A stretch of 64,000 nucleotides of DNA from an uncultured delta proteobacterium (lineage in GTDB: Bacteria; Desulfobacterota; Syntrophia; Syntrophales; Smithellaceae), in assembly GCA_903907985.1 (NCBI GenBank), contig CAIVQG010000030.1, positions 25,534 to 89,533 on the forward strand. Direction: 5' to 3'. This document shows positions 1-64,000 of the stretch, one piece after another (positions within the stretch are counted from its first letter, which is position 1; each line of letters starts with the position of its first letter). Both the position numbers and the translations under genes were made by a program. Under the pieces are notes generated by a model, which saw nothing but the letters and a program-made list of their open reading frames with translations, searched no databases and was not told the origin of the DNA.

Positions 1-490
1 TGGCGAAGAATTAAGTCTGGTCTGTAAAAACCTTTTGAATACTTTCCGGCAACCCGTTCTGCTGGAAACTTATCTGCCCGGCCGCGAATTTACCGTCGGC
101 ATTTTAGGCACGGGCAAAGATGCCCGAGCGCTGGGAGCGATAGAAGTCATCTTGCGGCCAACAGCAGAAAAAAACGCTTATTCCTATGAAAATAAGGAAA
201 ATTATGAAAAGCTCGTGCAATATGTTCTAGTAGATGATGCTGAGGCCAGGCAAGCCATGGAAATATCGCTGGCCGCCTGGCGCGGTTTGGATTTAAAAGA
301 CGCCGGCCGGGTAGATTTACGTTCCGATATTCACGGAGTGCCCAATTTTATGGAAGTTAATGCGTTGGCTGGATTAAATCCTGTGCGTTCGGATCTGCCC
401 ATTTTATGCAATCTGCTGGGCGTCACTTACCATGAATTGATCAGTTCCATAATTGCATCTGCCTTACAGCGTGCGGAAATAAACAAATAG
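1..490 (+). CDS. ATP-grasp enzyme of the D-alanine--D-alanine ligase family (C-terminal part; the 5' end lies outside the window)
   Basis: The reading frame is open from nt 2 to the window edge. The C-terminal ATP-grasp sequence is Ddl-like: LLETYLPGREFTVGILG ... GRVDLRSD ... FMEVNALAGL. Confidence 0.75.
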   Translation, partial: GEELSLVCKNLLNTFRQPVLLETYLPGREFTVGILGTGKDARALGAIEVILRPTAEKNAYSYENKENYEKLVQYVLVDDAEARQAMEISLAAWRGLDLKDAGRVDLRSDIHGVPNFMEVNALAGLNPVRSDLPILCNLLGVTYHELISSIIASALQRAEINK

Positions 491-529
491 CAATCAATGT
501 CCGATAAAAATAACTTTCCGGAAGGTCAC

Positions 530-1513
530 ATGAAAAAAGCCATAATCCTCCACAGCGATGTGCCGCCTAATGCCAGCGAAGATGAACTCGATTGCCTGCG
601 ACAGGCTGATACAATTGCCGAAGCGCTCCGCGAGCTTGGTTATGATCCTGTTTTATTGCCTTTTGTACTTGATTTGAATCGGACAATAGAGGCAATGAAA
701 ACAATGCAGCCCGAATTTGTTTTCAATCTCGTGGAGACGATCAACGGCAAGGGCAGTCTTATACATTTTGCGCCGTCACTTTTGGATTATCTGAATATTC
801 CTTTTACCGGTTGTGGTACCGATGCCATGTTTCTTACGTCCAATAAACCTTTAACCAAGGAAATGATGCAAAGTGCGGGAATTGCCACACCGCCTTGGAT
901 TTCGTCTCGTGGCGTTTACGCCGGGAATGCGCCGTCGAACACTTATCTCCTGAAAGCATCCTGGGAAGATGCTTCCGTTGGCCTGGACGAAAATTCCATT
1001 TTCACCCTCAACGATAAAACAGATGTCGTCGCTCTCATGGCTGATCGTAAGAAAAATATTGGTGGTCCTTGTTTTGCCGAAGCATACATTGACGGGCGTG
1101 AATTTAATATGGCGCTGATTGCCGGAAAGTCCGGAGTGCAAGCTCTGCCGCCTGCCGAAATGCAGTTTATTGGATATGAGCCGGAAAAATTAAAACTGCT
1201 GGATTACAATGCTAAGTGGGTAGAGGGAACCTTTGAATACGAGAATACTGCCCGGACGATGGATTTCTCATCCGAGGATGATGCCTTAATCGCCGACTTA
1301 CAGGATATTGCGAAACGTTGCTGGAATCTCTTTGGGTTGCGCGGCTATGCCCGGGTTGATTTCCGCATAGATAAAAACGGGAAGCCCTGGGTGCTGGAAA
1401 TAAATGCCAACCCCTGTTTATCTCTCGAGGCGGGATTTGCCTTTGCCGTTGAGCGGGCAGGGTTGAAATATTCCGAAGCAATTGCATTGATTATTGCTGA
1501 TGCATTAAGATGA
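530..1513 (+). CDS. ATP-grasp domain protein (D-Ala-D-Ala ligase-like paralogue)
   Basis: The ORF spans 497..1513. I prefer the ATG at 530 (MKKAIILHSD) because GGAAGG sits 5 nt upstream. ATP-grasp C-terminal motifs are present: AEAYIDGREFNMALI, GYARVDFRID, VLEINANPCL. Confidence 0.75.
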   Translation: MKKAIILHSDVPPNASEDELDCLRQADTIAEALRELGYDPVLLPFVLDLNRTIEAMKTMQPEFVFNLVETINGKGSLIHFAPSLLDYLNIPFTGCGTDAMFLTSNKPLTKEMMQSAGIATPPWISSRGVYAGNAPSNTYLLKASWEDASVGLDENSIFTLNDKTDVVALMADRKKNIGGPCFAEAYIDGREFNMALIAGKSGVQALPPAEMQFIGYEPEKLKLLDYNAKWVEGTFEYENTARTMDFSSEDDALIADLQDIAKRCWNLFGLRGYARVDFRIDKNGKPWVLEINANPCLSLEAGFAFAVERAGLKYSEAIALIIADALR

Positions 1514-1517
1514 TTTT

Positions 1518-2009
1518 ATGAACATTTCCCGGATAACATACCGTCAGCAGATTAAACCATCCGATTTGGAGGCAATTGCCAGAATAGTAAAGTCGAGCAG
1601 CTTTTTTTCCGCCGCCGAAATTGATCTGGCTTGTGAACTCGCGGCCGAAAAACTCTCGGACGGGAATGCCTGCTCTTACCAGTTTCTGTTTGGTGAAAAT
1701 GAAAATTTTGTCTGGGGGTATACCTGTTTCGGTTTGATTCCGGCCACTGCCGGCAGTTACGATCTTTATTGGATTGCCGTGGATGATCATTTACGTGCTG
1801 GAGGCCTGGGCAAACAACTGCTGAAAAAAACGGAAGAAATTATCCAGAATGCTGGCGGTTCGCATATTTATGTGGAAACATCTTCCCGCCATCAATACCA
1901 AACAACTCACAAGTTTTATGAAATTTGCGGATACCTTGAGGAGGCTCTCCTGAAAGATTTTTATGCCGCAGGTGACAGTAAAGTTATCTATTCTAAAGTC
2001 ATCATATAA
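1518..2009 (+). CDS. GNAT family N-acetyltransferase
   Basis: 163 aa. It carries an acetyl-CoA-binding style motif, IAVDDHLRAGGLGKQLL. It starts 4 nt after the stop of the upstream ATP-grasp gene. Confidence 0.7.
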   Translation: MNISRITYRQQIKPSDLEAIARIVKSSSFFSAAEIDLACELAAEKLSDGNACSYQFLFGENENFVWGYTCFGLIPATAGSYDLYWIAVDDHLRAGGLGKQLLKKTEEIIQNAGGSHIYVETSSRHQYQTTHKFYEICGYLEEALLKDFYAAGDSKVIYSKVII

Positions 2010-2171
2010 TTATCTTTTTTGTCGTTATGTTATCTGATCCGGCATCGCTTACTGCTCTTAAATGTAATTCCTGCCCCAGCTTAAAAATCTTGCAATTTTC
2101 TTTATAATCCGCTAGAGCACACCGTGAATTAATAATTATATTTCGCTTTTAACCCTAAGGAGGGTTTATTC

Positions 2172-2792
2172 ATGCGTTTATTTCCCAAAGAAGAAAAATT
2201 TTTCGATTATTTTGAAGAATTAGCCAATAAAATAGTAGAAGGTAGCCGCTTTTTCCTGGCCATGACCGAAAACCACGATTATTCGGAATCTAATATTGCC
2301 AAACTCAAAGAACTGGAGCATGAAGCGGATGTGATTACCCATCGCACTTATGAAAAAATGCACACAACCTTTCTCACGCCGCTGGATCGTGAAGATATCC
2401 ACGCTTTAGTCAATAAAATGGATAGCATCATGGATATGATTGAAGCCACTGCTGTGCGGATCTATCTCTACAAAGTAAAAAAACCCGATGATGAAATTAT
2501 CAAGCAGGCTAAAATTTTAAATGAAGCAGTCGCTAAAGTAAAAATCATCATTCATGCCTTGCGCGATATGAAGAATGCCAAAATGATTCTGGAGGCTTGT
2601 GTCGAAATTAACACATTGGAAAATGCCGGTGATGTTGTTTTGCGAACCATAATTGCCGATCTCTTTGTGAAAGAAAAAGATGCCATTGAGCTAATGAAAT
2701 GGAAAGAGATCTTTGAGCGCATCGAAGAAGCTCTTGATGTGTGCGAGGATGTTTCCAATATTGTGGAAGGGATCGTCTTAAAACATGCTTGA
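2172..2792 (+). CDS. PhoU-like phosphate transport regulator (DUF47/YkaA family)
   Basis: A 206-aa all-helical protein. It overlaps the downstream Pit gene by 8 nt (ATGCTTGA). An AGGAGGG RBS lies upstream. The pairing with Pit is typical of DUF47. Confidence 0.75.
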   Translation: MRLFPKEEKFFDYFEELANKIVEGSRFFLAMTENHDYSESNIAKLKELEHEADVITHRTYEKMHTTFLTPLDREDIHALVNKMDSIMDMIEATAVRIYLYKVKKPDDEIIKQAKILNEAVAKVKIIIHALRDMKNAKMILEACVEINTLENAGDVVLRTIIADLFVKEKDAIELMKWKEIFERIEEALDVCEDVSNIVEGIVLKHA

Positions 2793-3786
2793 TTCCATGG
2801 GGTTTGTAATTTTTCTGGTTGCTGTAGCCCTAGTATTTGATTTTATTAATGGTTTTCATGATTCGGCAAATTCCATTTCTACCGTTGTTTCCACTCGTGT
2901 TCTTTCTCCGAAATATGCTGTCCTCTGGGCGGCTTTTTTTAACTTTGCGGCTGTTTTTTTTGTAGGCACATCAGTTGCGTATACCGTCGGCAAGGGAATA
3001 ATCCATCTGGATAGTGTTGATAATTTATTGATTCTTTCAGCTTTGTGCGGCGCCATTATCTGGAATCTCACCACCTGGTATTACGGACTTCCCAGCAGCT
3101 CTTCCCACGCCCTGATTGGCGGTCTTATAGGGGCTGGTATTGCCAAAGCCGGCACCAACACTTTGGTATGGTCAGGCATTGTGAAAACAAGTATTTTTAT
3201 CATTGTTTCCCCTGCCATTGGTATGGTCTTAGGTTTTGGTTTTATGGTTCTTTCCTTAAATTTAAACCGCTATTCCAATATGGCTCGTTCGGATAAGCTG
3301 TACCGGAAATTACAGCTTGTTTCCGCAGCGGTCTATTCGTTGGGACACGGCATGAATGACGCTCAAAAAACCATGGGAATAATTGCGATGGCTCTTTTCA
3401 GCAAGGGGCTTCTCGGTGACACTTTTCATATTCCCCTCTGGGTTGTTATTGCCTGCTATACGGTGATTTCGATGGGAACTATGTTCGGCGGCTGGCGCAT
3501 CGTGAAAACAATGGGCACAAAGATTACTAAATTGCAGCCCATTGGCGGCTTTAGCGCTGAAACAGCTGCTGCCTGTTCTATTATCGGCGCATCTATTGCC
3601 GGAATACCCGTCAGCACCACTCATACTATTACCGGCGCCATTGTTGGTGTCGGCGCGACTCATCGCCTTAATGCCGTACGGTGGGGTGTCGCCGGCAATA
3701 TTGTCTGGGCTTGGGTATTAACCATTCCGATTGCCGCACTTATTTCCGCGCTCATTTACCGGGCGCTAAAGTATTTTATTGGGTAA
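2785..3786 (+). CDS. pit: Inorganic phosphate transporter, PiT family
   Basis: A 333-aa polytopic membrane protein with the duplicated PiT signature GFHDSANSI near the N-terminus and GMNDAQKTMGII in the second half. Confidence 0.85.
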   Translation: MLDSMGFVIFLVAVALVFDFINGFHDSANSISTVVSTRVLSPKYAVLWAAFFNFAAVFFVGTSVAYTVGKGIIHLDSVDNLLILSALCGAIIWNLTTWYYGLPSSSSHALIGGLIGAGIAKAGTNTLVWSGIVKTSIFIIVSPAIGMVLGFGFMVLSLNLNRYSNMARSDKLYRKLQLVSAAVYSLGHGMNDAQKTMGIIAMALFSKGLLGDTFHIPLWVVIACYTVISMGTMFGGWRIVKTMGTKITKLQPIGGFSAETAAACSIIGASIAGIPVSTTHTITGAIVGVGATHRLNAVRWGVAGNIVWAWVLTIPIAALISALIYRALKYFIG

Positions 3787-3829
3787 ATTACGTTCTTAAT
3801 AATTTAATACAACAAGGAGTTGACCTTCC

Positions 3830-5095
3830 ATGGCGGAAAAAGAACTGCCGTTTACAAAAAATCAACTTGTAGAAATAATTAAAAAATATCCTACACCGTT
3901 CCACATTTATGATGAAAAAGCTATCCGTGAGAACGCGCGCGAATTTAAAAATGCCTTTTCCTGGAATGAAGGGTTTAAAGAATTTTTTGCCGTTAAAGCC
4001 GCCCCCAATCCCCATCTCCTGAAAATTCTCCACAAGGAAGGTTTTGGAGCGGACTGCAGCTCGCTGGCGGAATTAATTCTGGCCGAAAAGACCGGCATCA
4101 CCGGCGAAGAAATCATGTTTACTTCTAACGATACCCCGGTAGACGAATTTGTTAAAGCCAAAAAATTGCAAGCTATCATGAACCTGGATGACTTAAGCCA
4201 CATTGCTTATCTGGAAAAATATGCCGGCCTTCCTTCTTTAATTTGTTTTCGATACAATCCCGGTCCCCTGAAAAAAGGAAATCTGATTATCGGCCATCCG
4301 GAAGAAGCTAAATATGGTTTCACCCGGGAGCAGCTATTTGAGGGTTATAAAATCTGCCGTGATAAAGGTGTAAAGCGTTTCGGTATTCATACCATGGTTG
4401 CCTCCAATGAGCTCGATGCCGGTTATTTTGCGGAAACGGCTCAAATTCTTTTTGAACTTATTGCCGAGCTGAGTCGCGAGCTGAACATTAGTTTTGAATT
4501 TGTTAATCTGGGCGGTGGTGTCGGAATTCCTTATCGACCGGAACAAAAGCGTATTGATCTGAAAGCAATGAGCCTTGGTATTAAAGAAAAATATGAGAAG
4601 ATTATTGTGGCCAATGGCTTAGGTCCGATCAAGATTTACACCGAATGCGGCCGGTATATCACCGGTCCGTATGGTTATTTGATTGCCCGGGTTTTGCATA
4701 TCAAAAATACTTATAAAAAATTTGCCGGTCTGGATGCCTGCATGGCCAATTTGATGCGCCCGGCTCTTTATGGAGCTTACCACCACATTACCGTTCTGGG
4801 CAAAGAGAAACAAACACCTGCTGTTGTCTATGATGTAACCGGTTCGCTGTGTGAGAATAACGACAAGTTTGCCATCGATCGGGAATTGCCCGAACTGGAA
4901 AGAGACGACATTATCGCTATCCATGATGCGGGAGCCCACGGTTTTGCAATGGGCTTTAATTATAACGGCAAACTCCGTTCGGCAGAGCTGCTGCTGCGAG
5001 AGAATGGAGAAGTGATTCCGATTCGCCGTCCCGAGACTACTGATGATTATTTTGCTACTTTGGATTTTGCTGGATTGCTGTCTTTTCCGGTTTGA
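3830..5095 (+). CDS. lysA: Diaminopimelate decarboxylase family enzyme (fold-type III PLP decarboxylase)
   Basis: 421 aa. Motifs: YPTPFHIYDE, the PLP-lysine context FFAVKAAPNP, GGGVGIPY, and CENNDKF near the C-terminus. Substrate assignment (DAP versus another diamino acid) is not certain. Confidence 0.65.
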   Translation: MAEKELPFTKNQLVEIIKKYPTPFHIYDEKAIRENAREFKNAFSWNEGFKEFFAVKAAPNPHLLKILHKEGFGADCSSLAELILAEKTGITGEEIMFTSNDTPVDEFVKAKKLQAIMNLDDLSHIAYLEKYAGLPSLICFRYNPGPLKKGNLIIGHPEEAKYGFTREQLFEGYKICRDKGVKRFGIHTMVASNELDAGYFAETAQILFELIAELSRELNISFEFVNLGGGVGIPYRPEQKRIDLKAMSLGIKEKYEKIIVANGLGPIKIYTECGRYITGPYGYLIARVLHIKNTYKKFAGLDACMANLMRPALYGAYHHITVLGKEKQTPAVVYDVTGSLCENNDKFAIDRELPELERDDIIAIHDAGAHGFAMGFNYNGKLRSAELLLRENGEVIPIRRPETTDDYFATLDFAGLLSFPV

Positions 5096-5216
5096 TAAAT
5101 TCCGACTTTTGACGAATTAAACAAATATTTTCAGGTGTGGCCTTACCCCTCGTTTTTTAAAAAAGTTGCTTACAGGCCATTTTAGAAGGTCAGTTTTCTG
5201 GTGCAAAAATCTTCTT

Positions 5217-7082
5217 TTATTCCTGACCCTTATACGCTTCGCTGTCCCAAGCATGGTCATGGATATTGGGAACAACCTCGCGGTCATTAGCCAATAATTC
5301 TTCCTGAATGGAAATCTGTTCGCGGGTTTGGAAAATATAATCTGATTGATCATGGCGGTGCGCTGCCAGCAGACGCAGGGCCTCTTCATCATATTTGATG
5401 AAGTTTTGACCGGCCCGTGTGGCGGTATATTTGCGAAAGCCAAGTTTGATTAGAGCATCGACGCCCAGGCGTACGGAAGTATCCAGAGACTCGCGGTAGA
5501 TATTTTCAACGCCGGCGTCCAGCAGTTCATAGGCGTCCAGTCGGCTCTTTGCACGCACCATAACGGTAAGGTTAGGAAATTCCTGTTTTGTTTTATCTAC
5601 CAGATCCAAATTAATTTCGGGAGAGTCAATGGCGGCAATTAATAATCTGGCCTGATCCGCACCGGCTGATTTCAAAATATCCAGACGAGTGGCGTCTCCA
5701 TAAAAAACCGTGAAGCCCATATTTCTTAAAAGTTCGACCCGGTCCGAATCATTGTCCAGAATGGTAGCGTTAATGCCACTGGCCCGCAAAAAGCGGCCAA
5801 TCGTACTGCCAAAATGTCCAAATCCCGCAATAATCACGGGGTGCTCGCTTTCAATATAATCAGCCTGACTTTCTTCCACCGCCTCTCTTGTTCCTAATTG
5901 CGGCAGGATCAGGCGCTCATTGAGCAACAGCAACAAAGGCGTGACCGTCATGCTGATGGCCGTCACCCCCATCATCACATCACTGGCCCGCGCGGATATA
6001 ATATGAAGTTGGGCGATGAACGCGAACAGGACAAACGCGAACTCGCCGACCTGTCCCAATCCTAAGGAAAAGATCATGTTCTGATCAAAACTTAAGCCGG
6101 AGATTTTTCCGGTTGCATACAGGACCAGAGATTTTATGGCGATGACACCGCAGACCAGGGCCATAATCTCCAGGGGATTATCGATAATCAGTTTAAAGTT
6201 GATGGATGCACCGACGGCGATAAAAAATAATCCCAGCAAGATACCCTTAAAAGGTTCGATATCGCTTTCCAGCTCATGCCGGAACTCGCTTGTGGCTAAA
6301 ACCAATCCGGCCAGAAACGTACCCAAGGCCGGGCTTAAACCAACCAGTATCATTAAATACGCCGTTCCGATCACAATGAGCAAAGACGCCGCCGTAAAAA
6401 GTTCCCGCAGCCGAATGCGGGCGATAAAGCGCAGGAAAGGCACAAACACAAAATGGCCGATTAGCACAACAGCATTGACGGCAATTAACAATGTTACTGT
6501 CTGGGCCCATCCGGGCAATCCCGTAAGAAATGTAGACTGTCCGCCGGACGGCGCATGTGTCGCGGATGCAGCCAGCAGCGGCAAAAGCGCCAGAATGGGG
6601 ATTACGACAATATCTTGAAAAAGAAGCACGGCAAAAGAACTTTTTCCGGCTTGGGTTTTGGTCAGTCCCTTTTCCCGTAATGTCTGCATGACAATTGCTG
6701 TGGAAGACATGGCCAGAGCCAGGCCGCAGGCCAGTGCCGCGGGCCAGGTGAATCCGATAATTGACAGAATAGCAAAACACAGCAGCGTGGTTGCGCCCAT
6801 CTGCATAATTCCGGTACCCAGAATCAATTTGCGCATCCGCCAGAACTTTTCCGGTTCCAACTCCAGGCCGATAAGGAAAAGCATCATCACCACTCCGAAT
6901 TCGGCAAAGTGCATGATGTCCTTGCCTTCTGCACCGACAAAACCGAAGAAAAAAGGGCCAATAATAATACCGCCGATGAGATAGCCCAGAACAGAGCCCA
7001 TACCCATTTTCTTGGCAATCGGCACAAAAACGACCGCGGCCGCCAGATAAATCAATGCATCATGTAAAAAGGCACTACTCAT
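5217..7082 (-). CDS. kefC: Glutathione-regulated K+ efflux antiporter, KefB/KefC type (CPA2 with a C-terminal KTN/RCK domain)
   Basis: 621 aa. The N-terminal half is polytopic, followed by a Rossmann-type segment, VIIAGFGHFGSTIGRFL. It overlaps the upstream ancillary gene by 8 nt (ATGAGTAG). Confidence 0.85.
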   Translation of the reverse strand: MSSAFLHDALIYLAAAVVFVPIAKKMGMGSVLGYLIGGIIIGPFFFGFVGAEGKDIMHFAEFGVVMMLFLIGLELEPEKFWRMRKLILGTGIMQMGATTLLCFAILSIIGFTWPAALACGLALAMSSTAIVMQTLREKGLTKTQAGKSSFAVLLFQDIVVIPILALLPLLAASATHAPSGGQSTFLTGLPGWAQTVTLLIAVNAVVLIGHFVFVPFLRFIARIRLRELFTAASLLIVIGTAYLMILVGLSPALGTFLAGLVLATSEFRHELESDIEPFKGILLGLFFIAVGASINFKLIIDNPLEIMALVCGVIAIKSLVLYATGKISGLSFDQNMIFSLGLGQVGEFAFVLFAFIAQLHIISARASDVMMGVTAISMTVTPLLLLLNERLILPQLGTREAVEESQADYIESEHPVIIAGFGHFGSTIGRFLRASGINATILDNDSDRVELLRNMGFTVFYGDATRLDILKSAGADQARLLIAAIDSPEINLDLVDKTKQEFPNLTVMVRAKSRLDAYELLDAGVENIYRESLDTSVRLGVDALIKLGFRKYTATRAGQNFIKYDEEALRLLAAHRHDQSDYIFQTREQISIQEELLANDREVVPNIHDHAWDSEAYKGQE

Positions 7083-7689
7083 GGTTTAATTGCTCTTTAT
7101 CCGTTAAAAGCCAATCGTTAAGATACTCATACTGTCGAACGTTTTCCAGGTGCGGCTCATCATTAGATAATCGTTGCAGAAGCAGGCGGTACAAGCGAGC
7201 GTATTCGACCAGTTGTTGATCGGTCAGCAGGTGCGTACTGTGAACGACAAAAGGCGGTATATAAATCATCTTGCACAGCGCGGCGGTTTGTTCCCAGGGA
7301 ACAAGAAGCTCGCGCAGTGTAAAACGATTGTGTTCATTGTGCGCGTAAGATTCTCTGGCACCTCCGGCCGTCAGAGCGTTAAAGATTGTTTTATCTTTCA
7401 GGGCGTTCCCCCGGGAGCCGTGTGCCCAGCCATATTCCAGTACGACATCTATCCACTGTTTGAGCATTGCCGGCGCGCTGTACATATATAAAGGATAGTG
7501 CCAGATGATGATATCATGTTCCGTGAGCAGTGCTTTTTCGCTCGCGACATTAATATTGAAATCAGGATACCTCTCGTAGAGATCATTAAGAGTAATACCG
7601 GGCTGTTCTTCAATTTTATCTAAGAGAAAACGATTTGTCCGTGATTTCTCAAAACGCGGATGAGCCAAAAGTATAAGGATTTTTTTCAT
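7075..7689 (-). CDS. kefG: Kef ancillary NAD(P)H oxidoreductase (KefG/KefF flavodoxin-like)
   Basis: 204 aa. The segments ILILLAHPRFEKSRTN ... DLYERYPDFNINV ... HYPLYMYSAPAMLKQWID resemble KefG. It is translationally coupled to the antiporter. Confidence 0.8.
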   Translation of the reverse strand: MKKILILLAHPRFEKSRTNRFLLDKIEEQPGITLNDLYERYPDFNINVASEKALLTEHDIIIWHYPLYMYSAPAMLKQWIDVVLEYGWAHGSRGNALKDKTIFNALTAGGARESYAHNEHNRFTLRELLVPWEQTAALCKMIYIPPFVVHSTHLLTDQQLVEYARLYRLLLQRLSNDEPHLENVRQYEYLNDWLLTDKEQLNHE

Positions 7690-7813
7690 GGAATGCTCTT
7701 AAGTTGTGTTGTAATACCAACAAAGCCAGAGAATAATTAATAGAAACTTGCTTTTACGATAAAGAAGTATAAGGAAAACAAAATTGGCTGTCAATGAAAA
7801 GCTGGCATTGCAT

Positions 7814-8110
7814 TCAGCGACGGTATTTTTTGTAGCCGCACCATACCCAGAAGACGCCCCACGCAGCAGCCACAGGTCCCAAGCCGACATAGAGAAACAA
7901 AATTGCGTTGCTCTCCCATGGTTGCAGAAAGGCGGCCGAGCCGGCGATCCAGAAGATAGTGATCAGGATGGCCAGACGTATCCATCCTGTGAGTGCCGGC
8001 AGCAGTCTAATGTTATTTCGTTCGGGTGTGGGCACGGATTTTCTGCCCATAAATCGGGGAAGGAACAATATCGCCAGGGCGATCGCCGCCACAACCAGAA
8101 ATTCTTGCAT
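7814..8110 (-). CDS. Small integral membrane protein, unknown function
   Basis: 98 aa with three hydrophobic helices. It sits directly upstream of kefG on the same strand. I recognise no family. Confidence 0.45.
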   Translation of the reverse strand: MQEFLVVAAIALAILFLPRFMGRKSVPTPERNNIRLLPALTGWIRLAILITIFWIAGSAAFLQPWESNAILFLYVGLGPVAAAWGVFWVWCGYKKYRR

Positions 8111-8285
8111 ATCTAAACCTCTTTACATAAACTCTACCGATTACCTGATGGTTCCCAGACAATCCGGCGGACTGGCTATAGCACAGATTTATCAATAATC
8201 CTATTATTTGCAAAGAACCGTTGACAAATTTGTAGATAATAAGCAACGTTGATTTGACATTTAATATCAGGAAAGGAGATTTCTT

Positions 8286-8912
8286 ATGGATCGTTTAAAC
8301 AGAATCATTGTCGTTGTTGCTTTTGCATTAATCATGATGGGAGTCCTGCCCTTGACAGCTGTCGCGGGCTCGGAATCGTCTTCTTCCATCGAGCCGATTT
8401 TTCAGAAAGCAAAACAGGATTACTTGCAGAAAAAAATCAATTCCTCGGCCCAACAGATTAAAAAGGGAGCAGCTTATATGGAATCTCAAGCTCAAGAAGC
8501 GTCGGCAAAGGGGAAGGAGGCTTTGACAGCATCGGCGCAGGAATTGGAAAAACTGGCGGATGATGTAAAAAAAGGAGCGGTAACCTCGGAAAAAAGAATG
8601 GAAGAATCATTTGCTCGTGCCTATCTTGCGTTGGCAGTAGATGCCCATATTAAATCAACTGAATCATGGACTCGGAAAGAGGCAGCAAAGGCCGGGGCAG
8701 CCCTTGATTTGGCCAATAAACATTTAGAAAAAAGCTTTACCTGGGCCGGGCAGAAAGTAGAAAAAAGTACACAGGATGTGATGAAAAAATCTGATGAGAT
8801 TTCACTGAAATTACAGAAAAAAAGCAACTTGATTGCGGAAGATGTCGGCAACAGATTGAAAGACGCGGGAAACGAAATTGAAAAATTCGGAAAAAGAATT
8901 GCTCCCCGGTAA
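8286..8912 (+). CDS. Secreted helical protein, unknown function
   Basis: 208 aa. An N-terminal signal peptide (VVVAFALIMMGVLPLTAVAG) is followed by K/E/A-rich helical sequence. A GGAAAGGAG RBS lies upstream. Confidence 0.55.
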   Translation: MDRLNRIIVVVAFALIMMGVLPLTAVAGSESSSSIEPIFQKAKQDYLQKKINSSAQQIKKGAAYMESQAQEASAKGKEALTASAQELEKLADDVKKGAVTSEKRMEESFARAYLALAVDAHIKSTESWTRKEAAKAGAALDLANKHLEKSFTWAGQKVEKSTQDVMKKSDEISLKLQKKSNLIAEDVGNRLKDAGNEIEKFGKRIAPR

Positions 8913-8983
8913 GATAGTAAAATAGTCTATGAGTTGCAGGGACTGACGCCGGAAGAAATCCCTATCGTGGGTGGAAGCCGAGT

Positions 8984-9015
8984 ATAGAACAAGGGGCTGC
9001 AACCCCTGTTCTTAT
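8984..9015. terminator. Hairpin between convergent genes (likely a bidirectional terminator)
   Basis: GAACAAGGGG-ctgcaa-CCCCTGTTC lies between the 8912 and 9051 gene ends. The flanks are T/A-rich. Confidence 0.5.
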
Positions 9016-9050
9016 ACATCTCTCCATATAAGCAGAGTGTTAGATTTATA

Positions 9051-9515
9051 TTATTTATAGCCGGATTTCTTGCCCGTTATCTTTTCAATTTTGACACTCA
9101 GAACTGTTACTTTTTCTAATGCTTCGGTTGCATAGGAAAAATCTTTTTGTTCGGAATATTTCTCCATAAGGTAATCCAGAGCCTGCTTTTTTTCATTCTC
9201 TTCTTCCAGAAAAAACGCGCGGCCAAATCCGATCACGCTCAAATATCTGGTGCCCCAGGTACAGGGCACATCTCCCGGAACGATTTCTATATCCATATCA
9301 ATTTCAAAACACACCCGGTTATTCTTTCGGAGAATATCGATTTTTCTGCCTTTCGAGCTGGAGTGAAAATAGAGATAATTGTTGCGGACAACAAAATTAA
9401 CCGGAATGATATACGGATGATCGTTATCAGCAAGAGCAATCCGGCAGACGGCGGCCTTTTCCATAATTGCCGCAATTTCCTGGCTGTCTGTAATTTCTTT
9501 ATCGGACCTCAGCAT
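9051..9515 (-). CDS. Pyridoxamine 5'-phosphate oxidase family (FMN-binding split-barrel) protein
   Basis: 154 aa. The segment AAVCRIALADNDHPYIIPVNFVVRNNYLYFHSSSKGRKIDIL is typical of the PNPOx/NimA-like family. Confidence 0.65.
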   Translation of the reverse strand: MLRSDKEITDSQEIAAIMEKAAVCRIALADNDHPYIIPVNFVVRNNYLYFHSSSKGRKIDILRKNNRVCFEIDMDIEIVPGDVPCTWGTRYLSVIGFGRAFFLEEENEKKQALDYLMEKYSEQKDFSYATEALEKVTVLSVKIEKITGKKSGYK

Positions 9516-9629
9516 TCACTTCCTCCCTGGAAAAAATATTAACAAGAAAACTTGCTATATTCCCATTACTTATGATAAAAAATCCATAAGTATTTAGCTT
9601 CTGAGTGTTCTTTTGGAAAAGGAGTTTAC

Positions 9630-12101
9630 ATGAAGAAAATAAAAAAGTCGACGATTTCTGATTTCATTCTGGGCATAGTTTTAATGCTGATTGCGCTCTT
9701 CGCCTTTTTTCTTTCCTGGGGACCACTGGAAACGCTGGAATATGGCATTTATGATTTAAGTGCCAATCTGCGGGTAAAACAGTCTACGGCCCCCGTAGCT
9801 GTCATCGCCATTGATGAACAAAGCATTGCCAATCTTGGCCGCTGGCCCTGGCCCCGCGCTCATATCGCCTCCATGGTTGATCTGCTGCAGTCGTATAATG
9901 TGAAAGTAATCGGTCTGGACATAATTTATTCAGAAAAAGATTTTAATCAGGGACTCGTCGAGGTACGCAACCTGATCAAAAACATCGAAAGCAATCCGGA
10001 TTATGCCAAGAAAAATTTTGACATCGTTTTGGCGGCGCTGAAAGAATCAGAAAAAAAGCTCGATAATGACACTATTCTGGCCAATTCGATTGCTGTCAGT
10101 AAAAATGTCGTACTCCCGTTATTCTTTGTTCCCGGCAACCCCTCGGGGCGAACCGCTACTAATCTGCCGGATTATCTGCAAAACAACTCTATTGCACCGG
10201 CAGGGATCGATAGCAGTACCACGGCGCGGGAAATCGTGCCCCCCATAGCCGAGTTTGCCGCAGTTGCTCAGGGATTAGGACACATCAACATCGTTGCCGA
10301 CCGCGATGGGACGGTGCGCAGTGAGCCCCTGTTCATTAACTTTGAAGAAAAACTCTTTCCGTCTTTTGCCTTGCAACTGACCTTAAAATATCTCAATTTT
10401 GATTTGAAAAAGATGCAATTGGGCAAGCAAATAAAATTTGGCCGTAAAACAATCCCTGTTGATGAATACAATAGGATGTTAATCAGTTTTGCTTCCGGGA
10501 TTCCTTATTATTCGTTTTTCGATGTCGTCAATAAAAAAGTTGCGCCCGTTGTTTTTAAAGATAAGATTGTCATTATTGCCCAAAGCGCGGCCGGATTAGG
10601 CACGATGCAGGTCACTCCGACGGCCCTCAATGTTGGGCCGGGCACAATCATTGCCAATGTTATCGAAAACATCATTAACGATGATCACATTGTGCGTCCG
10701 GATTGGGCAACTACTCTCGAATTAATAATGATCATTATCTTCGGCCTCTACATTGCGCTGATCATTCCGCAAATCAAAGCCGGTATCAGCGCCATTGTTT
10801 CTCTGGTTCTCCTGCTTGGCTGGATAACAACAACAATTTATCTTTTTGCCTCTTATGATTATTGGGTCAAAGCGCTTTATCCGGCATTGCTATTAATTGT
10901 CGGCTACATTCTAATCGTTTCTAAACGTTATCTGCTTACGGAAAAAACCAAAGATCGCATGGAAGCGGATGGTGTGGAAACCAACAAAATGCTTGGTTTA
11001 TCCTTTCAGGGACAGGGTTTGCTGGATATGGCTTTTGACAAATTCCGCAAATGTCCCGTTGAAGATGAATCTGTGAAAGAGTTGCTCTATAATCTGGGCC
11101 TGGACTTTGAAAGAAAGCGTATGTTCAACAAAGCGGTAGCAGTTTACGAGCATGTTGCCCAGGCCGGTAATTTCAAAGACATCAATGAGCGTATAAAGAA
11201 GCTGAATACTGCCGGAGAAACCATGATCTTCGGCCTGTCCGGAGCTAAGAAAGAAGCTACCGTAATTATGAATAATTCCGAAATCAAGCCGACTCTGGGA
11301 CGTTATGAAATAATGAAGGAGTTGGGCCGCGGGGCTATGGGCACAGTATTCCTGGGGAAAGACCCAAGGATCAATCGTGAAGTGGCCATTAAAACTTTAA
11401 GATATGAAGAAATCGACACGGAACAACTGGAAGAAGTGAAAAAAAGATTCTTCCGGGAAGCGGAAGCTGCCGGAAAATTATCACATCCTAATATCGTCAC
11501 CATTTTTGATGTTGGCGAGGATTATGACATTGCTTATATGGCCATGGAATTACTGGATGGATCTGATTTGGCCAAATATTGCCCGAAAGAAAATCTCCTG
11601 CCGACGGAAGAAATAATTCGTGTTGTGTCTTGTGTTGCCTCGGCGCTGGACTATGCCCATGCCAACGGAATAGTTCATCGGGACATCAAACCGGCCAATA
11701 TTATGATTTTAAACAATGGTGAGGTAAAGGTGGCGGATTTCGGCATTGCCCGTGTCATGTCCTCATCCAAAACACAAACCGGAGTTATTCTGGGTACTCC
11801 CAGCTACATGTCACCGGAACAAATAGCCGGCAAAAAGGTGGATGGACGGTCCGATCTGTTTTCACTGGGTGTTGTCTTATATGAGCTTATTTGCGGGGAA
11901 AAACCTTTTAACGGAGAGAGCATTACAACACTTATGTACAACATAACATCCTCCGCACCACCGTCGATTAAAGAACTTTCCCCCAATATCCCGGAAAAAT
12001 TGGTTCCGATCGTGGAAAAGCTTCTGGCCAAAGAAGTGGAAGACCGTTACCAAACCGGTAAATTATTAGCAGATGATTTGCTTGCTTGTTTAATTAAATA
12101 A
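9630..12101 (+). CDS. CHASE2 sensor domain-containing Ser/Thr protein kinase
   Basis: 823 aa. The CHASE2 hallmark LGRWPWPR is present, followed by a TM cluster (about aa 360-430). Hanks kinase motifs are GRGAMGTVFLG..VAIK, HRDIKPANIM, DFG and SPE. Confidence 0.85.
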   Translation: MKKIKKSTISDFILGIVLMLIALFAFFLSWGPLETLEYGIYDLSANLRVKQSTAPVAVIAIDEQSIANLGRWPWPRAHIASMVDLLQSYNVKVIGLDIIYSEKDFNQGLVEVRNLIKNIESNPDYAKKNFDIVLAALKESEKKLDNDTILANSIAVSKNVVLPLFFVPGNPSGRTATNLPDYLQNNSIAPAGIDSSTTAREIVPPIAEFAAVAQGLGHINIVADRDGTVRSEPLFINFEEKLFPSFALQLTLKYLNFDLKKMQLGKQIKFGRKTIPVDEYNRMLISFASGIPYYSFFDVVNKKVAPVVFKDKIVIIAQSAAGLGTMQVTPTALNVGPGTIIANVIENIINDDHIVRPDWATTLELIMIIIFGLYIALIIPQIKAGISAIVSLVLLLGWITTTIYLFASYDYWVKALYPALLLIVGYILIVSKRYLLTEKTKDRMEADGVETNKMLGLSFQGQGLLDMAFDKFRKCPVEDESVKELLYNLGLDFERKRMFNKAVAVYEHVAQAGNFKDINERIKKLNTAGETMIFGLSGAKKEATVIMNNSEIKPTLGRYEIMKELGRGAMGTVFLGKDPRINREVAIKTLRYEEIDTEQLEEVKKRFFREAEAAGKLSHPNIVTIFDVGEDYDIAYMAMELLDGSDLAKYCPKENLLPTEEIIRVVSCVASALDYAHANGIVHRDIKPANIMILNNGEVKVADFGIARVMSSSKTQTGVILGTPSYMSPEQIAGKKVDGRSDLFSLGVVLYELICGEKPFNGESITTLMYNITSSAPPSIKELSPNIPEKLVPIVEKLLAKEVEDRYQTGKLLADDLLACLIK

Positions 12102-12111
12102 GGAGGCTTAA

Positions 12112-12906
12112 TTGAATTTAACTGCCAGCGGTAAAACCGATCAGGGTTTGGTTCGCGCCAACAACGAAGATAATTTTTATCTGGATGAAAAAATGGGTCT
12201 GCTCGTCGTTGCCGATGGTATGGGCGGTCATGCTTCCGGCGAGATAGCCAGCAACTTGGCGGTTAATGTGATCAGGGATTATTTTCTGGGGCCGCAAAAG
12301 CTGATTGGCGATCCCAATCCTGCTTATTCGGACGCTACTAACAAGCTTGGCTGTGCCATACGGCTGGCCAATCAGGCCGTTTATGAAGCGGCGCAGGGTT
12401 CACCGCAGTTAAAGGGTATGGGCACCACTATTGTGGCCGTCCTCCTGACGGGGAATAAATTAAGCATCGCGCATATCGGTGACAGCCGTGCTTATCTGAT
12501 TCGTGGAGGTCAGATCGATCAGTTAACCGATGATCATTCGATGGTTAATGAACAGGTGAAACGTGATATAATTACCAGAGAAGAAGCGGCTAAATCGGAA
12601 ATGAGAAATATTCTCACGAAGGCCCTGGGTATCAGTGCAGAAATGGAAACGGATTTAGACGAGCTCACCATGTTCGGCGACGATATTTTTTTCTTGTGCA
12701 GCGACGGTCTTAATACTATGATCAGCGACGAAGATATGCTGGGAATCGTATCTGTTGCCGGTAACTCTGCCGCCGCATGTGATGCGCTGATTAATGCGGC
12801 CAATGAAAATGGTGGTAAGGATAATGTAACTGTGGTTGTCGGTTATATTAAGAAGAAAAAATGGTATTCGGCTTTGTTTAAATTTGGGGAATTTTTCCGG
12901 AGGTGA
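12112..12906 (+). CDS. PP2C-family Ser/Thr protein phosphatase
   Basis: TTG start with AGGAGG 6 nt upstream. Motifs: VADGMGGH, GDSRAYL, GGKDNVTVVV. Confidence 0.85.
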   Translation: MNLTASGKTDQGLVRANNEDNFYLDEKMGLLVVADGMGGHASGEIASNLAVNVIRDYFLGPQKLIGDPNPAYSDATNKLGCAIRLANQAVYEAAQGSPQLKGMGTTIVAVLLTGNKLSIAHIGDSRAYLIRGGQIDQLTDDHSMVNEQVKRDIITREEAAKSEMRNILTKALGISAEMETDLDELTMFGDDIFFLCSDGLNTMISDEDMLGIVSVAGNSAAACDALINAANENGGKDNVTVVVGYIKKKKWYSALFKFGEFFRR

Positions 12907-12909
12907 TAC

Positions 12910-13617
12910 ATGGCAAAGGTCCTACTTAAATACAAAGAAGCTGTCGTCCAAGAAATTATCCTGGAGAAGGAAGTGACGACTATCGGCCGAAAACCGGACA
13001 ACGATATCATCATTGATAATCAGGCAGTATCCGGGCACCATGCCCAGATTAAAACAGAAGGTGAGGCGCTGTTCATTGAAGATTTGAGCAGCCTCAATGG
13101 AACTTATCTCAACAGCCAGAAAATTGCCAAGGCCGAAATTTTCAATGAAGATGTGATTGTAATCGGTGTGCATAACCTGAATGTCTTTTGCAATAACTAC
13201 AGGAGGGACGCAGAGGATAAAAAGAATTTTGCCGTGCGGGGCCGTTCGATGGATGAAACGATGGTTATTGCTCCGGATGATAAAAAGAAAATACTCACTG
13301 CCGCCGATAAAAGCATCCCGGAACCGGTAGGTGGTTTTCTGGTCATTGAGGGATCGACAGATCAGAAAGAATATGAGCTCAAAGAAAGAGTTTCGGCGAT
13401 CGGTAAAGAAGACGGTTCCGCAATCAAACTGAAAGGTTTTTTTGCCCCCAAATTAGCCGCGCTGATTAACCGCCGGAAAGAAGGTTATTTCATTACCCCG
13501 TCCGGCGATAAGGAGTTGAAGATCAACGGCAAAGCAATAGACCGCCGTTACGATCTGAAAGACGGCGATATTGTGGAAGTTGGCAATTTGAAGTTGCAGT
13601 TTTATATTAAAGAGTGA
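12910..13617 (+). CDS. FHA domain-containing protein (N-terminal FHA plus a degenerate C-terminal FHA-like domain)
   Basis: The N-terminal segment TTIGRKPDNDIIIDNQAVSGHHAQI...NGTYLN is FHA. The C-terminal half repeats the pattern (SAIGKEDGSAIKL...INGKAI). Confidence 0.8.
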   Translation: MAKVLLKYKEAVVQEIILEKEVTTIGRKPDNDIIIDNQAVSGHHAQIKTEGEALFIEDLSSLNGTYLNSQKIAKAEIFNEDVIVIGVHNLNVFCNNYRRDAEDKKNFAVRGRSMDETMVIAPDDKKKILTAADKSIPEPVGGFLVIEGSTDQKEYELKERVSAIGKEDGSAIKLKGFFAPKLAALINRRKEGYFITPSGDKELKINGKAIDRRYDLKDGDIVEVGNLKLQFYIKE

Positions 13618-13639
13618 CGGCCATGTAAAAAGTCCATAT

Positions 13640-13810
13640 GCTGCGTTGTGCTGCATCTCTCGTCGTTGCGGCGTACGCTAAAAGTACGCCCCACTCCTCG
13701 TGCTCTGGCAGCGATTTCCCGGAGCCCGAGGGGCGAAGGGACGCGGGGGGGATGTGAGTCCGTACCAGTGTGCGCCGACAGGCAAACACATTGCGTGCCT
13801 TGCCTCTGGA
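13640..13810. other. GC-rich non-coding island upstream of murI (possible sRNA or repeat relic)
   Basis: About 170 nt that is visibly more GC-rich than its flanks (runs such as CCCGGAGCCCGAGGGGCGAAGGGACGCGGGGGGG). Local hairpins are present, e.g. GGCGTAC-gctaaaa-GTACGCC. No convincing ORF. Confidence 0.3.
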
Positions 13811-13869
13811 TCTTTTCACAAGGTCATCGAAAATGTTTAATTTTTCAATTTTTCATGAGCTAATCATTT

Positions 13870-14676
13870 GTGGATATAAAAAACAATCAGGCTATAGGCG
13901 TATTTGACTCGGGCATTGGCGGTCTGACAGTAGTGCGTGCCCTTATGGAACGCCTGCCTTTTGAAAACATTATATATTTTGGAGATACCGCACGAGTGCC
14001 CTACGGCATTAAGTCGGTGGAAACCATCAATCACTATGCCACGCAAATTACCGAATTTCTCCTGAAAAAAGATGTAAAGCTGCTGGTCGTTGCCTGTAAT
14101 ACGATGGCTGCCGTGGCTTATTCGGCCATAAAAGATTTATCACCGGTGCCGGTATTGGAAGTTATCGAAGCCAGTGCCCGCAATGCCGTGGCAGAAACCC
14201 GCACAAAATCCATTGGTGTTATCGGCACTCCGGCAACAATTAATAGCAATGCCTATGCCCGGGCGATTCATCTTTTAGTTAAGGAAGTAAAAATTTATTC
14301 CCAGACCTGTCCGCTTTTTGTTCCGCTGGTGGAAGAAGGCTGGTTCGATCATCCCGCTACCCGGCTCATCGCTCAGGAATATTTAAAACCGGTGCTGGCC
14401 GAACAAATTGATACATTGGTGTTGGGCTGCACTCATTATCCGCTTTTGAAATCATTATTGCAGGAGATTGTCGGACCAAAAATAAACCTTATCGATTCGG
14501 CAGAGGCAATGGCAGATGCCACGGCCGATTTGCTCAACCAGCTCAATCTAGGAAATGCAAATAAGCTGCCGCCCGATTATCTGTTTTGTGTCAGCGATGT
14601 GCCGTACCGTTTTCAAACAATCGGGGAACGCTTTTTGGGCCGCACTTTAGGGAAGGTGGAGCTGGTAAGACTATAA
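13870..14676 (+). CDS. murI: Glutamate racemase
   Basis: GTG start. Motifs: VFDSGIGGLTV, VVACNTM, LGCTHYPLL. Confidence 0.9.
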   Translation: MDIKNNQAIGVFDSGIGGLTVVRALMERLPFENIIYFGDTARVPYGIKSVETINHYATQITEFLLKKDVKLLVVACNTMAAVAYSAIKDLSPVPVLEVIEASARNAVAETRTKSIGVIGTPATINSNAYARAIHLLVKEVKIYSQTCPLFVPLVEEGWFDHPATRLIAQEYLKPVLAEQIDTLVLGCTHYPLLKSLLQEIVGPKINLIDSAEAMADATADLLNQLNLGNANKLPPDYLFCVSDVPYRFQTIGERFLGRTLGKVELVRL

Positions 14677-15061
14677 AAATTCGTTTCTCCGACAGAGCCA
14701 TTCTTAAAAGCATGAACAGGCATCACGCGGATACAAACTTTCCTAAGTCTTTTAAAAAGAACTGTTGGATTTTCAGCAAAAAGCTGTTCTGGTTACGGCG
14801 CATCATCTCCATAAAAGGCGCGGCGTGTTAATCGGTAATGTTGTCTGTCTGGGGAAGTCAATCAAAGCGACGGCTATCGCCAAACAAGGCGAAGAGAAAT
14901 GAATTTACAAAGGTAAATCATTTCTTTAGCCGATTTTCAGTTGCAATGTTTTGAAGAAGTTGTATTATTCGTCGCTATCAATAAAAAGTTGCAACTCCTT
15001 TTGGACACAAGAAGTTATTTAGTTCAAGACATAACCTGAACATTATTGAGGGGGCGATTTA

Positions 15062-16036
15062 ATGACCAATGTTTGGTGTGTACGAGCGAATGGTGGTCAA
15101 TACACAGAACTTTTCTTGCACGGCAACTATGTGGGTATCGGGTGGAGTGAAATCAAGGATGATCTTGGTCAAATAAAGTCTCGCGACGTTCTTTATCCAA
15201 TTGTTGGTTTGGCTTATCCCGACCAGAAAAGTCCAATTGTCATTGGTAACTATGTCGGCCAGATTGCGCGCTTCTTGTTTGAGATTCAAGCGGGTGACTA
15301 TGTGATCACACCGGCTGCCGATACGGAATGGCTGCATTACTGCAAGGTCGATACAGATCCATCCTACTTTTATGCGGCTGATGATGACGGCTGTCCATAC
15401 CGGCACCGCAGACGTGTTGAGTGGTATAAGCAGCGGCTCAAACGCGGCGACTTCTCTGTGCCATTTCAGAATACAATTCGTTCCTCGCTCACGGTATTTG
15501 CCATTTCTCAACGAGATGAATTTCTAGCCACTATCGGTTGCTCAGACCTCATTTCGAAACCTGCAGTAATAGAATATGATCCTTACCGCGTTGTGTTGGA
15601 ACAAATTCTCACGCTCGACCCTAAAGAATTTGAGATGCTTGTTGGTGAGCTACTTACTGCGCTGGGCTTTGAAGGTTCTGAGGTGACGGGTAAGACAGGC
15701 GACGGCGGTGTGGATGCCACCGGCGAACTTAATGTTGCCAATCTTGCCAAGGTGAAGGTCTTTGTGCAAGCTAAACGCTACAAACTCGGGTCCAAGATAA
15801 ATGCAAATATCGTTAAACAACTCAGGCAATCGATTCCGAATAACGGACAAGGTGCCTTTATCACAACTGCCGACTTCCAAAAGGCAGCTGCTGATATTGC
15901 AGTGGAAATAGGGTTTCCACGTATTGGTCTAATTAATGGAAGACAGCTTGTTGATTTGCTAATTGAACATTGGAGTGATATCCCTCAAGAGTTTCAGGAG
16001 CGATTGGGGCTAAAACCGGGGTTGGTGCGGACGTAA
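15062..16036 (+). CDS. Mrr-like restriction endonuclease (PD-(D/E)xK) with an unassigned N-terminal domain
   Basis: The C-terminal Mrr_cat-type sequence is FEMLVGELLTALGFEGSEVTGKTGDGGVDATG...VFVQAKRY...ITTADF. The N-terminal 160 aa (VWCVRANGG...VGIGW...YRHRRRVEW) is not assigned to a family by me. Confidence 0.75.
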   Translation: MTNVWCVRANGGQYTELFLHGNYVGIGWSEIKDDLGQIKSRDVLYPIVGLAYPDQKSPIVIGNYVGQIARFLFEIQAGDYVITPAADTEWLHYCKVDTDPSYFYAADDDGCPYRHRRRVEWYKQRLKRGDFSVPFQNTIRSSLTVFAISQRDEFLATIGCSDLISKPAVIEYDPYRVVLEQILTLDPKEFEMLVGELLTALGFEGSEVTGKTGDGGVDATGELNVANLAKVKVFVQAKRYKLGSKINANIVKQLRQSIPNNGQGAFITTADFQKAAADIAVEIGFPRIGLINGRQLVDLLIEHWSDIPQEFQERLGLKPGLVRT

Positions 16037-16084
16037 CACAACTAGCACCACTTAGAAGACGATTTTGAAAAATAAGAGGGTTGC

Positions 16085-16789
16085 ATGAATCTAATTACTG
16101 AAGGCATAAAGCAAAATATTATTCGACTAGAAGACGATGGAAAATATATTGTCTATTTACATCAAAACAAGCGTCGTAATTATACGAGCCCTGAGGAAAA
16201 AGTGCAGGCCGAAGCATTCCTCCAACTCATACTTGTCTATAAATACCCTGTTGAACATATCCATCAATTCGTCTCGGTACAAATGGGCTCCGAAACGAAG
16301 GAAGCTGATATTATTGTTTATACAGATGGCACTCTAAAAGCGCCACTTATCGTCATCGAATGTAAAAAATCGGATGTTAGTGAACTCGAATTTGTTCGTG
16401 CCGCAGACCAAGCGGTTAGCTATGCCGTTGCAGAAGGAGCGCGCTATGTTTGGGTTACCAGCAAGCTCAAAAACGAGTATTTTGAGATACCAGCTAAAAA
16501 ACCAAAACTACGAATCACCATCCCTGATGTCCCGCAGTTCGGTATTACCGAGTTAGCGAAATTCAAATTTGCATATGAGGGCGGTACAACCAAGACAGGT
16601 CAAAAGCTCTTCCCACTCGAAGTTGTAACTCAGGACGAACTCACCAGGCGCTTCCAGCAGGCCCACCAAGCTCTCTGGGGTGGAGGCAGAATGATCAAAC
16701 AAACGAAACAAATTACCGCGGATACAAAGCTGCTTTTTCAAGAACTTCTCTGCTTATTGAAATTGTCGTTACACTGTCACGACAATTAA
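16085..16789 (+). pseudogene. Truncated restriction-modification protein (HsdR_N-type N-terminal domain plus the start of a methylase-type helical region)
   Basis: HsdR_N-like core: EEKVQAEAFLQLIL...EADIIVY...PLIVIECKK...AVSYA. Homology-like sequence ends near LTRRFQQAHQALWGGG (about nt 16690). After that comes unrelated low-quality sequence and a stop. No methylase catalytic motifs follow. Confidence 0.5.
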
Positions 16790-16836
16790 GCTGGTCACAT
16801 TTCCTGGTGCTGATTCCTATAAAAAATGAGAAGTAA
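16711..16836 (+). pseudogene. Relic of a DUF1016/YhcG-type PD-(D/E)xK nuclease gene
   Basis: A different frame reads ...GYKAAFSRTSLLIEIVVTLSRQLSWSHFLVLIPIKNEK*. The LSWSHF..L...K.E block is the conserved N-terminal signature of the YhcG family. Only about 40 codons remain. Confidence 0.4.
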
Positions 16837-16873
16837 AAGTTTTTATTATAGATTCAATAGGAGATAAGACACG

Positions 16874-17704
16874 ATGAATAAAACCGCGTTAGTAGTATTT
16901 GAAAGTAAAAAAATCCGCCGCTATTATGATGATGAAACAGAAACCTGGTATTTTTCGGTTATTGATGTTGTCGAAGCTCTTACCGTTTCCAAAAACCCGA
17001 CTGATTACCTGAAAAAACTCAGAAAAAGGGATATAGAACTTGGCGCTTACCTGGGGACAAATTGTCCCCAGGTAGAAATGGTAACAGAAACAGGGAAAAA
17101 AAGAAAAACTCTCGGGGGATCTGTCCAACATATTTTGCGGCTCGTCCAGGCCATACCATCGCCCAAAGCTGAACCATTCAAGCAATGGCTGGCAAAGGTG
17201 GGATACGAACGCCTCCAGGACATGAGCGACCCTGCCCGTTCACTTGACCGCGCCCGTGAATACTGGCGTGAGCACGGCCGAAGCGAAAAGTGGATTCAAC
17301 AGCGGATGATGGGACAGGAAACCCGCAATAAGCTTACCGATTACTGGAAAGACCACGAAATAACCAAAGAAGAGGAATATGCCATTCTCACCAACATCAT
17401 TCATCAGGAGTGGAGCGGCGTTTCAGTAAAAAAGCATAAAGATATAAAAGGCCTAAAATCACAGAATCTACGCGATCATATGAATGAGGCGGAATTGATT
17501 TTTACGGCACTTGCAGAACTTTCGACCAGGCAGATTGCCGAAAGCGTGGATGCTACGGGCATGGTTGAAAATGCCGCTGCGGGGGAAAAGGGCGGAAAAA
17601 TTGCAAAGAAAGCGCGATTGGAATTGGAATCAAAAACAGGCAAAAGCGTTATAACATCTGAAAATTATCTTCCACCGGCAAAGAAACAAAAGCAGTTAAA
17701 ATAG
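16874..17704 (+). CDS. Bro-N domain protein (phage antirepressor / DinD-like)
   Basis: 276 aa. The N-terminal segment FESKKIRRYYDDETETWYFSVIDVVEALT is Bro-N-like. The central part PKAEPFKQWLAKVGYERLQ is typical of this widespread mobile-element-associated family. Confidence 0.6.
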   Translation: MNKTALVVFESKKIRRYYDDETETWYFSVIDVVEALTVSKNPTDYLKKLRKRDIELGAYLGTNCPQVEMVTETGKKRKTLGGSVQHILRLVQAIPSPKAEPFKQWLAKVGYERLQDMSDPARSLDRAREYWREHGRSEKWIQQRMMGQETRNKLTDYWKDHEITKEEEYAILTNIIHQEWSGVSVKKHKDIKGLKSQNLRDHMNEAELIFTALAELSTRQIAESVDATGMVENAAAGEKGGKIAKKARLELESKTGKSVITSENYLPPAKKQKQLK

Positions 17705-17868
17705 GAAAGGGGAAGAACGTATCTTGTATTGGGTTATGAAGAACGCCTGTTTTGAAGGACAAAGATTGTTACGGATTGATGAAATTAACTTGTAGATTTT
17801 TCCTATTATGATAATTTCACATAACTATCAATTTAAAGACTTGATGAAAGCACGGGTATAAAATTTTT

Positions 17869-19338
17869 ATGAAAATTCTTCTTGCCGGTTACAATTTAGA
17901 TTATGATCTGATCTGCGAACTCCAGAACAAATGCGCGACCTCGCAGGATATTACTCCGGAAACAATTTCGGCTGCCTATGCCCGCATCAGCCGCAGCCCG
18001 AAATCGGTTGACGAACTGCGTTCCGACGCCCGTGGGGAAGTGGAAAAAGCACGGAAGTCCAACCGCAATATTGTTTTTGAAATGGGACACAGCTCGGTTG
18101 CGGAACATGCTGTCTTTAATATTGATATAATTGGCGCCTCCCGGTTGTTAATTGAAGAAATTGAAAAATTTCGTTTGTGCTCCTATACGGAAAAATCCCA
18201 GCGCTATGTTCTTTTTAATAAGGATTTTGTCATCCCTGAAGAGATAAAGAAGGCCGGCCTAACAGAGCTGTTTGCGGCCACTATCGGCCTGCAAAATGGT
18301 TATTATCGCGAGCTATACGAACAGCTGCGGCCTTACGTCTTTACTGCCAATAAAGATCTGGCGGAAAATCCCGCCAACAAATCACTGTTGGAAGGCTGGG
18401 CCAAGGAAGATGCGCGTTATACAATTTCCCTGGCGACCCAGACCCAATTGGGTATGACCATCAACGCCCGCAATTTGGAACTGATGCTGAGAAGGCTTGC
18501 GGCATTGCCGCTGGCGGAAGCACAGGAATACAGTAAAAAATTATTTGCGGTCACCAAAGACATTGCCCCATCGCTCATTCGTTATACTCAAGCCACCGAT
18601 TATGACCGCCTCACCAGAGCTAATCTGCAAAAGCAGGCCGCCATATTGTCGAAAAAATATTCTTCTTCGGCCGTTGTTAAAAAATATCCGGTCGTACAAA
18701 TATCTTTTGTGACGCCTGATGCCGATGTCAGGACCGCTGCCGCGCTGCTTTTCTCGGCAACGGGTTTAAATTACCAGCAATGCCTGGCCCAAGCCGCCCA
18801 ACTCAACCCTGCAGAAAAGAAAGCGTTGTTTAAAACAACCTTTGAACATATTCAGTCCCATGATGCAGCATTACGGGAGCTGGAAAATATTGATCTGCAA
18901 TTTGAGCTGGTAGTGAGTGCCAGTTGCTTTGCTCAGTTAAAAAGACATCGGATGGCGACTATTATCGCCCAGGATTATGAACCGCAATTAGGAGTTACAA
19001 TTCCCCCCGCTATTTGCGCCATCGGGCAGCAAAAGCAGTTTCTGGAAATTATGCGCAAGACACAAGACGCCTATGAGCAAATTCGGGAAAAAGCGCCGCT
19101 TGCCGCTCCCTATATCCTGACCAATGCGCACCGCAAAAGAGTGCTGATGAAAGTCAATGCCCGCGAGCTTTATCACCTGGCGCGCCTGCGCGCAGATGGA
19201 CACGCCCAATGGGACATTCGCCAGCTTGCGGAAGAAATGCTCAAAAAAGCAAAAAAAGTCATGCCGCTGACACTTCTGCTGGCCTGCGGTAAAGATAGTT
19301 TTGCTGACCTGTACAAAAAGACCTTCCCGCATATTTAA
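17869..19338 (+). CDS. thyX: FAD-dependent thymidylate synthase ThyX, fused tandem-domain form
   Basis: 489 aa, about twice the size of a normal ThyX. Domain 1 carries HSSVAEH..KFRLCSYTEKSQRYV and domain 2 carries LKRHRMATIIAQDY. Both halves end with the NAR.L..L..LR helix. Confidence 0.8.
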   Translation: MKILLAGYNLDYDLICELQNKCATSQDITPETISAAYARISRSPKSVDELRSDARGEVEKARKSNRNIVFEMGHSSVAEHAVFNIDIIGASRLLIEEIEKFRLCSYTEKSQRYVLFNKDFVIPEEIKKAGLTELFAATIGLQNGYYRELYEQLRPYVFTANKDLAENPANKSLLEGWAKEDARYTISLATQTQLGMTINARNLELMLRRLAALPLAEAQEYSKKLFAVTKDIAPSLIRYTQATDYDRLTRANLQKQAAILSKKYSSSAVVKKYPVVQISFVTPDADVRTAAALLFSATGLNYQQCLAQAAQLNPAEKKALFKTTFEHIQSHDAALRELENIDLQFELVVSASCFAQLKRHRMATIIAQDYEPQLGVTIPPAICAIGQQKQFLEIMRKTQDAYEQIREKAPLAAPYILTNAHRKRVLMKVNARELYHLARLRADGHAQWDIRQLAEEMLKKAKKVMPLTLLLACGKDSFADLYKKTFPHI

Positions 19339-19361
19339 CCATATTTAGTAAGCGTGATTGC

Positions 19362-20738
19362 ATGACAGCGGACAAAAAACAACTGTATATTCTTCTTTGC
19401 GCCACTACCCTGAGCTCATTTTTAACACCATTTATGGGTTCGGGCGTATATGTTGCCTTACCCGTTATGGCCCGAGAGCTATCGATGACCGCGCTTACTT
19501 TAAGCTGGGTAGCTTCGTCCTTTATTCTGGCGGCGGCAATTACTCTGGTGCCCTTGGGGAGATTGGCTGATATTTATGGCCGAAAAAAGATTTTTCTCTC
19601 TGGCGCCGTCATCTTTACCCTTTCTTCGTTTCTCTGCGCCTGGTCACCGACGTCGACATTTCTTATCTTTGTCCGGGTGATCCAGGGTGTTGGCGGTGCA
19701 ATGATCTTCAGCACCGGCACAGCAATGTTGATTTCCGCTTATCCTCCCGAGGAACGAGGTAAAATATTGGGGATTAACATAGCAGCCGTTTATATCGGAT
19801 TGACGGTTGGTCCTTTTATCGGCGGCTTGCTGACTGAACGCCTGGGCTGGAGATACATTTTTCTTTTTACGTCCTTACTGGGAATTCTGGTGATCTTCCT
19901 TATTGCTTTTATGATTAAAGAAGAATGGAAAGGCGCTGAAAATGAAGGCTTTGATTTCACCGGTTCCCTGCTTTATGGTGTAGCGCTTTTTGCTGTTATG
20001 TACGGTTTTTCCTTACTGCCGGAGTTACCGGCAGTCGGACTGATCGGCTTGGGCGTTATTTGTTTTGGTTTCTTTATGCGCCAGCAACTGAGGACACCTT
20101 ATCCTTTGCTGGACCTTCGTCTTTTTCTGGACAATAAAGTTTTTGCCTTTTCCAATCTGGCGGCTTTGATCAACTACTGTGCCACGTTTGCCGTAACTTT
20201 TTTATTGAGTCTTTATTTGCAGCATATCAAAGCGCTGACTCCTTCGCAGACAGGAATAATATTGATTGCCGAACCGGCGGTCCAGGCATTGTTTTCCCCA
20301 CTTGCCGGAAGGCTTTCGGACCGTTTTGAACCGCGGATTATTGCCTCCCTGGGTATGGCTTTAAATGTACTGGGCTTGGTTCCGTTAATGTTTATCCGGT
20401 CGGATACCAGCATCCATTATATTGTGCTGTGTCTGATTGTGCTGGGTGTTGGTTTTGCGCTTTTTTCTTCACCCAATGTTAATGCCACAATGAGCGCTGT
20501 CGAAAATAAATATTACGGGATAGCTTCCTCAATACTATCAACAATGCGGCTGGTGGGCCAAATGTTCAGCATGGGCATCACCATGCTGGTTTTTGCCGTT
20601 ATTTTAGGAAACTCTCCATTGGCCCAGGCCAGCAATCCTTTGCTTCTGAAAAGTACGCAAATAATTTTTTTCATTCTCGGCATCCTTTGCTGTGCCGGAA
20701 TTTTTGCTTCCCTGGCCCGGGGTAAAGTTCGTCAATAG
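19362..20738 (+). CDS. MFS transporter (DHA2 / EmrB-QacA-like, 14-TM type)
   Basis: 458 aa and polytopic. It carries the MFS motif GRLADIYGRKKIF. Confidence 0.8.
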   Translation: MTADKKQLYILLCATTLSSFLTPFMGSGVYVALPVMARELSMTALTLSWVASSFILAAAITLVPLGRLADIYGRKKIFLSGAVIFTLSSFLCAWSPTSTFLIFVRVIQGVGGAMIFSTGTAMLISAYPPEERGKILGINIAAVYIGLTVGPFIGGLLTERLGWRYIFLFTSLLGILVIFLIAFMIKEEWKGAENEGFDFTGSLLYGVALFAVMYGFSLLPELPAVGLIGLGVICFGFFMRQQLRTPYPLLDLRLFLDNKVFAFSNLAALINYCATFAVTFLLSLYLQHIKALTPSQTGIILIAEPAVQALFSPLAGRLSDRFEPRIIASLGMALNVLGLVPLMFIRSDTSIHYIVLCLIVLGVGFALFSSPNVNATMSAVENKYYGIASSILSTMRLVGQMFSMGITMLVFAVILGNSPLAQASNPLLLKSTQIIFFILGILCCAGIFASLARGKVRQ

Positions 20739-20800
20739 AAGATCAATACCAACTGCTTTAGTTGGTCCCAAGATGGATAACAGTATGAATAGAGAGAACC

Positions 20801-21316
20801 ATGATTCGTAGATGTATCGACAATGATTTTGCCGCGATTTTGGAGATCATCAACGATGCGGCGCAAGCATATAAAGGAGTGATTCCGGAAGATCGCTGGC
20901 ATGATCCTTATATGACGCTAGAGCAATTGCAGCAGGAGGTTGCTTCCGGCGTTTGTTTCTGGGGCTTTGAGGAAAAGGCGCGGTTAACCGGTGTAATGGG
21001 AATTCAGGACAAAGGTGATGTTACACTTATTCGCCATGCCTATGTCAGAACGAACTTGAGAAATTGCGGGACGGGTTCGCTGCTGTTAAAACACCTGGAG
21101 ACGATGACGCAAAAGCAAATTCTGATCGGCACCTGGGCTGATGCGGTCTGGGCAGTCACTTTTTACGAGAAGAATGGTTACCGACTGGTTTCCCCGGAGG
21201 AGAAAAACCGCCTGCTCAAAAAATATTGGAATATTCCCGACCGGCAGATCGCAACATCCGTAGTTCTGGCCGGAGCACGGACTAATCTTTCCAACAGCGA
21301 ATTACCGTATTGCTGA
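20801..21316 (+). CDS. GNAT family N-acetyltransferase
   Basis: 171 aa with a GNAT-like fold signature: VRTNLRNCGTGSLLLKHLE ... FYEKNGY. Confidence 0.7.
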   Translation: MIRRCIDNDFAAILEIINDAAQAYKGVIPEDRWHDPYMTLEQLQQEVASGVCFWGFEEKARLTGVMGIQDKGDVTLIRHAYVRTNLRNCGTGSLLLKHLETMTQKQILIGTWADAVWAVTFYEKNGYRLVSPEEKNRLLKKYWNIPDRQIATSVVLAGARTNLSNSELPYC

Positions 21317-21342
21317 TGCATGGTTAAAAAGAGGTTGGGTTA

Positions 21343-22419
21343 GTGATAATTTTAAAAAGAATAATTTTCCAGGAGACAACTTTTTCCAAGGTGGTTTTTT
21401 TTGCCATATTATTCATTTTAATATTATTTTCTTCGGCTCTTCAGGCCGGGGAAAATGCCGCTGGTTTAGCTTCGTGTGCTAATGTTGAAAATGATGCAGC
21501 ACGGTTGAAATGCTTCGATGATCTGACAGGTCGTAAGAAATCATTACTGGAAGCATCGCCGGCGATAACCATGACCGGGCCGGTTCTTCCGGCACCACCG
21601 CCGGAGCCAGAAAGACTTTCCCTCATGACTCAACACTGGGATCTGGATCGCGCCCACAGAAAACATACATTTTTATTGCGCTCCTATCGCCCCAATTATT
21701 TTTTGCCTGTTGCTTATAATTCATCACCCAACCAGGGTGAGCAGCTGGATGTTGATCCCACCGCCAGAGCTCAGCATAACGAAGCAAAATTCCAATTGAG
21801 TTTTAAATTGAAGGCGGTGGAAGATATGTTTAATAAAGACATTGATCTCTGGATTGCCTATACGCAACTTTCTTTCTGGCAGCTTTACAACTCGGCTTTT
21901 TCCTCGCCGTTTCGGGAGACAAATTACGAACCGGAATTGCTGGTCAATTTTCGCACTAATTACGAATTGCTTGGTTTTAAAGGCCGTTTTGTTAATGTCG
22001 GGTTTAATCATCAATCCAATGGCCGTTCCCGGCCGCTATCCCGCAGCTGGAACCGGGCGGTAGTTAATGTGGGCTGGGAAAAGAAAAATTTTGATCTGCT
22101 TTTGAAAACCTGGTTCAAGATCCCGGAAAATGAAGATAATGACGATAACCCGGACATCTTGCGATACATGGGATATGGCGAATTATGGGGAACGTACTAT
22201 TGGAACAAGCACAAATTTGCCATGATGTTCAGAAACAATTTACGGCCGGGGAATAATATTGGTGCCGTTCAACTGGATTGGGCTTTTCCTTTGCCGTTAT
22301 TTAAAAGTAACTGGTTAAAGGGCTATATCCAATATTTCAACGGCTATGGAGAAAGCCTGCTGGATTATTATCAAAGCATCAACCGGATCAGTGCCGGAAT
22401 TATGTTGACGGACTGGTAG
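21343..22419 (+). CDS. pldA: Outer-membrane phospholipase A
   Basis: GTG start and a signal peptide. OMPLA motifs are present: YEPELLVNF and GFNHQSNGRS (catalytic His-Ser region). Confidence 0.85.
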   Translation: MIILKRIIFQETTFSKVVFFAILFILILFSSALQAGENAAGLASCANVENDAARLKCFDDLTGRKKSLLEASPAITMTGPVLPAPPPEPERLSLMTQHWDLDRAHRKHTFLLRSYRPNYFLPVAYNSSPNQGEQLDVDPTARAQHNEAKFQLSFKLKAVEDMFNKDIDLWIAYTQLSFWQLYNSAFSSPFRETNYEPELLVNFRTNYELLGFKGRFVNVGFNHQSNGRSRPLSRSWNRAVVNVGWEKKNFDLLLKTWFKIPENEDNDDNPDILRYMGYGELWGTYYWNKHKFAMMFRNNLRPGNNIGAVQLDWAFPLPLFKSNWLKGYIQYFNGYGESLLDYYQSINRISAGIMLTDW

Positions 22420-22520
22420 GCCTAGTGCGATCATATTGTATGCTCTACAACCTTAAGCAATTTGTCTATCTATTGCTATTATTAAGTGAATTTTGCCACA
22501 AAACTAACCTTAAGGATGAA

Positions 22521-23564
22521 TCAATTTTCGGCGGACATCTTCTGTTTTTCGGGGATTGATGGTTTGGGAGTTGAATATTCGATCTGTCGCTGAGATAAAT
22601 ATCTATTATAACTGATTACTTTCCCGTTTTTTGTTTTCGCGTCGATCTGACGGTAGGAATACAGATGGTCCAAGACGCGTTGAACGTACTCTTGTGTTTC
22701 TTTGTAGGGAGGGATCTGGTTATTGTGTTTGATAACGCTATTTCTCCCGGCATTGTAAGCAGCCAAGGCGAGGGGAAGATTGTCGGCGAAAAGATCCAGA
22801 AGATATCGCAGATAACGAGTTCCGCCTTCGATATTATTTTCTGGATGGAAGGAATCTTCAACCTGAAGGGATTGAGCAGTCTGCGGCATGAGCTGCATCA
22901 ACCCCTGGGCTCCCTTCGGTGATACTGCTAGATGGTCGAAGTTTGATTCCATTTTGATAATAGCCTTTATCAGGGCAGCGTCCACATTGTATTTTGCCGA
23001 TGCTTTCGCAATGATATGATTGTATTTGATCATATCGGTGTCTTTGATGTTGAAAATAATTCTTTTTCCTTGATCGGATTTTCCCTCGAAATAATTTCTT
23101 CTGAAAGTGGCGAGATACAAATCCTTCATCGTGTGAAGGTAGTCATTGACGGCACGGATCGTCTGCATGGATGAGGCTACCTGTTGCTGTGCCTTGGTGA
23201 TTTCAAGGGACTCCATAACCGAAGTATCAACTCTTTTCAAAATATTTTCCTTTGTTCCCGGAGAGATCAAGGCATGGAGGTCATTATTTGCCTTTTCCCA
23301 AGATGATAACATGGCGTTGAGATCCGACACTTTCTGAGAATAATCGAGAAACTGTTTCTTCATATTATTGTAGCGGATGAAAGAAGGGATCATGTAACAA
23401 AGAAAAATTACATTTACGAAGAAAAAAAAGGTCAGTAATACGATGCTGACGGTCGAAATATTCAAATTGATGGTTCTGCGAGTGTTACCCTGAGGGATAA
23501 AGAGGATGGAGATAGGAGAAACGGCTTTCCTGTAGAGTATCTTGCATCTACGATAGAATTGCAT
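22521..23564 (-). CDS. Membrane-anchored lytic transglycosylase (SLT domain)
   Basis: N-terminal TM helix. The SLT catalytic region is IIKMESNFDHLAVSPKGAQGLMQLMP ... AYNAG. A GGGAGG RBS lies 6 nt upstream of the ATG. Confidence 0.8.
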   Translation of the reverse strand: MQFYRRCKILYRKAVSPISILFIPQGNTRRTINLNISTVSIVLLTFFFFVNVIFLCYMIPSFIRYNNMKKQFLDYSQKVSDLNAMLSSWEKANNDLHALISPGTKENILKRVDTSVMESLEITKAQQQVASSMQTIRAVNDYLHTMKDLYLATFRRNYFEGKSDQGKRIIFNIKDTDMIKYNHIIAKASAKYNVDAALIKAIIKMESNFDHLAVSPKGAQGLMQLMPQTAQSLQVEDSFHPENNIEGGTRYLRYLLDLFADNLPLALAAYNAGRNSVIKHNNQIPPYKETQEYVQRVLDHLYSYRQIDAKTKNGKVISYNRYLSQRQIEYSTPKPSIPEKQKMSAEN

Positions 23565-23865
23565 GACAATCCTCCCTTCAAAGTAAAATATCAGAGCAGT
23601 AATATAACGTGACTGATTTGATGATCATCCACTGTCAAAGCAGTGTTATAATGCATGGAACATCGGTTGTTTCTTAATTGACTGGCCTAAACGAGCAACC
23701 TGGAGATAAGCAGCGAGCAAAGTCTTTGAATAAACGAGCGCCATTCAGTGCGGCAAGTTATGACACAGCCATGAAGCAAGATGCAAGCATTTATTGCAAA
23801 TATTTTATAACTAGATGTATTTACAAGCGTATATTTGTAGAGAGGTGAGCATGTAAATTCAGTGA

Positions 23866-23905
23866 TATAGGCGAGATTCGTGTTTAATAGCGAATCTCGC
23901 CTATA
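23866..23905 (-). terminator. Perfect 15-bp stem hairpin at the end of the ilv-SDR operon
   Basis: TATAGGCGAGATTCG-tgtttaatag-CGAATCTCGCCTATA lies 25 nt downstream of the SDR stop. It has no clean U-run. Confidence 0.5.
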
Positions 23906-23929
23906 AGAGAATGGTCTAAGATTAATTCA

Positions 23930-24724
23930 TTAGCCTTTAGATCCCAGGCGCAAGCCGCCGGTAATAAAATAAACCTCTCCGGCCAGCGCTTCATTACGGT
24001 AAATTTCAGCAACCAGGGATGCCACTTCCGCCGGTTCAATCAGCCGGCCAATGGGAACATCGGATACTATTTTTTCCAGGGCTTTTTGATCCATGCCTTT
24101 AACCATAGCTGTTCCGACATAACCAGGTGCAACGGCCACGCAGCGGATTTTACCAGCCATGCCGCGCCGGAAAAATTCGGCCGTAATAACTTTGGGCATA
24201 ACCGACATGGCCGCTTTCGTTGAAGAATAATTAATCTGGCCTGCTGTCCCCAGAGATCCTGTTGAAGAGATAAGGCAGATAAGACCCTGGCAGTTATTGT
24301 TAATCATCCGTTCCGCACAGTCCCGCACCGTTAGAAATACGCCGGTCAGGTTAATATCGATGACGGACCTGAACTGATCCAGCGTCATTTTTCTGCTTAT
24401 TTTTCCTGTTTCTTTATCCGGGGAAACCATCATGGCGTCTTTGATAATTCCGGCAAACGGTGCTACCAGATTAATTTTACCAAATCGGGCAATGGCGGCA
24501 TCGGCTAATTTTGCCGTATCTTCTTCGTCGGTTACATTGCATACAACCGAGAGAACTTCCCCTCCCAGGGCTTTTAATTCCGCCTCGGCCCCTTCGAGGA
24601 ACTTCGGTAAAATATCGGCAATGACAACTTTGCCGCCATTTTTTACCCAGTATCTGGCCAACTCGAGGCCGATACCTCCTCCACCACCGGTAATAACAGC
24701 TACAGCATCTTTAATTTCCAACAT
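23930..24724 (-). CDS. SDR family oxidoreductase (FabG-like)
   Basis: Motifs ITGGGGGIG and YSSTKAA (YxxxK). I chose the start at 24724 (MLEIKD) because GGAGGG lies upstream and because the longer ORF (start 24775) would overlap ilvD. Confidence 0.8.
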   Translation of the reverse strand: MLEIKDAVAVITGGGGGIGLELARYWVKNGGKVVIADILPKFLEGAEAELKALGGEVLSVVCNVTDEEDTAKLADAAIARFGKINLVAPFAGIIKDAMMVSPDKETGKISRKMTLDQFRSVIDINLTGVFLTVRDCAERMINNNCQGLICLISSTGSLGTAGQINYSSTKAAMSVMPKVITAEFFRRGMAGKIRCVAVAPGYVGTAMVKGMDQKALEKIVSDVPIGRLIEPAEVASLVAEIYRNEALAGEVYFITGGLRLGSKG

Positions 24725-24755
24725 AACGCCAGTCCCTCCTTCTTCGGTTGAAGAT

Positions 24756-26417
24756 TTAATCTTTGAAAATAGCACCTGTAGATGCGGACGTGACGAGCCT
24801 GGCGTAGCGTGCCAGATAACCGCTCGTGATCGAGGTCTTAAAGGGCTTCAAAGACTTTCTGCGCTTTTCGAGCTCCTTGTCGCTGACTTGCAAATTAAGA
24901 GTTTTTGCCGGAATATTAATAGCAATGATGTCGCCTTCTTTCACTAAAGCAATAGGGCCGCCTTCGGCCGCTTCCGGTGAAATATGGCCGATTGCCGCGC
25001 CCTGAGTGCCGCCGCTGAAACGGCCGTCAGTCAAGAGGGCGACAGCTTTATCCAAACCCATGCCGACTATGGCTGATGTCGGTCCGAGCATTTCGCGCAT
25101 GCCCGGGCCGCCTTTCGGCCCCTCATAGCGGATAACTACAACATCACCGGCCTTAATTTTTCCGCCCAAAATTGCTGCAATGGCATCATCTTCACAGTTA
25201 AAGACCCGGGCCTTGCCTTCATTCACCTGCATGGCGGCGGCCACGGCTGATTGTTTGACCACCGCTCCGTCCGGTGCCAGGTTGCCGCGCAAAACGGCTA
25301 TACCGCCCTGGGGCGAGTAAGGATTATTCAAGGGACGGATAACTTTGTCATCCAAAACACGGGCATTTTTTAAATTGGCTTCAACAGTTTTACCGGTTAC
25401 AGTCAGTGCTTTTTTATTAATAACGCCAATAGTGTTAATGACCTTCATTACGGCCTGAATGCCGCCCGCGGTATCGAGATCTTCAATATGATGAGGCCCG
25501 GCCGGACTTAATTTACAGAGGTTCGGTGTTTTCTCGCTGATTTTGTTGAAAAGGTTCAAGTCCAGTTTAATGCCCGCTTCGTGGGCAATGGCCGGAATAT
25601 GCAAAACGGTGTTGGTTGAGCAGCCCAGCGCCATATCGACAGCAATGGCATTTTGAAAAGCGGCTAGAGTGGCGATATCGCGCGGTTTGATATTCTTTTT
25701 GTAGAGCTCCATAATTTTCATGCCGGCATATTTGGCTAAGCGGTGGCGGGCAGCCTGAACGGCGGGAATCGTGCCATTACCGGGAAGACCGAGTCCCAAA
25801 GCCTCAGTCACGCAATTCATGGAGTTGGCCGTGTACATGCCGGAGCAGGAACCACAACCGGGACAAGCGCAATCTTCGAGTTGTTTTAATTCGGTTTGGG
25901 TCATGCGCTTGGATTTGACCGCTCCCACACCTTCAAACACACTGATCAGGTCAACGGCCTTTCCGGCCATTTTTCCGGCAAGCATGGGCCCGCCGCTGAT
26001 AAAAATTGCCGGGATATTCAAACGCATTGCCGCCATGAGCATGCCGGGGATGATTTTGTCGCAGTTGGGAATAAAAACCAGAGCGTCAAAAGGATGCGCG
26101 CTGGCCATGATTTCAATGGAGTCGGCAATCAATTCGCGGCTGGCCAGCGAATATTTCATGCCGGCATGTCCCATCGCGATGCCGTCACAAACACCGATAA
26201 CCGGAAATTCCACCGGCGTTCCACCGGACATGCGAATTCCAGCTTTCACATCCTGAGTAATTAAGTCCAGATGGATGTGACCGGGAATTATTTCATTGGC
26301 GGAATTGACAACACCGATTAACGGCCGGGCAATTTCTTCATCCGTGTAACCCATGGCCTTAAAGAGCGAACGATGCGGTGCCCTTTCCAGCCCCTTCTTC
26401 ATTAGATCGCTGCGCAT
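24756..26417 (-). CDS. ilvD: Dihydroxy-acid dehydratase
   Basis: 553 aa. Motifs: [38 protein letters not shown]. Confidence 0.95.
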
Positions 26418-26430
26418 AGTATTTTCTCCA

Positions 26431-27489
26431 TTATTGCTTCTTTCTTTTTTCCGGTCTCAGAGCGCGCACCGCCGCACCGGCCTGCCACATTTCGGATTCC
26501 CGCATTTCTTTGAGTTCGGCGTCGAGCTTCACTTTATAGTCAGCCGCGCTGTTTACTCTCAGGACGATTTCCGTTTCTTTGCCGGTGGCCACTGCGTCGT
26601 AGAGTTCGGCAAAGACCGGTTCCACAGCCTTGCGGAATTTATGCCGCCAGTCCAAAGCACCCCTTTGTGCCGTTGTGGAGCAATTAGCATACATCCAATC
26701 CATGCCATTTTCACCTACCAACCGGATCAGGCTTTGCGTCAGCTCCTCAACAGTCTCGTTGAAAGCTTCACTGGGAGTGTGGCCGTGTTTGCGTAATTCA
26801 TTGTATTGAGCCTCCATCATTCCGGCCAGAGCACCCATGAGAACACCGCGTTCACCGGTCAAGTCGCTATAGACTTCCATCTGGAAAGTAGTCGGGAAAA
26901 GGAATCCGGAACCAATGGCAATACCCAGAGCAAGTGTTCTTTCCATGGCCCGGCCGGTGGCATCCTGATGCACGGCGATGCTGCTGTTAATGCCGCTGCC
27001 ATCCAGGAAATTGCGTCGTACGCTGGTGCCCGAACCTTTTGGGGCCACCATAATTACATCCACAAAATCAGGGGGAATGACACCGGTCTGTTCTTTATAG
27101 ACAATAGAGAAGCCATGGGAGAAATAAAGGGCATCACCCTTTTTCAAATTGGCCTTAACCTTGGGCCAGATCATCATTTGGGCGGCATCGGAAACCAGAT
27201 ACTGAATAATCGTCCCGCGTTTTACCGCTTCTTCTATCGGGAAAAGAGTTTTGCCGGGAATCCAGCCGTCGGCGACGGCTTTATCCCAGTAGGCTTTATC
27301 TTCCTCGGCCTGACCGATAATTACATTAATACCATTGTCTTTCATATTAAAAGCCTGTGCCGGACCCTGGACACCATAGCCAATTATCGCAATAACTTCA
27401 TTTTTTAAAACTTCCTGAGCTTTTTTAATCGAAAACTCGTCTACCGTAATAACATCTTCTAAAGTGCCGCCAAAATTAATTTGTGCCAT
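26431..27489 (-). CDS. ilvC: Ketol-acid reductoisomerase
   Basis: 352 aa. Motifs: [19 protein letters not shown] and the conserved [11 protein letters not shown]. Confidence 0.95.
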
Positions 27490-27540
27490 AAGACCCCCTT
27501 AATAGTTTAAATATAATTAATCAGTTTGATCATGCAAATA

Positions 27541-28026
27541 CTAGTTTTCCAGTTCCAATGCCACAATGCCTGTTCTGGTAATATCGGCGATCCCCAGCGG
27601 TTCCAGCCGGGCAATGGCAAAATCAATTTGCGGTTTATCGCCGGTTATTTCCAGAATAAGATAAGTATTAGCGGACACTATTACTTTCCATTTATATGTG
27701 TCAATGGCTTTTTCGATTTTTGCCCTGGAATCTGCCGTTAAGCTCAGTTTGACGAGGATCAGTTCGCGGTTAATGGACTCGACATTGGTTAAATCATCTA
27801 CTCCAATAACATCGACAATCCTGCGCAGCTGATTTTCAATCTTGGTTATAGTAGTCTGATTGCCGATGGATGTCATCACGATTTTGGATATTTCATAGGA
27901 AGTCGTTGTGTTAACAGACAGGCTTTCGATGTTGTATCCCTTGCCACCCAATGCCCCGGCGATTCTGGCCAGCACATCCGGCTTATTGTGGACTAATATT
28001 GAAATTATATGCTCTTTTGTTTCCAT
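27541..28026 (-). CDS. ilvN: Acetolactate synthase small (regulatory) subunit
   Basis: 161 aa. The N-terminal ACT domain reads HIISILVHNKPDVLARIAGALGGKGYNIESL. It lies between ilvB and ilvC. Confidence 0.9.
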   Translation of the reverse strand: METKEHIISILVHNKPDVLARIAGALGGKGYNIESLSVNTTTSYEISKIVMTSIGNQTTITKIENQLRRIVDVIGVDDLTNVESINRELILVKLSLTADSRAKIEKAIDTYKWKVIVSANTYLILEITGDKPQIDFAIARLEPLGIADITRTGIVALELEN

Positions 28027-28054
28027 CTTTCTTTACCCTTTCTATCTTTTAACT

Positions 28055-29758
28055 TTAATTAATCATTTCTCTGGTGCCCAATTTCATTTCACTGATGGAT
28101 GAACCCGGTCCCACCATTGGATAAACGCATTCATCACGCGAAACACGGAAATCCATCAACACCGGTCTGTCAAGAGCAAGACCCTGGAGCAATGTGGGTT
28201 CTACTTCTTCCGGTTTGCTGGCACGCAAACCGACAATGCCAAAAGCTTCCGCCAATTTTACAAAATCAGGCGCGTAAGTCATGTCGGTGTGAGAATAGCG
28301 CTTTTCATAGAATAATTCCTGCCATTGACGCACCATGCCCAGATAACCGTTGTTCAAAAGTACTATTTTCACATTAATTTTATATTGCGCAGCTGTAGCT
28401 AATTCCTGGATGTTCATCTGAATACTGCCATCACCGGCAATATCAATGACGTGTTTATCGGGAAAAGCACATTTCACCCCGATGGCGGCCGGCAGCCCAT
28501 AGCCCATTGTACCCAATCCGCCAGAGGTAATAAAGGTATTGGGCAGATCGAAGGGGAAAAATTGTGCGGTCCACATCTGATTCTGGCCCACTTCAGTTGT
28601 GATAATGACATTGCCTTTAGTTACTTTATGGAGCGTTTCAATGACATGCTGCGGTTTGATTATCTGGCCGTTTTGGCAATATGCCAAGGGAAACTGCTCT
28701 TTCCATCCGGCGATTTGTTCCAGCCATTCCTTGCGTTCCGCTGCCTGTTGCGTGTAATTATGCTCGGCTAAAAATTTAAGCATATCTCGCAGGGTAGGCT
28801 TAGTTGCGCCGATAATCGGCAAATCAACAACTACATTTTTGTTAATCGATGAAGGATCGATATCAATTTGCACAATTTGGGCGTTAGCGGCAAAAGTTTC
28901 AATCGTGCCGGTTACCCGGTCATCAAAACGCACTCCCACGGCGATCAGTAAATCGCAGTGACTCACCGCCATATTGGCGTAATATGTTCCATGCATGCCT
29001 AGCATGCCCAGCCAGAGGGGATCTGTTCCCGGAAAGGAACCTATGCCCATTAAAGTACCGGTAACCGGGATTTGATATTTTCTGGCTAACTCGGTGAGTT
29101 CGGACGAGGCCTTGCCTAGAATGACGCCACCGCCGGTCATGATTAATGGTTTTTTGGCGTGGGAAAGCATTTCATAAACCTGAGCCATTTTTTTCGGAGC
29201 TGGTTTATGGATAGGCTCATGATTTCTAATCTGGATAGCGGCGGGATCAAAATCAATTTCCGCAGCCATTACATTCTTAGGTAAATCTACCAGAACAGGG
29301 CCGGGCCGTCCGGTGCGGGCAATATGGAAAGCTTCTTTGATGGTGGAAGCCAATTCTTCGATATTACGGACAAGAAAATTATGTTTGGTGCAGGGGCGCG
29401 TGATTCCGGTGATGTCGCATTCCTGAAAAGCGTCATTGCCGATTAAGGATGTGGGAACCTGCCCGGTAAAAACGACCAGCGGTATAGAATCCATGTTGGC
29501 CGTTGCTATGCCTGTCACAGTATTTGTGGCACCGGGACCGGAAGTAACCAGACACACGCCCACTTTTCCTGTGGCACGGGCGTACCCGTCGGCTGCATGA
29601 ACCGCACCCTGTTCATGACGAACTAAAATATGTTTTAGTTTGTTTTTATAGAGTTGGTCATAAATATCAAGAACGGTGCCACCCGGATATCCGAAAATAA
29701 TATCTACTTTTTCAAGTTCCAGCATTTTCAACAGGATTTGTGAACCTTTCAACTTCAT
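28055..29758 (-). CDS. ilvB: Acetolactate synthase large subunit
   Basis: The ThDP motif is GGLGTMGYGLPAAIG...IAGDGSIQMNIQEL..LNNG. I prefer the ATG at 29758 (MKLKGSQ) because GGAGG lies upstream. The ORF could extend to a TTG at 29773. Confidence 0.95.
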   Translation of the reverse strand: MKLKGSQILLKMLELEKVDIIFGYPGGTVLDIYDQLYKNKLKHILVRHEQGAVHAADGYARATGKVGVCLVTSGPGATNTVTGIATANMDSIPLVVFTGQVPTSLIGNDAFQECDITGITRPCTKHNFLVRNIEELASTIKEAFHIARTGRPGPVLVDLPKNVMAAEIDFDPAAIQIRNHEPIHKPAPKKMAQVYEMLSHAKKPLIMTGGGVILGKASSELTELARKYQIPVTGTLMGIGSFPGTDPLWLGMLGMHGTYYANMAVSHCDLLIAVGVRFDDRVTGTIETFAANAQIVQIDIDPSSINKNVVVDLPIIGATKPTLRDMLKFLAEHNYTQQAAERKEWLEQIAGWKEQFPLAYCQNGQIIKPQHVIETLHKVTKGNVIITTEVGQNQMWTAQFFPFDLPNTFITSGGLGTMGYGLPAAIGVKCAFPDKHVIDIAGDGSIQMNIQELATAAQYKINVKIVLLNNGYLGMVRQWQELFYEKRYSHTDMTYAPDFVKLAEAFGIVGLRASKPEEVEPTLLQGLALDRPVLMDFRVSRDECVYPMVGPGSSISEMKLGTREMIN

Positions 29759-29895
29759 TATTACTACCTCCAAAACTAGTGTTTGTTTATATGATGCTTT
29801 TTTAATGAGATCATTCGACTCATTTCATTCGCTCTGGATAAACTCGACTAGGGCATTTTACGGCTTTGCCTGAAAAAGCCAAGTCTCATTAAATT

Positions 29896-29932
29896 AAAAA
29901 AGCCGCTTATCTTCTTGCGAAAAAGCGGCTTT
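29896..29932 (-). terminator. Second leader hairpin, intrinsic terminator (ilv attenuator, distal)
   Basis: The minus-strand RNA reads AAAGCCGCTT-14 nt-AAGCGGCTTTTTT: a 10-bp stem followed by a U-run. Confidence 0.6.
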
Positions 29933-29943
29933 GTACCTGAAAT

Positions 29944-29977
29944 AAAAAAGCCGCAGGTTTCAGGGGCCTGCGGCTTT
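29944..29977 (-). terminator. First leader hairpin, intrinsic terminator (ilv attenuator, proximal)
   Basis: The minus-strand RNA reads AAAGCCGCAGG-9 nt-CCTGCGGCTTTTTT: an 11-bp stem followed by a U-run. It starts 19 nt after the leader ORF stop. Confidence 0.6.
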
Positions 29978-29995
29978 GTATCTTTATTCTATCTT

Positions 29996-30106
29996 TTAAA
30001 GACACAGAGCGGCAGACCCCCTGAGTACTACTACGAGTACCCTTACGTTGCTGATAATCAGGCTCTTGCCGCTAACTAAATCTTTAAAATACATTTCATG
30101 TCCCAT
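29996..30106 (-). CDS. Putative ilv leader peptide (36 codons, Ile/Leu/Val-rich)
   Basis: My own translation of the minus strand gives MGHEMYFKDLVSGKSLIISNVRVLVVVLRGSAALCL*. This is below the length cut-off of the ORF track. In the stretch LIISNVRVLVVVL, 10 of 13 residues are I/L/V. It lies between a promoter and two terminator hairpins upstream of ilvB. Confidence 0.6.
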   Translation of the reverse strand: MGHEMYFKDLVSGKSLIISNVRVLVVVLRGSAALCL

Positions 30107-30128
30107 CGATTTGCTGAACTAGTTTTTC

Positions 30129-30157
30129 CTATTAACGGAAAAAAAACTATTTGTCAA
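30129..30157 (-). promoter_or_regulatory. Sigma-70-type promoter of the ilv leader/operon
   Basis: The minus strand reads TTGACA-17 nt-TAATAG. The -10 element ends about 23 nt upstream of the leader ATG. Confidence 0.55.
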
Positions 30158-30240
30158 GACACTTTCTAAAGATTGTTCGTCTCGTTAAAGCTGCTATCAG
30201 TCGCATAGAGAGCGAGATTATCTTGTGGGATAAATTTTTG

Positions 30241-32271
30241 CTACCGGAATAAATCTTCCTTTTCTTCAGTTATGTCGTCAGCTTTTTCGGCGGGTTGCAC
30301 GCTTTCCAGAAAGGCTTCATAAATGGTTCCTTTGTCTGATCCTTTAACTCGTACGCCTGTTTTCGCGTCAACACGGACAAAAACAATCCCTTCCGGCGTG
30401 GGAAATGTTTCTACCGGCGTGTTTTGTAAAAATTTTTCCATGAAATAAAGCCAGATAGGTGCAGCGGCCCGTCCGCCAACTTCCTGCTTTCCCAAAGATA
30501 TCTCCTGGTCAAAACCAACCCAAACACCGGTAATTACCGAAGGAGTAAAACCGAGAAACCAGGCATCGCGGACGTCGTTTGTTGTTCCGGTTTTCCCGGC
30601 TATCGGGCGGCCGATACTTTTCACTCGTCTGCCGGTGCCACTTTCTACAACATCCTGCATGATATAAGTTGTCATAAAAGCGATGCGGGCATCAATAACT
30701 TGTTCTGATTGGACTTTAGCTTCTTCAAAAACATTGCCGGTGCGGTCAACAATTTTTTTAATGAAATACGGTGTAACTTTTTTCCCCCCGTTGGCTAATA
30801 CCCCGTAAGCACGCACCAGTTCTTGCAGCGTTACGCCGGACGTCCCCAGGGCCAAGGATAAGTTTCTGGTGAGCGGAGAAGTTATCCCCATATTCATGGC
30901 ATAGGATGCCGCGTAATCAATGCCGATGTCCTGCAAAATTTTTATCGTTACAACATTACGAGACTGCACCAGGGCCGTTCTCATGGTTACTGGTCCCAAG
31001 AATTTCTCGTCAAAATTTTTCGGTTTCCAGAGACCGTCTTCTTTCGACACATCCTCAAAAACAACGGGAGAATCTACAAAGCGAGTTGACGGATTCATGC
31101 CTTTATCAAAGGCGGCCGTATAAATTAAAGGTTTGAAAGCGGATCCCGGTTGACGGCGTGATTGTGTTGCGCGGTTGAATTCACTTTTATTAAAATCGCG
31201 GCCGCCTACCATTGCCCGGATAGCACCAGTCTTTACATCCATGGAATAAAGTGCACCTTGAGCGAGGCCCGGTTCATGACTTTCCCGGCTTTCCAATTCG
31301 GCCAGACCTTTTTCCATTGCATCGCGGGCATCTCTTTGCGCTGATAAATTAAGGGTTGTATAAATGGAGAGTCCTTCCTTGTAAAGGACATCAGCGCCAT
31401 ATTTTTCCTGCACATAACGGCGGACATGTTCCACAAAATAAGCAGCAACCTTATCTTTCGGTTTTATGGGCCGCATTTTCAATGGAGTGGCTATTGCGCG
31501 TTTCATCTCGACTTGCGAAATGTAACCGTCTTCCATCATGCGCGTCAGAACATATATCTGTCTCTGCTTTGCTTTGTCATAATGGAGAAACGGAGAATAT
31601 GTAGTGGGGGCCTTAGGCAGTCCTGCCAGCAGCGCTGCTTCGGGTAAAGTCAGGGCGTGGGCGCTCTTGCCAAAGTAACCGAGTGCTGCCGACTCAATTC
31701 CATATGTGCCATGTCCCAAATAAATCTGATTCAAATATAAATTCAGAATCTCGTCTTTAGTCAGGTATCTATCGATTTTGTAAGCGAGAATGGCCTCCTT
31801 GACTTTGCGCATATATTTTTTTTCTGGTGAAAGATACATCATTTTAGCGACTTGCTGTGTTATGGTGCTGGCGCCTTGGACGATGTGTCCTGCTTCGAAA
31901 TTCTTCAAAACGGCGCGGGAAATGCTTTGCATATCGAAGCCCTGATGCTGATAGAAGCGGGAATCTTCGGCGGAGATAAAGGCATTGGAAACGATCTTGG
32001 GAATATCATGAATCTTAACAATTTTTCTGTCTTCCAGAAAAAATTCATCGATTAATTCATTGTTGTCGTCGTAAACACGCGAGGCAATACTGGGACGGTA
32101 ATCCTTCAAGGCGTCAATTCCGGGTAAGTCCATGGTCAGGATATAATAAGAGGCAGTTCCAGCCACGGCTAGCAATAAGAACAGCACAATTAAACCGAGA
32201 GCAAAAAAAGGAAGTCGGGAAGGCTTCTTCTTTTTGCCTTTGGACGCAGTTTCTTTCCGGCGTAAACGCAT
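30241..32271 (-). CDS. mrcA: Penicillin-binding protein 1A (bifunctional glycosyltransferase/transpeptidase)
   Basis: 676 aa. GT51 motifs are EDSRFYQHQG and GASTITQQ. Transpeptidase motifs are GSAFKP (SxxK) and KTGTT. Confidence 0.9.
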   Translation of the reverse strand: MRLRRKETASKGKKKKPSRLPFFALGLIVLFLLLAVAGTASYYILTMDLPGIDALKDYRPSIASRVYDDNNELIDEFFLEDRKIVKIHDIPKIVSNAFISAEDSRFYQHQGFDMQSISRAVLKNFEAGHIVQGASTITQQVAKMMYLSPEKKYMRKVKEAILAYKIDRYLTKDEILNLYLNQIYLGHGTYGIESAALGYFGKSAHALTLPEAALLAGLPKAPTTYSPFLHYDKAKQRQIYVLTRMMEDGYISQVEMKRAIATPLKMRPIKPKDKVAAYFVEHVRRYVQEKYGADVLYKEGLSIYTTLNLSAQRDARDAMEKGLAELESRESHEPGLAQGALYSMDVKTGAIRAMVGGRDFNKSEFNRATQSRRQPGSAFKPLIYTAAFDKGMNPSTRFVDSPVVFEDVSKEDGLWKPKNFDEKFLGPVTMRTALVQSRNVVTIKILQDIGIDYAASYAMNMGITSPLTRNLSLALGTSGVTLQELVRAYGVLANGGKKVTPYFIKKIVDRTGNVFEEAKVQSEQVIDARIAFMTTYIMQDVVESGTGRRVKSIGRPIAGKTGTTNDVRDAWFLGFTPSVITGVWVGFDQEISLGKQEVGGRAAAPIWLYFMEKFLQNTPVETFPTPEGIVFVRVDAKTGVRVKGSDKGTIYEAFLESVQPAEKADDITEEKEDLFR

Positions 32272-32282
32272 TATTTTACCAA

Positions 32283-33047
32283 TTATTCTTCTGTTTCTTC
32301 AGGAGTTGCTTTTTTCTTTTCCACAAATCTTGCTACAAATATACTTACTTCATATAAAAACATCAAAGGTATTGCCATTAATACCTGACTCAAAGCGTCG
32401 GGAGAAGGCGTCAAAATAGCAGCGACAATAAAAATGACTAAAATAGCGTAACGTCTTTGTTTGGATAACATTTGTGCATTGACTATTCCTAATTTAGCGA
32501 GGAAAAAGATAAAGACAGGTAATTCAAAAGATAAACCAAAACCCAGTAAAAAAGTTACAAAAAGCGAAAGGTAATCACTAAAAGAAATCATCGCTTGTAG
32601 GTATTTGTTATTAAAGCTGACAAAAAATTCAAACGCCGGCGGTAGGGCAACAAAGTAACCGAAGAGAATGCCACTGATAAAAAGCAGTGAAGACGATGCC
32701 ACAAAGGGAACAACATATTTTTTTTCTTTCGGCATCAAGCCTGGTGCAATGAACTTCCATATTTGATAGAGTATGAAAGGGCTGGTAATTATCAAAGATG
32801 CAAAAAAAGCTAATTTCATGTAAACAAAAAATGCCTCTGTCAGGCCTGTGTATATCAGATAGCTGTTTTTCGGCAGCACAGAGGTTAAAGGCCGAGTGAT
32901 AATATCGAAAATCCATTCCTTAAAATAATAGCAGGCGAAAAAACCTATGCCCACGGCTATAAGCGAACGGGTAAGCCTTTTGCGTAATTCGACTAAATGC
33001 TCAGTCAGGGACATTTTTTCTTCGGCAATGTCGTCGTTATTTTCCAT
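32283..33047 (-). CDS. tatC: Twin-arginine translocase subunit TatC
   Basis: 254 aa and 6-TM. The N-terminal segment MSLTEHLVELRKRL is typical of TatC. Confidence 0.9.
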   Translation of the reverse strand: MENNDDIAEEKMSLTEHLVELRKRLTRSLIAVGIGFFACYYFKEWIFDIITRPLTSVLPKNSYLIYTGLTEAFFVYMKLAFFASLIITSPFILYQIWKFIAPGLMPKEKKYVVPFVASSSLLFISGILFGYFVALPPAFEFFVSFNNKYLQAMISFSDYLSLFVTFLLGFGLSFELPVFIFFLAKLGIVNAQMLSKQRRYAILVIFIVAAILTPSPDALSQVLMAIPLMFLYEVSIFVARFVEKKKATPEETEE

Positions 33048-33105
33048 AAATACCTGTTTTTAATTAAAAACTTATTAGAATAGCAGACAGTGATATTTTT
33101 CGAGG

Positions 33106-33378
33106 TTATGATTTTTTAGTAGTCTCATCGGGCGCAACTGGCTTAGGTTCTTCCTGTTCAGTTTTTAATAAAAGTGAATCTTTCAAACCATTATCTTTAG
33201 GTTTTTCGTCGTGTTGCATGGTTTGTTTGAGGTCATCGGTGATTCCTTCGGTTGCTTTCTTGAATTCACTGAAGCCCTTACCCAAAGTTTTGGCCAGATC
33301 GGGCAATTTTTTTGGACCGACAACCAGCAGAGCAATAACGGCAATTATGATTAACTCTTGAAACCCAATACCAAACAT
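33106..33378 (-). CDS. tatA: Twin-arginine translocase TatA/TatB family protein
   Basis: [26 protein letters not shown], followed by an amphipathic helix and a charged tail. Confidence 0.85.
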
Positions 33379-33524
33379 GAAATATTAACTCCTGAAAATT
33401 TGAATAATTACCATATATTTCGATAACTGCTTTTGTCAATAGTTTTTGCATACACAAAATGTTTGTCCGCTGATGTTGATTGTTATTACTGTGTAATATC
33501 CGGAAGGAGATGAATTAAACAGAT

Positions 33525-33565
33525 ACATCACCCCTCCTTCCAGATAAAGGAAAGAGGGGTGATGT
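33525..33565 (-). terminator. Hairpin downstream of the acyl-CoA dehydrogenase gene
   Basis: A 12-bp stem, ACATCACCCCTC / GAGGGGTGATGT, with a 17-nt loop. It lies 10 nt beyond the stop codon. Confidence 0.5.
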
Positions 33566-33574
33566 GTAAGAATT

Positions 33575-35419
33575 TTAGGAAACGAAACTTTCTTCTGCAA
33601 TCTCCATGATGGACAGATCATCACTCTTGACGGCTTTGACAACAGCATCAATCTCCGGCAGGATATGCTTGATGAAATACTTGGCCGCCGTAACCTTCCC
33701 AGCATAGAATGCCGCATCCTTGTTGGATTTGACGATTTCTCCCAGTTTCAGGGGGTCGCTGCAGAGAGCATCCAGCTTTTCCTTAGCCACGCCGGCCTCC
33801 CAGAGGAGGAGCCAGGCCAGAACGACTTTCCCCATCATCATCAGGAAGGGATAGGCGTTACCAATCGGCACCATGAACTTACCGCTCTTCCCGCAGGATG
33901 CGAAGTACATGGCGAGATCGGCCAAAGCGTTCACGCCGTTTTGGACATCTGCTGCCATATCTTTCAAGGCCGGATGGTCTTTGTAGCGGGATACCGTTGC
34001 TCCCATTTCTCCGAGGAGATTCATGAAGTACATGCCCTTCTTCATACCGAGTTTGCGTCCGACGAGGTCGAGAGCCTGAATGCCGTTGGTGCCTTCATAA
34101 AGCGAGGCAATCTTTTCATCGCGCATGAACTGCTCGACGGGATACTCGGCGCAAAAGCCGTAACCGCCATAAACCTGAATGGCCTGCTCGGTTACCTTGA
34201 ACCCGATATCTGAACAGTAGGCCTTGCAGATAGGCGTCAGTACTTCGAGGATACCGTGATATTTGTCCTTCTGGGCTTCATCGGTTGCTGTTTCAGCGAG
34301 GTCGACGCAATAGGCGGTATAGTACATCAGTACCCGCATGCCTTCGACCTGTGCTTTCATCCACAAAAGCATTCTGCGGACATCAGGGTGTGAAATGATC
34401 GGTACGCGGGGCGCTTCCGGGTTCTTCATATCCAGAAGGGATGACCCTTGCAGCCGGTCTTTGGCATACTGAACTGCATGCATATAAGCGATGGAACCGC
34501 TGGCCAGTCCCTGGAGTCCCACACCGATACGAGCCTCGTTCATCATCAGGAACATGACTTTCATTCCCTGACGTTCTTCTCCGAGGAGTTCGGCGTAACA
34601 CCCATTATTGTCGCCGAAATTGATCAGGCAGGTGGAGCTCCCGTGAAGGCCCATCTTGTGTTCGATGCCGTCGATTGTAAAATCATTCCTCTTCCCGAGG
34701 CTTCCATCTTCATTGACCAGATATTTGGGAACGAGGAAAATGGAGATACCGCCGGTACCGGCGGGGTCGCCTTCAATACGGGCCAGAACGGGATGGATAA
34801 TATTGGAAACCAGATCATGGTCACCGGAGGTGATGAACAGCTTCGTGCCCTGAATCTTGAACGTGCCGTCCGGCTGTCTGATGGCTTTTGTCTTGAGAGC
34901 GCCAACGTCCGAACCGGCCGAGGGTTCCGTCAAACACATCGTCCCGCTCCATTCGCCGGTATTCATCCTTTGCATGTATTTTGACTTTTGTGCTTCCGTG
35001 CCGAAGGCCTCAATAAGATGCGAGGCGCCTTCCGTGAGTCCGGGAAAAGCGACAAAGGCAAAATTATGCATGAACCAGTCTTTGGCTGCGGTTGAAACGA
35101 TAAGGGGAAGCCCCTGGCCGCCAACCTCCGGCGACTTGCTCATCCCCATCCAGCCGCCTTCGCAGAATAGCTTATATGGTCTGCGGAAGACCTCTGGGGC
35201 AAATACTTGTCCGTTTTCCAGGCGGCAACCAACCTTGTCCGCTTCCGTTAGCGTGGGCAATATCTCTTCCGTGGCGAACTTTTGTGCTTCGTTGAGAATC
35301 ATGTTGAACATATCTTCTGAAAAATCGGCATATTTTGCCGCCTTACAGATATTAGCTACATCCAGAAGCTCATAAAGAATAAATTTCTGATCTCTTTCGT
35401 CCAGTATCAAACTTGCCAT
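33575..35419 (-). CDS. Acyl-CoA dehydrogenase (long form with an extra C-terminal helical domain)
   Basis: 614 aa. The ACAD core includes CLTEPSAGSD, the middle beta-domain, and YEGTNGIQALDLVGRKL. Confidence 0.85.
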   Translation of the reverse strand: MASLILDERDQKFILYELLDVANICKAAKYADFSEDMFNMILNEAQKFATEEILPTLTEADKVGCRLENGQVFAPEVFRRPYKLFCEGGWMGMSKSPEVGGQGLPLIVSTAAKDWFMHNFAFVAFPGLTEGASHLIEAFGTEAQKSKYMQRMNTGEWSGTMCLTEPSAGSDVGALKTKAIRQPDGTFKIQGTKLFITSGDHDLVSNIIHPVLARIEGDPAGTGGISIFLVPKYLVNEDGSLGKRNDFTIDGIEHKMGLHGSSTCLINFGDNNGCYAELLGEERQGMKVMFLMMNEARIGVGLQGLASGSIAYMHAVQYAKDRLQGSSLLDMKNPEAPRVPIISHPDVRRMLLWMKAQVEGMRVLMYYTAYCVDLAETATDEAQKDKYHGILEVLTPICKAYCSDIGFKVTEQAIQVYGGYGFCAEYPVEQFMRDEKIASLYEGTNGIQALDLVGRKLGMKKGMYFMNLLGEMGATVSRYKDHPALKDMAADVQNGVNALADLAMYFASCGKSGKFMVPIGNAYPFLMMMGKVVLAWLLLWEAGVAKEKLDALCSDPLKLGEIVKSNKDAAFYAGKVTAAKYFIKHILPEIDAVVKAVKSDDLSIMEIAEESFVS

Positions 35420-35825
35420 CTATACTTCCTCCTTTTTTCTGAATTATTTTTATTTAGTCGATGTTACTGCCATCGCTGTCATTTTTTGTCATCCGTTACA
35501 ACGGTAATGGACGTTATGGACTCTCTTTTATACGTCGTAAATGCGGGAGGGATGTAACACAAATCTTTCATTATCAAAAGATAATACTTAATATAAGTCA
35601 ATAAAAATACAGGAAGTATCACTATATTTCGTTGGACACGAATCAATACATTATCGCTTGATGACCAAAATACCGGATAAATTAGCGCAATAAAAAAACA
35701 TTGCCGGAAAAGAAGTTTCCCTAGCTTGACAGTAACCGGATCAATCATGTTTTGCTCTTTAGAATCATTTGTGATAAATCAGCGACAGTTTTTAATTTTA
35801 AAAAACCTCCAAAAGAGGGTGGCTT

Positions 35826-36881
35826 GTGTCCAGGAAAACAGGCATCGTCAAAGATAGTCGCTATTTGCAGCATTCTGCCGGTTATGCTCATCCGGAAAGC
35901 CCCGAGCGGCTGGCGGCAATTTATGAAATGCTGGACAATCCCGGCATGTCCTGGAAGTTTACGGAAATTGAACCGCGTATGGCTACACAGGAAGAGCTGG
36001 CGGCAATTCATTCTCCCGCGTACATTGATTATATTGCCGGCACTGCAGGCCAGGGCTGTGTTATGCTTGATCCGGACACAGTCACTAGCCCGGAAAGTTA
36101 TCAGACAGCCAAGCTGGCGGCAGGCGGTTTCTGTAACGCCATTAACAATGTTATTACCGGTGATGTGGATAATGCTTTTGCTTTTGTCCGCCCGCCCGGC
36201 CATCATGCCGAATCTGATGCCGCCGCCGGGTTTTGCATTTTTAATAATGTTGCGATCGGGGCGATGCATGCCATTTTGAAACACAACATGAAAAGGGTCC
36301 TCGTTGTGGATTGGGATTTGCACCACGGCAATGGCACACAGCATAGTTTTTACAATGACCCGCGTGTCTTGTATTTTTCTACTCACCAGTACCCCTATTA
36401 CCCGGGAACCGGCGGAATGGACGAAATTGGCCGCGGCAAGGGTAAAGGTTACACCGTTAACGTTCCACTGGACGGCGGGGCCGGAGACAGTGAATATATT
36501 AAAATATTCCGCAGAATACTGGAGCCGGTGGCACTGGAGTTTGAGCCGGAAATAATACTGTTGTCCGCGGGTTTTGACATTTATTATCAGGATCCACTCG
36601 GCAGTATGCGCGTGACGCCGCAGGGATTTGCGGCGCTGATGCGCATACTGATGAATATCGCTGATAGTTGCTGCCAGGGGCGGTTGGTGGCTGTGCTGGA
36701 AGGCGGCTATCATGTTCAGGGATTGACAAAATCAGCGAAAGCTGTTTTGGAAGAGATGCTCGATGAAATTCATTGTTCGGATGAGCAGCTTGCGGATTAC
36801 GAGCGCAATGCCGATGATGAAATAAATAGTATAATCAGTAGCGTTGCCAAAACAATCGCCCCGTTCTGGAAGCTCGGTTAA
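35826..36881 (+). CDS. Histone deacetylase family protein (acetoin utilisation / acetylpolyamine amidohydrolase-like)
   Basis: GTG start. Motifs: RPPGHHAE, DWDLHHGNGTQ, and the zinc-ligand context GFD..YQDPLG. Confidence 0.85.
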   Translation: MSRKTGIVKDSRYLQHSAGYAHPESPERLAAIYEMLDNPGMSWKFTEIEPRMATQEELAAIHSPAYIDYIAGTAGQGCVMLDPDTVTSPESYQTAKLAAGGFCNAINNVITGDVDNAFAFVRPPGHHAESDAAAGFCIFNNVAIGAMHAILKHNMKRVLVVDWDLHHGNGTQHSFYNDPRVLYFSTHQYPYYPGTGGMDEIGRGKGKGYTVNVPLDGGAGDSEYIKIFRRILEPVALEFEPEIILLSAGFDIYYQDPLGSMRVTPQGFAALMRILMNIADSCCQGRLVAVLEGGYHVQGLTKSAKAVLEEMLDEIHCSDEQLADYERNADDEINSIISSVAKTIAPFWKLG

Positions 36882-36960
36882 TATCATTTCCAATTCAATG
36901 ATGATAACTCGGCGAAGCCAATAAAGGCGGCACGCGAAGTGAGCCGTTTAGCCAAAAAAC

Positions 36961-37020
36961 TTAGTCTTGCCATAACCTGATAACCTAACCACCTGAAGGT
37001 GGCGCGAGGTCACAAGACCA
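36961..37020. repeat. Copy A of a short dispersed element (CCTGATAACCTAA-N9-GGTGGCGCGAG) in the gatC leader
   Basis: The blocks lie at 36976-36988 and 36998-37008. They recur as a reverse complement at 57259-57293. A local hairpin, CCACC-tgaa-GGTGG, is present. Confidence 0.6.
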
Positions 37021-37066
37021 GCATGGATGGTTATTTCGTAACGGCCCCTAAGAAGGAGAATTACTG

Positions 37067-37351
37067 ATGATCAGCAAACAGGAAGTTGAATATGTGGCGC
37101 ACCTGGCGCGCCTCGAAATTGACGATGCGCAAAAGGATAAATTTACTTCGCAGTTAAACGATATTCTGCTTTACATTGATAAACTCAACGAACTGGATAC
37201 TACCGGTGTGGAGCCGATGAGTCATGCGATTGCCGTGACTAATGCGTTTCGTGAAGACAGGATTATGGATTCCCTGGGCACTGAAAAATCACTGGCCAAT
37301 GCACCGGATGGACGTGGCGAATTTTTCCGTGTACCAAAAGTAATAGAATAA
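37067..37351 (+). CDS. gatC: Asp/Glu-tRNA amidotransferase subunit C
   Basis: 94 aa. The N-terminal segment [14 protein letters not shown]...F..QLNDIL.YIDKL is typical GatC. Confidence 0.9.
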
Positions 37352-37490
37352 GAAATTCATAATTTTAAATCCCCTGCAAGCCTTTCGACAAGTTCCCCGG
37401 CAGGCTTGCGGCGCGACTGGAGTCCGGAAAAGAGCAGTCACTTGTTTTGCTGCTGCCGAGAAATTATTATACGACGGAAAGAAGGAAGTT

Positions 37491-38948
37491 ATGGAGTTAA
37501 ACCAGTTAACCATTCATGAATTGCAGGAAAAAATAAAAAATGGTCAAACCTCGGCAACGCAAATTGTGGAGTCCGTTTTTAGCAGGATTGGTGTTGTCGA
37601 AGAGAGAGTTCACTCTTATATCCGGCTGATGAAAGACCAAGCGTTGTCTGCAGCAAAAAAGGCCGACGAAGATATTAAAATAGGTGCTATCAAACCTCTC
37701 ACCGGCATTCCCCTCGCCCTGAAAGATATCGTGTGCACAAAAGGGATTCCCACCACCTGCGGCTCCCATATTTTGCACAATTTTGTGCCACCGTATGATG
37801 CGACTGTGGTGGAGAAACTGCGCGACGCCGGCGCTGTTTTTGTTGGCAAGGCCAATATGGACGAATTTGCCATGGGATCTTCGACTGAAACTTCCTGGTT
37901 CGGAGTTACGCGCAATCCATGGGATCTGGAAAGAATTCCCGGCGGATCCAGCGGCGGCTCGGCAACAGCGGTAGCTGCTGACGAATGCATTGCTTCTATT
38001 GGTTCCGATACAGGCGGTTCTATCCGCCAACCGGCAGCACTTTGCGGAGTTGTCGGCCTGAAACCAACGTATGGCCGCGTCTCGCGTTTCGGTTTGATCG
38101 CTTTTGCTTCATCATTGGATCAAATTGGCCCCTTTACGAAAGATGTCGAAGACTGTGCCATTATGATGAATGTTTTAGCCGGTTACGACCCGCGTGAATC
38201 AACCTCAGTACAGGCAGAAGTGCCGGATTACCGGCAATTCGTAGGCAAAGACATTACAGGCTGGAAAATAGGTATACCTAAGGAATATTTTATTGAAGGC
38301 ATTGATCCCGAAGTTGCCGCCTCAGTAAAAAAAGCCATTGCGGTCATTGAAAAATGCGGCGGCCAATGCGTGGATATTTCTCTGCCGCACACGGAATATT
38401 GTCTGGCCGTTTATTATATTATTGCTCCGGCGGAAGCGAGCTCCAACCTGGCACGCTATGACGGCGTGAAATATGGTCTGCGAACTTCCGAAGCCCGGGA
38501 CTTGCTGGATATGTACAAGAAAACTCGAACGCAGGGATTCGGCAATGAAGTGAAAAGAAGAATAATGATTGGCACTTATGCTTTGTCCTCCGGATATTAT
38601 GATGCATATTATAAAAAGGCGTCCCAGGTACGGGCCTTGATCAAACAGGATTTTGCCGAGGCATTTAAAAAATGTGATGTGATTCTTACGCCGACAACAC
38701 CGACACCGGCGTTTAAAATTGGTGAGAAAATGGATAACCCCTTGCAGATGTATCTTTCCGATCTTTTCACCATCTCTTCAAATCTTGCGGGCATTCCCGG
38801 CATATCGGTGCCTTGCGGCTTTACCGCCGCCGGTTTGCCGGTGGGAGTGCAGTTTTTAGCCGGACATTTTGAAGAAGGGAAACTTATTCAAATAGCCTCT
38901 GCCTATGAAAAGAACGCTAATCTTGCAAAAAGGAGGCCGCAACTATAA
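37491..38948 (+). CDS. gatA: Asp/Glu-tRNA amidotransferase subunit A
   Basis: 485 aa. It carries the amidase signature [13 protein letters not shown] and [15 protein letters not shown]. Confidence 0.95.
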
Positions 38949-40378
38949 TGGAGTTTGAAACAGTAATCGGTCTGGAAGTACATGCCCAACTTTTAACGGA
39001 TACAAAAATATTCTGCAATTGTTCGACTAAATTCGGCGGAACTCCCAACAGCCATGCCTGTCCGGTATGCCTCGGCATGCCCGGTGTGCTGCCGGTATTA
39101 AATAAGAAGGTTGTAGAGTACGGCATGAAGATGTCTCTGGCGACAAATTGCACCATTAATAAATCTTGCAGCTTTGCGCGAAAAAATTATTTTTACCCCG
39201 ATCTGCCCAAAGGGTATCAAATATCACAATATGCTTATCCTCTTTCGGAGCACGGGTATGTTTTTCTGGAAGTGGATGGAGCACAAAAGAAAATAGGTAT
39301 TACCCGGATCCATATGGAAGAAGATGCCGGCAAGCTGCTGCATGACGAGCACAATCCTGTCAGTTATGTTGATTTGAACCGCGCCGGCGTGCCGCTGATT
39401 GAAATAGTCAGCGAGCCTGATATGCGAACGCCTACAGAAGCAGCCGATTATTTGAAGCGTCTGCACGAAATTCTGGTTTATCTGGAAATTTGCGACGGCA
39501 ACATGGAAGAAGGCTCTTTCCGCTGTGACGCTAATGTTTCCATTCGACCGAAGGGACAAGAGGAATTCGGCACCCGCGCCGAACTGAAGAACATGAATTC
39601 CTTCCGTAATGTGCAACGTGCGCTGGAATATGAAGTCAAGCGCCAGCAATATATTGTGGAAAATGGTGGAAAAATTGTCCAGGAAACACGTCTCTGGGAT
39701 GACGCGCAGGGCGTGACCAATTCCATGCGCAGCAAGGAAGAGGCTCACGATTACCGCTATTTTCCCGATCCTGATTTAGTTCCGATCATCGTTGATGACG
39801 CCTGGATAGAAGTTATGCGCAAAGAGCTTCCCGAGCTGCCTATGGCCAAACGGGAAAGATTTGTTAAAGATTATCAGATTCCTGCTTATGATGCCGGTGT
39901 GCTTACCGCCGATAAAGCGCTTTCTAATTATTATGAAGAAGTCGTCCGTCTTTGCGCCAGCCCCAAAGCGGCCAGTAACTGGGTTATGGGCGATGTGCTG
40001 AGATTTTTGAACGAAGAGCGGCGCGATATTAGAAATTGCCCGGTAACTGCGGCAAGCTTAGCGGAAATGATCAGACTGATTGAAGACGGCACCATTAGCG
40101 GCAAGATGGCCAAAGACATCGTCGAGGAAATGTATAAAACAGGTAGCGCCCCCAAGACCATCATTGCCGAAAAGGGCATGGTGCAGATCACCGATGAAGG
40201 CGCACTTCTAAAAACAATTTCAGCAATAATTGATGCCAATCCCAATCAACTGCAAGATTACCGCGGCGGCAAAGATAAACTTTTCGGCTTTTTTGTCGGC
40301 CAGGTCATGAAAGCAACACAAGGCAAGGCTAATCCGCAAATCGTCAATGAACTGCTCAAAAAGATGCTGGCCGGATGA
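38948..40378 (+). CDS. gatB: Asp/Glu-tRNA amidotransferase subunit B
   Basis: 476 aa. The N-terminus is [15 protein letters not shown]. Its ATG overlaps the gatA stop (TAATG). Confidence 0.95.
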
Positions 40379-41427
40379 TGATTAGGACGATTATCTGGAA
40401 AAACAATGCGGTTGTTCTGATTGATCAAAATGCCCTGCCGCTGACCGAGCGCTATATTACCTGCCATCATTATTCGGAAGTAATTTCCGCCATCAAAGAT
40501 TTAACGGTCCGAGGTGCGCCGGCCATTGGCGTTGCCGCTGCCATGGCGGCGGCACTGGGCGCAACGGCATTGCCTGTCAAACCTGCGGAATTATTCCGCC
40601 AAAGTTTTTATAAGATTTGTGATGAGATCGCGCAGTCACGTCCGACTGCACGCAATCTCTTCTGGGCGTTGGAACGCATGAAAAAATGTCTGGATGAGGC
40701 AATAGCTTCCGGCAAGGAAAAAATAGTCCCGGAATTAGTTGCCCAAGCCAAACGCATTGGCGCGGAAGATATTGCCAATAACCGCCAGATGGGAAAAAAA
40801 GGCAGCACGCTCATTGCCGATGGAGACAACATTCTGACCCACTGCAACGCCGGCGCCCTGGCGACGGCAGGTTATGGGACGGCACTCGGTGTTTTGCGGG
40901 CGGCGCGGGAGCAGGGTAAAAAGATACATGTCTATGTAGATGAAACGAGGCCTGTTTTGCAGGGAGCGCGCCTTACCGCCTGGGAGCTGAAAAAGGAAAA
41001 GATTCCCGCCACCTTGATTACCGACAACATGGCCGGCTTTCTGATGCAACAGGGAAAGATTGACAAGATTATTGTTGGTGCCGACCGCATTGCCGCCAAC
41101 GGTGATGCCGCCAACAAAATCGGCACCTATTCTTTAGCGGTGCTGGCCTATGTGCATAACATTCCTTTTTATATTGCGGCGCCTCTTTCCACAATAGATA
41201 CTTCTCTGAAAACGGGCTTGGAAATACCCATTGAGGAGCGGTCGGGTAAGGAAGTCACCAACTTTCGTAACGTTCAAACAGCACCTGACGGCATGAAGGT
41301 TTATAATCCGGCTTTTGACATTACTCCGGCGAAATTTGTATCCGCGATAATTACGGAAAAAGGAATCCTCACAAAGCCTTATCTTCGATCTATCCGCACT
41401 CTGGAGAAGGGTCAAACTGCCCGATGA
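40375..41427 (+). CDS. mtnA: S-methyl-5-thioribose-1-phosphate isomerase (eIF-2B alpha/beta/delta family)
   Basis: 350 aa. Motifs: [38 protein letters not shown]. It overlaps the gatB stop (ATGA). Confidence 0.85.
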
Positions 41428-42041
41428 AATTATTCCTTTTTGATTTTGACGGTGTGCTGGTGGAGTCATTGGAGATATATGAAAAGATCGTCAGCCTTTG
41501 CCTGCAAAAAATAAATAAGCCGCTGACCCGCGGCCGGGAAGAATTCCTGGAATTGTTCAACGGCAATTTTTACGAATCCCTGACGAAGAGAGGCGTGGAT
41601 TTAAAGGAATTTATGGAAGTTTCCGGTGGTCTGCTCGCGCATGTCGATTACAAAGAGATGCAGCCGGTTACTGCCATGATTGCCGTAGTTGAGCAATTGC
41701 AGAGAAATAACATTCTGCTGGTGATTTCTTCCAATGACTCTCAAACGATTTCAGTGGCACTGGAACAATTTCAATTTAACGGTTTTTTTCAGGAAGTGCT
41801 CGGTTCAGATTTTCTGTTCTCCAAAAAAGATAAGATGCTTTATGCCACAAAGAAGTATCAAATTGCACCAGAAGATATTTATTACATCGGTGATACAACC
41901 GGCGATATTGTGGAAGGTCGGGCCGCCGGAGTAAAAACCGTTGGTGTCACCTGGGGCTGGCATAGTAGAGACAAAATGGCTCAGGCCCAACCGGATTATC
42001 TCGTCAATGAGCCGCAAGAATTATTGCAACTAAATCAATGA
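41424..42041 (+). CDS. HAD-superfamily hydrolase (phosphoglycolate phosphatase-like)
   Basis: Motif I is FLFDFDGVL. The distal part carries GDTTGD. It overlaps the mtnA stop (ATGA). Confidence 0.75.
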   Translation: MKLFLFDFDGVLVESLEIYEKIVSLCLQKINKPLTRGREEFLELFNGNFYESLTKRGVDLKEFMEVSGGLLAHVDYKEMQPVTAMIAVVEQLQRNNILLVISSNDSQTISVALEQFQFNGFFQEVLGSDFLFSKKDKMLYATKKYQIAPEDIYYIGDTTGDIVEGRAAGVKTVGVTWGWHSRDKMAQAQPDYLVNEPQELLQLNQ

Positions 42042-42130
42042 CACTGAAGAAATTATATTGGTCTTGAATTTATATTTATTTTCTGTAAGCTTGATCGTCA
42101 GCAAACTTTATCGCAAGGCCATATTTTACT

Positions 42131-42676
42131 ATGACACAAGGTTGCAGCAGGCTTAAGGTCATTTCCGCCGTTTTTTTCTTTCCACTGCGCGCATTTCTTG
42201 CGCGGCTGGGAATTCGCTATGATCTTTCCTTCATTATCAATAACTATTATCAGGAGAAATTTAACAGTATTCCGGCTGCTCAAAAGGCCGTGATCCTTCC
42301 CCATTGCTTGATTGGTGATAAATGTCCGGCCCACTTTTCCAAAGAGGATGGAATTCTTTGCAGCAAATGTAAGAAATGCGGTTGCGGCGAGATCCGCGCC
42401 TTGGCCGAAGAGCAGGGATGGCAATTTTACATCACACCCAGCACAGGATTCACAAAGCGGCTGGTGCAGAGAAAGACGATCCGGGCTGCCGTGGGCGCGG
42501 CCTGCAATTTTGAAATCGAAAAAGGCATCAGGTCAACACCGATCAATACTAAAGGCGTTCATCTGCAGCGGGAAAAAGTAATCCCCCAGATAATCCTGAC
42601 AGCCCGGTATGATTGCCTGAACAATGATATTGACTGGGAGCATTTGAAAAGGATCATCCGGGGGGAAACGTTCTGA
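42131..42676 (+). CDS. DUF116 family Cys-rich protein
   Basis: 181 aa. The segment LPHCLIGDKCP...CSKCKKCGCGEI...AAVGAACNFEIEKG matches my recollection of DUF116. Confidence 0.55.
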   Translation: MTQGCSRLKVISAVFFFPLRAFLARLGIRYDLSFIINNYYQEKFNSIPAAQKAVILPHCLIGDKCPAHFSKEDGILCSKCKKCGCGEIRALAEEQGWQFYITPSTGFTKRLVQRKTIRAAVGAACNFEIEKGIRSTPINTKGVHLQREKVIPQIILTARYDCLNNDIDWEHLKRIIRGETF

Positions 42677-42727
42677 TTCAAGTTCAGCCTTGTTTTTGCC
42701 GATTATTAAGTACAGGAGAACAAATTT

Positions 42728-43078
42728 ATGCCGTCCGCCTTTGGAATTGCTCTAACCGCGTTGAAAGCTTTCGAGAAAAAACTTGACGTAAACGCCAATA
42801 ATGTCGCCAATGTCGAAACAAACAATTTTAAAAAAAGCCGTGTTAATTTTCAGGATACTGCCAACGGTGGTGTGGTCGTAACAATTAGCAGCATGGATAC
42901 TCCCGGCATGGAGATTGACCCCAATGTGCAAACCGGCGTTGCGCAGCAAACATCAAATGTTACCCTGGAAGAAGAAATTGCCGATCAGATTCTTACTCAA
43001 TATTCCTATGAAGCCAATATCCTGACCATCAAAACCGCCACAGAAATGCAAAAAGAGCTGCTCAATATCAAGGCTTAA
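42728..43078 (+). CDS. Flagellar basal-body rod protein-like mini protein (FlgC/FlgB-like termini)
   Basis: 116 aa. The N-terminal rod motif is LDVNANNVANVETNNFK. The C-terminal rod-type helix is SNVTLEEEIADQILTQYSYEANILTIKTATEMQKELLNI. No other flagellar genes are in the window. Confidence 0.55.
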   Translation: MPSAFGIALTALKAFEKKLDVNANNVANVETNNFKKSRVNFQDTANGGVVVTISSMDTPGMEIDPNVQTGVAQQTSNVTLEEEIADQILTQYSYEANILTIKTATEMQKELLNIKA

Positions 43079-43347
43079 ATTACCCTTCGGGAAACCTCAT
43101 CTGACGGGGTATTTGTAGAAACAGGCTTTATCCTTCAGTTTTCTTCCATAATTAATTTCAGTGCTTTAAGATTGATCACAGACCCCTTTACTTTGCTCAG
43201 GGCTTCGGTTTACCGGTATGAGTTTTCTTTTCGAGCATGGTCATGAAGGCGATTATTCACAGAGGAGATTGCTCGCTTTACATTTTCCGGATTATCTGTA
43301 TATTCCAAACAAACGCACATGATTAGTCTGAAACCAAAGGGTCGGCC

Positions 43348-44193
43348 ATGGATACGATAAGAAAAGACCTTATTCAATCAGTAGAAAAGATGCCCGCCTT
43401 TCCACAGAGTGTGCATCGGGTAATTGAGCTAACCTCCGATATCAATTCCGATCCCAGAGACTTGGTGAAAGTCATAGAGCACGATCCCGTTCTGATTACA
43501 AAGATCCTCAAAATGGTAAATTCACCCTACTTCGGCCTTGCCGAGAAGATCACTTCCGTTAACCACGCCGTAGTTTACATTGGAATCAACACGGTTAAAA
43601 ATCTGGCCTTGAGCACAGCGACCCTAGGCGTGCTTCCCCGTACGAATAATGCGGGATTCGACATGGATGCATTTCTTTTGCATTCGTTATCCACCGCCAC
43701 TATTGCAAGGCTTTTCGCTAGGAGATTGAAGATTCAGGAAAGGGATGCCTTTGACTTCTTTCTCTCCGGGCTATTGCACGATTTCGGCAAGGTCGTTTTT
43801 GCCCACTTTTTGCCCAACGACTTCAAACAGGTGCTGCAGATCGTAAAAGAGGAAGGCCTGCCTCTTTATGAGGCGGAACAGAGAATTTTTATGACCGATC
43901 ATGCGCAAATCGGCTCATTGCTCGGAGAAAAATGGAACCTTCCCACTCACCTGATCACCTGTATAAAGGATCACCACCACCATGACCGCAAAGAATCGCT
44001 GATCATAGACGTAGTTTCAGCTGCCGATCAGATAAGCAAGGAGCTGAAAATCGGATTCGGCGGTGAAAATCGGATTGAAACGATTCCCGATGCAATAATG
44101 GATCGCTTTGGAGCCAACTTGCAGGCGGTCATCGACTCTCTGGGCGACATCAATGCAGAAACGGAAAAGGCTTTGGTATTCATCCAGAAATAA
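43348..44193 (+). CDS. HDOD domain signalling protein
   Basis: 281 aa. Segments: MPAFPQSVHRVIELTSD.NSDPRDLVKVIEHDPVLITKILKMVNSPYFGL and HDFGK...HAQIGSLL. Confidence 0.8.
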   Translation: MDTIRKDLIQSVEKMPAFPQSVHRVIELTSDINSDPRDLVKVIEHDPVLITKILKMVNSPYFGLAEKITSVNHAVVYIGINTVKNLALSTATLGVLPRTNNAGFDMDAFLLHSLSTATIARLFARRLKIQERDAFDFFLSGLLHDFGKVVFAHFLPNDFKQVLQIVKEEGLPLYEAEQRIFMTDHAQIGSLLGEKWNLPTHLITCIKDHHHHDRKESLIIDVVSAADQISKELKIGFGGENRIETIPDAIMDRFGANLQAVIDSLGDINAETEKALVFIQK

Positions 44194-44212
44194 ATAATTT
44201 GGGGGTTGCGGT

Positions 44213-45085
44213 TTGAAGATACGATTCTGGGGTGTCCGTGGTTCAATACCTTCGCCGGGAAGTAAAACCGTGCGCTATGGTGGCAATACCACATGCATTG
44301 AGGTAGAAACCGATGACGGAGAGACGATCATCCTCGATGCCGGCACCGGCATACACCCTCTTTCGCAAAGCCTGCTGAAAAAACTGCCGTTATCTTGCTC
44401 TATATTCATTACTCATACCCACTGGGACCATATTCAGGGCCTCCCATTTTTTGTTCCCATTTTCATCCCCGGGAACCAGATACGGATTTACGGCGCCTTC
44501 GATCCTGTCCTGCAGAAAGATATCGGAGATGTTCTGAGCCGCCAGATGGAGTATTGCTATTTTCCTGTCCGGGAAGCAGAACTGAAAGCGGACATAAAGT
44601 ATAATTCTCTTCATGAAAGGCAACCGGTAGAGATAGGATCAGCAAGGGTTACGAATATCTTCATGAATCATCCGGTGCTCACTTTCGGCTACCGGATCGA
44701 TTGCAATGGCAAGAGTATGTTTTTCACCGGAGATAACGAAAAGTTGTATAACATTTATCAACCCGGCGACGATTACTACACAGAATACGAAAATCAAATC
44801 TCCAGGAAAAATGCCCTGCTTGACGATTTTATCCGGGGAGTGGATGTACTGATCGCTGACTCTGCATATACCGAACAGGAATATCCGGCAAAAAAAGGGT
44901 GGGGTCACGGAACTTACAATTCCTGCGTTGATATGGCGAAGAACATCGGCGCCAAGGCTCTCTATCTCACACATCACGAACCGCTACGCAGTGATGACGA
45001 GCTGGATGGTATTCAAAAACAGCTGAACGCAATAGAAGCACTCCCGGTATGTATAGCGTACGAGGGTCTGGAGATTACATTATAA
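44213..45085 (+). CDS. MBL-fold metallo-hydrolase
   Basis: TTG start. The N-terminus is FWGVRGS, followed by the metal motif THTHWDHIQG and a distal HHEP. Confidence 0.75.
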   Translation: MKIRFWGVRGSIPSPGSKTVRYGGNTTCIEVETDDGETIILDAGTGIHPLSQSLLKKLPLSCSIFITHTHWDHIQGLPFFVPIFIPGNQIRIYGAFDPVLQKDIGDVLSRQMEYCYFPVREAELKADIKYNSLHERQPVEIGSARVTNIFMNHPVLTFGYRIDCNGKSMFFTGDNEKLYNIYQPGDDYYTEYENQISRKNALLDDFIRGVDVLIADSAYTEQEYPAKKGWGHGTYNSCVDMAKNIGAKALYLTHHEPLRSDDELDGIQKQLNAIEALPVCIAYEGLEITL

Positions 45086-45098
45086 TGTCAGTGAGCGC

Positions 45099-45653
45099 TT
45101 ACTCTTCATTTTTTGCTTTAATTCTTTCTTGAACAGCATTGATCAGGGGCCCGTCGGTGCGCCAGGTCCAGCAGGTATCCGCAAGCATATGGATCAAATC
45201 CGTTGTAAATCCGGAAGGTCCCTGCAGTTGAAATGCCGCATATCCCTGTATGACCGGGGCACCCATTGCGGTCAGAAGCGCCACCAGATGGTTGCAACCC
45301 TGACCATGACCGACCAGTTGCTTTACTTTCAAGGAGAATCCGCCGGTAACTCGTAATCCCTTGGCCTGCTCAATGCTGTTGATGGTCTCCAGGCATTCCT
45401 CGCGAGGAACGCAAGGCATTTCCACATGCAGATCCTCGATCTCCAGCGTTGTTTTGCTGACGAGCAGATGAATGATCATCTGATGCAATATGCCGGGGGG
45501 CCTTTTTTCACCTGTGGCCAGATAGTATTCCTGGAAGCGATGATCCGTCAAACACCCCTCTACGGCTAATCTCTGTTCGTCATATTCGTAAGTACTTACC
45601 TCTATGGTTCGGGTGTGATATTTTTTCCCTTTCGGTTTGCCAAACAAGCTCAT
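45099..45653 (-). CDS. Conserved hypothetical protein (DUF2889-like)
   Basis: The ORF extends to 45767, but I prefer MSLFGKPKG at 45653. The pattern TRTIEV...L.VEGCLTD.R... and GCNHL resembles DUF2889. This is from recollection only. Confidence 0.45.
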   Translation of the reverse strand: MSLFGKPKGKKYHTRTIEVSTYEYDEQRLAVEGCLTDHRFQEYYLATGEKRPPGILHQMIIHLLVSKTTLEIEDLHVEMPCVPREECLETINSIEQAKGLRVTGGFSLKVKQLVGHGQGCNHLVALLTAMGAPVIQGYAAFQLQGPSGFTTDLIHMLADTCWTWRTDGPLINAVQERIKAKNEE

Positions 45654-45901
45654 TGTGCTCTGTCTCCTAGGGCTTTGATTTTTATAAATATTGGTGCAAG
45701 GATGTATATCGATAACCGTCTTATGTGTCAATTTAATATCATTCAGAGGTTGCCAGGTGCCGTGCATTTGTTTTCATCCGCTCACTTCAGTCTTATATAT
45801 GCTGAAGGCCCAGGCAGATTTAGCCTCCGGTAATTATTGTTTCTTTGGTGATAATGTTGTAGTATCGTTGAAAATAATGAATAAATCAGAGGTGGTATAC
45901 A

Positions 45902-47290
45902 ATGCCGGATAAATATGATTTAATTGTTGTTGGCGGGGGACCGGGAGGACTGGAAGCGGCAACCTTGACGGCGGGAGCAGGAAAGCGCGTACTGATTATC
46001 GAGAAAACCGGCTGGGGTGGTACCTGCACACATCGCGGCTGTATCCCGACCAAAGCTCTGCTCACCTGCAGTAGATATTATGCGGATTTAAAAAAACTCA
46101 AAAGATTAGGAATCAACATTGCTTCCGCCACCTTTGATTTTTCGGCGATGAAAAAGCATCAGGAGCAGATAGTAAAAGTAGCGGCGCTCGGTGCTCAAAA
46201 AATGCTCGAAGATGCCGGAGTGGAAACAATAGCGGGGACAGGCGAAATTATTTCTCCGGGAGAAGTGAAATTTACGGATCAGTTAGGCCAAGCTCAAATT
46301 GTCTCTGCCGGCAACATCGTTATTGCCTGGGGTTCGCAACCACAGGTTTTGCCGGGTATAAATTTATCCGACCGCATTCTCACATCCGATGGAATTCTTA
46401 ATTTAAAGACCATTCCTGCCAGCATAGTCATTGTAGGCGGCAGCTTCATTGGAATTGAATTTGCGACTCTATTTGCCGAATTAGGTGTAAAAGTAACTTT
46501 GATAGAATTACTGGAGCACATTTTGCCTCAGGAAGACGAAGAAACCGCAGATTTTTTAAAGCAGGAATTAACCCGCTCCGGTATCGCTGTGCACAACTCC
46601 ACCGGGCTTACCGGCCTGAAAGAAACAGATAGCGGGGTCGCCATCCAGGCGCAAAAAAATTCCGAGCAACTGGAATGGAATGCTGATTATGTTTTGCTTT
46701 GCACCGGCCGGAAGCCTCAATTGAATGAGGCCGAGTTAATCAATTGCGGTATCTCTTACGACCGTGCCGGGATAAAAGTTAATAAAAACATGATGACCAA
46801 TGTGCCGGGTATTTATGCCATAGGCGATGTTACCGGTGGTATGATGCTGGCCCATCGGGCCGCACAGCAGGGGAAGGTCGCCGCCGCAAATATTTGCCGG
46901 TATGATGTGCCGCCGTACAATGAAAGATTTATTCCTTCTGTTGTCTATAGCCATCCGCAAATTGCGCACGTGGGGCTGACAGCGTCGCAAGCTGAGGCCG
47001 AAGGCCTGCCCATTGAAGTTGTTAAGTCCAGCTACGGCGCTAATATTATTGCCCGTACCGAACTGCTGAGGCAGGGCTTTGTCAAGGCCGTCTTTTGCCG
47101 GGATAAAATTATTGGTGCAACTATTGCCGGTGATAACGCCGCCGAACTTATCGTTTCCTTGAGCTTAGCAGTATCCACGGAGATGACTCGCAAGCAACTG
47201 CAAGCCTGGGTTATCCCACACCCGACGTTGAGTGAGATATTCGCCCCACTATTAGGCAGTAAATTTATTGCGCCGGACAAAACATCTTGA
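45902..47290 (+). CDS. lpdA: Dihydrolipoyl dehydrogenase family flavoprotein disulfide reductase
   Basis: Motifs: VVGGGPGG, the redox disulfide GGTCTHRGCIPTK, GDVTGGMMLAH, and the C-terminal HPTLSE. Confidence 0.85.
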   Translation: MPDKYDLIVVGGGPGGLEAATLTAGAGKRVLIIEKTGWGGTCTHRGCIPTKALLTCSRYYADLKKLKRLGINIASATFDFSAMKKHQEQIVKVAALGAQKMLEDAGVETIAGTGEIISPGEVKFTDQLGQAQIVSAGNIVIAWGSQPQVLPGINLSDRILTSDGILNLKTIPASIVIVGGSFIGIEFATLFAELGVKVTLIELLEHILPQEDEETADFLKQELTRSGIAVHNSTGLTGLKETDSGVAIQAQKNSEQLEWNADYVLLCTGRKPQLNEAELINCGISYDRAGIKVNKNMMTNVPGIYAIGDVTGGMMLAHRAAQQGKVAAANICRYDVPPYNERFIPSVVYSHPQIAHVGLTASQAEAEGLPIEVVKSSYGANIIARTELLRQGFVKAVFCRDKIIGATIAGDNAAELIVSLSLAVSTEMTRKQLQAWVIPHPTLSEIFAPLLGSKFIAPDKTS

Positions 47291-47330
47291 CAACGTACGA
47301 GTATTGTCGTACTTAATGTCGTACGATAAG
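47287..47330 (+). promoter_or_regulatory. yefM-yoeB promoter with GTAC-core operator repeats
   Basis: TTGACA lies at 47287-47292, overlapping the lpd stop, followed by 17 nt and TACTTA. TGTCGTAC occurs twice, at 47305 and 47317 (12-bp spacing). CGTACG palindromes lie at 47294 and 47320. Confidence 0.5.
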
Positions 47331-47341
47331 GAGGTTAAAAA

Positions 47342-47584
47342 GTGACAACATTATCCGCATCGGAAGCACGAAAACGGTTATATAATCTTGTGGATGAAGT
47401 AAAGGATACCCATCAGCCGGTACAAATTATTGGCAAGAGAAGTTCTGCGGTTCTTGTTTCTGAGGAAGACTGGCTGGCTATAGAGGAAACTCTGTATCTC
47501 ACAGCGATACCAGGCATGCGGGAATCCATCAAAAAAGGACTCAAGACGCCTGTTGAAAAGTGCGATAAGGAACTTAAATGGTAA
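47342..47584 (+). CDS. yefM: Type II antitoxin, Phd/YefM family
   Basis: GTG start after AAGGAGG. The N-terminal segment TLSASEARKRLYNLVDEV.DTHQPVQI is typical YefM. Confidence 0.85.
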   Translation: MTTLSASEARKRLYNLVDEVKDTHQPVQIIGKRSSAVLVSEEDWLAIEETLYLTAIPGMRESIKKGLKTPVEKCDKELKW

Positions 47585-47829
47585 CCTGGTGTCTTGTTTT
47601 CACCAAGCAAGCCCAAAAAGATGCGAAGAAATTAGCACATTCCGGTCTTAAGCCTCAGGCCATCCGTTTGCTCAATATTCTGCGCAAAGATCCTTACCAA
47701 AATCCACCGCCATACGAAAAACTGGTTGGTGACATGAGTGGCGCTTATTCCCGGCGGATAAACATCCAGCATCGCCTAGTTTATCAAATCATGGATGACA
47801 TCAAAACAGTGAAAGTTATCCGTATGTAG
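47578..47829 (+). CDS. yoeB: Type II toxin, Txe/YoeB family
   Basis: 83 aa. It overlaps the yefM stop (ATGGTAA). The segment FTKQAQKD...YEKL.GDMSGAYSRRINIQHRLVYQI is YoeB-like. Confidence 0.85.
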   Translation: MVTWCLVFTKQAQKDAKKLAHSGLKPQAIRLLNILRKDPYQNPPPYEKLVGDMSGAYSRRINIQHRLVYQIMDDIKTVKVIRM

Positions 47830-47834
47830 ACTCA

Positions 47835-49208
47835 TTATGAATAATCAGGCAGTTGCAATTTAATTACATACTCTGCAGCGCTTTCGCCGGCCACATATCC
47901 GGTCGAAAATGCGGCCTGCAAATTGTACCCGCCGGTATCGGCGTCAATATCCATGACTTCGCCGCAAAAGTAAATTCCCGGGATTAGTTTGGAAGCCATC
48001 GTCCGGGGATCAATTTCGTTAAGTGACACACCGCCGGCGGTAACTATGGCTTTGGCCAGGGGCAATGCTGATTTTATATTAAACCGCAAAGATTTCAGCT
48101 GTTCGATAATTTTCTCTTTTTCCGGGGCGTTAATCTGGTGCGCCTGTTTTTCCGGGTCAATACAAGCAAGAGCAATAAAAGGCTCAATCATTTTGCCGGG
48201 TAGATATTCTTTGATAATACCGCTGATTTTTTTTTTACCGTAATTGTTAAAATATTTTTGCAGACGCGCTCGGAGCTGCTCGCGCGAAAGGGCCGGCTTT
48301 AAATCGATCAATATGGATACCGGACCATTGGCCAGCGCTTCCACAATGGCCAGGCTCATCAACAGAATAATCGGGCCACCCAGTCCAAAATGGGTAAAGA
48401 GCATTTCGCCGAAACGGCTTTCGATGACCGGCGCACGGGGCGTTTTTTTCTCTCCGCGCCCGTAAGTGACCTGCGGCGTCAACCGGGCATCAATCTCCTT
48501 TGCTTTGCCTTGAAACGCTGTAGCCCGGACATTCCTCAGGCTTACCCCCTGCATAGATTTGGCCAGATCTATCTCTTCCACGATCAAGGGTACCAGCGCC
48601 GGTTTGAGAGTGACTATGCTATGCCCCAATTCAGTGCTGATTTTATAGCCGTCGCCCGTCGAACCTGTTTGCGGCCAGGAAGCTCCCCCTGTTGCTAAAA
48701 TCACGGCATTGGCCGAGTAATCGCCCCGGGAGGTTTGAACTGTAAAAGATCCACTTTTTTCCTTGCGAATTGTGGTCACTTTAGAGTTTAACTCGGTATG
48801 TGCTTTATGGTCGTCAAGGTAATGTTTCAGGGCTTGCACAACATCATGGGCATCATCGGAGACAGGAAAAATCCGGCCACCCCTTTCCAGTTTGGTGGCA
48901 ACGCCATAGCCAGCAAAGAAGCTCAGTAGCTCCGGGCGGAAGAAATGATGAAAGGCATTGTAGAGAAAGCGGCCGTTGACGCCATACATGGCAATGAAAT
49001 TTTTCAGTTCGGCTTCATTAGTCAAATTGCAGCGCGTTTTGCCACTGACGAGGATTTTTTTGCCGCAGCCATCCGTCTTTTCCAGAAGCAGTACTTTCGC
49101 CCCGAGCTGGGCAGCCCTGCCTGCGGCCATCAGCCCCGCAGCGCCACCGCCAACTACAATAATGTCAAAAAAAGTTTTCTTATCCGGCTGCATTTGCTTT
49201 CCTGTCAC
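47835..49208 (-). CDS. HI0933/BaiN-family NAD(P)/FAD-dependent oxidoreductase
   Basis: 457 aa. Motifs: FDIIVVGGGAAGLMAA, LLLEK....GKKILVSGKTRCNLTN, and the C-terminal FCGEVMDIDADTGGYNLQ. Confidence 0.8.
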   Translation of the reverse strand: MTGKQMQPDKKTFFDIIVVGGGAAGLMAAGRAAQLGAKVLLLEKTDGCGKKILVSGKTRCNLTNEAELKNFIAMYGVNGRFLYNAFHHFFRPELLSFFAGYGVATKLERGGRIFPVSDDAHDVVQALKHYLDDHKAHTELNSKVTTIRKEKSGSFTVQTSRGDYSANAVILATGGASWPQTGSTGDGYKISTELGHSIVTLKPALVPLIVEEIDLAKSMQGVSLRNVRATAFQGKAKEIDARLTPQVTYGRGEKKTPRAPVIESRFGEMLFTHFGLGGPIILLMSLAIVEALANGPVSILIDLKPALSREQLRARLQKYFNNYGKKKISGIIKEYLPGKMIEPFIALACIDPEKQAHQINAPEKEKIIEQLKSLRFNIKSALPLAKAIVTAGGVSLNEIDPRTMASKLIPGIYFCGEVMDIDADTGGYNLQAAFSTGYVAGESAAEYVIKLQLPDYS

Positions 49209-49345
49209 CTAGAGTTGAGTCGGCGTAACACAAGAGTGCTAATCCAGTCAATCTATCAAATTCGCTGTGCGCAGGCTTTCCGCCGGAATGGTATAGGTTG
49301 ACACAGGGGAATCGTGTTGCTGTTGTTGAATAATCTCCCACTGTG

Positions 49346-49360
49346 TGGGGAATAAATCCC
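49346..49360. promoter_or_regulatory. Candidate upstream activator site (palindrome GGGGA-N5-TCCCC)
   Basis: The palindrome lies about 100 nt upstream of the sigma-54 -24 element. A third GGGGAAT half-site lies at about 49305. Confidence 0.3.
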
Positions 49361-49454
49361 CTCTTTTTGCTCGAAAAAAAGCTGATTAAATAAAATAAAA
49401 TATTATAGCAAGTAATTTCATGCACATAAGGCGTGTTGAAAACATTTGTTAGGT

Positions 49455-49470
49455 TGGCATATACATTGCT
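49455..49470 (+). promoter_or_regulatory. Sigma-54 (-24/-12) promoter
   Basis: TGGCATATACATTGCT compared with the consensus TGGCAC-N5-TTGCW. It lies 34 nt upstream of the ATG at 49505, with GAGGAGG as the RBS. Confidence 0.7.
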
Positions 49471-49504
49471 AATACCATTCTGAAATTGACAGAGGAGGCA
49501 GGGC

Positions 49505-49891
49505 ATGAAAAAAGCTTTGGTATACATTACTTGTGCAGCTTTTTTATTATCAGCAATAGCATTTGCTGCTGATAAACCCGCTTCCACGGGGGCCACTGCT
49601 GAGCAAGTTAAGGCCGGTTCCGTAAGAATTGCTAAAATGAATGCCACGGGAAAAGTTGTCGAAATTTCGGATAAAACAGTTAAGATTGAACGCACGGTTA
49701 AAAATAATGTGGAAACCATGCAATTCGTTCTCGACAAACCCACAGAAAATATTGCTGTTAATGATGCAGTGAAGATAGCCTATATTGAAAAAGATGGTAA
49801 TTTGCTGGCTTCCCGAGTGGCAAAAATAATTCCGAAAAAAGCAGGGAAAAAAGAAACTGTTACCGAGAAATCGGCGCCAGTTAAGAATTAG
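49505..49891 (+). CDS. Small secreted protein, unknown function
   Basis: 128 aa. The signal peptide ends ..SAIAFA/ADKPAS. The mature part is beta-rich and K-rich. Confidence 0.6.
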   Translation: MKKALVYITCAAFLLSAIAFAADKPASTGATAEQVKAGSVRIAKMNATGKVVEISDKTVKIERTVKNNVETMQFVLDKPTENIAVNDAVKIAYIEKDGNLLASRVAKIIPKKAGKKETVTEKSAPVKN

Positions 49892-49983
49892 TGCTTTTAT
49901 TTGGAGCTTAATTAATGTGGAGTCCCTTAAAATATTATTGAGGGTAGTATTAAAAAAAACAAATTTAGAAGGAGGATTTTAAG

Positions 49984-50220
49984 ATGAAACGTTTAGCATT
50001 GTTAGTTGTAGCATTGGTTTTCGCATTTAGCACCACCGTTATGGCCGCTGATAAGCCCGCCGCACCCGCAGCAGCAGAGCCCGCAAAGGTAGAGAAAGCC
50101 GCTGACGAGAAGAAAGTAGAAAAGAAAGCAAAGAAAGCAAAGAAAGCAAAGAAAGCTGAAAAGAAAGCCGACGAGAAAAAAGCTGAAGATGTAAAAGCAG
50201 CTCCGGCAGACAAGAAATAA
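49984..50220 (+). CDS. Small secreted lysine/alanine-rich protein
   Basis: 78 aa. An AGGAGG RBS lies upstream. The signal peptide ends ..TTVMA/ADKPAA. The tail is EKKVEKKAKKAKKAKKAEKKADEKKAED. Confidence 0.6.
   Translation: MKRLALLVVALVFAFSTTVMAADKPAAPAAAEPAKVEKAADEKKVEKKAKKAKKAKKAEKKADEKKAEDVKAAPADKK
50122..50157 (+). repeat. In-frame 9-bp tandem repeat (AAGAAAGCA x4) encoding (KKA)n
   Basis: There are four consecutive units, the last ending in T. It lies inside the 78-aa CDS. Confidence 0.8.
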
Positions 50221-50242
50221 GTTTATTACTAACTTATGACGT

Positions 50243-50276
50243 AAAAAAAGGACAGGTAACCCCTGTCCTTTTTTTT
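50243..50276 (+). terminator. Rho-independent terminator
   Basis: AAAAAAA-GGACAGG-taacc-CCTGTCC-TTTTTTTT. The A and T flanks would allow bidirectional function. Confidence 0.75.
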
Positions 50277-50372
50277 GTGCACCCGTCAGGCTATTTGAAC
50301 CGACTGTAAAACAGGTGTTTTTCAATACCCAGCTGGTTAATTTGTTTCCTTTCTGCTATATTCCTTGCCATC

Positions 50373-51911
50373 ATGTTTAAAAATCTTCTCCAGAGAATTA
50401 TTGCTTATAATGATAACTTTACCGTCCGGGCACGGTTAATCACTGTAACTATCGCCGGCCTTGCCTTTACTATGGCCATTTGGGGATTTATCCAGCTGAC
50501 GGCACTCGATAGAATCCTTGTCGAACAGCAGGTAAAGAGGCTCGAAGGCGTAGCCGAAACAGTGAGTACTTTTTATTCGAATTTTCCTACCAAAAGGGGC
50601 CTGGCCGCGCTCGATTCCGCAATGAAAGATCATGTGCAATCGGATGTGCGTCTGGCCCGTATCGACATTTTTGATACCAGTCGCGGCAATGTTGATTATA
50701 TTGCCGGCGCCAGTCGCGTTCAGTATGAATGGCCGGATAATATTATTGCCCAGGTTACGGAAAAAAATACCCCGCGTTATGTTAAAATAACAACCGAAAG
50801 CGGGCCGGCGCTGGGCCTAATTTATCCGGTATCAGGAGAAACGAAAGATTCCCACATTGTTGTCGCCATCATCGGTTTTTCCCGTGCCAATGCCGAAATT
50901 ATGGCCCGCGCCAACCAGCTGTTGATCTTGAGCAGCGTCGGTTTATTGCTGCTTATTGTGCTGGTACTGGGCTTGAGTTATGGCTGGATTATCGGCCGTC
51001 CACTGAATCTCATCATCGATACAATAGATGAATCTCAAAAGGGACAATACATCAAACGGATTCCGATTGTGCGGCGTGATGAATGGGGACAGCTAGCGGA
51101 TCATTTCAACATCATGGCAACGGAAATTCAGCAAGTAATGGCCAGCAATCTGGATTTAACCAGACATCTGGAAGACCGTGTTAAAGAAGAAACACTCAAG
51201 GTCGTCCAACTGCAAAAACAAGTAGACGATTTAAAACAATTAACGGCACTGGGGCATTTAACGGCTAATCTTGCCCACGATTTAGGTACTCCTCTTCATT
51301 CCATCGGAGGCCTCGCCAATCTTCTGCTGGAGCGGGAAGGCTGGCCGCCGGATGTGGCCCACAAACTGCAACTGATTGTTCAGCAAACTCAAAGGCTCGA
51401 TAATGTTATCCAGAATGTTCGCCGGGCGACAAGATTGCCGGAACCTAACTTTGAGATTTTGACCATTCAGAAAATTTTAAATGAAACATTACCGTTAGTC
51501 GAACCACTGATGCAGAAAAACAATATTACTATGAATGTCGATATTGATGCCGACATTACACCATTATACCTGGATCGATACCGCATTCAGACGGCGTTGT
51601 TTAATATTATTCAAAACTCTCTCGAAGCAATGCCGGCGGGAGGGAAAATATCCGTCATAGCAAAGGCCATACCTCGGGAACGGATGGTATCGATAACAAT
51701 CACGGATACAGGTTCGGGGATGTCTCCGGAAATGCTCGATAAGGCCTGCGAACCATTTTACAGTTCCCACAAGGATGAGGGTATGCGCGGACTGGGTCTG
51801 GCTATTGTCCGGGATATCGTCAAGGCCCATGGCGGCAAGATGGAAATTAAAAGTTCACCGGCGCAGGGAACTTCCATTACACTTTATTTGCCCGTATCGG
51901 ATGACGGGTAG
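50373..51911 (+). CDS. Sensor histidine kinase (two TM helices, HAMP, HisKA, HATPase_c)
   Basis: 512 aa. The H-box is LTANLAHDLGTPLHSI. The N/G boxes are NIIQNSLEAM, DTGSGM and GLGLAIV. Confidence 0.85.
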   Translation: MFKNLLQRIIAYNDNFTVRARLITVTIAGLAFTMAIWGFIQLTALDRILVEQQVKRLEGVAETVSTFYSNFPTKRGLAALDSAMKDHVQSDVRLARIDIFDTSRGNVDYIAGASRVQYEWPDNIIAQVTEKNTPRYVKITTESGPALGLIYPVSGETKDSHIVVAIIGFSRANAEIMARANQLLILSSVGLLLLIVLVLGLSYGWIIGRPLNLIIDTIDESQKGQYIKRIPIVRRDEWGQLADHFNIMATEIQQVMASNLDLTRHLEDRVKEETLKVVQLQKQVDDLKQLTALGHLTANLAHDLGTPLHSIGGLANLLLEREGWPPDVAHKLQLIVQQTQRLDNVIQNVRRATRLPEPNFEILTIQKILNETLPLVEPLMQKNNITMNVDIDADITPLYLDRYRIQTALFNIIQNSLEAMPAGGKISVIAKAIPRERMVSITITDTGSGMSPEMLDKACEPFYSSHKDEGMRGLGLAIVRDIVKAHGGKMEIKSSPAQGTSITLYLPVSDDG

Positions 51912-52011
51912 CGTTCCTGAGCTCAAAGAAAAGATAAGGTTACATCACTGCGTCTGTGAAAGCGATAAATTGGCGAAAACCGGACAAGACAATTAGAGGA
52001 GGTGTCCCGCA

Positions 52012-53463
52012 ATGGCACTGAAAACATCAGAGCAATATGAAGCAAGTTTGCGCAAACTCAATCTTAAAGTCTATCTGCTGGGTGAACTGATAGAAAATCC
52101 GGTGGATCATCCCATTATCCGGCCTTCACTTAATTCCGTAAAAATGACTTACGCCCTGGCACACAATCCGCAACATGCGGATCTCCTAACGGCAACATCC
52201 CACCTGACCGGACACAAGATCAACCGGTTTTGTCATTTACACCAGAACACCGACGACCTGATCAAGAAAGTTAAAATGCAGCGGCTGCTGGGACAGAAAA
52301 CCGGGGCGTGCTTTCAGCGGTGTGTAGGGATGGATGCCATCAATGCCGTGGACAGCGTCACCTTTGAAATGGATAAAAAACTCGGCACAAAATATCATGA
52401 AAGATTTCTGAAATTCCTGCTCATGATGCAGGAAGATGATCTGACGGTGGATGGCGCCATGACCGACCCCAAAGGCGACCGCAGTCTGCCGCCTTCGCGA
52501 CAGGCTGATCCGGATCTTTACACCCATGTGGTGGAAAGAAGGAAAGATGGCATTGTCGTCCGGGGTGCCAAGGCCCATCAAACCGGCGCCATCAATTCCC
52601 ACTGGATTCTGGTGATGCCGACAATCGCCATGACCAAAGAGGACAGCGATTATGCCCTTTCGTTTGTTGCGCCGGCCGATGCGGAAGGTATTTCCTATAT
52701 TTACGGCCGCCAATCCTGTGATACGCGGAAACTGGAGGGCGGGAATATTGATGTGGGCAATCATCACTTCGGCGGCCACGAAGCTCTGATGGTTTTTGAC
52801 AATTTATTTGTGCCCTGGGAGAATGTACTGATGTGCGGCGAGTATGAATTTTCCGGCGCCCTGGTGGAGCGCTTTGCCGGATACCATCGCCAAAGCTATG
52901 GCGGCTGCAAAGTCGGTGTGGGTGATGTCCTGATCGGCGCCGCAGCTCTGGCCGCCGATTACAACGGAGCGGCCAAAGCATCTCATATTAAAGACAAGCT
53001 GATCGAAATGATCCATCTCAATGAAACTCTTTATGCCTGCGGGATTGCCTGTTCGGCGGAGGGACAGCCGACCGCTTCCGGTAATTATCTGATTGATTTG
53101 CTGCTGGCCAATGTTTGCAAGCAGAATGTGACCAGGTTGCCCTATGAGATTGCGCGGCTGGCGGAAGATATTGCCGGGGGATTGATGGTTACGATGGCCT
53201 CGGAAAAGGATTTGCGCCATCCCGAAATAGGCCCTGTAGTTAAAAAATATTTCCAGGGAATAGCGTCAGTTCCCACAGAGCATCGTGTACGGATTTTGCG
53301 GCTGATTGAAAATATCACTCTCGGAACTGCCGCCGTTGGCTATCGTACGGAATCCATGCATGGCGCGGGATCTCCTCAAGCGCAGCGGATTATGATTTCC
53401 CGCCAGGGGAATCTGGAACAGAAAAAGAAGCTGGCTAAGACAATTGCCGGAATTAAAGACTAA
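52012..53463 (+). CDS. abfD: 4-hydroxybutyryl-CoA dehydratase / vinylacetyl-CoA delta-isomerase family (4-hydroxyphenylacetate 3-hydroxylase fold)
   Basis: 483 aa. The N-terminal segment SEQYEASLRKL.LKVYLLGE and the Cys pair in GACFQRCVGMDA (Fe-S ligand region) match my recollection of AbfD. A GAGGAGG RBS lies upstream. Confidence 0.75.
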   Translation: MALKTSEQYEASLRKLNLKVYLLGELIENPVDHPIIRPSLNSVKMTYALAHNPQHADLLTATSHLTGHKINRFCHLHQNTDDLIKKVKMQRLLGQKTGACFQRCVGMDAINAVDSVTFEMDKKLGTKYHERFLKFLLMMQEDDLTVDGAMTDPKGDRSLPPSRQADPDLYTHVVERRKDGIVVRGAKAHQTGAINSHWILVMPTIAMTKEDSDYALSFVAPADAEGISYIYGRQSCDTRKLEGGNIDVGNHHFGGHEALMVFDNLFVPWENVLMCGEYEFSGALVERFAGYHRQSYGGCKVGVGDVLIGAAALAADYNGAAKASHIKDKLIEMIHLNETLYACGIACSAEGQPTASGNYLIDLLLANVCKQNVTRLPYEIARLAEDIAGGLMVTMASEKDLRHPEIGPVVKKYFQGIASVPTEHRVRILRLIENITLGTAAVGYRTESMHGAGSPQAQRIMISRQGNLEQKKKLAKTIAGIKD

Positions 53464-54812
53464 AGGTTGCCTGCCGGTAGCTTTTCATCGAACAAACCGT
53501 AACGTCGAATCTTTAGTCGCAATGTTTTGCGGTCTATTCCCAGAAGTTGCGCCGCCTTGGTTTGATTCCAGAGAGCTTCCTTGAGTGTTTGCAGAATTTT
53601 GTCTCTTTCGGCCTGTTCCAGCGGAGTCATGTCGGGCAGATCTATATTTTCCTTATTTGCTGTTTGGCGCGCAAAACGCTGCGGTAAATTTTCCGGCAGA
53701 ATTACCACAAAAGGTGAAAGCAGCAGTGTTTGTTGCAGAACATTTTGCACCTCCCGGACATTTCCCGGCCAGCTATACGCCATCAACAATTCCATGGCCT
53801 CGACGGAAATGCGCACTCCGGGATAACCAAATTTTTTCAACATGGACTCGATGAGGAGCGGAAGATCTTCCGTATGCTCGCGCAAGGGCGGAATCCGCAG
53901 CCGTACGATAAACCGGTAGAGCAAATCAAGCCGGAAGCGGCCCTGGTTGACTTCTTCATCGATATTTTTATTGGCTGCCGCCACTACCCGTACGGCGGCA
54001 TGGCGCACTTCGTGGCCGCCGATTCTCCTTACTTCGCCGTCCTGCATGAAACGCAAAAACTTGCCCTGCAGAGCTGTGGACATTTCCGTGATTTCATCGA
54101 GAAAAATAGTGCCGCCCTGGGCTGATTCCAGTAATCCTACATGCTGATGATCGGCGCCGGTAAATGAGCCTTTTTCATAGCCGAAGAGTTCGGATTCCAG
54201 TAAATTATCGGGAATTGCTCCGCAGTGGACAACGACAAACTGTTTGTCCCGGCGTGACGACATGCTGTGCAGAGACCGGGCAGTTAATTCCTTGCCGGTA
54301 CCGCTTTCCCCTTCAATCAAAACACTGGCCGGGGAATCGGCAACACGGGCAATCTGTTTATAGAATTCCACCATTGCCGCAGAGGACCCGATTAATTTCG
54401 GTCCTTCGTCTGTTTCCGGCAAATCCAGTTTAAGGCGTCGCTCCCGCAATTCCCTGACCTCGAGGACCTTTTTGACAATGGCCCTGCAGGCATCCGGAGA
54501 AAATGGTTTGCTGATATAATCCCAGGCGCCCAGACTGATCGCTTCCATTGTGGTTTCCAGAGAACCATAGGCCGTCATCAGAATTACCGGTAAATTCGGC
54601 CATTTTTTTTGCACTTCGCCCAGGAATTGCAATCCGTCCATGCCGGGCATGCGGATATCCGACATCAGCAAGTCATAGCGGGAAAGGTCCTGCTGCAAGG
54701 CTTCCAGGGCGGATGTGTATGTGACCACTGCATAGCCTTCGCGCGAGAGCGCTTCCTGCAAAAACTCGCAGGCCACGGCATCGTCATCAATCACTAATAT
54801 GCGGGATTTCAT
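53460..54812 (-). CDS. Sigma-54-dependent response regulator (REC, AAA+, Fis-type HTH; NtrC/AtoC family)
   Basis: REC: ILVIDDD...DLLMSDIRMPGMDG. AAA+: GESGTGKE, ESELFGYEKGSFTGA. The C-terminal HTH is AAQLLGIDRKTLRLKIRRYGL. I prefer the ATG at 54812 because AGGTG lies 6 nt upstream. Confidence 0.9.
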   Translation of the reverse strand: MKSRILVIDDDAVACEFLQEALSREGYAVVTYTSALEALQQDLSRYDLLMSDIRMPGMDGLQFLGEVQKKWPNLPVILMTAYGSLETTMEAISLGAWDYISKPFSPDACRAIVKKVLEVRELRERRLKLDLPETDEGPKLIGSSAAMVEFYKQIARVADSPASVLIEGESGTGKELTARSLHSMSSRRDKQFVVVHCGAIPDNLLESELFGYEKGSFTGADHQHVGLLESAQGGTIFLDEITEMSTALQGKFLRFMQDGEVRRIGGHEVRHAAVRVVAAANKNIDEEVNQGRFRLDLLYRFIVRLRIPPLREHTEDLPLLIESMLKKFGYPGVRISVEAMELLMAYSWPGNVREVQNVLQQTLLLSPFVVILPENLPQRFARQTANKENIDLPDMTPLEQAERDKILQTLKEALWNQTKAAQLLGIDRKTLRLKIRRYGLFDEKLPAGNL

Positions 54813-54849
54813 AAAAAACACCTGATATTATTCTGCGCGTTTTTAACGT

Positions 54850-55120
54850 TATAACAAGGATTCGTCAATGGAAATCTGCTGCTGGTTTGCTGGCAACTTT
54901 CACTCACCTATCGAAGGCAGATTCAGTGTCACTTCAATCCGTCAGATGAGCTCTTCTTTCCTCACCGACTTGGCAATTAATTCCCGTCCGCCCATGAAGC
55001 CCTCTCTCTGTGATTGGCTGGCGCAACCTTAAAGCGCTGGTCTGTTTCGAGATTAAACTTGACAAAGAATGTAAAGGACTCCTCGTCATCGATAATTAGA
55101 CTCCGAATGGTTTCGGCCAT
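54850..55120 (-). pseudogene. Possible decayed receiver (REC) domain gene
   Basis: The 47-codon ORF MAETIRSLIIDDEESFTFFVKFNLETDQRFKVAPANH... looks like the start of a CheY-like receiver. Downstream, shifted frames read ..ELI*RIEVTLNLPSIGE*KLPANQQ.., reminiscent of the PDLIL.D..MP..G and KP segments. Stops and frameshifts are present. Confidence 0.3.
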
Positions 55121-55230
55121 AAAAACATCTTTCCTTGTTTTATCTATATTGTTTGCGGTCTGGTAATTGTGCTCCGTCATTTGACGGTTTGGCTTTTGGT
55201 TGGGATTGGTCCTCTTTTTGCCGCCAATTC

Positions 55231-55929
55231 TTAGCGGTTCACCCGGAACATCTTGGTGATGCTGTTCAACCGTTGCTGGACGTAATGCGCCATCCCCTCC
55301 CCGTAAAAACCGCCGTGCGCTTTGGCGTAATCGGCAATATATTCCTTGAACCATTCGCCGGTAAGTCCGGATAAGGCCAGACTGGTGCGGTACAAGACGT
55401 CCCAGGTGAGTTGCTTTGTCCTATCGTCCACAAAGACGCTCTCCCAGAGGATTTCGCCGTTCTCATCCTGATAATCCTTAACAACGGCGTAGCACTGGAG
55501 TTGCTTCTCCTCCATGATTTTATCTCCAAGCAGCTTGCGGAGGGCCTCTGCAAATATCTTGAAGGACTGCCGGGGGAAATAAACCGCATTGGCCAAAGAA
55601 TCGCTTTCCTTAAGGTAATGCACCAGTACCCTCGTCAGGTGGTCTTGTCTCTTTGCTTTGAAAGTTCTATGCTCATCGTCTTTATGCTGGCTTCGACTGC
55701 ATTCATCATGAATGGCGTTGATGATTGTTTCCAGTTCGGCTTCGGTATTTTGCAGCGCCTGTGCCAGCATTTCTTTCGGCACACCTTCAGCAACCAGATT
55801 TCCGATGAGCAGTTTTATACTCCTGCTGCATGTTTCCCGGCAGAAAACGAGAGACTCTTTTTTTCTGGTTTCCTTTTCCATGATTACCCGATATCTCTGT
55901 TTTGTATCCCGGACTGCTTCACGCATCAT
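55231..55929 (-). CDS. Hypothetical helical protein, no recognised family
   Basis: The ORF extends to 56037, but that would overlap the CoA-transferase by 86 nt. I prefer MMREAV at 55929 (233 aa). It is co-directional with and 22 nt downstream of the CoA-transferase gene. Confidence 0.5.
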   Translation of the reverse strand: MMREAVRDTKQRYRVIMEKETRKKESLVFCRETCSRSIKLLIGNLVAEGVPKEMLAQALQNTEAELETIINAIHDECSRSQHKDDEHRTFKAKRQDHLTRVLVHYLKESDSLANAVYFPRQSFKIFAEALRKLLGDKIMEEKQLQCYAVVKDYQDENGEILWESVFVDDRTKQLTWDVLYRTSLALSGLTGEWFKEYIADYAKAHGGFYGEGMAHYVQQRLNSITKMFRVNR

Positions 55930-55951
55930 GTTTTTACAGGCACTGAACAGC

Positions 55952-57136
55952 CTAATCAAAAAGGCCGGTTTTTTCCATCTCGGCAATCTGTTCCTCGTTG
56001 TAACCAAGTTCCTGTAAAACTGTCCTTGTGTCCGCACCGGCGGGGACGCCGATTTTTTTATATTTCGGTTTATAGGTGGAAAATTTGATGGGCAAAGCCG
56101 GCTGTCGAATTTTCCCGCCCTGTGGCAAATCGACGTCGACGACCATTCCCCGCTCTTTGATTTGTTGATTATTCAGAGCTTCCCGCACCGTTAATACCGG
56201 CTCCACACAGACATCAACCCGGCGGAAGATTTCTGTCCACTCATCCCTTGTTTTCCTCAGGAAAATATCCCGGATTTGCTTTTTAACTTCTGCTGAATTT
56301 GCGGGCATTATTCCGGCGGGTGATATTAAATCAGGCCGGCCGATGGTCTCAAAAAATACGGTACTAAACTGTGGTTCCAGGGAGCCGACGCTCATGTGCT
56401 TTCCATCTTTGGTTTCATAATAGCCATACAGAGAACCGCCGTTAAATATTGTGTTTTCATGATCCGGAATCTGGCCGTCGATTAAAGTGGAGGCGGCATA
56501 CACGTTGTTTAAAGCAATCATTCCATCGGTCAGGGAAATATCAATATACTGGCCCTGGCCGGTTTTGTTGCGGCCTATTACTGCCGCCAGTATTCCGATG
56601 ATCGCATTGGTTGTGCCGGATGCTGTATCAGCGATAAATGCACCTGGTGAAATAGGCACTTCGCCTTTGGGACCGGCATAAGACATGATTCCCGAGCGCG
56701 CCAAGTAATTAATGTCGTGTCCGGCCCTCTGGGCTTGCGGCCCCGTCTGGCCATAGCTGGATATGGAGCAATAAATAAGACCGGGATTCACCTGGCAGAG
56801 CGTTTCATAGTCGAGGCCCAGTTTGGCCATCGTGCCCGGCCGGAACTGTTCGATGACAATATCATAATGCATGATCAGTTTTTGCACAATTTTCTGTGCC
56901 CTTGAATCTTTTAAATTCAAATACATACTGCGTTTATTGCGTCCCAGATAAGCGGCCGAGGCGGAAATTTCATTGCCGGGAAGAAAAGGCGGCTGCATAT
57001 TTTTGGCATCGGGTCGCGCCTTGGAGACAATTTTCAGGACTTGGGCGCCCATGTCGGCTAGATGCAGCGTTGCCAGCGGCCCGGGAATGAGGTGGGTAAA
57101 ATCAAGAATTCTTAAACCTGTCAGAGGCACTGTCAT
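55952..57136 (-). CDS. Family III CoA-transferase (CaiB/BaiF family)
   Basis: 394 aa. Segments: LTGLRILDFTHLIPGPLATLHLADMGAQVLKI and the conserved GHDINYLA and GG....Y.T.DG. Confidence 0.85.
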   Translation of the reverse strand: MTVPLTGLRILDFTHLIPGPLATLHLADMGAQVLKIVSKARPDAKNMQPPFLPGNEISASAAYLGRNKRSMYLNLKDSRAQKIVQKLIMHYDIVIEQFRPGTMAKLGLDYETLCQVNPGLIYCSISSYGQTGPQAQRAGHDINYLARSGIMSYAGPKGEVPISPGAFIADTASGTTNAIIGILAAVIGRNKTGQGQYIDISLTDGMIALNNVYAASTLIDGQIPDHENTIFNGGSLYGYYETKDGKHMSVGSLEPQFSTVFFETIGRPDLISPAGIMPANSAEVKKQIRDIFLRKTRDEWTEIFRRVDVCVEPVLTVREALNNQQIKERGMVVDVDLPQGGKIRQPALPIKFSTYKPKYKKIGVPAGADTRTVLQELGYNEEQIAEMEKTGLFD

Positions 57137-57214
57137 CAGTTGAACTCCTTATTTAGCCGGTTGGTCGGTAAACTACCATTTTGCCAGTGAAAAATACAAG
57201 GAAAATGGCATAGC

Positions 57215-57314
57215 GTTATTCGTGAAGCGTATCTCGTAGTTCGTATCTCGTTTTTCCGCTCGCGCCACCTCGTGTGACCTTTAGGTTATCAGGTGGTCAC
57301 GCTTCACGAATAAC
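57215..57314. repeat. Nested palindromic element; contains copy B of the shared CTCGCGCCACC...TTAGGTTATCAGG motif
   Basis: A perfect 16-bp inverted repeat, GTTATTCGTGAAGCGT (57215-57230) / ACGCTTCACGAATAAC (57299-57314), encloses the inner GTGACC/GGTCAC and CCACC/GGTGG pairs. It lies between the M48 stop and the CoA-transferase start. Confidence 0.7.
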
Positions 57315-57317
57315 TCT

Positions 57318-58565
57318 TCACGAGGACCGCTTCACGAGATACGATATACGTTCCAAAAGCGGCGGATGCGAATAATAAAACCAGACATATAAAGGATGCG
57401 GATGCAAATTAGCCAGATTGTCTTTGGCCAGTCTTTTGAGGGCGCTGATCATGTGATCAGGAGTTCCCGTCAATTCCACAGCCATGCGGTCGGCTTCCCG
57501 TTCATAGCGGCGCATTAATGCGCCGCCGACTGGGCTTATGAAGAATCCGCTACAACCAAGATAAAGTGAGACCAGAAAAAGGCCGGCATAAAGCGGCGTT
57601 CCCGTTATACCGAAGGCACGATAGAGAACCGGGGCAGAAGCGACACAATAGACCAAATAAAGCCCTATAAGCGAGGCGGTAATCATCAGGATTAATTGCT
57701 TTAAAATATGTTTCTTTTTCCAGTGGCCGATTTCATGTGCCAGGACGGCTAATATCTCTTCGGCAGTGTGCGATGCCAGCAGTGTGTCGAACAAAACAAT
57801 GCGCTTGGTTTTGCCGATTCCGGTGAAATAGGCATTTGTATGCCGGGAGCGCTTGCCTTCGTCCACCGAATAAATGCCCTGAGCTTTCAGGCCTACTTTT
57901 GCCATTAACGACGCAATTTGCCCTGTCAGCGCTTCATCGGCGATGGGCTCGTATTTGTTGAACAACGGGGCAATGACTACCGGATAAATCCAGAGCATTA
58001 AAATTTGAAACGCCGTAAAAAATACCCAGGCCGCAAACCACCAGCAAGTCGGCAGGTAAACGATAAACGCCATAAAGGCACTTATTAAAATACCCATAAG
58101 AACGATAGAAAGGATTAATGATTTGAGCAGGTCGGTAAGCCACAGCCGCCAGGTAATGGTCGAAAAGCCGTACTTCTTTTCCAGAACAAAAGTTGAATAA
58201 AGATCAAAAGGCAATCCGGTAAGTCCGCCGATGGCGGCCAGCACGCCAAAAAAAATCAGCGCCTGCCCGATAAAGGGTATTTTACAGGCTATGATCAAGG
58301 TGACGAGCAGAGGTAAAAAAAGGAGCACAATGCCTAGTTCCACTAAATCATCAACAAGATTTTCCTTAGCGGCTAAACGGGTATTATCCACCGTGTAGTC
58401 CACCATTTTGGTCAATGTGCCCTCATCGATGACACCCTGAAACACAGGCGGGATCTCCTTGCCGTGTTGAAGTAAGTGGCGAATATTAAGCTGCTGCAAG
58501 GAATAGCGTAAGACGTACCGTCCGGCAAACAAAGCTAAAAAAAATATTATCAGTGTTTTTTCCAT
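57318..58565 (-). CDS. M48 family zinc metallopeptidase (Ste24/HtpX-like)
   Basis: Polytopic. The zinc motif is HEIGHWKKKH, with a distal EREAD. I prefer the start MEKTLIIFF at 58565; the ORF reaches 58613. Confidence 0.8.
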   Translation of the reverse strand: MEKTLIIFFLALFAGRYVLRYSLQQLNIRHLLQHGKEIPPVFQGVIDEGTLTKMVDYTVDNTRLAAKENLVDDLVELGIVLLFLPLLVTLIIACKIPFIGQALIFFGVLAAIGGLTGLPFDLYSTFVLEKKYGFSTITWRLWLTDLLKSLILSIVLMGILISAFMAFIVYLPTCWWFAAWVFFTAFQILMLWIYPVVIAPLFNKYEPIADEALTGQIASLMAKVGLKAQGIYSVDEGKRSRHTNAYFTGIGKTKRIVLFDTLLASHTAEEILAVLAHEIGHWKKKHILKQLILMITASLIGLYLVYCVASAPVLYRAFGITGTPLYAGLFLVSLYLGCSGFFISPVGGALMRRYEREADRMAVELTGTPDHMISALKRLAKDNLANLHPHPLYVWFYYSHPPLLERISYLVKRSS

Positions 58566-58615
58566 ACAGTTGCCGTTACCTCGGTTGTCAGTCTCCTGAC
58601 ATACATTTTGCAATC

Positions 58616-59335
58616 CTAACCTTTAGAACACGATTGTGCAATATTTAAAAGTACTGCACTAAGCGGTGCGTAACATTCCGGATGCGGCTGGGAAAAGTCG
58701 TCGATTCTTCCTACGATTCCGGCTACTTTTATGCCCGATATTTTTTCAATGGCGGTGCTGTTTTCTTCGATCATTTTCCGGGGTGTTGCCTCCCTTCCGC
58801 CATCGAGCAGGATAATTCCCGCAGGTGTTATATCCCGGTGACGCAGCGCCTCGATGGTCAAAAGCGTATGATTGATTGTCCCCAGGCCCGCCCTCGCGGC
58901 GATAAGCGGTGTTGCCCCTGTCATCTTTATCAGGTCGATGAGCATTAACTTTTCGGTTACCGGAACGAAGAGTCCCCCCGCGCCTTCGATGATCAACGGC
59001 GAATCAACGGTGCTTTTAGCGTCTATCTCCTCCATGATTTTCGCCCAATCAATTTCCACGCCCTCGTCTTGTGCGGCAAACAGGGGCGCCTTCGCGTTTT
59101 TCAGGCAGTAAACAACGGAATTGCCGGGGTCTTGTCCGTGCAGAGCCGGCACATGTTGATAAATAAACCGGGCGTCACTGTAGGGATCGCAGGCAGTTAA
59201 GCATCCTGTCTGTACCGGTTTCAGGTAGAAGGGAGTAAAACCACTGTTGTAGAAATATTGCATGCATAGCAATGACAGTACCGTTTTCCCGACGCCGGTG
59301 TCGGTTCCCGTGATAAATAATTTGAGAGATTTCAT
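58616..59335 (-). CDS. bioD: Dethiobiotin synthase
   Basis: 239 aa. Motifs: FITGTDTGVGKT and EGAGG. It overlaps the bioF stop (ATGA). Confidence 0.85.
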   Translation of the reverse strand: MKSLKLFITGTDTGVGKTVLSLLCMQYFYNSGFTPFYLKPVQTGCLTACDPYSDARFIYQHVPALHGQDPGNSVVYCLKNAKAPLFAAQDEGVEIDWAKIMEEIDAKSTVDSPLIIEGAGGLFVPVTEKLMLIDLIKMTGATPLIAARAGLGTINHTLLTIEALRHRDITPAGIILLDGGREATPRKMIEENSTAIEKISGIKVAGIVGRIDDFSQPHPECYAPLSAVLLNIAQSCSKG

Positions 59336-60471
59336 ATTATTGCTGCCTTTTTAAATTTTTCAATGAAATGGGTTACATCGTTTTTAGTATGCAGGGCGGT
59401 CATGCTGATGCGGAGAATAGCCTTGCCGAGGGGTACAGTCGGGTAACGGGCCGGCAAAACGAAAATATCCTCTGCAAGGAGTTTTGCGGATATATCGCCG
59501 GCGCGTTTTTCATCGCCTATGGTCAGGGCGATAATATGAGCGTCTCCGGATGCCGCAACTCCGGCCTCTTGCAGACCCTGACGCATCAGAGAGCTAACTT
59601 GAAGAAGATTTTTCCTTTCGTCGTCGCACTGTTCGATTATCTCCAGGATATGCAGCGCCGAAGCCGCATGTGCCTCGGGCAGAGTAGTTGTATAGATCAG
59701 CGGCGAGCAAAAATTAAAAAGATATTCCTTCAAAGTTGAGGATAGCAGGACAAAGGCCCCGAAAAGACCGAAAGCCTTGCCCAGGGTTCCCAAGGCGATG
59801 TCGGCTGCCGTGCGACCCAGACCACGCCCTTTGTTTCCCAGAGCACCAAAGGCATGCGCCTCGTCAATAATACTTAAAAATCCGAATTCTTCCTTGAGTC
59901 TGCAAAAACCGTCGATATCCAGCAAATCTCCGTCCATGCTGAAAAGTGATTCGGTCAGGACCGCTGTCCTGCCCGGGTTGCTTTTTTCGAGTCTTTTGCG
60001 CAAATGGGACAGGGAATTATGATTATAACCCGCAAAGTCCGCACCGCTTGAGACCATTCCTTTGACGGAGCTGGCATGGATGTGTTTGTCGAAAATAATG
60101 GTATCGCCTTTTTCCAGCAATGTGGAAATCAGGCCGAGATTAGCCTGATAGCCGCTCGGGAAAAAAAGAGCGTCTTCGTAACCGAAAAAAGCGGCATAGG
60201 CTCGTTCCGCCTCATTTATTAACCGGTAATTACCGGCCACAAGGCGCGAAGATGATGAAGATGTGCCATGGCTTCGGAAATTATCCGCGACCAGTAGTTG
60301 CAGCCGGGCCGAGGCGCCAAGCCCCAGGTAATCGTTGGAGGAGAAGTTCAATACTTTGCGGTTGCCGCAAAAAAGAAACTTACCCTTTTTCCGTTCTATT
60401 TCCAGCGGGGTGCGATAAAGTCCGGCCTGTTTCTGGCTTAAAAGTCTCTCGCGGTATCTGTTTGTAAACAT
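59332..60471 (-). CDS. bioF: 8-amino-7-oxononanoate synthase
   Basis: 379 aa. Motifs: AGLYR, NFSSNDYLGLG, DEAHAFG and the PLP lysine in GTLGKAFG. Confidence 0.85.
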   Translation of the reverse strand: MFTNRYRERLLSQKQAGLYRTPLEIERKKGKFLFCGNRKVLNFSSNDYLGLGASARLQLLVADNFRSHGTSSSSSRLVAGNYRLINEAERAYAAFFGYEDALFFPSGYQANLGLISTLLEKGDTIIFDKHIHASSVKGMVSSGADFAGYNHNSLSHLRKRLEKSNPGRTAVLTESLFSMDGDLLDIDGFCRLKEEFGFLSIIDEAHAFGALGNKGRGLGRTAADIALGTLGKAFGLFGAFVLLSSTLKEYLFNFCSPLIYTTTLPEAHAASALHILEIIEQCDDERKNLLQVSSLMRQGLQEAGVAASGDAHIIALTIGDEKRAGDISAKLLAEDIFVLPARYPTVPLGKAILRISMTALHTKNDVTHFIEKFKKAAII

Positions 60472-60905
60472 GCAAAAATCCTCTGGTAATGCTGCTGTAA
60501 AATTTCCCTGGAAAAGTTCGCATCATAATCCGCCAGGGCAAATAAAAATATTCCTTCCATAATGACTGTGTCGGAGGCAAAGGCTTGCAACCGGTGAGAA
60601 AACACTGAGGAGCTTTGCGACTGCAACTGACCTGCGAAAGTGTAGTTGCCGGGCGGCAACGGCCCGGGAGGTAATGAGCAGGTCTTGATCTTCAGTAGAA
60701 AGGCGTGTTTCGCGAAGTCTGTAAGATGGCGGACATGGGAAGCTCCCAACTGCGCCAGACTTTCCATGAGCAGGGTCGCCGACGGGGCGGCAAAATGTTT
60801 ATGCCCCGCAATGCTTTGGGCGGAAACTTCTGTGAGCCGGTCGAGCAGGACGAAGCCGACAAGCCCGGTATGAATGTTTATCTGAATTTCTTTATTCATC
60901 GACAT
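60438..60905 (-). CDS. Hotdog-fold protein, FabZ/FabA-like dehydratase candidate
   Basis: The segment GFVLLDRLTEV...GHKHF...ATLLMESLAQLG resembles the FabZ core (FLLVDRV...PG.L..EA.AQ). The start MSMNKE overlaps the KS stop (ATGTCGATGAATAA). The 3' end overlaps bioF by 34 nt. Confidence 0.55.
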   Translation of the reverse strand: MSMNKEIQINIHTGLVGFVLLDRLTEVSAQSIAGHKHFAAPSATLLMESLAQLGASHVRHLTDFAKHAFLLKIKTCSLPPGPLPPGNYTFAGQLQSQSSSVFSHRLQAFASDTVIMEGIFLFALADYDANFSREILQQHYQRIFACLQTDTARDF

Positions 60906-62127
60906 TCCCGCTTTTAACGACCAGGGCGCAGTTTTGTCCGCCAAAACCGAAGTTTTCCAAAAGCAGTGTCCGGGCCGCAGAACTTATTCCTTCCCGGACA
61001 AAGTTAATTCCCTTGTGGCAAGGCTTTTGGAGATTGCGAATGGCGGGAAGGATGTTGCCATGAAGACAGGTCAGGGCGACGGCTAGCTCCACCGCCCCGC
61101 AGGTGGCGGCAAGATGACCGAGCCATGATTTCAAGGCCAGAACGAAGGGTCTGTTGCTGCAGTGTGTGTCCCGGTAAAAAATGCGCTCAATCATGGCGGC
61201 TTCCATTACATCGTTGAGCAAGGTTCCTGTGCCGTGGGCGGAGATGACGTCGATTGCGGAGGGATCGAGCGCGGCTTCTTCCAGAGCGCGGCGGATGGCC
61301 TCTTCTTCATAAAGGCTTGACGGATCGGGAGCAGTCAGCGAATCCCCGCCGATAGAACTGCCGAAGCCGCAAATCTCACCATAAATCCGAGCGCCGCGGC
61401 GACGGGCGTGTTCCAGTTCTTCTAAGAGGAAAAAAGCGCCTCCCTCGCCGGGAACAAAGCCGTCGCGGTCTGCGTCAAAAGGACGGCTGGCGGCTGCGGG
61501 ATTGCCAGTCCGCCGGGAAATGGCTTTGGCCTTGCCGTACGCTAAGATGCCTCCGGAATGCAGGCGCGAATCGCCTCCTCCGGCCAGAGCAACATCCAGG
61601 TAGCCGTCTTTTATCTTGCGGAAGGCTTCGCCGATGGCCTGCGTTGACGCGGCGCAGGCGGCACCTGTTGTCAAATTCTCGCCGTGAATGCCTGTGCGCC
61701 CGGCAATGACTGCGGCGGCGGTATTGGGCAGGAAGCGGAGCATCCACAAGGCCATCAGGTCAGGTCTGTCCATTGCACCGTTGATGATTTCGGGAAACTC
61801 CGAGGTGATATCGAGATTCGGGCCGGCGCCAACGAAAATCCCGGCCTTGTTCAGTTCGCCTGTGGAGCATCCCGCATCTTTAATTGCCGCAAGCGCGGCG
61901 GCCACGCTGAACCCGGCGCCCCGGTTGAGGTAACGCCTCTCTTTGCAAGGTCCCGTGTAATTTCTGATATCAAAATCACGGACCGGACAGACAAAGGTGG
62001 TTTCATCCACCGGCGACCTGGTAAACGCCGTCTTGTTCTGCCGAATGCTGGCAATAACCTCGGAGGGACTAGTTCCCAAAGAAGAAATAATGCTATAGGA
62101 AGTGATTACTACTCTTCGGGCCATCAT
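60892..62127 (-). CDS. Beta-ketoacyl-ACP synthase, FabF/FabB type (Cys-His-His)
   Basis: 411 aa. The active-site Cys lies in TTGAACAAST and the two His in SAHGTGT and LGHLAATCG. The C-terminal segment is FGFGGQN. Confidence 0.85.
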   Translation of the reverse strand: MMARRVVITSYSIISSLGTSPSEVIASIRQNKTAFTRSPVDETTFVCPVRDFDIRNYTGPCKERRYLNRGAGFSVAAALAAIKDAGCSTGELNKAGIFVGAGPNLDITSEFPEIINGAMDRPDLMALWMLRFLPNTAAAVIAGRTGIHGENLTTGAACAASTQAIGEAFRKIKDGYLDVALAGGGDSRLHSGGILAYGKAKAISRRTGNPAAASRPFDADRDGFVPGEGGAFFLLEELEHARRRGARIYGEICGFGSSIGGDSLTAPDPSSLYEEEAIRRALEEAALDPSAIDVISAHGTGTLLNDVMEAAMIERIFYRDTHCSNRPFVLALKSWLGHLAATCGAVELAVALTCLHGNILPAIRNLQKPCHKGINFVREGISSAARTLLLENFGFGGQNCALVVKSGNVDE

Positions 62128-62759
62128 CAGATCCTGCGATAAATATAGTCAAGCGGGTTGCGCGGCGGCGGGGGCGGGTCTTCGTCCGCAAAGCCGACAG
62201 CAACCAAACATTTTACAGCGATTTCCTTTGCTCCGGTAATCTTATCCATAGTTTTGATAAAAGCCAACGGCGCCGTCAGGATACATGTCCCCAGGCCCAG
62301 TTCCTGCGCTTGCAGCATAAATCCCTGGAGGCTAAGCCCCAGTGTGATGTCGCCGTCCGCATCGTCTCTTTTTTGTGGAGTCTTTATTCCCGACTGCCGC
62401 AGCTCATGGGCAAAACCTCCTTCCGGTTTAACTGTCCCGACTGCAAAAAGAACGGGTGCCTGCAACATGAAGGCCGAATAGCGCCAGTAGGCGTTAATCC
62501 AGTTACGCAAATGTTTGGGACGGTTGCAGACGGCAGCTTTTGTTAAAAGCAGTTCTTTCCCCTCGAGCATGGCCATTTGAAGATTTTGGCGGCTGGCCGC
62601 CGATTCGAGGCGAATAAACCTAACCGGCTGCGTGTTGCGCGGCGATGGCGACCACGCTGCCGCCTCAATCAGACTTTCGATCCAGGCTTCCGGGGGAGGA
62701 GTTTCCTTGTATTTGCGAATACTGCGCCGCTGCCTCAATAAAGTGTTTAAATCAATCAT
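62127..62759 (-). CDS. Nitroreductase-family flavoprotein
   Basis: LLRQRRSIRKYKE...AAAWSPSPRNTQP is the classic nitroreductase N-terminus. The start MIDLNT at 62759 overlaps the ACP stop (ATGATTGA). Its stop overlaps the KS start (TGATG). Confidence 0.75.
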   Translation of the reverse strand: MIDLNTLLRQRRSIRKYKETPPPEAWIESLIEAAAWSPSPRNTQPVRFIRLESAASRQNLQMAMLEGKELLLTKAAVCNRPKHLRNWINAYWRYSAFMLQAPVLFAVGTVKPEGGFAHELRQSGIKTPQKRDDADGDITLGLSLQGFMLQAQELGLGTCILTAPLAFIKTMDKITGAKEIAVKCLVAVGFADEDPPPPPRNPLDYIYRRI

Positions 62760-63132
62760 TGTCTTTATTTTTCGTCTGCCATTCGATGTAGCTTTGAACA
62801 TCTTTCACCTTGAGCACCGGCCCGCCTTCTATATCCGCCAGAATTTCTTCAATCCTGGCTGTGGTCAGGGCGGGATAGCTTTCCGCTAAGTATTTCGCGG
62901 GATCAAAGCCTTCATCTTTGGCCTTTTGCAGATGGAGTCTTAGCGCCTTTACGAAAATTTCATCGTCTTTGACTTCAATATGAAAGTGGGCATTTATTGC
63001 TACGGCAAGCTCCAGCAAGTCGATGGATTCCGTACCCAATTCCCGGACCAGATAAGTTTCCGGTGTTATTTCCTGTCCTTCAATATCCAAAATTTCGGTG
63101 AGTATTTTTTTTATTTCGTCCAGTGTATCCAT
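62752..63132 (-). CDS. Acyl carrier protein-like (phosphopantetheine-binding) with a roughly 45-aa C-terminal extension
   Basis: 126 aa. LVRELGTESIDLLELAVAINAHF matches the ACP helix II context (DSL-type Ser at residue 36). Confidence 0.7.
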   Translation of the reverse strand: MDTLDEIKKILTEILDIEGQEITPETYLVRELGTESIDLLELAVAINAHFHIEVKDDEIFVKALRLHLQKAKDEGFDPAKYLAESYPALTTARIEEILADIEGGPVLKVKDVQSYIEWQTKNKDND

Positions 63133-63209
63133 TTCACTGCTCCGGTAATTAACAATTTATACCAACTTATTTTTTTGCGTGTCCCCCGCCGGCGGAGGAG
63201 ATGACACAT

Positions 63210-63953
63210 TTATTTGCCGGTGGTCAGGCCGCCGTCCATGTTTAATTCTGTGGCGTTGAAGCCTGCCGCACTTGTCGAAAGAAGAAACAAGATAGTTTCC
63301 GCAACATCCCCGGTCGTCAGGAATTTACCGCCGGGGACCAAACGCAAAGCTTCTCCGCCGTGATTATCCAGATAAGTTTTTCCCCGACCGACCTGGATAT
63401 AGCCGGGCCGTAGCATTACTGTCGTGATGCCTTTCCCCCCCAGCTCGATGCCGAGATTGCGATAAAGAGCTTCAGAAGCCAGTTTGGCGGCGGCGTAGAA
63501 ACCCTGGCCAGGGTTGGGTTTGGCGGCAGCGGCGGAAGAAATAAAAACGAACCGTCCATATTTGCGCCGAACCATAATGCGGGCAACTTTTTTGAGCAGT
63601 TCCGCCCGGAAGGAGACGTTATTGGTGAAATACTGATAAACCTGTGCTTCATCGGCGGCAGCTATGAGACTTTCGAAGTCTTCCTGAGCAAAATCAACAC
63701 AAAAATCAATTTCCTCGCCTGTTTGGGCAAGGAATGCGGCCAGCGAATCACGCTCGCCAAAGTTCAGATAGCAAGCCTCATACTTTCCCCTTTGGTTGGA
63801 CAGGGCGGCGTCAATTTTTCCCCGGCCCAAAGCATTGCGGAAGGTCAAAACCGGATACAATTGTGCCTCGATCAGGGCTGTGGCCAGTGACAGTGCCAAA
63901 TCGCAACTGCCACCCAAAATCAGGGCTTTTTTGCCATTAAAATGCAGAGTCAT
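63210..63953 (-). CDS. SDR family oxidoreductase (ketoacyl reductase candidate) with an atypical dinucleotide motif
   Basis: 247 aa. It has the catalytic SSAAA...YAAAKLA (S...YxxxK). The N-terminal glycine motif is degenerate (ILGGSCDLAL). Confidence 0.7.
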   Translation of the reverse strand: MTLHFNGKKALILGGSCDLALSLATALIEAQLYPVLTFRNALGRGKIDAALSNQRGKYEACYLNFGERDSLAAFLAQTGEEIDFCVDFAQEDFESLIAAADEAQVYQYFTNNVSFRAELLKKVARIMVRRKYGRFVFISSAAAAKPNPGQGFYAAAKLASEALYRNLGIELGGKGITTVMLRPGYIQVGRGKTYLDNHGGEALRLVPGGKFLTTGDVAETILFLLSTSAAGFNATELNMDGGLTTGK

Positions 63954-64000
63954 CTTTGCAGTGTTCCTTCGGCCATTATTTTTCCGTCGTTGAGCAGTCG
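63950..64000 (-). CDS. 3' end of an upstream gene (ABC-ATPase-like C-terminal tail); the rest lies outside the window
   Basis: My own translation gives ..RLLNDGKIMAEGTLQR*. Its stop overlaps the SDR start (ATGA). The pattern resembles the V.L.dG.i..eG tail of ABC/ECF ATPases, but 16 residues is thin evidence. Confidence 0.3.
   Translation of the reverse strand, partial: RLLNDGKIMAEGTLQR

Follow-up and report, generated by a model that had tools for sequence, protein, structure and literature searches.

A nitroreductase-fold protein paired with a dedicated acyl carrier protein as candidate enoyl-ACP reductase of a Desulfovibrio-type pimelate cassette

For strict anaerobes without BioC/BioH, BioW, BioI or BioZ, the best candidate for a pimelate route is the Desulfovibrio-type cassette, and enoyl reduction is the one activity of the cassette that lacks an assignment. 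Such a cassette lies in the window (the whole stretch of 64,000 nucleotides that was analysed) and raises the question of which of its gene products could take this step. When the DNA outside the window is included, the operon reads bioB-bioA-hotdog-KR-ACP-NTR-KS-hotdog-bioF-bioD, with birA divergent; it is a Desulfovibrio-type pimelate cassette, and its genes within the window are the following.

58616..59335, minus strand: bioD, dethiobiotin synthase (TIGR00347, 126.2 bits, over the cut-off of 83.3)
59332..60471, minus strand: bioF, 8-amino-7-oxononanoate synthase (PF00155; TIGR00858, 328.2 bits, under the cut-off of 426)
60438..60905, minus strand: HD2, second hotdog protein, about 155 aa, FabZ-like fold (AF2 model)
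60892..62127, minus strand: KS, FabF-like elongating ketosynthase, cassette-specific (PF00109, PF02801)
62127..62759, minus strand: NTR, nitroreductase-fold FMN protein, 210 aa, candidate enoyl-ACP reductase (PF00881, homologues, AF2 model)
62752..63132, minus strand: ACP, dedicated acyl carrier protein of 126 aa whose C-terminal extension of ~45 aa is conserved (PF00550, E 8.7e-10)
63210..63953, minus strand: KR, SDR of the 3-oxoacyl-ACP reductase type (PF13561, PF00106, YxxxK)
63950..64000, minus strand: HD1, first hotdog protein, 115 aa, FabZ/ApeI-like, with only its last codons in the window (weak FabZ matches at L005)

The first-pass annotation had placed a 210-aa nitroreductase-fold protein with the segments RRSIRKY and SPSPRNTQP between the ACP and KS genes, translationally coupled on both sides, and this description was borne out. 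At its full extent, the open reading frame spans 62127..62801 on the minus strand (224 aa), while the ATG at 62759 gives the 210-aa product; the latter start is favoured because the homologues are ~210 aa long and have a matching start position. The ACP and NTR genes overlap by 8 nt, with ATGATTGA common to the stop of the first and the start of the second, and the NTR and KS genes overlap by 1 nt, with TGATG common to stop and start. At 80 related loci, for which starts were estimated, the ACP-to-NTR gap is mostly -14 to +20 nt and the NTR-to-KS gap mostly -4 to +6 nt. NTR is a genuine conserved gene, and a chance open reading frame is excluded.

The protein matches the Pfam nitroreductase model PF00881 over positions 1-166 of 167 (E 3.3e-29, 102.6 bits versus a cut-off of 23.5). 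Across 20 homologues, the RRSIRKY and PSP..QP segments are invariant or almost so, and R11, R12, S13, I14, R15, Y17, P38, S39, P45 and V46 are unchanged; from what is known of the nitroreductase family, we take the N-terminal Arg/Ser motif and the P-S..Q-P segment to be FMN-binding. Conserved residues specific to the subfamily are R93, N86, N89, Y91 and K150. Structure prediction, one of the checks proposed in the first pass, returned an alpha+beta nitroreductase fold (AF2 model with pLDDT 86.3 and pTM 0.81; TM 0.75-0.83 to nitroreductase folds, Foldseek). Against the PDB, the model had 193 Foldseek matches at E 0.001 or better, with a best TM of 0.83, and the best 50 of the 193 are nearly all nitroreductase-type flavoproteins, two of them with generic titles. 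Both the fold and the integrity of the FMN-binding motifs are established. At the same time, NTR falls far under the cut-off of every named nitroreductase subfamily in NCBIfam, and the equivalog cut-offs were missed for BluB (TIGR02476, 35.7 versus 150 bits), the FbiB C-terminal domain (TIGR03553, 42 versus 249.6 bits), RutE (NF003768, 36.6 versus 152 bits) and NfsA (NF008033, 29.6 versus 223 bits). No FabI, FabL, FabV or FabK model, including TIGR03151, is among its Pfam and NCBIfam matches, the fold being that of nitroreductases instead of the SDR fold of FabI, FabL and FabV.

The remaining genes of the cassette cover the other activities of an elongation cycle. In the ACP, E35, S36, I37 and D38 are invariant in an alignment of 21 sequences, with Ser36 within the E-S-I-D motif, and the same alignment shows a conserved GPVLKVKD motif in the C-terminal extension. 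The KS scores 283.8 bits with TIGR03150 (fabF), under the cut-off of 493.75, and is 45-73% identical to cassette orthologues versus 34-39% to housekeeping FabF. For the KR, the best NCBIfam matches are FabG models, each under its cut-off, and its YxxxK is spaced as is classical for keto-reductases; in FabI and FabL the spacing is Yx6K. HD1, upstream of which bioA, bioB and then the divergent birA lie outside the window, has weak FabZ matches at locus L005 (484-831, minus strand; TIGR01750, E 5e-6), and its homologues bear PF22818 or PF07977. HD2 has no family match in Pfam or NCBIfam; its AF2 model (pLDDT 86.9) has FabZ structures as best folds (3d6x, TMt 0.70-0.73) and also matches the ApeI:P dehydratase pair. 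A search of all cassette genes with Pfam and NCBIfam models identified no FabI, FabK, FabL or FabV gene, in agreement with the first-pass annotation. Given the FabZ-like fold of HD2 and the YxxxK of the SDR, enoyl reductase is the sole cycle activity without a gene, and NTR is the only redox enzyme of the cassette without an assigned step.

In our estimate, the chances are evenly balanced that NTR serves the Desulfovibrio-type pathway, which would build pimeloyl-ACP on the dedicated carrier, as its FMN-dependent reductase. C=C bond reduction is known for some nitroreductase-fold enzymes. We infer the substrate, reaction and electron donor of NTR along the following lines. On the specialised ACP, the cassette KS would condense malonyl units, with the SDR reducing the 3-oxo group and the two FabZ-like hotdog proteins dehydrating. 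NTR, probably an FMN homodimer, would accept two electrons from a donor and transfer hydride from its flavin N5 to the beta-carbon of an ACP-bound 2-enoyl thioester, first glutaconyl-ACP and later 2,3-didehydropimeloyl-ACP, and the product, saturated pimeloyl-ACP, would be used by BioF.

The distribution of the subfamily ties it to biotin genes. It was found inside a bio cassette in 80 of 80 loci from species-level genomes, so that its co-occurrence with bio genes, which the first pass had suggested checking, is non-random. The ACP gene is directly upstream in 77 of these loci (the remaining 3 are cut by contig ends), and a KS is downstream in 78. The nearest relatives belong to Smithella and Syntrophus MAGs (60-68% identity), relatives at 29-40% identity are also in a bio cassette, and the family boundary is marked by a 28%-identical relative located outside one. 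The subfamily is thereby shown to be confined to the cassette and to lie constantly next to the ACP. Given the cassette context in 80/80 loci, a generic detoxifying nitroreductase hitch-hiking in the operon was rejected. Fusions of NTR to ACP, KS or hotdog proteins were not found among longer proteins at E 1e-20, which is weak evidence. ACP and NTR form a constant pair that is kept even in reduced operons without KS, KR and hotdog genes, namely ACP-NTR-bioF (G107), ACP-NTR-bioF-bioD (G073) and bioB-bioA-ACP-NTR (L054). The constant core of the module is the ACP-NTR pair.

This adjacency bears on whether NTR touches the acyl chain at all. NAD(P)H:flavin oxidoreductases are common among nitroreductase-fold proteins, structures of Frp, NfsA and NOX are also among the NTR matches by sequence profile and fold, and BioB requires a reductant; NTR might thus be an electron-transfer or flavin-reductase helper, e.g., for the radical-SAM enzyme BioB or another enzyme of the cluster. 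We consider this most improbable, considering that NTR adjoins the ACP and not bioB at every locus, that ACP-NTR-bioF operons occur separately from bioB, and that the complex predicted with the ACP lends weak support. The predicted complex of an NTR dimer, FMN and ACP, a job that included two NTR copies and was scored on the ACP partner only, reached 0.54 versus 0.00 for the best of three controls. Contacts agree to at least 81% between runs and the pLDDT of the partner is at least 87. Of 80 solved complexes in the benchmark, 58 reached the mark, compared with 2 of 110 mismatched pairs; passing scores of 0.60 or under account for just 7 of the 80 solved complexes and for both mismatches that passed. 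The model thus lends weak support to an NTR-ACP pairing.

A different objection comes from the cassette variants and from the rest of the genome. Outside the cassette, the window's genome contains several FabK-like genes and a FabI-like gene, whose partial sequence scores 311 bits with NF006019, and these genes could perform the enoyl reduction in place of NTR. It is therefore conceivable that housekeeping FabI/FabK reduces the enoyl intermediates and that NTR catalyses a flavin-dependent step of another kind on the dicarboxylic chain carried by the ACP; this step might fall at priming or just before BioF, e.g., because the omega-carboxylate is unprotected. The persistence of the ACP-NTR pair in operons that lost or never had the KS, KR and hotdog genes fits such a role, since it ties NTR to the carrier and BioF instead of the elongation cycle as a whole; a model of NTR as fourth enzyme of a private cycle does not predict it. 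In addition, NTR is missing from some full cassettes. An example is G368, where the order is KR-ACP-KS-HD2-bioF-bioD with a gap of 110 nt in the NTR slot (cassette proteins 49-62% identical; the KR match is partial, being cut by a contig end), and no NTR member was found at E 1e-20 elsewhere in this genome, which is 93% complete. The cassette likewise lacks NTR in two Desulfovibrio-like genomes. However, neither the neighbouring genes nor the relatives suggest a chemically specific alternative step, a saturated pimeloyl chain requires no redox reaction beyond those of KR and enoyl reductase, and the essential housekeeping reductase of D. vulgaris does not stand in for DVU1220, a nitroreductase-family protein (PMC10102598). 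We thus regard another step of NTR as unlikely, though it deserves serious weight. The specific alternative raised in the first pass, that NTR generates or unmasks the omega-carboxyl of pimelate, found no support anywhere in the analysis.

In some lineages, NTR could instead act as the final reductase in a salvage route. There, 3-hydroxypimeloyl-CoA from the anaerobic benzoyl-CoA pathway would give rise to a 2,3-didehydropimeloyl thioester, and NTR would convert this to the pimeloyl thioester for BioF without de novo elongation. This idea comes from G073, where ACP-NTR-bioF-bioD comes directly after a gene group made up of had (467 bits with TIGR03201, cut-off 339), oah (490 bits with TIGR03200, cut-off 464) and a gene resembling dienoyl-CoA hydratase; the pathway product of this group is 3-hydroxypimeloyl-CoA. 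In the same genome, the cassette KS and HD2 are missing, and neither BioC nor BioW scores above cut-off. Nonetheless, this is one genome only, its two gene groups are parted by a gene on the opposite strand, and the sister genome G107, which has the same short operon, has no Oah above cut-off. The route is also inapplicable to the full cassette of the window itself, and overall we hold it to be very improbable. A hidden methyl-ester route is spoken against by the missing BioC and BioW in five genomes (G000, G073, G107, G394 and G368), in which no BioC scored above cut-off (best 67.6 versus 185 bits) and no BioW was found.

Taken together, reading NTR as the enoyl-ACP reductase, as the first-pass annotation did, holds in part: the missing cycle enzyme, the FMN motifs and the C=C-reducing relatives of the fold argue for it, while ACP-NTR pairs without cycle genes, NTR-less sister cassettes and housekeeping FabI-like/FabK-like genes argue against it. 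A more far-reaching version, which we put forward tentatively and expect to fail somewhat more readily than hold, is that NTR represents an enoyl-ACP reductase class with a new structure, specialised for omega-carboxy-enoyl chains that are carried by a dedicated, extended ACP, and that the ACP-NTR pair, not the whole mini-FAS, is the indispensable core of the anaerobic pimelate route. Where only ACP-NTR-bioF is kept, the pair could cooperate with the housekeeping FAS or draw on 3-hydroxypimeloyl-CoA that aromatic degradation supplies. If the enoyl-reductase assignment is true, NTR adds a nitroreductase-fold class to the enoyl-ACP reductases (FabI, FabL, FabV, FabK and MDR types), and the pathway would be complete and open to in vitro rebuilding or to transfer into production strains. 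The value of the window is modest, given that the enoyl-reductase idea is already in print; it offers a clean, complete example of the cassette, to which the survey adds ACP-NTR as constant core.

Several known systems share some features with NTR. FabK (enoyl-ACP reductase II) is an FMN-dependent enoyl-ACP reductase and thus shares the proposed cofactor and reaction, but it has a TIM-barrel fold, NTR has no TIGR03151 match, and the FabK-like genes of the genome are located elsewhere. CLA-ER of Lactobacillus plantarum (4qlx) is, according to its PDB entry title, a nitroreductase-family enone reductase acting on a fatty-acid chain; its profile match to NTR is weak and limited to the N-terminus (E 1.7e-5), and it takes a free oxo-fatty acid as substrate, unlike the ACP-bound thioester proposed here. 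Among the matches listed, the closest solved structures are two Clostridium difficile proteins, 3eo8 (a BluB-like flavoprotein) and 3gfa (a putative nitroreductase), with full-length profile matches (E 8.7e-23 and 4.1e-21) and TM 0.77-0.83; both are structural-genomics entries without assigned function, at 22-23% identity, and give no indication of the substrate. The nearest after these, among the matches listed, is FbiB's C-terminal domain (dehydro-F420-0 reductase; 4xom/4xoo/4xoq), which has the nitroreductase fold in common with NTR (TM 0.73-0.80; TMq 0.66-0.76, TMt 0.75-0.80). It catalyses the FMNH2-dependent reduction of the enolpyruvyl C=C of dehydro-F420-0, which is conjugated to a carboxylate (PMC6450877). 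In contrast to NTR, to which it is about 20% identical, the FbiB domain belongs to a two-domain ligase and acts on a deazaflavin intermediate instead of an acyl-ACP.

The finding and the enoyl-reductase hypothesis were already published in 2023 (PMC10102598). Nitroreductase-like genes in such bio clusters of Syntrophobacter fumaroxidans and Desulfobacter vibrioformis were described by Trotter et al., who suggested that the protein might supply the missing enoyl-ACP reductase (PMC10102598). Only this study and its preprint were relevant in the literature on the subfamily, and no enzymatic characterisation of any member was found there. The same authors showed genetically that Desulfovibrio vulgaris Hildenborough needs DVU1220, whose gene lies away from the cluster, to grow when biotin is absent, and assigned the in-cluster nitroreductases the same proposed role (PMC10102598). 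DVU1220 resembles NTR as a nitroreductase-family flavoprotein in a host with the same kind of cassette, but has a predicted [4Fe-4S] cluster besides FMN and is, according to the authors, only distantly related (PMC10102598). The window's genome also encodes a ferredoxin-nitroreductase fusion of DVU1220-type architecture (G000:C15:226-1152), whose matches in the Desulfovibrio-like genomes G177 and G343 are just 28-30% identical. The in-cluster proteins of Trotter et al. (PMC10102598), in contrast, belong to the same subfamily and occupy the same slot as NTR of the window. NTR is 44% identical to the homologue of a Syntrophobacter sp. MAG (L105, compared in place of S. fumaroxidans MPOB) and 42% identical to that of D. 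vibrioformis DSM 8776 (L100), above the 40% identity used here to delimit the subfamily; the order at the latter locus is HD-KR-ACP-NTR-KS-HD-bioF, and the host of the window differs from those of the published clusters in being a Syntrophales-like genome.

Minus-strand genes from an SDR to bioD follow one another at the window's right end:

63953..63210, minus strand: SDR (KR)
63132..62752, minus strand: ACP-like protein
62759..62127, minus strand: NTR, nitroreductase family (PF00881)
62127..60892, minus strand: KS, a FabF-like ketosynthase
60905..60438, minus strand: HD2, second hotdog protein, 155 aa, no family match
60471..59332, minus strand: bioF
59335..58616, minus strand: bioD

Past the edge of the window (G000:C30:25534-89533) follow HD1 (the first hotdog protein, 115 aa, FabZ/ApeI-like), bioA, bioB and a divergent birA, and the complete operon reads bioB-bioA-HD1-KR-ACP-NTR-KS-HD2-bioF-bioD. 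The gene end at the window edge, read before as an ABC-ATPase-like tail, belongs to HD1. The first-pass annotation had placed a nitroreductase-family protein between ACP and KS, translationally coupled on both sides. Both statements are borne out, as NTR matches PF00881 at E 3.3e-29 in this gene order and both overlaps can be read in the DNA, with ATGATTGA shared by the ACP stop and the NTR start, and TGATG by the NTR stop and the KS start. The start at 62759 gives the 210-aa form common to NTR homologues, and cassette genes in related loci are packed equally tightly. After bioD, a family III CoA-transferase and an M48 (Ste24-like) peptidase are encoded on the same strand (window 55952-57136 and 57318-58613, both minus). 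In alpha-proteobacteria, the BioZ route obtains its glutaryl-CoA from a CaiB-type CoA-transferase; since tblastn retained no match to either protein within 9 kb of NTR in any of 80 related loci, their adjacency to bioD is probably unrelated.

The remaining proteins of the cassette account for the other activities of an elongation cycle. In the SDR, the YxxxK spacing is classical and FabG models are the best matches; the KS is FabF-like. The predicted hotdog fold of HD2 is nearest to FabZ, the ApeI:P dehydratase pair being also matched, while in HD1 homologues the domains are of ApeI-like or FabA type. In the ACP the E-S-I-D attachment motif is invariant, and an extension of ~45 residues is conserved. 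Because these five proteins cover the rest, the cycle lacks an enoyl reductase only, in agreement with the earlier remark that the cassette holds no such gene. The same gap has been described by Trotter et al. (2023, PMC10102598), who found bio cluster candidates for each elongation activity except enoyl-ACP reductase, and a nitroreductase-like gene in the bio clusters of Syntrophobacter fumaroxidans and Desulfobacter vibrioformis, whose product they suggested may be the missing enzyme. The nitroreductase-like proteins of these two clusters share >40% identity and are no more than distant relatives of DVU1220, an FMN and [4Fe-4S] nitroreductase of D. vulgaris which is encoded elsewhere and whose mutant needs biotin (PMC10102598). 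The D. vibrioformis locus was recovered in our survey (L100; 42% identical, gene order as in the window). Thus, the first-pass observation and its main inference repeat a published hypothesis, for which further literature searching found no biochemical follow-up.

NTR homologues of ~210 aa number in the hundreds, in genomes and metagenomes of Syntrophales and Desulfobacterales. A scan with each species represented by a single genome yielded 80 loci, and in all 80 the gene lies inside a bio cassette, so that the co-occurrence with bio genes proposed as a check is not random. In 77 of the 80, ACP immediately precedes NTR (a contig end truncates the other three), and in 78 KS lies downstream. An exhaustive profile-free search gave 37 clusters (50% identity) at E 1e-30 or better; four remoter representatives, with 29-40% identity, lie within HD-KR-ACP-NTR-KS-HD-bioF cassettes as well, and one 28%-identical representative is outside such a cassette. 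The module is patchy, since among 401 evenly sampled genomes of the phylum NTR occurs in 7 and a cassette-type KS (at least 45% identity) in 8, including the window's own; it was found in none of 7 genomes of the window's own family. On a 9-kb contig in a record titled as a Methanosarcinaceae archaeon MAG (L052) lies a typical bacterial HD-KR-ACP-NTR-KS cassette; this probably reflects misbinning and not a truly archaeal copy. The NTR and KS genes of one MAG are separated by an inserted 220-aa coiled-coil-like ORF, whose only matches are weak and of apolipoprotein type (L095:9532-10194, plus strand).

Variant cassettes also occur. In G368 (L124:1-4381) the order is KR-ACP-KS-HD2-bioF-bioD, the NTR slot being a 110-nt gap; its proteins are 49-62% identical to those of the window (the KR match is partial and ends at the contig end), and a search of the rest of this genome at E 1e-20 gave no family member. 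NTR is likewise absent from the cassettes of G177 and G343, which are Desulfovibrio-like genomes of high GC. Since such cassettes exist, the function of NTR is either replaceable or not universal. The ACP-NTR pair, on the other hand, is a constant unit, as it is kept in short operons: ACP-NTR-bioF alone among unrelated genes in G107 (L128:8325-10397), ACP-NTR-bioF-bioD followed by an alpha/beta hydrolase in G073 (L127:4520-8152), bioB-bioA-ACP-NTR in L054 and bioB-bioA-ACP-NTR-KS in L055. This constancy links NTR to that carrier or to a substrate bound on it, and argues against the alternative that NTR serves BioB. G073 and G107 are small genomes (1.7-1.8 Mb, 96-97% complete) in which the queries used found no cassette-type KS or HD2, and neither BioC nor BioW above cut-off. 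Just upstream of its short operon, G073 encodes had and oah (both over NCBIfam cut-offs) and a dienoyl-CoA-hydratase-like gene (L127:985-4042, plus strand). These steps form the part of the benzoyl-CoA pathway that ends in 3-hydroxypimeloyl-CoA. The genes could be a pimelate carbon source or a chance adjacency, and as no Oah above cut-off was found in G107, the link is a lead only.

NTR is a new member of a described, biochemically uncharacterised subfamily. It falls far under the cut-offs of all named subfamilies (FbiB C-terminal domain, BluB, RutE, NfsA, Acg), and its sequence places it in no characterised one. The structures nearest to its AF2 model (pLDDT 86.3) are 3eo8 and 3gfa, C. difficile structural-genomics proteins of no known function, followed in fold comparison and profile search alike by the FbiB C-terminal domain, and then by iodotyrosine deiodinase, NOX and NfsA-type reductases; the enone reductase CLA-ER, of the nitroreductase family, was also matched in the profile search. 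With CLA-ER, this FbiB neighbour provides a precedent for C=C reduction by the nitroreductase fold, as it carries out FMNH2-dependent reduction of the enolpyruvyl C=C in dehydro-F420-0 (PMC6450877). Complex prediction for two NTR chains with two FMN and ACP gave a score of 0.54 (best of three controls, 0.00), with at least 81% contact agreement between runs and partner pLDDT of at least 87. Among 80 solved complexes, 58 passed the mark used, against 2 among 110 mismatched pairs; at scores of 0.60 or below, it was passed by only 7 of the 80, plus both of these mismatches. The prediction lends weak support, raising the odds only slightly.

The enoyl-reductase interpretation, already in the literature, is plausible, and we give roughly even chances to NTR being an enoyl-ACP reductase dedicated to omega-carboxy-enoyl chains carried by the special ACP. 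That it performs another flavin-dependent step on that carrier seems rather unlikely, and the remaining probability is spread across minor rivals. A housekeeping reductase or a ferredoxin-nitroreductase fusion could do the reduction instead, as the source genome holds a FabI-like gene, several FabK-like genes and, outside the window, a ~300-aa nitroreductase with an N-terminal 2x[4Fe-4S] ferredoxin domain (G000:C15:226-1152, plus strand; locus L116). A similar 286-aa protein is found in G343 (L131:1456-2316). Two divergent nitroreductase paralogues, also outside the window (G000:C74:3575-5793 and 7980-8585), adjoin an SDR and a crotonase-like gene carrying an in-frame TAA, and constitute a separate small redox locus.

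In architecture, the ferredoxin-nitroreductase fusion corresponds to published descriptions of DVU1220, on which biotin synthesis in D. vulgaris depends. A candidate BirA operator in the birA-bioB spacer (TTGTCAACC, 15 nt, GGGTGACGA; L005:3209-3241), ~2.7 kb beyond the window's right edge and ~70 nt upstream of the bioB start, overlaps the birA 5' end and is close to the delta-proteobacterial BirA sites tabulated by Rodionov et al. (2004, PMC545781). Except for NTR, the whole operon matches the extended Desulfovibrio bio operon described there, which RB-TnSeq has shown to be required for biotin-free growth (Trotter et al. 2023, PMC10102598).
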